Source: Macrostomum hystrix (Eukaryota > Animalia > Platyhelminthes). From it: DNA of 64,000 nt. This document shows, piece by piece, positions 1 through 64,000 of this stretch. The translations under genes were made by a program, and so were the position numbers. The stretch covers positions 186,001 to 250,000 of the forward strand of contig CATNEN010000007.1 in NCBI GenBank assembly GCA_950097015.1. Direction: 5' to 3'. The notes beneath the pieces were generated by a model. That model ran no database searches and was not told where the DNA came from. It saw nothing but the letters and a program-made list of their open reading frames with translations. Every line of letters starts with the position of its first letter. Positions within the stretch are counted from its first letter, which is position 1.

Positions 1-57
1 AGGGAGAGGGAGAGGGAGAGGGTGAGGGTGAGGGAGAGCAAGAGGGAGAGGGAGTGT
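1..57. repeat. (GAGAGG)n microsatellite
   Basis: Direct reading; truncated by the window edge. Confidence 0.8.
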
Positions 58-903
58 GAGAGAGAGCTGCAGGAAAGAGGAGTTTGGTGCCATCAGTTCA
101 GGGAGTAATCGTGAGTATCTAGAGGGACCAAGTATCGACTATTCTCAAATCGGACACGCAGAAGGCCCAAGCAATGCGGAGGTCAGAGTGTACACAAGAG
201 TATTAAATAGCCCCTCACGCAGAAGACAGCTCTTTGGCCCATCTTCGAAATCGAATCAAGTGGATGACGTTGCGTGGCCTCTCTACCGTCTCCAGCCCAG
301 CTGAGTTTGAAATAAAATCCCCAATTATTTGCTCCCAACTTGGTTCTCGCAATGTCTCGGGTTTCCTATCCCGGGAGCTGTAGGACGAGTAGGCCGGCCC
401 TCTAAAAGCTACTTTAGTCAACGAAAAAGGCTGCCCCATGAGAACTGAAAGAAGACGGCTGAAAGACAGAGAGAAAGAGGAGAGGGTAGCCAAGAAGAAA
501 GCACCTTAATTGCACTAAACCTGGGGATCTGAACGATCCGCTTCCATTTTACTCAGAGCCTATACTTGTACCTATCTCTCCTTCTCCGCTATCACGGAAG
601 CGCATTTTCACTTTACCTGTTCGCGGTCCAGTCTTATTCAGCTCACCCTGCCAGGATTTCAAAAATGGGAATAGAATGTTACCTTCTTAGTTCATGTTTT
701 CCCATGTCCATAACACTGAAAACTGAAAAGCTTTTCGCAGATTTTTGTCATAACTTTCAGCCCCCCCATTTTTCTGTGCTTTTAAACTAAAAGGCTATTC
801 TGTGTCATGGTGTTCACACGTGGAAAAAAATCAAATCGTTCACATATCTTTCCGCGCTTTTGGGAATGTGACAAATATTTAGCTTTTTACGTGGATAAAT
901 TTC

Positions 904-939
904 CACGTGTGTTTATCTGCAACCAGATAAACACACGTG
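904..939. other. Perfect 16-bp inverted repeat (hairpin) with 4-nt loop
   Basis: CACGTGTGTTTATCTG-caac-CAGATAAACACACGTG. Confidence 0.9.
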
Positions 940-1059
940 ATGTTTAGATGATTGGGCTATTTTGTATATGAACCTGTTCTAATATTCGAAAAACAGTTAT
1001 CAACATAAATTTTTTTTCAACGACAACCTACCAAAACTCGAATAATTTATTTAATCCAG

Positions 1060-18261
<17,202 letters not shown>

Positions 18262-19992
18262 GTCACTTGGCGCCGTTTCGTTTCGTTATCTAAAAGTGCT
18301 GTATTGGACTCCGAGCTGTTGAATGCTCAGATCTAAATTATTTTTCAAGAGATTCCTTGTGTTTGTTTACTGCAGCCGGACTTATTTTCTTAGACTCAAA
18401 GCCTGAACGGGTGGATGACCTACTCAAGCTGACAAACTATGCGCCTCCTCCGTCCCCTCAATGACCATGCAGATAGAAAATCACACTGACGCCGGAACTC
18501 GTTTTAGCGGACACATTTCACATTGAAGCCACTCCTAGTTTCGGCAATCTCATAATGATGATTTTTTATTATATTAATAATTATAAATGGCAATGAAACA
18601 AACGGCACACAATTGTAAATCTTTAATGGCAGCATTTTAAGCAGTTTTTGTCTTTGACGTGAAACAAAACGGACAGATTCGCGCGACTGAAAAAAGGAAT
18701 GGGCAAAATAGCAAAACTAAAAACATACTATGACTCGTAAAATAGGATATAGAAAGCTGAGGAAACACAATAAACTTTGCGCTACTGCAGAAACTTTACA
18801 TTTATACTTCATATTACATTCATTTGTTTTACTACTAATAAATGCCTTCATTACAACTACCGTTGCAGTACGTGATCGTGATAATGTAACATTTCAGAGT
18901 GAAACACAAGAAAAAAAGACTAACAAATAAAATAATTATGACAAAAAGTTAAAGTGACGAACAAAACAAACATATTTTCATTTACAAATTTATGACACTG
19001 TATGCAAAGTTCTACATTTGACAGGTTTCAATACTATTTTTCGAATTTCCCTTAGAATTAACAATTCAGACTTCGCAAGATTGGTGAACGAAAGTATTTC
19101 TTTTTAATATTTAATCTATATATTTTCGTATATTTAGTAGTATTTGATTTTAAAACGAATGTATATTTTAATAATTAAATATAGGGTTGTATAAATTGAT
19201 TTCATATTTGTTTATAATATTAAGCCATAAATATATTCGTAGTAATTTATAACATATTAAACTAATTCAAAATTATGCCTTTTTGCTAATAATAAAAGTT
19301 TTCCAATTTCATCATCACTTGAACTATAGTTTCAAAGTATGATTTTTCGTTGCAGAAGTGATTTAAGAGATAAGTTGACAGTTTTGAAGTTAAAAAATTA
19401 CTAATCAGCATCGTCAGCAGAGTCAGAGTAACAAAAAATAAATAAACGTTCGAGAATTAGTTTTTTACAATCAGGGTTAAAGTGGAGTGAAAAAAGCTTC
19501 GTTCTTTTAGAATATAATAATGCTACTTATAGTAGGCTTTTTGTTTACTTGAAGAAAATTAGCATTGCCAGCAGTAGCTGCAGCCTCGCATCAATGATCC
19601 AACACCGAGTATGCTTCAGTCGCATTAGTTTATAATGAAAATGGACGGCACAAAAATTCTGAGTCTATTTTAGGACCGCTTTGACTTCGTCTTGACCAAG
19701 AGTCATGAGTTCGAATTTGTGGCTAAACTGCATTCATTTGGTCACATAGTCAGACAGTGAATGCATGGGGGGCATTTTGGGTAATACATTTTTTGTACAT
19801 TGAGTGTGTACACTGCCTGCCAATGAGAAACATGAGTGCGTGCGTTTCTAACATTAAAAAAAAGAAATAACAAAGCTTGCTATAGCACAGTTATTTTAAC
19901 ACAATTATCACAGAACAAAACAAAAACATGTTAATAATAATTTTTCCAAGACCTGAGACTAGAAATTCAAGGCGCTAGACACAATAGTCATT

Positions 19993-22900
19993 TTATCTGA
20001 ATATTGTCCGCAGTTGCTCCTGCGAGGGAGCCCGGATGCCAACAACTCGATCGGACGACGCCGCGCCGCCGCCGACCTCCGCCTGGGTGTCGGACAGGTT
20101 CTGCACCGCGTCCTCGCTGGTGGAGCCTTCGGACTGCGGGTAAATTAAATTTTCAGTAGAAGTTACGTCAGTAGATGTGTCAGTAGATGTGTCAGTAGAT
20201 GTGTCAGTAGATGTGTCAGTAGATGTGTCAGTAGATGTGTCAGTAGATGTGTCAGTAGATGTGCCGTTTGTTGTGTCAGTAGATGTGTCAGTAGATGTCT
20301 CAGTAGATGTGTCAGTAGATGTGTCAGTAGATGTCTCAGTAGATGTGTCAGTAGATGTGTCGGTAGATGTGTCAGTAGATGTGTCAGTAGATGTGTCAGT
20401 AGATGTGTCAGTAGATGTGTCAGTAGATGTGTCAGTAGATGTGTCAGTAGATGTGTCAGTAGATGTGTCAGTAGATGTTTCAGTAGATGTGCCAGTTTGT
20501 TGTGTCAGTAGATGTGTCAGTAGATGTGTCAGTAGATGTGTCAGTAGATGTTTCAGTAGATGTGTCAGTTTGATGTGTCAGTTTGATGTGTCAGTTTGTT
20601 GTGTCAGTAGATGTGTCAGTAGAGGTGTTAGTAGAGAGATGTCAGTAGATGTGTCAGTAGAGGTGTTAGTAGAGAGATATCAGTAGATGTGTCAGTTGAT
20701 GTGTCAGTTTGATGTGTCAGTAGATTTTTCAGTTTGGTGTGTCGGTTTGTTGTTGTCATTAGATGTGTCAGTTTGTTGTGCCAGTAGATATGTCAGGTCA
20801 ATCCCACGCTCACCTCTTTGACTTCCCTCTGTCGTCTCTCACGCTGCCGCTGACTCTCCCGATTCTCTTCCTCGAGTTCGCGGCGGATCTCTTTCTCCAG
20901 CTCGTCATCGTCGGACATCATCTTGTGCGACTCCTGGGGCCGAGTGAAAACGAGCAAGAATTTAACTTCTGCAGGCCTCAGAGACTGACAAGGAAGTGCA
21001 AACTCTACTCCCACACTATAGATTATAATACTCAGTCTTTTCTATTCAATATGCGAGCTATATCCCCATGCCTGCCCTTGTCCACCCACTCTACCCTTGT
21101 ACACCCACTCTACCATTGTCCATCCACTCTACCCTTGTACACCCACTCTACCATTGTCCACCCACTCTACCATTGTCCACCCACTCTACCATTGTACACC
21201 CCACTCTACCATTGTACACCCCACTCTACCCTTGTACACCCCACTCTACCATTGTACACCCCACTCTACCCTTGTACACCCACTCTACCATTGTACACCC
21301 CACTCTACCCTTGTACACCCACTCTACCATTGTCCACCCACTCTACCATTGTACACCCCACTCTACCATTGTACACCCCACTCTACCCTTGTACACCCAC
21401 TCTATCATTGTACACCCCACTCTACCCTTGTACACCCACTCTACCATTGTCCACCCACTCTACCATTGTACACCCCACTCTACCATTGTACACCCCACTC
21501 TACCCTTGTACACCCACTCTACCATTGTACACCCCACTCTACCCTTGTACACCCACTCTACCATTGTCCACCCACTCTACCATTGTACACCCCACTCTAC
21601 CATTGTACACCCCACTCTACCCTTGTACACCCCACTCTACCCTTGTACACCCCACTCTACCCTAGTACACCCCACTCTACCATTGTCCACCCACTCTACC
21701 TTTGTACACCCCACTCTACCCTTGTACACCCACTCTACCCTTGTACACCCACTCTACCCTTGTCCACCCACTCTACCCTTGTACACCCACTCTACCCTTG
21801 TACACCCACTCTACCCTTGTACACCCCACTCTACCCTTGTACACCCCACTCTACCCTTGCACAGCCCACTCTACCCTTGTCCACCCACACTAACCTTGTC
21901 TGTCTTAACCCAACCCACTGAAGCCTTCAACGCTACTCCAGCCGACCAGAACTTACCTCCAGGTGCTTCATGAGCACAGCCACTACGACATTAACCAGTA
22001 CGAACTGGGCCATGAGCACAAACACCACAAAGTAGATTGGTGCAAAAACTCCGGAAACGCAGCAGTTCTTGACGCAGCTGTCGCTGGAGTCGCACTTGCC
22101 GCGCAGCGTGTCCTTCATGATGCCGTTCCAGTTGTCGCCGGTGGCGATACGAAACAGAGTCAGGAAGGCCATGCCGAAGTTCTCAAAGTGAGCATGACGG
22201 CTGAGACCAACGCAGGGATTGTCCAGCGAGCATTCTGAAACCAAGTGGCGGAGCGGTCGGTAGCGACTTGCCTTGCAAATCAACTCACAATGTACAGTGA
22301 GAGACAGATGTACACCCCTGTGCATTAATATTTGTTGCATTGACTCACCCAGTCGACCGAAAAGCTCGACTCCCAGGGCAGCAAAGATGTAGAACAGCAG
22401 GAAGAAGAGCAGGCCGAGATTTCCCACCTGCGGCAGGGCCTGGATGACCGTGTCCAGCAGGGCCCTGATGCCTTTGGCCATCTTCAACAGCTTCAGCACT
22501 GGACGTGGCGGGGATAGGACCCACAGGTTTGGTTGCTATGGGTTAAAAGTGAATTATTGCAACTACAGAAACAGATTCTCACCTCTAGCGATCCTCAAAA
22601 CGCGCATAACTCTAATAATTGTGGGATTGATTGGGATAACTTTGGACTGCATCTCCTCCAGGATGATGCCGGCAATGGACAGCATGACAATGAGAATGTC
22701 CAACTGGTTCCATCTGTAACAGGAGCAAGTGGGGTTAGCAAAGTCTCTGATTGGTTGTTATTTTCGCCGCAAAAAAAGTCAGCCAGCCAATCAGAGAGCT
22801 TCTGTCACCTGTCCTTCATATATCTGGCCAGGCCCAGCGCGAAAACTTTAAAGATTGCCTCCACGATAAACACCGACGTGAAAACGTAGTTTGTGATTTT

Positions 22901-25900
22901 CAAACCCGTCTCGAGTTCCTGAAATTTAAATATGTACATATGTACAGTCACATCTGTCACTCCCCTCATTCCAACTTTCCCACCCTTCATTCAAACTTTC
23001 CCACCCTTCATTCCCACTTTCCCACCCTTCATTCCAACTTTCCCACTCTTAATACCAACTTTCCCACCCTTCATTCCAACTTTCCCACCCTTCATTCCAA
23101 AAACTTTCCCTCCCTTCATTCCAACTTTCCCACTCTTCATTCCAACTTTCCCACCCTTCATACCAACTTTCCTACTCTTCATTCCAACTTTCCCACCCTT
23201 CATTCCAACTTTCCCACTCTTCATTCCAACTTTCCCACCCTTCATACCAACTTTCCCACCCTTCATTCCAACTTTCCCACCCTTCATTCCCACTTTCCCA
23301 CCCTTCATTCCAACTTTCCCACCCTTCATACCAACTTTCCCACCCTTCATTCCAAAAACTTTCCCTCCCTTCATTCCAACTTTCCCACCCTTCATTCCAA
23401 CTTTCCCACCCTTCATTCCAACTTTCCCACCCTTCATTCCAACTTTCCCACCCTTCATTCCAACCATCCTCGCACCGGAGGCATCATATAGAACTCCATA
23501 GCCATGGTGATGACGTTAACGCCGATGATGGTGGCAATGACCAGGTCAAAGTACTTGCTGTCCACAAAGCGGTGCACGGTGGTTCGCCAGGGCGAGTAGT
23601 TAGCCCAATAGGGCACTGCCCGAATGCCTGCGTGGAATTGTGTGCCAGTTAAAACTAGGATTTCCGAATTCAAACCGAACCTAAAATTTATTAACCTAAA
23701 ACCTGAATTCCGAACACCCGATTAGCGAAATCCGAAACTTGAGACTTGACAATTAAACCCTAAAATTTGATATAAAATTTGATTTGAAAAAAACACGAAA
23801 CCTGAACCCTAAAAAACAAGCCACGAAACATGAAACCTAAAACCTGAACCCCAAAACCTGAACCTCTAAACATGAACCCCTAAACCTGAACCTCTAAACC
23901 TGAACCCCATAACCTGAACCCTAAAACCTGAACCCCAAAACCTGAACCCCAAAACCTGAACCCTTAAACCTGAACCCCTAAACCTGAACCTCTTACCCTG
24001 AACCTCTAAACCCGAACCTCTTAACCTGAACCTCTAAACCCGAACCTCTTAACCTGAACCTCTAAACCCGAACCTCTTAACCTGAACCTCTAAACCTGAA
24101 CCTCTAAACCTGAACCTCTTAACCTGAACCCCTAAACCTGAACCTCTAAACCTGAACCCCTAAACCTGAACCTCTAAACCTGAACCCAAAAACCTAAACC
24201 TGAACCTCTTAACCTGAACCTCTAAACCTGAACCTCTTAACCTGAACCTCTTAACCTGAACCCCTAAACCTGAACCTCTAAACCTGAACCTCTAGACCTG
24301 AACCTCTAAACCTGAACCCCTAAACCTGAACCTCTAAACCTGAACCCAAAAACCTAAACCTGAACCTCTTAACCTGAACCCAAAAACCTGAACCTCTAAA
24401 CCTGAACTCTAAACCTGAACCCCTAAACCTGAACCTCTTAGTGTCTTAGTGGTTAGTGGTTTTGCCACCAGACACCCCGACGAGAATCGTCGAATATCCC
24501 GACGATGCCGATGTTTTGTGATTCTGGATGTTGTTCCATCGGATAGAGCGGAAAATTTTAGCCCGTGTTCTGGACTTTCATGGCGGTTCATTGAATATTT
24601 TGAGAGATGCTGAAAAAATGAAATACCCCCTTGATCTTTCTACTGCAGTTGAAACCCGATCAGTTCCATCGAGACTCACGTCGCTTCTTCTTCTCCATCC
24701 GTCTGGCCCGCTTAGCAGCCCGCCGCGCCTTCTCCTCCTTCTCCTGGCTGGCCCGGCACTTGTGGAAGTTCTCAACCACCACGCCAACGAACATGTTGAG
24801 CACGAAGAATCCCACAAGCAGCAGGAACGAGATGAAGTACAGCAGCAGCCATTCGTTGTGATTCTCCTTTGGCTGCATGTCAACACCGACCGCGTCGATG
24901 CCAGTGTACATGATCTGCACCCAGCCGTCCTTGGAGGACAGGACGAACAGGGTCATCAGAGCCTGCGGGAGCGTTTCACAAACCTGTGAGACATGTTGTG
25001 AGATTTCGGGTTGGTGGAAGCACCCGGTTTTTAGCTGTTTAGAGCTTTAGAACCGGTAGGTGTACTTTAGCTAGGCGACAGTCCATGGACTGTAAGTTTG
25101 GTCCCTCCATCCCACTGGGTCCTTGGAATGGGTCTCGGGAGTCATGCGTGGTGTTTCTTGAAGTTTGGACCGACTAACATTTGTAGAATCAGTACTGATA
25201 AGTATAGATAACAACGGCAATCAGCTCGGTGAACAGGTTTGATTACCTGGCCAAGATTATCAAAGTTATACAGGTGTCTTTTCCAGGTGTTTCTCTTATC
25301 GGCCAGGCACTCGGTGACATTCGTCACCCGTTTCACATTGGGACCGTCGCAATAAAAGAATTTTCCTTTGAACAGCTGCACGCCAAGAATGCCGAATATG
25401 ATGAAGAAGGTGCAGCAGATGAGCACAATGTTGCCAATTGGTCTCAGCGAGGACAGCAGAGTCTGCACCACCAGTTTGAGCCCGGGCGCACGGCTAATCA
25501 CTCGCAGAGGTCGCAAAGTTCTCAACAATCTGAATACGCGCAGAATGCCAAATATGCGACTACTGCTACCCACAAGTAGTGTGATGAGAATGTCAACCAG
25601 GGACACAACAACCAGAAGGCCGTCCATGACATTCCAGCCGCTGTGCAGGTAGGTATGAGTCCCCAGTACCAGGCCTTTGGATAGCACTTTGATCAGCATC
25701 TCCAATGTGAATATGAAGGTGAAAGCGTTATTGCTAACGCTGAGGAACTGCCGTTCCTAGTGAAGAGTTTTAGAATTCACATTAAAAGTACATAAAGTGA
25801 AAAAATAGCTACAACGGTTGGAACTGGCACTATATTCCCATTTCAGCCTCACAATGCTGTCCTGTGGTATCGATGGCCTCTCCATAGCCAGCGTGATGCA

Positions 25901-28840
25901 GTTGAGAGCAATGAAGAATAGCACCGTGTAATCGAACCATTTCTGCGAGGTGATGGCCTGGCACACTTTGCGGAATCTGCGGGACCGTGGGGGCTATGGT
26001 GGGCTTAGTCGTGGCCAATAAATTTACACTGAATGGATGTACATTGGTTGAGGTGGGCTTAGTCGTGGCCAGTCCAATAAATCTACACTGAATGGATGTA
26101 CATTGGTTGAGGTGGGCTTAGTCGTGGCCAATCATGCCACCACCATTAACCACCATATTTAGTGATCGATATGGTGTACACAAAAATCGGTCTTTCGTTT
26201 TGGGAGCTTTCGCGAAGTAGGCAGTGGGTATTTGAAATACTCCCGTGGTCTTCTACTGGTGAATTATGAACCCGCCACCTCACTCCGCAGTATGTTCAAT
26301 CTAAAATTAGAATTTCGGAATGTACACATGGGGTAGGGGGCGCTGCAATTTGGAAGTTGAATGTACATTTACAGAGAGGAAAGGAGACGAAACCCGTCAT
26401 ATTGTGTCACATTAAAATTCAACCAAAGTCAGCAGCACAAAACAAATAGCTGCTCCTTATTGATAAGGCCGATTTAACTTCTTTTTGAGAAAGAAGAAAT
26501 TTTAGAATTTTTTTGAGAAGCTACTCACGGATTATCTGGCCCGAAAATGTACAAAGCATAGTCTTGCCGGGCGATGAATAACTTCTCCAGCCAGTTGGAT
26601 TGCTGTAATTCAGGAGACTTATAAATGCATTGTGGGGAGATTAGAGTAATCAGAGTGACAGAGAGATAGGGAGAGTGAAGTGTGGCAAAGATAAGGAGAG
26701 TGAAAGAGATATGATGAGAGTGAATAGTAACAGCGATAAGGAGAGGGAAGAATGACAGAGATATGATGAGAGTGAATAGTAACAGCGATAAGGAGAGGGA
26801 AGAATGACAGAGATATGATGAGATTGAATAGTAACAGCGATAAGGAGAGGGAAGAATGACAGAGATATGATGAGAGTGAATAGTGACAGCGATAAGGAGA
26901 TGGAAGAGTGACAGAGAGATGATGAGAGTGAAGAGTGACAGAGAGATGATGAGAGTGAATAGTGACAGAGAGATGATGAGAGTGAATAGTAACAGCGATA
27001 AGGAGATGGAAGAGTGACAGAGAGATGATGAGAGTGAAGAGTGACAGAGAGATGATGAGAGTGAATAGTGACAGAGAGATGATGAGAGTGAATAGTAACA
27101 GCGATAAGGAGAGGGAAGAGTGACAGAGAGATAATGAGAGTGAAGTGTGGCAAAGATAAGGAGAGTGAAAGAGATATGATGAGAGTGAATAGTAACAAAG
27201 ATAAGGAGAGAGAAGAATGACAGAGATATGATGAGAGTGAAGAGTGACAGAGATAAGGAGAGTGGAGAGTGGAGAGTTACAGAGCGATAAGGATCGAGGG
27301 GGTGAGTGACAGAGATCTGAGGATCTCTGTTTAATGGGCAAAGGGACTGACGGAGGAGGTGTCGTCCAGGCTTCCGTCGCTGGAGTTGCTGTCTTTAACC
27401 GCAGCCGCAGCCACTGCAGCCGCCGAAGCCGATAGGGTCTGAGGTCGCACGGCAGCCGAGCTGCGGTTCGATCTTCGACTTCCCGGCTGGGACCGGTTGC
27501 TGGCGAAACTGCCGACGGTTGGCGCCGGTGGCGACTCGTCCGCTGCTGCGACAGCGACGGCGCCGGCAGCAGACCCGGTTGCTTCTGGCGGCGTCGGGGT
27601 CCGGAAGACGCGGCCGTTGCTTCGTTGACATCGGATTGCCGAGGAAGCGGGAATGCCGTTGCAGACGCCACCTGATCCTCCACTGATGTCGAATTGGTTG
27701 GTTTTGCAGCGTTTTTCATGTGCGTTTGTTAAGTCATAGAAGTCTGAGTATCTATCTCAATGGGAGAGAGGGTGAGACAGTGGGAGAGGATGAGAGACAG
27801 TAGGAGAGGATGAGAGACAGTAGGAGAGGATGGGAGACAGTGGGAGAAGATGAGAGACAGTAGGAGAGGATGAGAGACAGTAGGAGAGGATGAGAGACAG
27901 TAGGAGATGATGAGAGACAGTGGGAGAGGATGAGAGACAGTGGGAGAAGATGAGAGACAGTAGGAGAGGATGAGAGACAGTAGGAGAGGATGAGAGACAG
28001 TAGGAGAGGATGAGAGACAGTAGGAGAGGATGAGAGACAGTAGGAGAGGATGGGAGACAGTGGGAGAGGATGAGAGACAGTAGGAGAGGATGAGAGACAG
28101 TAGGAGAGGATGGGAGACATTGGGAGAGGATGAGAGACAGTAGGAGAGGATGAGAGACAGTAGGAGAGGATGAGAGACAGTAGGAGAGGATGAGAGACAG
28201 TAGGAGAGGATGAGAGACAGTGGGAGAGGATGGGAGACAGTAGGAGAGGATGAGAGACAGTAGGAGAGGATGAGAGACAGTAGGAGAGGATGGGAGACAT
28301 TGGGAGAGGATGAGAGACAGTAGGAGAGGATGAGAGACAGTAGGAGAGGAAAAGAGACAGTGGGAGAGGATGGGAGACAGTAGGAGAGGATGAGAGACAG
28401 TAGGAGAGGATGAGAGACAGTAGGAGAGGATGAGAGACAGTGGGAGAAGATGAGAGACAGTAGGAGAAGATGAGAGACAATAGGAGAGGATGAGAGACAG
28501 TGGGAGAAGATGAGAGACAGTAGGAGAAGATGAGAGACAGTAGGAGAGGATGAGAGACAGTGGGAGTGGATTGGGGCGGATAAAATAGCATGAAATCATC
28601 CTCACACCCTCACCATAATCCAACGCCGCCACCTGCACAGTTGCTGCCTTTGCTGACTTTCTCATTCGACAACGGAGACTGCTGGCTACTCGACTTTTCA
28701 TTCTGCCAGAAAAACGGATATCATTTTACGAGTGTCTAGCGATACAAATAACACAAAATGGATTTACCGGAAGTGATCTGTCGATTGTGTCGATGCTGGA
28801 AGAGCTGCATTGAAATGGTTGGGCATTGTACAGTGTTAAT

Positions 28841-28879
<39 letters not shown>

Positions 28880-31800
28880 GAGAGCAGTTCATTGGCAGCC
28901 GGACTTCCCTGTGGTGTTGTCTGCGGCGTGGCGGACGTGTGAGTGATGATTGGCGGCATTAGCTCGCCAGCGCAATCCAGGTAGAGAACGTGCGGGAGCT
29001 GCTGCTTTTGCGGCTTCTGTTGTTTCTTGAGTGTCTTGCTACTAGCGGCTATCGATTTTAACAAAAAGTTTTTAGAAAATAGCTTTTCCTATAAAAAATT
29101 CTCAAAAACAATGAAAACTTGTGTCTTACTCCTCGAGTAATCAAAATTGATGTATGATCACCCTTGCTTGTTAAATTATTTACATTATATGTCTTCCTTA
29201 TCGGATTAGCCTGTTGAATTCTGAATGGATACGTTGCTTTCTTGTATTTGTTGTACATGTTTTTCTTCATTTGTTTGTTTGTTTATTTCTTCGTTTGTTT
29301 GTTTGCTTGTTTACTTCATTATTGTTTTTGCTCTCTTAGACCTCAGTTCGTAAATTATCCTCAAGTCAAAATAGATTTTCAGTATAGTACGAGCGTATAA
29401 TATATATTTCAAATTCATATCATATTTATTTTATTGCTTAAACTAACGAAAAGTTGTTAGTGCTCTGGCCCTTCTAATCTGTCTCTCCACATTCTAGCAA
29501 TGCTAGCGGTTTACCATCGGAGCTGTCGCAGCAGCTGCCGCCGTCTCGGCTGCATTCTTCGTCGTTATCTCGCCAATCAGCGAAGTCCTTCTGCTGGGAG
29601 CTCTTGGGCGAGCCGCCCTTCTGGGATTGGAAAATGGGCGATTGTCGCATTGTATGTGGGTGGTAGTATTATCATTCGTTTAAATAACAGATTTTAACAA
29701 ATCTCTCGGATTCTAACAAATCTTTGATTTTAACAAATATCATATTTAACAAATCTGATGTTAACGAATCTCTGATTTAAAAAATTTCTGATTTTAACAA
29801 ATCTCCGATTTTAACAAATATCCTATTTAACAAATCTCAGATCTTTATCAAATCGCAGATTTTAACAAATCTCTCGGATTCTAACAAATCTCAGATTTTA
29901 GCAAATCTCAGATTTTAACAAGTCTCTGATTTTAACAAATCTCTGATTTTGAAAAATCTCTGATTTTGAAAAATCTCGGATTTTATCATATCTCAGACAT
30001 TTATAAAATCTCATAACTTTATCAAATCTCAGATCTTTATCAAATCTCAGATCTTTATCGAATCTCAGATTTTATCATATCTCAGGTTTAAATAAGTCTA
30101 AGATTTTAACTAATTTAACAGCATATAATTTTAGAAATTGTTTGAATATCCAATATAAGAATTTAAGCAAAGCTGCAAATGTCAAACTTAAACAAAGATT
30201 TTGAAGATTTTTAATTTATCGAAAACTGCAATACTGTTCAAGGTGCATAAATGAACTTTTTCCGTGCTTTATAGATTTCCAACTAGTGTGTCTACCTTAG
30301 CATTGTGCATTATCTTCATGTTAGTGCAGCTACTAATAGCAATCGATTGCGAGAAACTCTAGATTAGTTTGCAGAGCATGTGCGGTCTAGACAATAGGCT
30401 AGCTTTGCAGTGGGTCAGTGGAGCTACAGTTGGACTGACACATTCCGGCTAAATTTCGCTAAAAAGGATTCGCTCAATATAAAAAGTGGCACTCGATCGA
30501 TAAAACCTGAATGATATTACTAAGAGTAGAACAGAAGCTAAATGCGAAGCAATTTTGAAAATGATTAGTCTATGTTTACGAAGTACATATAGTTAACAAG
30601 TACTATGAAACGCACAGGAACAAAATATGTCAACAAATTTTAATAGGACAAAACGAAAAAGTGAAGGCAAAATCGATAAACATGACAGGAATTTGGTAAC
30701 CTCTACAGTGGTTGGTGACGGGTTTTGGTTTAAATGTACAGTAATTATGTGACTGCTATGTATTTTTACTACGGGTTTGGTGGATATCAGTTTAAAAGTT
30801 TGGTCGACTTTAATAATTTCGTATTCAATACTACTAAATTATTATAATTCTTATATTATTTTAGCAATCATCCAGGACTATGCTTGGTTGTCAAGCGAGG
30901 TTTAACGCTGACGTTTTAGTCTACGAGTGTCACGGTAAAAAATCAGCCTGGTGTTTATCTAGCAAGCGAAACAAAACTGGAAAATTGTTATCATAGCGAG
31001 ATAGTTTGGCGATTAATAAAGGCAAATTTATCCCGACTCGAGTTTACCTGTTGCAAGCGGTACTTTTCCATAATATAGTACTTCCTCTGCGATGAGGTTG
31101 GCGCGGGCATTGTTTCGTACTTTGTTAGCAGTTCGCGAGTCTTAGAAAAATAGACCCTTTTTTATAAAAGTTGCATCATTCTCGCATGACCTTCAATTGT
31201 CACTTCTAAAACAGATTCCTTCACAAACTTCTAACTCGACCAAGGAGCATTCAAAGTGGTGAATTTCCACCGATTTTAGTCTTAAAAAAAAGACAAAAAA
31301 TCTAATATTTTGACAAATTTGGTGAAACAGAAATTAAAATTAACCGATAATTTTGATCTGGCATTCCGTTTATGACGTCATAGAGAAAAAGCAATTTATT
31401 ATCTAAATGGTATACACGGAAAAGATTTTTTCATTCAGTCCGTCCTCACTACTACGAGTAGTTAAACTAGAACTACGAGTGTTAATAGTTATTTACGAAA
31501 CAGAAAATCAATCTATAAGCTATTTGTATAAGCTAAAAGCTTCAATAACAATTCAATTGTAAGGATGTTTTTATTTATGGAAATAACTAACTTCAGACTC
31601 ACCTCGCTCGAGAAGCCCTCAACCAGGATGGCAACTAGCAGGTTGAACAGGACATAATTGCCGAACGTCATCAGGGCGATGAAGTACAGGGCTGCCCAGG
31701 AGGATGTCCTGGCCATGCCGTTGTACAGTACAATGTTCCAATCCTCCTGGGTTAGGACCTGTACATTTTCAATTAGATTTCAATGGATTTAAAGCAACTT

Positions 31801-34570
31801 GTGCGAACGAATATTCGAACTCCCGACCTCTAGTGGTTTCGAGCTCTAAGCTCCAATAACTAGGCTACAACACAGCTTTCCCAACAGCATTATAGACCTG
31901 AAACACGGTGACCAGCGACCACATGATCGTGTCGAAGTTGGCCCTGTCGCAGGTGCAGTCGCTGTTGCTGTCCGCTCGCTCGGTGCAGCTGCAAGTGCTG
32001 CCATCGGCGTGCCAGCAGAACTTGCCGCCGAACAGGGTCATGCCGAGCACGCTGCGGGATGGATTTCGCATGGCTAAAATTTGCCTTCGCTACCCTCGTT
32101 TTCTACTTAGAGTAGTCATATGTGATTCGCGAATATTTAATTGGTATTTAATACCGGAAATAAATTATTTTTGTCTTTAAACTTTCTTTCCATAATACTT
32201 GTCCGATTTTTATATCAGAGATTATAGAATTAACATGAGAACATAGGAAAATTGTAACATAATATTATAGTTATTCTTTATAAATATGTAAGCTGGACAT
32301 TGAATGTGTATTCGATTATTATTTAAAATAAAAAGATTAAAGATGTTTTTAGTTGATACTCAAGATTTCAATAGTGATGAAATATCGTTAGGAAATTTTT
32401 TCTTCATTATTTGCTTTCAAATTCGTTTCAATCGTTTTTTGTTTATAAATTGTTTATAAATAAAGAGTCTGTCTCTATTTTTGTTAAATTCAAATCTAAC
32501 CTTGCTAGTTTTAAACAGTGCGTGACTCAATAAATAAAATTTATTCAAACACTTCAGACTAGTTATTTGGAATTTCGAAATTAATTTTCTAACGAATTTC
32601 ACACAATGACATGATGCTGTCCCGTTTCCGTTTTGATCCTATCCTAAAAAATGCAATTTGTTTATCTTAATTTTAGGATTAAAACAAAAAAATTAAATTC
32701 ACAATTTCAAACTCGCAAACCTAAAAATGAAGATGAATAGCACCAGTAGAGCAAAGAATGTGGCCACATTGTCCATTGTCTTGAGCATCACAAACAGCTG
32801 CTGCCGCAGGGCGGGCAGGAAGCGGACCAGCTTGAGAATCCGCAGCAGGCGGAAAGTCCGCAGCACCGACAGGCCGCTGTTGCCGTCCTGAATCAGCTCG
32901 AAGATGCTGGCCGGAGTCGGAGAGGAGAGGGAAACAGTTGAAAGTACACGCGGTCACGTGGTACTCAACAACTACTCAAATAGAGGTTTGAGAACATTTA
33001 AGAACATAAAAAAACACAAAAAAATAAAACAAATCTAGTTTGGCAAGTGGCAAAGCAGCAGCCATTGCTCTGTCTAACAGGTCATTGCTCTGTCTAACAG
33101 GTCATTGCTCTGTCTAACAGGTCATTGCTCTGTCTAACAGGTCATTGCTCTGTCTAACAGGTCATTGCTCTGTCTAACAGGTCATTGCTCTGTCTAACAG
33201 TTCATTGCTCTGTCTAACAGTTCATTGCTCTGTCTAACAGGTCATTGCTCTGTCTAACAGGTCATTGCTCTGTCTAACAGGTCATTGCTCTGTCTAACAG
33301 GTCATTGCTCTGTCTAACAGGTCATTGCTCTGTCTAACAGGTCATTGCTCTGTCTAACAGGCCACTCATCTGTCTAACAGGCCACTCATCTGTCTAACAG
33401 GTCATTGCTCTGTCTAACAGTTCATTGCTCTATCTAACAGGTCATTGCTCTGTCTAACAGGTCATTGCTCTGTCTAACAGTTCATTGCTCTGTCTAACAG
33501 GTCATTGCTCTGTCTAACAGGCCACTCATCTGTCTAACAGGCCACTCATCTGTCTAACAGGTCATTGCTCTGTCTAACAGTTCATTGCTCTGTCTAACAG
33601 GTCATTGCTCTGTCTAACAGGTCATTGCTCTGTCTAACAGGTCATTGCTCTGTCTAACAGGTCATTGCTCTGTCTAACAGGTCATTGCTCTGTCTAACAG
33701 GTCATTGCTCTGTCTAACAGGTCATTGCTCTGTCTAACAGGTCATTGCTCTGTCTAACAGTTCATTGCTCTGTCTAACAGTTCATTGCTCTGTCTAACAG
33801 GTCATTGCTCTGTCTAACAGGTCATTGCTCTGTCTAACAGGTCATTGCTCTGTCTAACAGGTCATTGCTCTGTCTAACAGGTCATTGCTCTGTCTAACAG
33901 GTCATTGCTCTGTCTAACAGGTCATTGCTCTGTCTAACAGGTCATTGCTCTGTCTAACAGGCCACTCATCTGTCTAACAGGTCATTGCTCTGTCTAACAG
34001 GTCATTGCTCTGTCTAACAGGTCATTGCTCTGTCTAACAGTTCATTGCTCTGTCTAACAGGTCATTGCTCTGTCTAACAGGTCATTGCTCTGTCTAACAG
34101 TTCATTGCTCTGTCTAACAGTTCATTGCTCTGTCTAACAGGTCATTGCTCTGTCTAACAGGTCATTGCTCTGTCTAACAGGTCATTGCTCTGTCTAACAG
34201 TTCATTGCTCTGTCTAACAGTTCATTGCTCTGTCTAACAGGTCATTGCTCTGTCTAACAGGTCATTGCTCTGTCTAACAGGTCATTGCTCTGTCTAACAG
34301 GTCATTGCTCTGTCTAACAGGTCATTGCTCTGTCTAACAGGTCATTGCTCTGTCTAACAGGTCATTGCTCTGTCTAACAGGTCATTGCTCTGTCTAACAG
34401 GCCACTCATCTGTCTAACAGGCCACTCATCTGTCTAACAGGTCATTTATCTGTCTAACACTGTAACATCGGGGATATGACTCAGATGATCAGAAGTGTTC
34501 TTTGCAGATTCCAACTCAGTACATTGAAGGTCAATGTCAAGAGAAAACTTTCTCAATAAGTATCATCAAT

Positions 34571-34607
<37 letters not shown>

Positions 34608-37600
34608 ATAAGTATTGTTAAAACACATAATCTATCTGCTGAGCCCACAACTGCAGTCGACGCCTCACTCCTACAATGGGCCAGTTGAAATCACCTAAGT
34701 ATGACAATGCTGGCGTCGAACACGTTGAAGCCGCTGCTGATGTAGTTCACCAGGCCTTCGCCAACCAGTTTGAGCAGCATCTCAAGGACGAACACGATGC
34801 AGAAAACCAGGTTGCTGTACTCAATGAACTCAGTGAGCTGCGGCGGCTGTGGGTTGAAAATAGTGATGATAGATTTATTGGCTGTGGTTTGAAATCAGTG
34901 ATGATAGATTTATTGACTGTGGGTTGAAATCAGTGATGATAGATTAATTGACTGTGGGTTGAAATCAGTGATGATAGATTTATTGACTGTGGGTTGAAAT
35001 CAGTGATGATAGATTTATTGGTTGTGGGTTGAAATCAGTGATGATAGATTTATTGGCTGTGGGTTGAAATCAGTGATGATAGATTAATTGACTGTGGGTT
35101 GAAATCAGTGAGGATAGATTTATTGGCTGTGGGTTGAAATCAGTGATGATAGATTAATTGGCTGTGGGTTGAAATCAGTGATGATAGATTAATTGGCTGT
35201 GGGTTGAAATCAGTGATGATAGATTAATTGGTTGTGGTTTGAAATCAGTGATGATAGATTTATTGACTGTGGGTTGAAATCAGTGATGATAGATTTATTG
35301 GTTGTGGGTTGAAATCAGTGATGATAGATTAATTGGCTGTGGGTTGAAATCAGTGATGATAGATTTATTGACTGTGGGTTGAAATCAGTGATGATAGATT
35401 AATTGGCTGTGGGTTGAAATCAGTGATGATAGATTAATTGGCTGTGGGTTGAAATCAGTGATGATAGATTAATTGGCTGTGGGTTGAAATCAGTGATGAT
35501 AGATTAATTGGCTGTGGGTTGAAATCAGTGATGATAGATTAATTGGCTGTGGGTTGAAATCAGTGATGATAGATTAATTGGCTGTGGGTTGAAATCAGTG
35601 ATGATAGATTAATTGGCTGTGGGTTGAAATCAGTGATGATAGATTAATTGGCGGTGGGTTGAAATCAGTGATGATAGATTAATTGGCTGTGGGTTGAAAT
35701 CAGTGATGATAGATTAATTGACTGTGGGTTGAAATCAGTGATGGCACACTTGTTGAAACTGGACCCGCTGCCAGCGAGGAGGCAATTCTGCCCATACCGC
35801 TGACTCCTGAGCACACACTCACACAGGTTGTACATCTGCCCGACACTCATTTATACAGTTTCACAAACCCCTTGAAGGTCGGGGGTTCGATTACCGACTT
35901 CATTGGAAAAATTTGTGTTTAGCAAAAAACGTAACTCTGCACTGCTTCAGTTAATTTAGGGTGGGTGTGGCGTCCCCCCAGTCCATGGACTGAACAGCTG
36001 TACGCAGCCTTCAGATGCGCCGTGCAATAGCTGCGGCTGTGCTGTCGGCTGCACATCCAGCCCGATTGGGGCACGGGGTAGTTAATTATTAATCAACTAC
36101 TTTTACTCGCAGATAGAACAATATGAGAGTTTCATTTTTGTTTCCCGCATTGATTTTAGTCGCACCTGATCGTGATACTCGATGCCCATGCTGAAGGTGT
36201 TGATGAGGATGGCCACCAGAATGCCGCGCTGAAAGAATCGATGAACCACCAGGCGCTGAACGGACCTGCGCATCTTGCGGAACACTTCCAAGAGTGCTAG
36301 ACGAGAACAGGTGAGATAGAGGATGCGCTAGTCAAGCCAGATTACCAATCAATAGGCAGATAAATCAAGAAATTAATTAATCAATTTATTTATCAATCAG
36401 TCCTATGAATGAAAGAATGAATAAATTCAATGAATCAACGAAGCCAATCAGCTGACTATTCAAGTCAATCAATCAATTAATCAATCAATCAAGTCAATCA
36501 ATGAATTAATCAAGTCAATCAGTCAATCAATCAAGTCAATCAATGAATTAATCAAGTCAATCAATCAATCAATCAATCAATCAAGTCAATCAATGAATTA
36601 ATCAAGTCAATCAGTCAATCAATCAAGTCAATCAATAAATTATTCAATTCAATCAATCAATCGATCAAGTCAATCAATGAATTAATCAAGTCAATCAATG
36701 AATTAATCAAGTCAATCAATGAATTAATCAAGTCAATCAATGAATTAATCAAGTCAATCAATGAATCAATCAAGTCAATCAATGAATCAATCAAGTCAAT
36801 CAATCAATCAATCAATCAGTCAAGTCAATCAATCAACCAATAATCAAGTCAATTGATTAAGTCAATCAATTAAGCAACCAATCTATCCAATTAACCAATT
36901 AAATCAATTAAATCAATCCATCAAGCACTCACCATTTTCATCTGCAAAACTGTCAATCAAGTAAGATAAGCGGACAGGCAGGCGATCATCCAATCAATCA
37001 ACAAACTAACCAATGCAACATTCAATTAATGGATCAATTCCAGAGTATCATTCTCTCACCTGCCAGGTCGCAGCACGCCAGCGCAGAGCCGCAGCCCGCT
37101 GCCGACTGACCGCCAGCCGGACTGCTCGACCTTGGCCAGTAGCCTTCCATCGGCTGCTCGTCTGCTGAATTGAGAACAGAAATTGTGCCTCTCTGTGCTT
37201 GAAGGAGGAGCTGATGCACCCCAAACAATTCCTGAAGTGAAACTCATCGTCAAGCAGTCCCTGAAGTCCCGCTTATCCACACAAACAATCCCTGAAGTCC
37301 CGCTAATCCTCAAATCAGTCCCTGAAGTCCCGCTTATCCTCAAATCAGTCCCTGAAGTCCCACTAATCCTCAAATCAGTCTTTGAAATCCCGCTAATCCT
37401 CAAATCAGTCCCTGAAGTCCCACTAATCCTCAAATCAGTCCCTGAAGTCCCACTAATCCTCAAATCAGTCCCTGAAGTCCCACTAATCCTCAAATCAGTC
37501 TTTGAAATCCCGCTAATCCTCAAATCGGTCCCTGAAGTCCCACTAATCCTCAAATCAGTCTTTGAAATCCCGCTAATCCTCAAATCAGTCCCTGAAGTCC

Positions 37601-40600
37601 CACTAATCCTCAAATCAGTCCCTGAAGTCCCACTAATCCTCAAATCAGTCTTTGAAATCCCGCTAATCCTCAAATCGGTCCCTGAAGTCCCACTAATCCT
37701 CAAATCAGTCTTTGAAATCCTGCTAATCCTCAAATCAATCTCTTAAATCCCGCTAATCCTCAAATCAGTCCCTGAAGTCCTCATCTCCCAAAACCTCTCA
37801 AAGTTTTTCAGTCCTACTTGTCGGCTCAACCACCAGCCAAATTGAAAATGAGCAGCTGATTAACTTGCGAATAGGAGAAGAAAATAGCACTCGCCTCTTT
37901 TAAAAGCAAATGAGCAGTTTAATATTTCATAAATCCCTACGTTTGACAGTCAACAAGAATAACAAAAGCATTTGTCGCGCGGACACACACAAGTGGTTTG
38001 AAAGCTTCTGAGAGTCTTAGAAAAATCAATCAAGCTCTTTTAGCCCTGCTCTCGCCTGAACGGTTTCAAAGGAAGAGAATTATAAGCAGAGAATGCCGGG
38101 GAGTTCTCGCAACTTGAGAAGCTTCCGCGGGAAACCTATCTGGAGTCTGCCTGAGCATAGTTGAGCAACAGAAACGAGGGGAAAATTGAGTGAGCATAAA
38201 GGTGAGAACGCGGCAAGGAGTGTGAGTAGGCGGTTGGCAGGGCTCATCTGTAAATCGATCCCCAGGCTGCTCTACTTGGCATTTGGCAGATTCCGCGGAT
38301 TCTTCCCCCGCAACCATCGGTAGCCCCGGCATCTTCATGGGAGAGGGGGAGGTGAGGAAGGGGGAGGATGGAGACGGAAGCCCGGGGGTGAGGATGAGGT
38401 GTTGAGCTGTCCCATGAAATATTCACTAGTTTCTGCAGGCTGGGCCAAGGCCAGGGAAGATAGAGAGTGGGACAAATTGCCTGCCCGATGGGAGATCCGA
38501 AAGGCTGAAATTGTGACAACAGCCAGACTGACAGCCAAGATGGAATTGGATTTGGAAGGCGGGTCTGTCAGCGATGATTGACTTGCGCAGCCTGGCAGGC
38601 TCATGCCTGTCCCAGGGGACTCGGTTTGTTACGTCCGGACTGGTCTCAGCTTCTGTCACCCCTGAGCTGCTCACGCGCTGCTCACGCCGTTCAGCAGGTT
38701 TCTACTAAAATAAGCGAGCGTGCGAGATTGGGTCCCCAGTGTCTTAAAAATATCGCTGTTTAAAGATTAGCATTTATAATATCCAAATCTCTGTATTCAC
38801 CACTCTAAACAACCCACTACACTAGACAACCCACCCTATACAACCTATTAACCTAGACAACCCATCACCCTAGACAACCCATCACCCTAGACAACTCATC
38901 ACCCTAGACAACCCATCACCCTAGACAACCCATCATCCTAGACAACCCATCACCCTAGACAACCCATCACCCTAGACAACCCATTACCCTAGACAACCCA
39001 CCACCCTAGACAACCCATCACCCTAGACAACCCATTGCCCTAGACAACCTACCACCCTAGACAACCCACCACCCTAGACAACCCATCACCCTAGACAACC
39101 CATTACCATAGACAACCCACCACCCTAGACAACCCATCACCCTAGACAACCCATTACCCTAGACAACCCACCACCCTAGACAACCCACCACCCTAGACAA
39201 CCCATCACCGTAGACAAACCATCACCCTAGACAACCCATTAGCCTAGACAACCCAGCACCCTAAACAACCCACCACCCTAGACAACCCACTACCCAGACA
39301 ACTGACCGCCAAAAACGCATTACCATAGACAAACCTTACCCCAACACAACCCACCGAATTTCCCGCCTGCCCTGTGGACGGCAGTCGAGAAGAGGTCACC
39401 CTCCGTGTATCCGCGAGCGATCGACCAAGCCGCAATCGAGCTGTTCCAAGACGACCTCCTGCTGCCCAATCCGCCGCTGACGCCAACTCCGCTTGGGCCG
39501 TCGCCAAGACTCGTTGGCGTCGCTAGCAGCAGGCAGAGGTTGACGGAGCCGCGGCCGCTAAGGCCGCTCCCACCGGAGCTGGCGCCGCCGAAGCCGCGAC
39601 CCAGGAGGCGCGGTGAATTCTGCAAATCGACGTCGGACAACTCCGGAGTCGCCATCGGTGGCGGGGCCAGCGAGGCTGTTCCGCTTCCCGGCTGCGCTCG
39701 TTGAAACGGCAGCAGTCCGGCGGCTGCGGACGTCGCAGTCGTCGCCTCAGTGGTCGACGTCGCGCCGAAGAGCTGGCGCCAATGGTGAGCCAGGCGGCGG
39801 GTGCCCCGCTTGCACAGCCGGATGATCATTCGCACAATCTGGCCGTAGCAGCTGCCGGGCTGGCTGCTGCTCACCACGCTGGAGCTGGACTGGTAGCGCT
39901 GCCGCTCCTGCATCATCTTCTCCACTTCGCGCCGTTTTGTCTCGGAGAATTGCGTCGCTATGACAACCAGGCAGAGGTTGATCATGAAGAATGAGCCGAT
40001 CTGGCAGCGATTGAGGGGGGTTCAATTTTGCGAGGCCGCATTCATTTGGTGCAGCAGCCGCAGAGAGAAGGCTTGCGGAGCAATTGTCGTGCAATTGACG
40101 CCCTTGAAGACACAGTGAGAGTGTACACTGCCTGACGATGAGAAAGTCAGAGCAGATGTACACAACAGTGTGAGCGTGTGTGCTCAGGAGTCAGCGGAAT
40201 GGGCAGAATTACCACCTCGCTGGCTGCGGGTCTAGTGTCACCAAATGATGTGCTATTTTTCTCTTCCATTTCTGATCAAGAGGTCGGAAGTTCGCATCAT
40301 GGCCCAAGTAAATAATGCGGTATCCTCACACAAAGCCCTTAATTCCCCATTGATTCAGTTCGTTCAGCTGCAAAATCTCTCAGGTGTGTACATTGCCTAC
40401 ATTCTGATTGTCAACCAGCGTGTACTTGAAGTACACTCTCTCTGTGCCTTGGGTCTGGCGGGTCCCCGGTCCATGGACTGAGCAGCTGTTAGATGAACTG
40501 CCTGTCTGTTCTCATCAGCGCTTTTTAGCGCCATTATTGACAGAAAAATCCTTCATTTTTTTCAAAGCTTTCTCGGTTTATTCCAAACAAGTCTTCAAAA

Positions 40601-43600
40601 GCAAAAAAACTGGTGCTCCGCAAAAAATAGCCGGCCCAAAATCCATGTAGAGAATTTTTTAGCAAATATTTTTCGCAGAGAATGATACACTTTTTCACAC
40701 CGCCAAACACACTTGCCCTCTTCTGCAGCAGCAGCAGAGAAGCCATCAGAAATAGCTCACACGTAATGTTTCACCTACAGTACTCTATTGTTTCAGATAA
40801 TTTTTCATTCTTGAACAAATTTCTGACTCATTGTTTGTCTCGCATTGTCTTCCGTCTCTTTGGTGTCCCATTCAATCACATTGTTCTCTACCTGTGTCTC
40901 ACTTCCTAGAGTTTTGTAGCTCTTACAAACACCATTGAAACAGCTTTGTGGGTCAAAGAACTACTTAATATGTTGAAATAATAGCACAGGTTGGAGTACA
41001 ATGACTTCAATTCATTTTGAGTATTCGGTAACCAGTCCGGTGACCCATAAATAAAACCAACTTTCTCATCGCTGCAGCTCAGACACTACACTTCTGTTGT
41101 AGCTTAAAGTACAGGGCACTTTCTCATCAATTCTCATCCAATCTCATCCCACTGCCTCCCATCTCATCCCACTGACTCCCATCTCATCCTACTGCCTCCC
41201 ATCTCATCCCACTGACTCCCATCTCATCCCACTGCCTCCCATCTCATCCTACTGCCTCCCATCTCATCCCACTGCCTCCCATCTCATCCCACTGCCTCCC
41301 ATCTCATCCCACTGACTCCCATCTCATCCTACTGCCTCCCATCTCATCCCACTGCCTCCCATCTCATCCCACTGCCTCCCATCTCATCCCACTGACTCCC
41401 ATCTCATCCCACTGCCTCCCATCTCATCCCACTGCCTCCCATCTCATCCCACTGACTCCCATCTCATCCCACTGACTCCCATCTCATCCTACTGCCTCCC
41501 ATCTCATCCCACTGCCTCCCATCTCATCCCACTGACTCCCATCTCATCCCACTGACGCCCATCTCATCCCACTGACTCTCATCTCATCCCACTCACTCCC
41601 ATCTCATCCTGCTGACGCCCATCTCATCCCACTGACTCCCATCTCATCCCACTATCTGTCGTTCGCATCAGTCTCCTCTCAGTTATCAGTTATCATTTAT
41701 GCTAATTGCAAATGCAGTTTCAATTTCGGAAGTCGTTGATTTTTTACCGCCAAGCAAAGTGAACTCACCACAATGAGGGCGACAAAGTAGATCCAGCCCC
41801 AGAACGAATGAGCGTCCTGCACATAGTACATGATGTCCACCCAGCTCTCCAGGCTGATCACCTGAGGTAATTGGCGCAAGGGGTTAGTGAGAAATACTAA
41901 AATTGATCTTTGCGACTCGGATTTTAGGAAAAGGTGAGATAAGAGACAGGTGAGATAAGACACGGGTAAGATAAGACACGGGTGAGATAAGATACGTTTT
42001 AGATAAGAGGCGGGTGAGATAAGAGATAAGAGACGGGTGAGATGAGACAAGGGTGAGATAAGAGATAAGAGGCGGGTGAGATAGAGATAAGAGGCGGGTG
42101 AGATAAGAGATCAGAGACGGGTGAGATGAGACACGGGTGAGATAAGATATGTTTGAGATAAGACACGGGTGAGATAAGACACGGGTGAGATAAGACACGG
42201 GTGAGATAAGACACGGGTGAGATAAGACACGGGTGAGATAAGACACGGGTGAGATAAGACACGGGTGAGATAAGACGGGTGAGATAAGAGACGGATCAGT
42301 TAGATGGAACGTGAGATAGGTTGAGGGTGAGTTAAACAATTGAAAAGCTGTTGAGTTTATATTCTTCTTAATTTTCTTCTTAACTTATTTTAATAAACAC
42401 TACATTTTACTATTTTTTTGGTAATACTGTTGGCTATCAATTTGAACGGGAAAATCAGTACATTTTAGTACAAAAGCTTCTGGACACATGAATCACTATG
42501 GTTAAACGTTAATCTAGGGATTAGTTCAAGGTTTTATGGCTCTGGAGAACAATTAGCATTTTTAATTTGCCCCAGTCAGCCGTCACAAGTAAAATCTGTT
42601 CATTTGGGATAATTTTCCCGTTACTCATGGCTCAATTAAGTTTGGCAGGGGCAAAGTTTTTCGAGCTCTCGTACGCAGACCTGACTCCAATTACTCAAAT
42701 TAATACAAAATCCTAAATGCGAAAAGGGAATTAAGGCAAAAAATCTGGGATTTCTTTAAAGACTGATTTTATCCTGCCGAGGGGAGCATTCATTGATGGA
42801 GGGTTAAAAGAAGGCTAAATAATTGTCCAGGGTAGAATTTAGCCGACAAAAGATAAAGTACAATCCGCGAGTTCAATGCTACTTTATATAAGTACTCCCA
42901 TCTGCCTTGTATTTCTTTCATGAGGTTAATGACTGCTAGATGAAGCATTATTTCATCTGGGTGCTATTTAATTGCCCCCTTGATCAATTTGATTATATGT
43001 CTGACTGTGCTCTCCTTTCAATCACATTTAGAGCCCTCTAAGATTACGCAGTGTGTATTTGTCTAAAAAATCTGTCTACACCCTCCTGAAATCTAATTGG
43101 CTGCCGTAGAAACTTTGATTAAGCAGTGTGTATTTGTCTAATAAATCTGTCTACCCCCTCCTGAAATCCGATTGGCTGCCGTAGAAACTTTGATTAAGCA
43201 GTGTGTATTTGTCTAATAAATCTGTCTACCCCCTCCTGAAATCCGATTGGCTGCCGTAGAAACTTTGATTAAGCAGTGTGTATTTGTCTAACAAATCTGT
43301 CTACACCCTCCTGAAATCCGATTGGCTGCCGTAGAAACTTTGATTAAGCAGTGTGTATTTGTCTAACAAATCTGTCTACCCCCCCTGAAATCCGATTGGC
43401 TGCCGTAGAAACTTATCAAGCAGTGTGTATTTGTCTAACAAATCTGTCTACCCCCCTGAAATCCGATTGGCTGCCGTAGAAACTTATCAAGCAGTGTGTA
43501 TTTGTCTAAAAAATCTGTCTATCCCCTCCTGAAATCCGATTGGCTGCCGTAGAAACTTTGATTAAGCAGTGTGTATTTGTCTAACAAATCTGTCTATCCC

Positions 43601-46600
43601 CTCCTGAAATCCGATTGTCTGCTGCCTCAAATTAATTTGCCTACTGAAAATTTTGTTTACCCTAATTCATTCAGTAAAGAACTCATATTAGCTGTTAAAG
43701 GGCTCTTAAATATGATTGGCTGGCTCAAATTACTATATTTTTCAGCCAAAATCACCCTGCCAGCTAACCTGGAAAATGGCCACCCAGGCGAAGCCGATAT
43801 TATCAAAATTGATAGATCCCATATAGGGATTATTGAAACCGGGCCGGCAGTGTGTGTAATACTGATTCCAGTTCACGCAGCTGTTGTTTGTTGGCAGATT
43901 GTCGCTGTTCATGTCCGCGGACCGGTTGCAGTTGAGGTAGTGGCGGCCTTTGTCTAGCCACAGCACTGTGGGGTTGATGTTACGACAGGTCTGAATGCCG
44001 CTGGAGTCCTCCAGGGCGCAGATGAAGTCTTTGGCCGCTACGGGGTTGTCAACGCTTGTGTTCAGCTTGTAGTACTCGCTCAGGTTTAGCCTTGATTAAG
44101 GATTTGAGGAAAACTTTTATTGGCTTTACGGACATTTTTACAAATAATGATAAAACATTGGTGTGTCAGGACAGGCTGTGGTGTGTCAGGACAGGCTGTG
44201 GTGTGTCAGGACAGGCTGTGGTGTGTCAGGACAGGCTGTGGTGTGTCAGGACAGGCTGTGGTGTGTCAGGACAGGCTGTGGTGTGTCAGGACAGGCTGAG
44301 GTGTGTCAGGATAGGCTGTGGTGTGTCAGGATAGGCTGTGGTGCGTCAGGACAGGCTGTCAGGATAGACTTGCTTTGCCTGAATTTACAGTGCCGTGTCT
44401 GTAGAGACCACCCGACAGAAAGTATTATCCAACAGAGGCTCCACTCACCCAGGATGAGGGTAGGTGAAGTTGGACTCCAGATAGCATCGGTGCCGCAGCA
44501 GGCCCTTCCACAACTGCACACCAATAATGCCGAATATGAAGAAGACAAAGAAGCAGAGAAGCAGCACATTGCCAAGCATTGGCAGAGTGTCCAGCAACAG
44601 CATTACCAAAATGCGCATGCCTGGATTGCATATTGAAGCAAAGACTGCGTGAGCTACTGCTACTGCTACTGCTACTGCTACTGCTACTGCTACTGCTACT
44701 GCTACTGCTACTGCTACTGCTACTGCTACTGCTACTGCTACTGCTACTGCTACTGCTACTGCTACTGCTACTGCTACTGCTACTGCTACTGCTACTGCTA
44801 CTGCTACTGCTACTGCTACTGCTACTGCTGCTGCTACTGCTACTGCTACTGCTACTGCTACTGCTACTGCTACTGCTACTGCTACTGCTACTGCTACTGC
44901 TACTGCTACTGCTACTGCTACTGCTACTGCTACTGCTACTGCTACTGCTACTGCTACTGCTACTGCTACTGCTGCTGCTACTGCTACTGCTATTGCTACT
45001 GCTACTGCTGCTATTATTAGTATTTTATTACAACCTCAGCAAGCACTAGTTAAAACTTATTTAAAAAATAACTACTCACTGGGAATCCGATTGATGGCTC
45101 GAAGCGGTCGCAGCACTCTTATAGTCCTGATTGCAGTCAGACTCAAATCCTTGGTCTGTGGCAGATATTCCAGTGTCCTGAGGTGGAAAACGGCTTTAGG
45201 GTTAAGATTTCGTTGTTTAAACTTCAAATATCGCATATAAGATGAAGGAAGGCATGAGAGAGGAAGGGGAGATGAAGGGAGGCATTGGAGAGGAAGGGGA
45301 GATGAAGGGAGGCATTGGAGAGGACGGGCAGATGAAGGGAGGCATTGGAGAGGACGGGCAGATGAAGGGAGGCATTGGAGAGGACGGGCAGATCAAGGGA
45401 GGCATTGGAGAGGAAGGGGAGATGAAGGGAGGCATTGGAAAGGAAGGGCAGATCAAGGGAGGCATTGGAGAGGAAGGGGAGATGAAGGGAGGCATTGGAA
45501 AGGAAGGGCAGATCAAGGGAGGCATTGGAGAGGAAGGGGAGATGAAGGGAGGCATTGGAGAGGACGGGCAGATGAAGGGAGGCATTGGAGAGGACGGGCA
45601 GATGAAGGGAGGCATTGGAGAGGACGGGCAGATGAAGGGAGGCATTGGAGAGGACGGGCAGATGAAGGGAGGCATTGGAGAGGACGGGCAGATGAAGGGA
45701 GGCATTGGAGAGGACGGGCAGATGAAGGGAGGCATTGGAGAGGAAGGGGAGATGAAGGGAGGCATTGGAGAGGAAGGGGAGATGAAGGGAGACACGAGAA
45801 GTGGAGGGAGGAGGAAGGTAGACAGGAAAGACAGGAAAAAAGAAGCTGCGATTGTGAAAGAGTTGACAGCTAACACCGGAAGCAAAAACTGAAAGCTAGA
45901 GGAGACTTTGTACTTTAGTCAGTGTTCTGTAAAACATTAATTTAAAAGCCTCAGAAACTCGGCGATTAAGATTAGGATTCACGGCAGGAGAATTATTTGG
46001 GATTAAAAAGAGGCAAGCAGTGGAACAGGGGAAGCCAGCGAGCCGACATGTGAGTCACGCACTGTGAATTATCAATGAGTTGCCCTGCCCTCCCGCTTAG
46101 AAATATGCCAATAGATTTGCCATCTCTGCTTTCTGTCGCGTTTCTTCTTTTCTTCATCTGTCCCTGAGCGCCCACCCGCCCGCGGTTCCTCCGGCTACCA
46201 GTTGCTGAGGGATTCCCCAGGGGGGAGTCGGAAAGCATGCGCGGATGCAGACCGGTAGGCTGGGTGAGAGAGCCAGGCGAGGCGTCCCTTCTGAGTGGAC
46301 GGACATTTGCTAATGGGCTGGGCTGGCAAAATCTGCGAGACAGATTACGGATGTCCAAAGTTAGGACGCATGAGAGGATGTAACAGGTGAGGGAATTAGG
46401 GAACAGGTGATTGGGTAAGAGGAACAGGTGAATGATTTACGAGAACAGGTTAGTGGATTATGGGAACAGGGGAGTGGATTATGGGAACAGACGAGGGAAT
46501 TAGGGGAACAGACGAGGGAATTAGGGGAACAGGTGAAGGAATTAGGGGAACAGGTGAGTGTGTGGATTATGGAACAGGGGAGTGGATCATGGGAACAGGG

Positions 46601-49600
46601 GAGTGGATCATGGGAACAGGGGAGTGGATTATGGGAACAGGTGAGTGAGTGGGTTATGGAAACAGGTGAGTGAGTGGATTATGGGAACAGGTGAGTGTGT
46701 GGATTATGGAAACAGGTGAGTGAGTGGATTATGGGAACAGGTGAGTGGATTATGGAAACAGGTGAGTGGATTATGGGAACAGGTGAGTGGATTATGGGAA
46801 CAGGTGAGTGGATTATGGGAACAGGTGAGTGTGTGGATTATGGGAACAGGTGAGTGGATTATGGAAACAGGTGAGTGTGTGGATTATGGAAACAGGTGAG
46901 TGTGTGGATTATGGAAACAGGTGAGTGGATTATGGGAACAGGTGAGTGGATTATGGAAATAGGTGAGTGTGTGGATTATGGAAACAGGTGAGTGGATTAT
47001 GGGAACAGGTGAGTGGATTATGGAAACAGGTGAGTGTGTGGATTATGTGAACAGAGAAGTGGATTATGGGAACAGGTGAGAAGGTTACAGGAACCGGTGA
47101 GAGGATGGCAGATTACAGGTGAGGGGATCACACTATCCGGTGGGACACAGCCCCAAGTCAGTGTGGAAGATGAGCAGCAACTCACCCAGCCAGCACGATG
47201 AAGCAGTCCAACCTGTTCCAGGAGTCGCCAAGGTAGCCGAGCTTGCCCAGGAACCCCATGGCGATCACTTTGACGCACAACTCGACGGTGAAGAAGGCAA
47301 AAACTGCGTGATCGAAGCCGGAGAGAATCTGGCAGCGGGTCATTGAGCACTGCTCATCCTCACAGGGCCGGTACATGCCCAGCGTGATGCAGTTGATGAG
47401 GATGACACAGATGCTGACCCGCTCAAACCAAGTGCGCGCCGATTTTTTAGTTAAGGAAAACTTTGGATTCTGATTTTCGCTTTCCGTCAAAAGTTTCATG
47501 CGCCTCACCTGCTCGTCCTAATTTCCGGAGGATTTTAAAAATTACAGGAAACTCAAAAAAGGGTTAAACAGTGACATGAAGTCGGGTGGGATTCTTCGGG
47601 ACGTCTGATGGGGATATGGAAAAAAAGAAATCATGATTAAAAAAAATTTTGCAGGACGGCTGCGGGCAATGGTACATCATTTGGTGACACTAGGCCCGTA
47701 GCCAGCGGGAAGGCAATTCTGCCCATTTCGCTGACTCCTGAGCACACACTCACACAGGTGTGTACATCTGCCCTGACTTTCTCATCAGATCGGGCAGTGT
47801 ACACTGCCACTGTGCCTTAGAGGTTGCCCCTCAAGGGCGTAAATTGCACGACAAGCCGCCAAGCCTTCTCTCCGCGGCTGCGCCCCAAATGAATGTCGCC
47901 TCGCCGTGGAATCGAGCTCAGGGACCTTGGCGCAAGAGGCAACCGCGTTAGACCGCTCTGCCACCAGCCCCATAGGAACCCGGATGGGATCTGGGAATGG
48001 GATAGCGGTCTAGGAAATTGGATAGGGATCAGAAAATGGGATGCGGATCAGAGAATGGGATGCGGATCAGAGAATGGGATGCGATCAGAGAATGGGATGG
48101 GGATCAGAGAATGGGATGCGGATCAGAGAATGGGATGGGGATCAGAGAATGGGATGCGGATCAGAGAATGGGATGGGGATCAGAGAATGGGATGCGGATC
48201 AGAGAATGGGATGCGGATCAGAGAATGGGATGGGGATCAGAGAATGGGATGCGGATCAGAGAATGGGATGGGATCAGAGAATGGGATGGGGATCAGAGAA
48301 TAGGATGCGGATCAGAGAATGGGATGGGGATCAGAGAATGGGATGGGATCAGAGAATGGGATGGGATCAGAGAATGGGATGGGGATCAGAGAATGGGATG
48401 GGGATCAGAGAATGGGATGGGATCAGAGAATGGGATGGAGATCAAAGAATGGGATGGGGATAAAAGAATGCGATGGGGATCAAGGAGTAAGAGGGGCATC
48501 CAGGAAGCGAAATGGGATAAGGGAGATGGGATAGGAATTTGGGAAGTGGGATCGTTATAGGGGAAATCGGATGGGATATGGGAACTTAAATTAGATCTAG
48601 AAAACGGGATGGCAATGTGGCGAGTTGCGTGGCGTTTGTAAATTGGGATTTAATATTGAAAGCAGGTTGGGATTAGGGAAGTGAAAATGGGAAGCGGGAT
48701 TCGGATTCGGACTGGAGGAGGTGATAGAGGAGATCCGAATTGGAACGACACGAAAAAAGTATCCCAATCAGGCAAACAGGCCAAGGAAAAACGAGTCGCC
48801 GATTTCCAGCAGCTGGTCCGTCGCCCCTGGCTATTAGAGCGGACAGTCGAAGGCGCGGGCAAACGCAAAACAACCCTCTATCTGGGGCCGTCTCTCCCAA
48901 TGAGCAGGAAAGTGAAATCAACAGGCGGACCCGAGCGTGCGGAATTATCTTATTTGATTTCAACACCGGCACCAATGCGGCGGGCGACACAGCAAACTCA
49001 CGCGCAACGCCTGCGGCGATTCTGCCTGGAATAACTCCCCCCCCCGACTGCTCACGCTTTGCTCACGAATGCTAATTTCAGAACAGCGACTGACACGCTA
49101 ATGAGCCTGGTCTGCTTTATAGCCATCTGCTGCGGAACCCCTTCCTTTGGATATTTATAAGCCAAATTTACATTTTACGGTTTTTATTTCTTGCCTGAAA
49201 TTCTTGCTTCAACTCGCTTCAAGTCTTTCAGCCTGCAAGCTTCCTTTTATTTCCCCGTTTTCCAGCCTTATCTCTCATTTCTCCCCTTTTCTGCCCCTTT
49301 TACCTTTCTCGTCTCTCTCCAACTCTTTTTTTCTCCCATTTCTTCCATTTCCCTTTCTTCCCCTTCTTCACTTTCCCCTTCTTTACTTTCTTCCTTTCTT
49401 CCTTTTCTTCCCTTTCTTCCCTTTCTTCCCTTTCCCTTTCTTCCCTTTCTTCCCTTTCTTCCCTTTCCCTTTCTTCCCCTTCTCTTTCTTCCCTTTCTTC
49501 CCTTTCTTCCCTTTCTTCCCTTTCTTCCCTTTCTTCCCTTTCTTCACTTTCCCTTTCTTCCCCTTCTCTTTCGTCCCTTTCCCTTTCTTCCCTTTCCCTT

Positions 49601-52600
49601 TCTTCCCCTTCTCTTTCGTCCCTTTCCCTTTCTTCCCTTTCTTCCCTTTCCCTTTCTTCCCCTTCCCTTTCTTCCCCTTCTCTTTCTTCCTTTTCTTCCT
49701 TTTCTTCCCTTTCTTCCCTTTCTTCCCTTTGTTCCCTTTCTTCCCTTTCTTCCCTTTTCCTTTCTTCCCCTTCTCTTTCGTCCCTTTCCCTTTCTTCCCT
49801 TTCCCTTTCTTCCCCTTCTCTTTCGTCCCTTTCCCTTTCTTCCCTTTCCCTTTCTTCCCCTTCTCTTTCGTCCCTTTCCCTTTCTTCCCTTTCCCTTTCT
49901 TCCCCTTCTCTTTCGTCCCTTTCCCTTTCTTCCCTTTCTTCCCTTTCCCTTTCTTCCCCTTCCCTTTCTTCCCCTTCTCTTTCTTCCTTTTCTTCCCTTT
50001 CTTCCCTTTCTTCTCTTTCTTCCCTTTCTTCCCTTTCTTCCCTTTCTTCCCTTTCTTCCCTTTCTTCCCCTTCTCTTTCGTCCCTTTCCCTTTCTTCCCT
50101 TTCTTCCCTTCTTCACTTTTCCTTTCTTCCCAAACTTTTCACCCTCTTAAACAACGTCATTAGTTCATGAAATGCTAATAAACAAAATTATTGTACTCTT
50201 TCCGCTAGTGGGATAAATGAATTACACGTTATTTTCCCTCAGACAAAGATGTGTCTAACACTGGCGATAGTGACTTCGGCTCTTTTTAATTATTTATCGC
50301 TCGACCATCATGGCTACTTCTAAATTTCTGACGAACTTTTTCTATTAAATTGTCACGAAAAAATTAAAGTATGCTTTATATGTTGAAATCCTTTTATCGG
50401 CTAAATTAGCTATGGAGAAATATATATTATAGATTGGCATATTAACTCACAGCAGCACAGTTCTGCTCAGCTGCTTCGATTCTAACTACGGTTCCTGCTT
50501 CGATTCTAGCTACGGTTTCTGCTTCGACTCTAGCTACGGTTTCTGCTGCGATTCTAGCTACGGTTTCTGCTGCGATTCTAGCTACGGTTCCTGATACGAT
50601 TCTAGCTACGGGGGTTCCTGCTATGATTCTAGCTACGGTTCCTGCTGCGATTCTAGCTACGGTTCCTGCTTCGATTCTAGCTACGGCTCCTGATACGATT
50701 CTACGAGCTAGCTACGGTTCCTGCTGCTATTCTAGCTACGGTTCCTGCTTCGATTCCAGCTATGGTTCCTTCTTCGATTCTAGCTACGGTTCCTGCTTCG
50801 ATTCTAGCTACGGTTCCTGCTACGATTCTAGCTACGGTTCCTGATACAACTCTAGCTACGGTTCCTGCTTCGATTCTAGCTACGGCTCCTGATACGATTC
50901 TACGAGCTAGCTACGGTTCCTGCTGTGATTCTAGCTACGGTTCCTGCTTCGATTCCAGCTATGGTTCCTACTTCGATTCTAGCTACGGTTCCTGCTGCGA
51001 TTCTAGCTACGGTTCCTGCTGAAATTCTCTGTTTCTGTGTCTAAATGTGCACTGATTTGTGTAAAAAATGTTAAATCTAATCCGGATTAGATATATTTAT
51101 TTTTAATTAGAATTAATTTCCCACGCTAATAGTTTCATATTCTGTTTCATTGATACTCAAAGCACTGGTTTGAGGTGTAAATCAAAAAGGAGAATAGAGT
51201 ACGAGTAATTTGCAAGAATAAGAGCCACTTCAAACAGCCTTCAGAACAGTCAACGGAATACCAGGGGCAGCCTGGCTGACTTACTTTTATTTCTCCCACC
51301 GAATTTCACACCTAAATTCATTAGGAATATCATTGGTCCTTTTGCTCTCTTAAAACCTGCCTTTGTATTTGCATTTCACTGTTCCCATTTCGCCTATCCT
51401 TCTCTCCCTATCCTTCTCCTCCTATCCTTCTCCTCCTATCCTTCTCCTCCTATCCTTCTCCTCCTATCCTTCTCCACCTATCCTTCTCTCCCTATCCTTC
51501 TCTCCCTATCCTTCTCCTCCTATCCTTCTCCGCCTATCCTTCTCTACCTATCCTTCTCTCCCTATCCTTCTCTCCCTATCCTTCTCTCCCTATCCTTCTC
51601 CTCCTATCCTTCTCCTCCTATCCTTCTCCCCCTATCCTTCTCCTCCTATCCTTATCTCCCTATCCTTCTCCTCCTATCCTTCTCCTCCTATCCTTCTCTC
51701 CCTATCCTTCTCTCCCTATCCTTCTCCTCCTATCCTTCTCCTCCTATCCTTCTCCCCCTATCCTTCTCCTCCTATCCTTATCTCCCTATCCTTCTCTCCC
51801 TATCCTTCTCTCCCTATCCTTCTCCTCCTATCCTTCTCTCCCTATCCTTCTCTCCCTATCCTTCTCTCCCTATCCTTCTCCTCCTATCCTTCTCTCCCTA
51901 TCCTTCTCCTCCTATCCTTCTCCTCCTATCCTTCTCACCCTATCCTTCTCCCATTCTTCCTCAATTATCCTACCAGTCTAATCCCCATTCCCATCAGGGT
52001 ACGATGAGTCGTTGTCTTACCTGTCAGCGGCAAAAATAAAGGTGGCACAGCAGCTGTCTCTCCCCCTCTTCTATCAATGAATGAATTCAACAAGCCACTC
52101 AAAGAAATGGATGCCCTGAACAGTTCAATTCCTTCTATCCTCTTTCTTCCCTTTCAGCCCAGCCATCCTAATCCTTGCATCTGGCGTACCTTGGCACAGT
52201 TAATCCTCGCAATTTGTAGGCCGAGCCGGCGTGCAATCCAACCAAATGAGTCGGTTGGAAATGGGGACTTCGCATTATTTCTACTTAATTGCCCCAACAG
52301 CAGCTGACGGGTGAGGCCCCCCCTTCAGCCTCCCCGGTTCCTGCAACTACTATGGCTCAGCTCTGGCTACACCTGGGAAGGCCGCGGGCGCACAGATGAG
52401 GTGGCAATAGACAGAGAAAGAGATGACAGAGGAAAGGAGAAAGCAAAAAGAGACTGAATAGGGTCTGCCCCCGCCTCACCACCCTAGCATGGCCCCCCTC
52501 TCTCAATCCTACTCTAGGCGAGGCTAAAAGAAATAAGAGGGGCAACCGTCACCTCTCGCCTAATCTGCCCCCCCGTCTCGCCGCGGGTACTCGAAAATAG

Positions 52601-55600
52601 GATATTTGCACTTTTTGTAGCACTACAGGCCAGCTCTGAGCATGCGGCTTGCTATATCTTGGTCTCAAGTGATCTCTACTAGTCTCATCCGTCTAATCTC
52701 ACCCTGTCATTCTCTACTAGTCTCATCCGTCTAATCTCACCCTGTCATTCTCTACTATTCTCACTCGTCTAATCTCACCCTGTCATTCTCTACTATTCTC
52801 ACTCGTCTAATCTCACCCTGTCATTATCTACTAGTCTCATCCGTCTAATCTCACCCTGTCTTTCTCTACTAGTCTCACTCGTCTAATCTCACCCTGTCAT
52901 TCTCTACTAGTCTCATCCGTCTAATCTCACCCTGTCATTCTCTACTATTCTCACTCGTCTAATCTCACCCTGTCATTCTCTACTATTCTCACTCGTCTAA
53001 TCTCACCCTATCATTCTCTACTAGTCTCACTCGTCTAATCTCACCCTATCATTCTCTACTAGTCTCACTCGTCTAAACTCACCCTGTCATTCTCTACTAG
53101 TCTCATCCGTCTAATCTCACCCTGTCTTTCTCTACTAGTCTCATCTCTCTAATCTCACCCTGTCATTCTCTACTAGTCTCATCTCTCTAATCTCACCCTA
53201 TCATTCTCTACTAGTCTCATCTGTCTAATCTCACCCTGTTATTCTCTACTATTCTCACTCGTCTAATCTCACCCTGTCATTATCTACTAGTCTCATCCGT
53301 CTAATCTCACCCTGTCTTTCTCTACTAGTCTCACTCGTCTAATCTCACCCTGTCATTCTCTACTAGTCTCATCCGTCTAATCTCACCCTGTCATTCTCTA
53401 CTATTCTCACTCGTCTAATCTCACCCTGTCATTCTCTACTAGTCTCACTCGTCTAATCTCACCGTCATTCTCTACTAGTCTCATCCGTCTAATCTCACCC
53501 TGTCATTCTCTACTAGTCTCATCCGTCTAATCTCACCCTATCATTCTCTACTAGTCTCATCTCTCTAATCTCACCCTGTCATTCTCTACTAGTCTCACTC
53601 GTCTAATCTCACCCTGTCATTCTCTACTATTCTCATCTGTCTAATCTCACCCTGTCATTCTCTACTAGTCTCATCCGTCTAATCTCACCCTGTCATTCTC
53701 TACTAGTCTCATCCGTCTAATCTCACCCTGTCATTCTCTACTAGTCTCATCTCTCTAATCTCACCCTGTCATTCTATACTATTCTCACTCGTCTAATCTC
53801 ACCCTGTCATTCTCTACTAGTCTCATCTCGCTAATCTCACCCTATCATTCTCTACTAGTCTCATCTGTCTAATCTCACCCTGTCATTCTCTACTAGTCTC
53901 ATCCGTCTAATCTCACCCTGTCATTCTCTACTAGTCTCATCTCTCTAATCTTATTATGGTCTCTAGTATTCTCATCTCTCTAATCTCATCCTGCTTCTGC
54001 GATTCTCATCCATTGAATCTCTAGTCAATGTTAATTTCCGCTGCCACATTAATCTAATCTCACGCTGTTTCTCACTCATTGCTCGATAATTGTGAGTCCC
54101 TGCCAGTCATTCCTGAGGCATCCATGAGGCTTCATTAGTTGTACTGCTTGAGCAGTCTCACTTTAGTACCATCAGCTAATAATCACCGTGCAATCACCGT
54201 GCAATCACCGTGCAATCACCGTGCAATCACCGTGCAATCACCGTGCAATCACCGTGCAATCACCGTGCAATCACCGTGCAATCACCGTGCAATCACCGTG
54301 CAATCACCGTGCAATCACCGTGCAATCACCGTGCAATCACCGTGCAATCACCGTGCAATCACCGTGCAATCACCGTGCAATCGAGTGTTCCAATGTGGGA
54401 TAATTATTTCTTATAATAACGAAATCCTCTGCAATTACTATCCCAACCCCCCCTACTTCTGCTTGTCTCAGACACATCCTCATTTCCCAGATCCCCAACC
54501 TATAAGACCCCTGGGGGGAGTTGGGATACAGGCTAGGAGAATGAAATCCTCAATAAATTAGTGGGAAGAAAATATGCCGAATCAATTAAACTCCCTGCCA
54601 GGAAAATTTGTGGAGTTTTAGCTGACACTCTTCAAATCCTGACTACTGATAAACTATTAAATTATAATTCCGCTAATTATTTTTATTTAGCTTTCATGCC
54701 TACATTTGGATGTCAGGGGGGGGCCGAATCGACATTGAGTTGAATGATATCGATGGCCCCTGTTCGCATTTTCTTCCAAGCAGCGCGCGCGCCCTATCAG
54801 TCCATCGCCTATTTCTTCTTTGCGAGGAGAGGGCGAACTCAAAGCAAAAATGGGAATTGAATTTGCCCTGCCTCCCCTGATGGGAAGGGAAAGATTATTA
54901 TTCTCTAAGACTGGGATAATCTAACAGCAGCCTCCTGCTGCTGCACTCAAGGCTGGGCACATTATTTGCACTGCGCCCGGGTACTGCTGTACTCTCATTC
55001 CAGATAATTGCTGCTTAAGTAGGAGTAGACGAGCTAAATTAAGGCATTTGTTTCTTCATGGCACATCCTTGAAGCTTTGCTGCACCTTTCGTTTGGCAGC
55101 ATTTGACATCTGATCTGTCTATAGATCTATAGCGCGATCGACTTCTATGAAATTACTGACGAGATTCCTTACTTTCAATGTGTATCTTCAGCTATCTCTA
55201 GCCCTCACTCTCTAATCTCACTCACTCGCTCGCTAATCTCAATCATTCACTCGCTAATCTCACTCACTCACTCTCTAATCTCACTCACTCACTCTCTAAT
55301 CTCACTCACTCACTCGCTAATCTCACTCACTCACTCTCTAATCTCACTCACTCACTCGCTAATCTCACTCACTCACTCGCTAATCTCACTCACTCACTCG
55401 CTAATCTCACTCACTCACTCGCTAATCTCACTCACTCACTCTCTAATCTCACTCACTCGCTCGCTAATCTCACTCGCTCGCTAATCTCACTCACTCACTC
55501 TCTAATCTCACTCACTCGCTCGCTAATCTCACTCACTCGCTAATCTCACTCGCTCGCTAATTTCACTCACTCACTCGATAATATCTCTCACTCGCTCGCT

Positions 55601-58600
55601 AATCTCACTCACTCACTCACTCGCTAATCTCACTCACTCACTCGCTAATCTCACTCGCTCGCTAATTTCACTCACTCACTCGATAATATCTCTCACTCGC
55701 TCGCTAATCTCACTCACTCACTCACTCGCTAATCTCACTCACTCACTCACTCGCTAATCTCACTCACTCACTCACTCGCTAATCTCACTCACTCACTCTC
55801 TAATCTCACTCACTCACTCGCTAATCTCACTCACTCACTCGCTAATCTCACTCACTCACTCGCTAATCTCACTCACTCACTCGCTAATCTCACTCACTCA
55901 CTCTCTAATCTCACTCACTCGCTCGCTAATCTCACTCGCTCGCTAATCTCACTCACTCACTCTCTAATCTCACTCACTCGCTCGCTAATCTCACTCACTC
56001 GCTAATCTCACTCGCTCGCTAATTTCACTCACTCACTCGATAATATCTCTCACTCGCTCGCTAATCTCACTCACTCACTCACTCGCTAATCTCACTCACT
56101 CACTCGCTAATCTCACTCGCTCGCTAATTTCACTCACTCACTCGATAATATCTCTCACTCGCTCGCTAATCTCACTCACTCACTCACTCGCTAATCTCAC
56201 TCACTCACTCACTAATCTCACTCACTCACTCTCTAATCTCACTCACTCACTCGCTAATCTCACTCACTCACTCGCTAATCTCACTCACTCACTCTCTAAT
56301 CTCACTCACTCACTCGCTAATCTCACTCACTCACTCTCTTATCTCACTCACTCACTCGCTAATCTCACTCACTCGATAATATATCTCACTCGCTCGCTAA
56401 TCTCACTCACTCACTCTCTAATCTCACTCACTCGCTCGCTAATCTCACCCACTCGCTAATCTCACTCGCTCGCTAATTTCACTCACTCACTCGATAATAT
56501 CTCTCACTCGCTCGCTAATCTCACTCACTCACTCACTAATCTCACTCACTCGCTCGCTAATCTCAATCATTCACTCGCTAATCTCACTCACTCACTCTCT
56601 TATCTCACTCACTCACTCGCTAATCTCACTCACTCGATAATATATCTCACTCGCTCGCTAATCTCACTCACTCACTCTCTAATCTCACTCACTCGCTCGC
56701 TAATCTCACTCACTCGCTAATCTCACTCGCTCGCTAATTTCACTCACTCACTCGATAATATCTCTCACTCGCTCGCTAATCTCACTCGCTAATCTCGCTC
56801 ACTCGCTCGCAAATCTCACTCCCTCGCTCGCTCGCTAATCTCACTCCCTCGCTCGCTCGCTAATCTTACTCACTCGCTCGCTCGCTAATCTTACTCACTC
56901 ACTAATCTCACTCACTCACTAATCTCACTCACTCGCTCGCTAATCTCACTCACTCACTCACTAATCTCACTCACTCGCTCGCTAATCTCAATCATTCACT
57001 CGCTAATCTCACTCACTCACTCTCTTATCTCACTCACTCACTCGCCAATCTCACTCACTCGATAATATATCTCACTCGCTCGCTAATCTCACTCACTCAC
57101 TCTCTAATCTCACTCACTCGCTCGCTAATCTCACTCACTCGCTAATCTCACTCGCTCGCTAATTTCACTCACTCACTCGATAATATCTCTCACTCGCTCG
57201 CTAATCTCACTCGCTAATCTCGCTCACTCGCTCGCAAATCTCACTCCCTCGCTCGCTCGCTAATCTCACTCCCTCGCTCGCTCGCTAATCTTACTCACTC
57301 ACTCGCTAATCTCACTCACTCACTCGCTAATCTCACTCACTCACTAATCTCACTCACTCGCTCGCTAATCTCACTCACTCACTCACTAATCTCACTCACT
57401 CGCTCGCTAATCTCAATCATTCACTCGCTAATCTCACTCACTCACTCTCTTATCTCACTCACTCACTCGCTAATCTCACTCACTCGCTAATCTCACTCGC
57501 TCGCTAATTTCACTCACTCACTCGATAATATCTCTCACTCGCTCGCTAATCTCACTCGCTAATCTCGCTCACTCGCTCGCAAATCTCACTCCCTCGCTCG
57601 CTCGCTAATCTTACTCACTCGCTCGCTCGCTAATCTTACTCACTCACTAATCTCACTCACTCGCTAATCTCTCTCATAATCTCGGCCCCATAGCACCAGC
57701 GATGTACTCTTAAAATTCGTCTTTACAGCGAAAATCATTACATTGTAGGGAGGCAGAATTATAATTAGTAACTATGGTATCATCGCTGTACGGTTTGGTT
57801 TCTAATAAAAAACTTTGCGTTTGATGTACCTCCGAGTGTCTGGTGTACGAGGACCATTGTGAGTGAACAAGTCAAATCAATTTCAAGGGTAAAATTTGTC
57901 AAATTTTCAACAGTCTCCCCTCTGTTTTGCTTGGTAATTTTATCCCTAAATTTGGTTGGAACTTTCCTAGAATGAAAATAACAACACTATGCAGGCAATG
58001 GGAGGGTAGAATGGGTCAGTGCTGATGGAAACGCGTTGAACTCAGCTCAGCACTTCACTCCGGGGACAGATAATGGAGTGGAATTCGATGTGACAGGACT
58101 CTCTCCCAGCAAGTCATGGCGGAGGAGACAAAAGCATTAGCGAAGTACGGGCAATAAGTCAAATTGCAAAAAAGGAGAGGCCACCCTAACCACCAGCCAG
58201 CTGAGCTTATCGCCACGGAACGTAGGAAGTGGAAGATACGGGCTTCCTACCTACTTCTGCTTCTGTCCCTTCCTCAGCCGGCGGCCTGTCAGTCTCTGAG
58301 GCTCGGAACAGAACTAACAGAATTGCGTGCGTGTAAGCTTTGCCCAGAACAAAAAGGAGAGTAGCTAGCTAACCGCAGGCTCTGATAAAAAATTCAATTC
58401 GGAATGGAGTGGCCAGGCTGGAAAGTGCATCGACATCTAGCTCTGAGGAGTCTATAGCACTGGTGCGAGATAAGCTGCGCCCTGCTTTGAGAGGCCTTTA
58501 ATTGGGACTCGGAGAGCGCGTGATTGACCGTATAAACTCTTCTTTTTGAGGTTACTTTCTGCGCGGATTCTGACCGAATAACTGACTCCAATCGAGCAAA

Positions 58601-60078
58601 CTTCCTAATTATTCGAGGCAATAACCTCTGACTCAATAAAGAGCTCAAGAGATATGACCAACACAAATACCAGAGACTGTGGATAACCAACACAAATACC
58701 AGAGACAGTGGATGACCAACACAAATACCAGAGACAGTGGATGACCAACACAAATACCAGAGACAGTGGATGACCAACACAAATACCAGAGACAGTGGAT
58801 GACCAACACAAATACCAGAGACAGTGGATGACCAACACAAATACCAGAGACAGTGGATGACCAACACAAATACCAGAGACAGTGGATGACCAACACAAAT
58901 ACCAGAGACAGTGGATGACCAACACAAATACCAGAGACAGTGGATGACCAACGCAAATACCAGAGACTGTGGATAACCAACGCAAATACCAGAGACAGTG
59001 GATGACCAACACAAATACCAGAGACAGTGGATAACCAACACAAATACCAGAGACAGTGGATGACCAACACAAATACCAGAGACAGTGGATGACCAACACA
59101 AATACAGAGACAGTGGATAACCAACACAAATACCAGAGACAGTGGATGACCAACACAAATACCAGAGACAGTGGATAACCAACACAAATACCAGAGACAG
59201 TGGATGACCAACACAAATACCAGAGACAGTGGATAACCAACACAAATACCAGAGACAGTGGATGACCAACACAAATACAGAGACAGTGGATGACCAACGC
59301 AAATACCAGAGACTGTGGATAACCAACACAAATACCAGAGACAGTGGATGACCAACACAAATACCAGAGACAGTGGATGACCAACACAAATACCAGAGAC
59401 AGTGGATGACCAACACAAATACCAGAGACTGTGGATGACCAACACAAATACCAGAGACAGTGGATGACCAACACAAATACCAGAGACAGTGGATGACCAA
59501 CACAAATACCAGAGACAGTGGATGACCAACACAAATACCAGAGACAGTGGATGACCAACACAAATACCAGAGACAGTGGGATGACCAACACAAATACCAG
59601 AGACAGTGGATGACCAACACAAATACCAGAGACAGTGGATGACCAACACAAATACCAGAGACAGTGGATGACCAACACAAATACCAGAGACAGTGGATGA
59701 CCAACACAAATACCAGAGACAGTGGATGACCAACACAAATACCAGAGACAGTGGATGACCAACACAAATACCAGAGACAGTGGATGACCAACACAAATAC
59801 CAGAGACTGTGGATGACCAACACAAATACCAGAGACACCCAGAAATATTAAGAACAAAATATTTACGCACAATGCGGCAAAGGATATGGCCATGTGATGG
59901 CGCGCAGGCACCAGGATCTGACAGGATGTCGCTGATGCAGGAACCTCAGTACAACCGGGTAGAAGCCCTGGTAGAGCAGCTCGCTTTCTGCTGTCACCTC
60001 CACTTCGGGCGTCAGTTGCATCTGTGGCGACGCCTTCTGGTCTTGCTGCTGTTGTACAATGCCGCTGTCGCTCAGCAT
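19993..60078 (-). CDS. Cav3: T-type (low-voltage-activated) calcium channel alpha1 subunit, Cav3 family, 28 exons, about 1828 aa
   Basis: Exons (- strand): 60078-59888, 47431-47186, 45177-45080, 44620-44449, 44090-43769, 41861-41769, 40000-39400, 37164-37060, 36296-36166, 34846-34695, 32906-32721, 32051-31898, 31758-31603, 29620-29515, 29048-28768, 28702-28614, 27682-27352, 26602-26529, 25976-25853, 25756-25247, 24962-24680, 23627-23476, 22918-22809, 22713-22583, 22498-22349, 22234-21957, 20933-20814, 20133-19993. The sum is 5487 nt and all phases join. There are four 6-TM domains with S4 segments ([15 protein letters not shown]; [14 protein letters not shown]; [18 protein letters not shown]; [17 protein letters not shown]). 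P-loops SLESW / TQEDW / SKDGW / TGDNW give EEDD. Also the Cav3 I-II gating-brake segment (QFSETKRRE...GSCYGQIVR) and [12 protein letters not shown] in the II-III linker. Confidence 0.97.
20166..20795. repeat. 12-bp minisatellite GTCAGTAGATGT
   Basis: Direct reading; fills Cav3 intron 27. Confidence 0.95.
21072..21895. repeat. 18/19-bp minisatellite CACCC(C)ACTCTACC(A/C)TTGT(A/C)
   Basis: Direct reading; fills Cav3 intron 26. Confidence 0.95.
22965..23465. repeat. 21-bp minisatellite CCAACTTTCCCACCCTTCATT
   Basis: Direct reading; starts about 10 nt from the exon 22 donor. Confidence 0.95.
23820..24440. repeat. About 14-bp minisatellite AAACCTGAACC(T/C)CT
   Basis: Direct reading, degenerate on the left side. 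Confidence 0.92.
25998..26130. repeat. About 55-59-bp tandem duplication, 2.4 copies
   Basis: GGTGGGCTTAGTCGTGGCCA starts at 25998, 26052 and 26111. Confidence 0.9.
26640..27320. repeat. Complex purine-rich minisatellite (GAGAGTGAATAGTGACAGAGAGATGAT / AACAGCGATAAGGAGA variants)
   Basis: Direct reading. Confidence 0.9.
27762..28566. repeat. 20-bp minisatellite GAGAGGATGAGAGACAGTAG, about 40 units
   Basis: Direct reading. Confidence 0.95.
29690..30110. repeat. Degenerate about 19-bp array AACAAATCTC(A/T)GATTTT
   Basis: Direct reading; decayed. Confidence 0.75.
33062..34460. repeat. 20-bp minisatellite GTCATTGCTCTGTCTAACAG, about 70 units
   Basis: Direct reading; variants TTCATTGCTC and GCCACTCATC. 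Confidence 0.97.
34845..35742. repeat. 35-bp minisatellite GGCTGTGGGTTGAAATCAGTGATGATAGATTAATT, about 25 units, overlapping the Cav3 exon 10 acceptor
   Basis: Direct reading; period 35 (e.g. 35401 and 35436). Confidence 0.97.
35736..35850 (-). mobile_element. Same SINE family, 3' fragment fused to a 35-bp minisatellite
   Basis: Reverse complement GGGCAGATGTACAACCTGTGTGAGTGTGTGCTCAGGAGTCAGCGGTATGGGCAGAATTGCC...GTGCCATCACTG matches the SINE 3' half. Confidence 0.8.
36460..36910. repeat. (AATC)n / AAGTCAATCAATGAATTAATC compound array
   Basis: Direct reading. Confidence 0.88.
37258..37780. repeat. 30-bp minisatellite CTGAAGTCCCACTAATCCTCAAATCAGTCC
   Basis: Direct reading; intronic. Confidence 0.95.
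38822..39300. repeat. 17-bp minisatellite AGACAACCCATCACCCT
   Basis: Direct reading. Confidence 0.93.
40010..40255 (+). mobile_element. Same SINE family, 5'-truncated copy abutting the Cav3 exon 7 acceptor
   Basis: CGAGGCCGCATTCATTTGG...GTACACTGCCTGACGATGAGAAAGTCAG...CTCAGGAGTCAGCG...CACCAAATGATGTGC matches the other copies. Confidence 0.8.
41130..41655. repeat. 20-bp minisatellite ATCTCATCCCACTG(A/C)CTCCC
   Basis: Direct reading. Confidence 0.95.
41930..42320. repeat. 16-bp minisatellite GGGTGAGATAAGACAC
   Basis: Direct reading. Confidence 0.92.
43048..43620. repeat. 75-bp tandem repeat, about 7.7 copies
   Basis: GCAGTGTGTATTTGTCTAA...GGCTGCCGTAGAAACTTTGATTAA starting at 43048, 43123, 43198, 43273, 43348 and onward. 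Confidence 0.95.
44160..44365. repeat. 20-bp minisatellite GGTGTGTCAGGACAGGCTGT
   Basis: Direct reading; about 10 units. Confidence 0.95.
44652..45015. repeat. (GCTACT)n hexanucleotide microsatellite
   Basis: Direct reading; about 60 units; fills Cav3 intron 3. Confidence 0.97.
45240..45790. repeat. 30-bp minisatellite GATGAAGGGAGGCATTGGAGAGGA(A/C)GGG(G/C)A
   Basis: Direct reading; about 18 units. Confidence 0.95.
46400..47080. repeat. 21-25-bp minisatellite GGATTATGG(G/A)AACAGGTGAGT(GTGT)
   Basis: Direct reading. Confidence 0.92.
47652..47971 (-). mobile_element. Same SINE family, near full-length copy inside the U12 intron
   Basis: Reverse complement begins GGGGCTGGTGGCAGAGCGGTCTAACGCG...GAGCTCGATTCC (tRNA-like A/B boxes) and aligns by eye with 63270-63610. 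Confidence 0.85.
48020..48475. repeat. 18/19-bp minisatellite GATCAGAGAATGGGATG(C/G)G
   Basis: Direct reading. Confidence 0.93.
49380..50130. repeat. Polypyrimidine array, core CCCTTTCTT
   Basis: Direct reading. Confidence 0.92.
50465..51020. repeat. 24-bp minisatellite GCTACGGTTCCTGCTTCGATTCTA
   Basis: Direct reading. Confidence 0.93.
51385..51955. repeat. About 14-15-bp minisatellite CCTATCCTTCTC(CT/TC)
   Basis: Direct reading. Confidence 0.92.
52675..53970. repeat. 38-bp minisatellite GTCTAATCTCACCCTGTCATTCTCTACTAGTCTCATCC, about 34 units
   Basis: Direct reading. Confidence 0.96.
54183..54381. repeat. 11-bp perfect array GTGCAATCACC, about 18 units
   Basis: Direct reading; no variants seen. 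Confidence 0.96.
55205..57680. repeat. Variable-unit array CTAATCTCA(CTCA)nCTCG with higher-order duplications
   Basis: Direct reading; the largest array in the window. Confidence 0.96.
58650..59837. repeat. 29-bp minisatellite GACCAACACAAATACCAGAGACAGTGGAT, about 40 units
   Basis: Direct reading; begins about 50 nt inside the U12 donor. Confidence 0.97.
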
Positions 60079-61185
60079 TTCTAATCCGGTCCGCGCAACT
60101 CTACTCGTTCGAGTTTTCTAAACGAAAGCGTTTCTGCCTTCCACCATTCGCTTGTAACATTCTCAGCAGCCAGATAATAGTTTGATGACTACTGGAGTGA
60201 AAGCTGAGAACTGAGGCACCCGGTAACTGAGGGCCGCGATTCCGCTAAGACTGATACCAGAAAGCGTTTAAAAAATCGGCAGCATTTCACGGGAGAGCGC
60301 ACTGTGTTGCTTGTCGCTACGAACGATGCTACAAATGGAAAAGAGCGATGAGAGGCAGAAAGGTGGGCCAAAAAAAGCGACAAAATTTGGGTCTGCAGCC
60401 TAGAGAAGGAGGACGCGCGGTTGTAGAGGTGGGGCTGCCGGAGCGCCCGCTCTGTTGAGTCGGACTCTTCCCTCGGAAAAAAAACGTAATAAGGGGTTGA
60501 GCAGCCGCGGGCTCGTTATTGGATGCCCGCTGCAGCCAAGGTATTGCTGAGCTCGCAGCAGTGTTTGTGTCTGCGCGAGACGGAGACGACAGGGGGGAGC
60601 GAGAGAGCGAGAGGCAGAGAAAGTGAGTGAGCCTCCTGAGGCCCAGGCAGCGGTGGAGCCTCCTTAACGCAGCTTCTTCCACACCGGAGGATTTTTGGGG
60701 GTGGATTATAATGCATTTTTTGCTTCTGCATTTTAAAGCGAAGGCTGGGGAACAAGGGGAGACAGAAAGAGAAAGAGAGCGGTGGGGAGCTGACAGACAG
60801 AAAGGTCGTCCGGCTCAACAAGGTCCCCATCGTTTCAGCCAATCCCGACTCGCGGACAACCGAGCAGGCGAAAATCCTTCTTCCCAATCCCATCTCCTCG
60901 CTGATTTACCTTCTATAGCAGCTATTTCTTCCCATCCTGCAGCAATGTTTTTGCATTTCACCCCAATTTGAGCGCATGCTGCGAGTTGAAATATCAGCAG
61001 CCTAATAATAACGTGCGCGGGCTGCAGCAACGACCACCACATGTGGCTGAGTAGTCCAATGAAGCTGCTTCAACTGGGTGAAGCCCGTTGGAGGTGGCAA
61101 TTAGACTGCAAATGCCGCTGCACCTGATGCCTACAGGCCGGCTTAGAACAAAACCGAGCTCCGCTGATGCTGATCTCACTGCATG

Positions 61186-61385
61186 GTGTCTCATCTCTCT
61201 GGTGTCTCATCTCTCTGGTGTCTCATCTCTCTGGTGTCTCATCTCTCTGGTGTCTCATCTCTCTGGTGTCTCATCTCTCTGGTGTTTCATTTTTTCTCAG
61301 TGAGATTTTCAGTGAGATTCTCTCAGTGAGATTTTCAGTGAGATTCTCTCAGTGAGATTTTCAGTGAGATTCTCTCAGTGAGATT
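61186..61385. repeat. Two adjacent short arrays: TCTCTCTGGTGTCTCA (about 6 units) and CTCAGTGAGATT(T/C)T (about 7 units)
   Basis: Direct reading. Confidence 0.9.
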
Positions 61386-61811
61386 TGCATTATTTCATTT
61401 TGTCTAAAGTACATAAATGCTGAAAGTTTTTGTTTTACATCTGTCAATGCATCTATATTTCTAGAATTAACAAGTTTACAGATAACAATAAACGATCTAC
61501 TACGATTTCGATTACCCTCTGATGTTAGCGTGACAATTGCCTGCGCACAACTGCCTGCGCGACAACCGACTGCGGCGACGACAACTGACTGCTGCGCTTT
61601 GTTCCTATATTTACGTAGAAAAAAATGAAATGTAAAATACCAAAGAAACAAATTAACCTAACCATTTTTGTGAACAGCTAGAGTTGTTAAAAGGGATCAG
61701 GGGCCGGATTCATGAACTTCAGGTGTAGTGTCGGCATGTTTATTATATAATGCGTATATTTCTACTTTAAGTAACTTATTCGCGCACGTCAATATTAATG
61801 AATTATTATAA

Positions 61812-62810
61812 TGTATGTTATAGGTTAGTTGTTAGTACATGCACGCCCCGGTCAGGCCTACGCACGCGACCGGCCGGTCACCCTGCTCTGCAGCCAAGGC
61901 ATCGGACCAACCCCGGTCTGGTGAGCCCAGCCAATAGGAAGACGGCTAGCCAATCTGACACGACCCTACTTAAGCACGACACCCGGGCCGGGCCAATCAG
62001 CGGCCAGTTCATTAACCGGCAGGGTCGACCTGGCAGTGGAACAAGCGGCCCGGCCGGCACCAGGCTTTGATAGGGGCTGGGGCGGGCGTTTGACTATATA
62101 ACTGACTATTGCGTTGTGAAGGCGTTGTATCTTTTTCGTTGTATCGTTGTCTTCCTTCTCTTTTCCGTGTTGCTACGCATAGTAATAGATACCGGGACAG
62201 GTAAACCGGTCCAACCAGCTAGTCGAAAAAAACCCCACACTCAATCCAACGTCAGTAAGTAGCTTGCGCTGAGCTCGGCACGTCTGGCCAACTGCTGACG
62301 GAGTGTTAGACAGGGATTGGCAAGCATGGAAGTACTCTCCATATCGCCGACAATCATCGGTGGGACGTCGTCGAATTGACATTTGGTGTGGCACGATAGA
62401 ACTATCGTTGTGCCATAGTGCGGAAGTGCTTGCTGGTCGCCTCGGTTTCAGACTAGGGACTTTGGGTTCTAACTAGGGACTATAACGAGGCCCACGGGTT
62501 CGTGTTATTGGGCCTCGTTATTTATCTTGTTTTATAGGGACTATCTGGTTTCTTGTCTAGGAGTTATTTGTGTAAATTGTCGCGTTATTTTCGTGAGTTC
62601 TTGTTATTGTCCAGAGCATTATCGAGTAGAGTTCGCGTGTTGTTCTTGTGTTGTGGATATCGAGATTTTGTTAAGTAAATTACCAGTGCGAATTACGAAT
62701 TGAATATTAAATTGAATTAAGTACAGTACCTGGCAGGGAATGTAAAGAGCGCTGCCAGGGGAATTAATCATTCATGGCATGGCCTTCTCTTATTAACGAA
62801 TTAACACTTA
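61812..62810 (+). mobile_element. Possible solo LTR or other element terminus
   Basis: About 1 kb with promoter motifs, several hairpins and TGTTA (61816)...TAACA (62806) ends. No TSD and no internal ORF found. Confidence 0.3.
61925..62105 (+). promoter_or_regulatory. Pol II promoter-like cluster pointing away from Cav3 (divergent promoter or LTR U3)
   Basis: CCAAT at 61931, 61950, 61993; GGGGCGGGC at 62079; TATATAA at 62095, in canonical order within a GC-rich island. Confidence 0.5.
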
Positions 62811-63269
62811 AATATCAGCTTGGACTTTTGAATCGCCTTGTCTTCGTTAGTTTCGAGTTACGGCATATAATCTCTCGCAAAGAGTAGGACACCCGACCTC
62901 ATTTAGGAATCTCAACGCAAAGAGAGACCTAAGTCAAAATATCACTCAGGGGCCATATGGCCCGCGGGCTGAAAAAAGTTGCCGATCCCTTCTTTTATGA
63001 ACTTTTTAAGTAAATGTAATGCATACGATACGATCCGTATAGTTTAATAATTCGGTGCATTATGACGATTTGGGGAATATAATTTCGGGATTTGCAGTCG
63101 TCTTGATTTGCATCATGCCGACTGCAAATCCTTATGTATACTAATAATTTGTTTACACTCAACTTGTTAAGTTATTATGCTTCGAATGCTTGTTTGGTAT
63201 TTTCTAATTAAATAACAACTATTAACTGCTAACAGTAATAAAAGTGTAGATTTGTAATAACAAAGCACA

Positions 63270-63626
63270 GGGTGTCGTCGGTGGCAGAGCAGTTATCGCG
63301 TTTGCCTCTCGCACCACGGTCATTAAGTTCGGTTCCATGGCAAGGCCACATTTATTTGGGGCGCAGCCGCGGAGATAAGGCTTGAGGGCTTGTCGTGCAA
63401 TTTACGCCCTTGAGGGCAAACCTCGACCACGGCACAATGAAATGTACATTGCCTGACGATGAGAAAGTCAGGGCAGATGTACACACCTGTGTGAGCGTCT
63501 GCCTGCGTACTGTGTGCGTGTGTGCTCAGGAGTCAGTGTCACTACGAGTGTCACTACTGTCAGCTCGTAAATGATGTGCCACCACTGCCCGCAGCACTCC
63601 AGCAATAATTTATTATTTTTATTTTT
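63270..63626 (+). mobile_element. tRNA-derived SINE, full-length copy with 13-bp target-site duplication
   Basis: A-box-like GGTGGCAGAGCAG and B-box-like AAGTTCGGTTCC; body shared with other copies (TGCCTGACGATGAGAAAGTCAGGGCAGATGTACAC); AT-rich tail; ATAACAAAGCACA at both 63257-63269 and 63627-63639. Confidence 0.85.
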
Positions 63627-64000
63627 ATAACAAAGCACAACAGTCAATTGTCGCCACAGTCAGTTGTCGTGCAGGCAGATGTCGCGCAGTAAACTGTGCG
63701 AAGGCAATTGTTGTAGAACCCCCTCTGATTCCCCTCGATGTCCTGTGTCAAAAGATTAATCGTTACGATGTCGTTAATCTCACGTGTAAAGATGGCTACT
63801 GTCAACATTTAAAATGATTTTTCGCTGCAATCAGATTGCAACGAAACATATGATTTCGGTCCAGCTTTATATAAAGCAAAGCTAGGGGCCTAAAGCCAAG
63901 AAGTAGGCTAGGTAAAGTAAGCTAGCTAAATTATTAACACAGTTGATTTGTTAATGTAAAATCATGGAAGTAGGGTGTAGTATTTTACTTTCTTTGCCGA

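What the first reader, a model, noticed from the sequence alone, without database searches (positions are those of the whole stretch)
34695..35850. SINE 3' end runs into a 35-bp minisatellite whose last unit is the working 3' splice site of Cav3 exon 10
Seen: on the sense (-) strand a SINE fragment ends ...GTGCCATCACTG and continues without a break into about 25 copies of CATCACTGATTTCAACCCACAGCCAATTAATCTAT. Other SINE copies end CACCACTGCCCGCAGC (63580 region) or CATTGCCCGCAGCC (47660 region), so both halves of the unit resemble the SINE terminus. Each unit carries CTGAT (branch-point-like), a short pyrimidine stretch and CACAG|CC. The final unit supplies the acceptor CCCACAG|CCGCCG at 34847/34846. 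Inference: either a retroposon tail seeded an array that now provides the splice acceptor, or the acceptor itself was tandemly amplified up to a SINE microhomology. In both cases about 24 near-identical decoy acceptors precede the real one and must be skipped. CCCGCAG is also a common acceptor elsewhere in these genes, so part of the resemblance could be chance.
Basis: partly seen in the sequence, partly recalled or inferred. Interest (0 to 1): 0.8.

Follow-up and report, generated by a model that had tools for sequence, protein, structure and literature searches.

The report
Amplified splice-acceptor minisatellite in Cav3 intron
An intron of a T-type calcium-channel gene ends in about 25 tandem copies of its own 35-base splice-acceptor region, and only the last copy fits the protein. 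This is a clean example of a known kind of repeat, seen repeatedly in this genome, and the neighbouring SINE is more likely a bystander than the seed.

Summary
A 35-bp x 25.7 array (34845-35743, minus strand, 96% matches) runs from a SINE fragment to the AG at 34848-34847. Splicing there joins ...IEYHDQ to PPQLTEF..., collinear with human Cav3.1-3.3 and with three paralogues whose intron sits at the same point.

Corrections:
- 21 of the 25 upstream units keep the AG, not about 24.
- The SINE family does not end at the quoted motifs. It runs about 20 nt further and then into an (ATT)n tail, so the window's copy has lost its last ~32 nt and its tail.

The SINE-seed idea is weak. Unit-versus-tail similarity is borderline (p 0.03-0.13), the unit occurs nowhere else in the genome, and 0 of 29 other SINE copies carry a minisatellite at the 3' end.

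Arrays cover 37% of the window and elsewhere stop 32-71 nt before acceptors. This one is the extreme case: the intron's own branch-site/AG region, plus two exon bases, was amplified. That matches the "mirage" minisatellites of amphioxus, and it mirrors the human F7 donor VNTR.

The scan has already found such acceptor arrays on other DNA of this genome (s1-394535, s1-319808, s1-344305, s1-384927). I found no RNA evidence for this junction.

The parts
36166..36300 (-). 3' part of Cav3 exon 9 (domain II S1, ends ...IEYHDQ); the exon start was not fixed
   Evidence: Translation. Collinear with human IEYHEQ|PEEL through. Paralogue L062 reads ...IEYYDQ|gt.
36094..36165 (-). Only non-repeat part of intron 9: the donor GT (36165-36164) plus about 70 nt
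   Evidence: Sequence. In one search the genome-wide repeat match starts at query position ~75.
35868..36093 (+). Second SINE-like repeat ('TE2'), antisense to the gene, 5'-truncated, with an (ATT)n-type tail towards 36093
   Evidence: 1,608 first-look candidates, 40 scored at 75-94% identity. Alignment with L055. Weak T-arm-like Rfam hit below threshold.
35741..35853 (-). SINE1 fragment in sense orientation: 5'-truncated at about consensus position 190 of 329, and 3'-truncated at ...GTGCCAT, lacking the last ~32 nt and the (ATT)n tail
   Evidence: BLAST and alignments. Consensus from 20 copies.
34845..35743 (-). 35-bp minisatellite: 25 full units plus a 24-nt last unit. 21 upstream units keep the acceptor-like CACAG.
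   Evidence: TRF, unit table, unit unique in the genome.
34845..34879 (-). Exon-proximal copy, the working 3' splice region (AG at 34848-34847) plus the first two exon bases (CC). It is the only unit with CTGAT changed to CTATT.
   Evidence: Protein collinearity. Same intron position in paralogues.
34695..34846 (-). Cav3 exon 10 (domain II S1-S2 loop to S3), 152 nt, donor GT at 34694-34693
   Evidence: phmmer against PDB: Cav3.2 E 4.5e-19, Cav3.3 5.9e-17, Cav3.1 about 5e-15, with query residue 1 aligned.

Best explanation
The array is a locally born minisatellite made by tandem amplification of intron 9's own 3' splice region: about 33 nt holding a branch-point-like CTGAT, a weak pyrimidine stretch and CACAG, plus the first two exon bases. 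The exon-proximal copy is the original, working acceptor. The upstream copies are spliced-out intron DNA.

The sense SINE inserted just upstream earlier. Its last ~32 nt and tail were later lost at the array's 5' edge, at a 3-nt CAT overlap. The SINE is therefore a neighbour, not the seed.

Inferred, not shown:
- The last copy is chosen because it is the one next to the exon, through cross-exon definition from exon 10 and its donor 152 nt downstream.
- It may be helped by the two substitutions that give only this copy a longer T run.
- Use of any decoy adds 35n nt with an early stop, so errors would yield truncated or NMD-prone transcripts.
For: - The array and its exact end, 2 nt inside exon 10.
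- The acceptor is fixed by collinearity with human Cav3 structures and by the same phase-0 intron before a CC codon in three paralogues.
- The unit occurs only at this locus.
- The rest of the intron is ~70 nt of unique sequence plus two SINE fragments, so the ancestral 3' intron end can only lie within the array. Paralogue L062 keeps a 92-nt intron here.
- The SINE copy lacks its 3' end.
- 0 of 29 other copies carry a minisatellite on the 3' end, while arrays lie within 0-5 nt of the 5' end in 2 copies and within 52 nt in 4.
- Other arrays in this gene stop 32-71 nt before acceptors and 11-115 nt after donors. This one is the extreme of a local process.
- The edge unit is the most diverged and the central units are identical, as the amphioxus paper describes for array boundaries (PMC3087553).
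- All 21 decoys give a stop within 13-44 codons.
- Precedent: amphioxus 'mirages' (PMC3087553) and the human F7 IVS7 VNTR (PMC1557585).
Against: - Only 2 exon bases are shared with the unit, and only in 14 of 25 units. That alone is a 1-in-16 coincidence.
- The unit shows a borderline resemblance to SINE tails (p 0.03-0.13). This includes CAGCC followed by CAATTA in the same order as in the SINE, once 7 nt are removed.
- The paralogues' acceptor regions do not resemble the unit, so there is no outgroup for the ancestral sequence.
- No RNA evidence was obtained for this junction or for decoy silence.
- No yUnAy motif lies within 35 nt of the real AG. The nearest CTGAT is 48 nt upstream with a decoy AG in between, so the selection mechanism is not explained in detail.
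Confidence: 0.6

Rival explanations
1. Chimeric unit. The SINE inserted about 22 nt upstream of the acceptor. The amplified 35 nt is the SINE's AT-rich tail (the 11-nt AATTAAT... part) plus the ancestral 24-nt intron end. The SINE thus contributed part of each unit but not the acceptor.
For: - The unit's CAGCC+CAATTA... segment matches the SINE's ...CAGCC(7 nt)CAATTATTATT in order.
- Mean score over 19 tails gives p 0.03.
- SINE tails in this family do expand: L028 has an 8-mer run and L021 has (ATT)10.
Against: - The signal rests mainly on one AT-rich 6-mer.
- p rises to 0.05-0.13 without the shared CAT or with the maximum statistic.
- A boundary deletion is still needed, because the SINE's own TGCCCGCAGCCCTCCTGC segment is missing.
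Confidence: 0.2
2. SINE-seeded array. The whole unit is the diverged last 35 nt of the SINE. A microhomology (CAGCC) deletion then fused one unit to the exon, so the working acceptor is retroposon-derived.
For: - The SINE consensus carries an acceptor-like CCCGCAG|CC.
- All four paralogues have CAG|CC at this junction, so a 5-nt microhomology exists.
- The unit versus one variant copy in the window gives p 0.01.
Against: - Only about 55% identity to the consensus tail, against about 87-93% for the rest of the copy.
- The variant used for the best match is rare: 3 SINE copies in the genome.
- The last unit's TTTTCAACCCACAG does not resemble the SINE's CCATTGCCCGCAG.
- It needs an exact replacement of an ancient, conserved junction.
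Confidence: 0.1
3. The decoys are used. The array acts as a copy-number-dependent splicing sink or an NMD-coupled regulator of Cav3 output.
For: - 20 of the 21 decoys are identical to each other over the 23 nt before the AG and differ from the real site at only two of those positions.
- No RNA structure hides them (z +1.2).
Against: - In amphioxus, mirage structures are reported not to interfere with regular splicing (PMC3087553).
- The F7 pseudo-sites stay silent (PMC1557585).
- An earlier follow-up in this genome (s1-394535, not checked here) reports RNA joining only the last copy.
- Arrays differ between paralogues, so there is no conservation.
Confidence: 0.1
4. Assembly artefact: the array's presence or length is wrong.
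For: Tandem arrays are error-prone in assemblies, and no reads were available.
Against: Units carry an ordered pattern of variants, including a repeated two-unit block (units 13-14 and 21-22), and both junctions are clean. Such arrays are ubiquitous in this assembly.
Confidence: 0.03

Closest known systems
[quoted passage not shown] 2002, as described in PMC3087553)
   Same: An intronic minisatellite adjoining an exon. Units carry the splice signal (Adh3 units are 10-72 bp). Authentic splicing is reported as undisturbed. The boundary unit is excluded from homogenisation.
   Different: Here only 2 exon bases are in the unit, whereas the mirages clearly include exon sequence. The host is a different phylum. 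One side is flanked by a truncated SINE. No RNA or polymorphism data exist for this locus.
Human F7 intron 7 37-bp VNTR, whose first unit spans the exon 7 boundary (PMC1557585)
   Same: A minisatellite of near-identical period (37 vs 35 bp) whose exon-proximal unit is the authentic splice site. The other copies are identical, functional-looking pseudo-sites that stay silent.
   Different: F7 duplicates the donor and the first copy is used. Here the acceptor is duplicated and the last copy must be used. The F7 selection rule was shown by 50 constructs; nothing has been tested here.
Other acceptor arrays noted by this scan in the same genome (s1-394535, s1-319808, s1-344305, s1-384927)
   Same: The intron's own 3' splice site is amplified in tandem and the last copy is the real acceptor.
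   Different: Those units mostly include tens of exon bases (59 nt in SPOP, and a 69-nt unit in the GABA-B-like gene). This one stops at +2 and abuts a SINE. I did not re-check those reports.
Retroposon-tail-derived micro/minisatellites, e.g. Alu poly(A) tails seeding microsatellites (from my own knowledge, not checked here)
   Same: A SINE in sense orientation is directly followed by a tandem array. Two of 29 family copies do show short tail-derived repeats.
   Different: The array does not start at the tail, because the tail and the last ~32 nt are missing. Similarity of the unit to the tail is borderline.

Membership tests
Mirage-type minisatellite (amplified intron-exon boundary) | Tandem array inside an intron that directly adjoins an exon | tested here: met
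   The array 34845-35743 ends at or inside exon 10.
Mirage-type minisatellite (amplified intron-exon boundary) | Repeat unit spans the boundary (splice signal plus exon bases) | tested here: inconclusive
   The AG is kept in 21 of 25 units. Only 2 exon bases (CC) are shared, in 14 of 25 units, which by itself is a 1-in-16 chance.
Mirage-type minisatellite (amplified intron-exon boundary) | The exon-proximal copy is the authentic site and regular splicing is kept | tested here: inconclusive
   Protein collinearity and paralogue intron position support the last AG. No transcript evidence was found.
Mirage-type minisatellite (amplified intron-exon boundary) | Length instability or polymorphism | not testable with these tools
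   There is one assembly and no reads.
SINE-tail-seeded minisatellite | Array begins at the element's intact 3' end or tail | tested here: not met
   The copy stops at ...GTGCCAT, about 32 nt plus the (ATT)n tail short of the consensus end.
SINE-tail-seeded minisatellite | Unit alignable to the tail better than chance | tested here: inconclusive
   p 0.13 and 0.09 against the consensus. p 0.03-0.05 for the mean and 0.07-0.13 for the maximum over 19 tails. p 0.01 against one hand-picked variant.
SINE-tail-seeded minisatellite | Recurs at other copies of the family | tested here: not met
   0 of 29 copies have a minisatellite fused to the 3' end. 2 of 29 have short tail repeats. The 35-bp unit is unique in the genome.
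tRNA-derived SINE (the flanking element) | Short, non-coding, high copy number, simple-repeat tail | tested here: met
   329-nt consensus, about 1,500 first-look candidates, (ATT)n tail.
tRNA-derived SINE (the flanking element) | tRNA-like Pol III head | tested here: inconclusive
   Box A-like and box B-like motifs can be read in the consensus head. ARAGORN and Rfam find no tRNA.
Cav3 (T-type) calcium channel alpha-1 | Best similarity to Cav3 rather than Cav1/2 or Nav across the exon | tested here: met
   Cav3.2, 3.3 and 3.1 are the top hits (E 4.5e-19 to 6e-15), ahead of Cav2.3 and Nav. Exon 11 hits are named T-type alpha-1G.

The most novel reading that the evidence does not exclude
The recurrence of acceptor-region arrays in this genome is not just a side effect of very frequent intronic minisatellites. 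It would reflect either a mutational mechanism targeted at 3' splice regions, or an unusually strict exon-proximal rule of 3' splice-site choice in this animal that makes such amplifications neutral. Loci like this one, with 21 sequence-identical decoys and copy-specific variants, would then be natural reporters of that rule.
Probability: 0.12. Interest if true: 0.7.

Novelty: new member of a known kind. Interest (0 to 1): 0.35.

Why it matters
The locus is a natural test of 3' splice-site choice. There are 21 intact copies of the acceptor region, 20 of them differing from the real site at only two of the 23 bases before the AG, and they sit in one of four Cav3 paralogues whose exons read open here. 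If RNA shows exclusive use of the last copy, that supports exon-proximal selection of acceptors, the mirror image of the rule shown experimentally for the F7 donor VNTR. It also shows how short ancestral introns (92 nt in a paralogue) grow to kilobases in this genome through SINE insertion and in-place minisatellite growth. As a single locus it adds an example rather than a new principle.

Tried and rejected
1. Transcript evidence.
- A word search with exon 10 alone (50 aa, by reference) found no candidate.
- A search with exon 11 (region 16-78 of its open frame) found 328 T-type fragments, but none above 89% identity. No RNA or gene model of this species was reachable at that length.
- The length window (0.55-1.75x) means longer transcript-derived proteins could have been missed.
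All searches were exon by exon, by reference, so the full-length search was left out.
- The large representative search was not used, because the protein's identity was not in doubt.

2. Outgroup. No relatives of this genome were available. The three paralogues have non-alignable introns.

3. tRNA head of the SINE. ARAGORN and Rfam found nothing. For TE2 there was only a sub-threshold tmRNA/T-arm-like hit.

4. RNA structure that might mask the decoys. There is none (z +1.17).

5. The CA(Y)CACTG variant as a SINE subfamily. Rejected: only 3 SINE copies in the genome have it, and the other 12 pattern hits are unrelated sequence.

6. Canestro et al. 2002 (PMC117041) is not held, so it is cited only through PMC3087553.

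7. Species identity was not established. 'Flatworm/macrostomid' comes from earlier notes only. Nothing here was taken for human.

Full report
**What is there**

On the minus (sense) strand the region reads as follows:
- Exon 9 ends at 36166 (...IEYHDQ).
- Intron 9 spans 36165-34847 (1,319 nt, GT...AG).
- Exon 10 is 34846-34695 (152 nt), followed by GT.

TRF reports a 35-bp array of 25.7 copies, 96% matches and no indels, at 34845-35743. In register it consists of 25 full units and a 24-nt last unit that ends CACAG|CC.
- All full units carry CTGAT.
- 21 keep the AG. Units 3, 13, 15 and 21 have lost it.
- Units 2 and 4-10 are identical, and the exon-side half is more variable.
- Only the last unit has CTGAT changed to CTATT.
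- A consensus unit can be read at window:35674-35708:-.

**The acceptor**

The first residue of exon 10 aligns with the P of PEELTNALE in human Cav3.2, Cav3.3 and Cav3.1 (E 4.5e-19 to about 5e-15). Together with exon 9's IEYHDQ, this gives a gap-free junction. The genome holds three further Cav3 paralogues, 74-80% identical over exon 10 and 80-84% over a domain III exon. In all three, a phase-0 intron sits at the same point before a CC (Pro) codon. The AG at 34848-34847 is therefore the acceptor that gives the conserved protein.

I did not build a joined exon 9+10 model. The searches were exon by exon, by reference. I could not obtain transcript evidence.

**The SINE**

The ~100 nt upstream of the array belongs to a family with about 1,500 first-look candidates. 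From 20 copies I derived a 329-nt consensus with box A/B-like motifs at the head. Its 3' end reads ...GTGCCAT TGCCCGCAGCC CTCCTGC AA(TTA)n. ARAGORN and Rfam do not call a tRNA in it.

The window's copy starts at about consensus position 190 and stops at ...GTGCCAT. It therefore lacks the last ~32 nt and the tail. Its junction with the array is a 3-nt overlap (CAT).

**Is the unit SINE-derived?**

| Comparison | Result |
|---|---|
| Unit vs consensus tail, shuffled units | p 0.13 |
| Unit vs consensus tail, random 32-mers of the window | p 0.09 |
| Mean score over 19 real tails | p 0.03 (0.05 without the shared CAT) |
| Maximum score over 19 real tails | p 0.07-0.13 |
| Unit vs the single variant copy at about 63.58 kb | p 0.01 before correcting for the choice |

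The resemblance sits in CAGCC and an AT-rich CAATTA..TAT. Identity to the tail is about 55%, against about 87-93% for the rest of the copy.

Three further points bear on this:
- The 35-bp unit occurs nowhere else in the 220-Mb genome.
- Among 29 other copies, none has a minisatellite on its 3' end and two have short tail repeats.
- Arrays lie within 0-5 nt of the 5' end in 2 copies and within 52 nt in 4.

A contribution of the tail to the AT-rich 11 nt of the unit cannot be excluded.

**Context**

TRF arrays cover 37% of the window (36 arrays) and 27% of the SINE loci sampled. Long introns of this gene are short introns filled by one array. For splice sites that I could place from reading frame and GT/AG:
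- Arrays begin 11-235 nt after donors.
- Arrays end 32, 33, 43, 62, 68 and 71 nt before acceptors.
- Only this array reaches the exon, at -2.

In the paralogues the same intron is 92 nt with no array in one case. In the other two it carries unrelated arrays that end 32 and about 75 nt before the acceptor.

Apart from its first ~70 nt, intron 9 here is entirely made of an antisense SINE fragment (35868-36093), the sense SINE fragment and the array. The ancestral 3' end of the intron, which must always have supplied a working acceptor, can therefore only be inside the array.

**Best reading**

The intron's own 3' splice region (about 33 nt plus 2 exon bases) was tandemly amplified. The exon-proximal copy is the original. 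The SINE's end was lost at the array's 5' edge by a small deletion at CAT. Confidence is about 0.6, with another 0.2 for a chimeric unit that includes SINE tail.

This is the 'mirage' type of minisatellite described in amphioxus Adh3 and globin genes. There, units of 10-72 bp or more span intron-exon boundaries, splicing is reported as normal, and boundary units escape homogenisation (PMC3087553). It is also the mirror image of the human F7 intron 7 37-bp VNTR, whose first unit holds the authentic donor and whose identical pseudo-donors stay silent (PMC1557585).

Earlier notes of this scan report the same kind of acceptor array at several other loci of this genome. For one of them (s1-394535), RNA is said to join only the last copy. 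I did not re-check those notes.

**How it works (inferred)**

- Twenty decoys share the same 23 nt before the AG and differ from the real site only at -15/-14. One more has a C>A change.
- The array RNA is unstructured (z +1.17), so masking by folding is unlikely.
- Selection most likely comes from position: the last copy is the one adjacent to exon 10 and its donor. The extra T run of that copy may help.
- Each decoy would add 35n nt and a stop within 13-44 codons, so mis-splicing would be non-productive.
- A weak point: no yUnAy motif lies within 35 nt of the real AG. The nearest CTGAT is 48 nt upstream, with a decoy AG 13 nt after it.

**Verdict**

The kind is already known and recurs in this genome, so this is a new member of a known kind, of moderate interest as a natural splicing test. 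Nothing in the window was taken for human.

Noticed in passing
window 14377-15642 and 33063-34459; also L061:1378-1468: Two separate arrays with different periods (19 and 20 bp) and opposite orientations share the exact 10-mer core TGTCTAACAG: 106 hits against 0.15 expected. The same core appears in an array of a Cav3 paralogue locus and in arrays near other SINE copies. This suggests a dispersed minisatellite family with a branch-point+AG-like core.
   Followed up: partly
G000 C38:28331374, C38:24695684, C34:1902399 (L062, L061, L063): There are four Cav3 paralogues in the genome. The intron equivalent to intron 9 is 92 nt and array-free in one, and it carries unrelated arrays in the other two, so arrays arose independently in the same intron.
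   Followed up: partly
window 35868-36093 (+): A second high-copy SINE-like element (about 1,600 first-look candidates) lies antisense in intron 9, head to head with the first SINE fragment. Both are 5'-truncated at their meeting point, which suggests a deletion across the junction.
   Followed up: partly
window 34838-34846: A second in-frame AG lies 9 nt inside exon 10 (CCGCCGCAG|CTC). It could serve as an alternative acceptor that removes PPQ.
   Followed up: no
window 22919-23475 and 20134-20813: These introns are almost entirely array. Only 11 or 17 nt remain after the donor, and 43 or 33 nt before the acceptor, which marks the minimal splice-signal footprints in this gene.
   Followed up: partly
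L028 (about 1440-1500) and L015 (about 600-700): One SINE1 copy has a tail turned into a short (TTGTTAAT)n run. Another has a 35-nt x 3.1 internal duplication of the SINE body.
   Followed up: no
window 34562-34607: A (GAT)15 microsatellite lies in intron 10, about 90 nt after the exon 10 donor.
   Followed up: no
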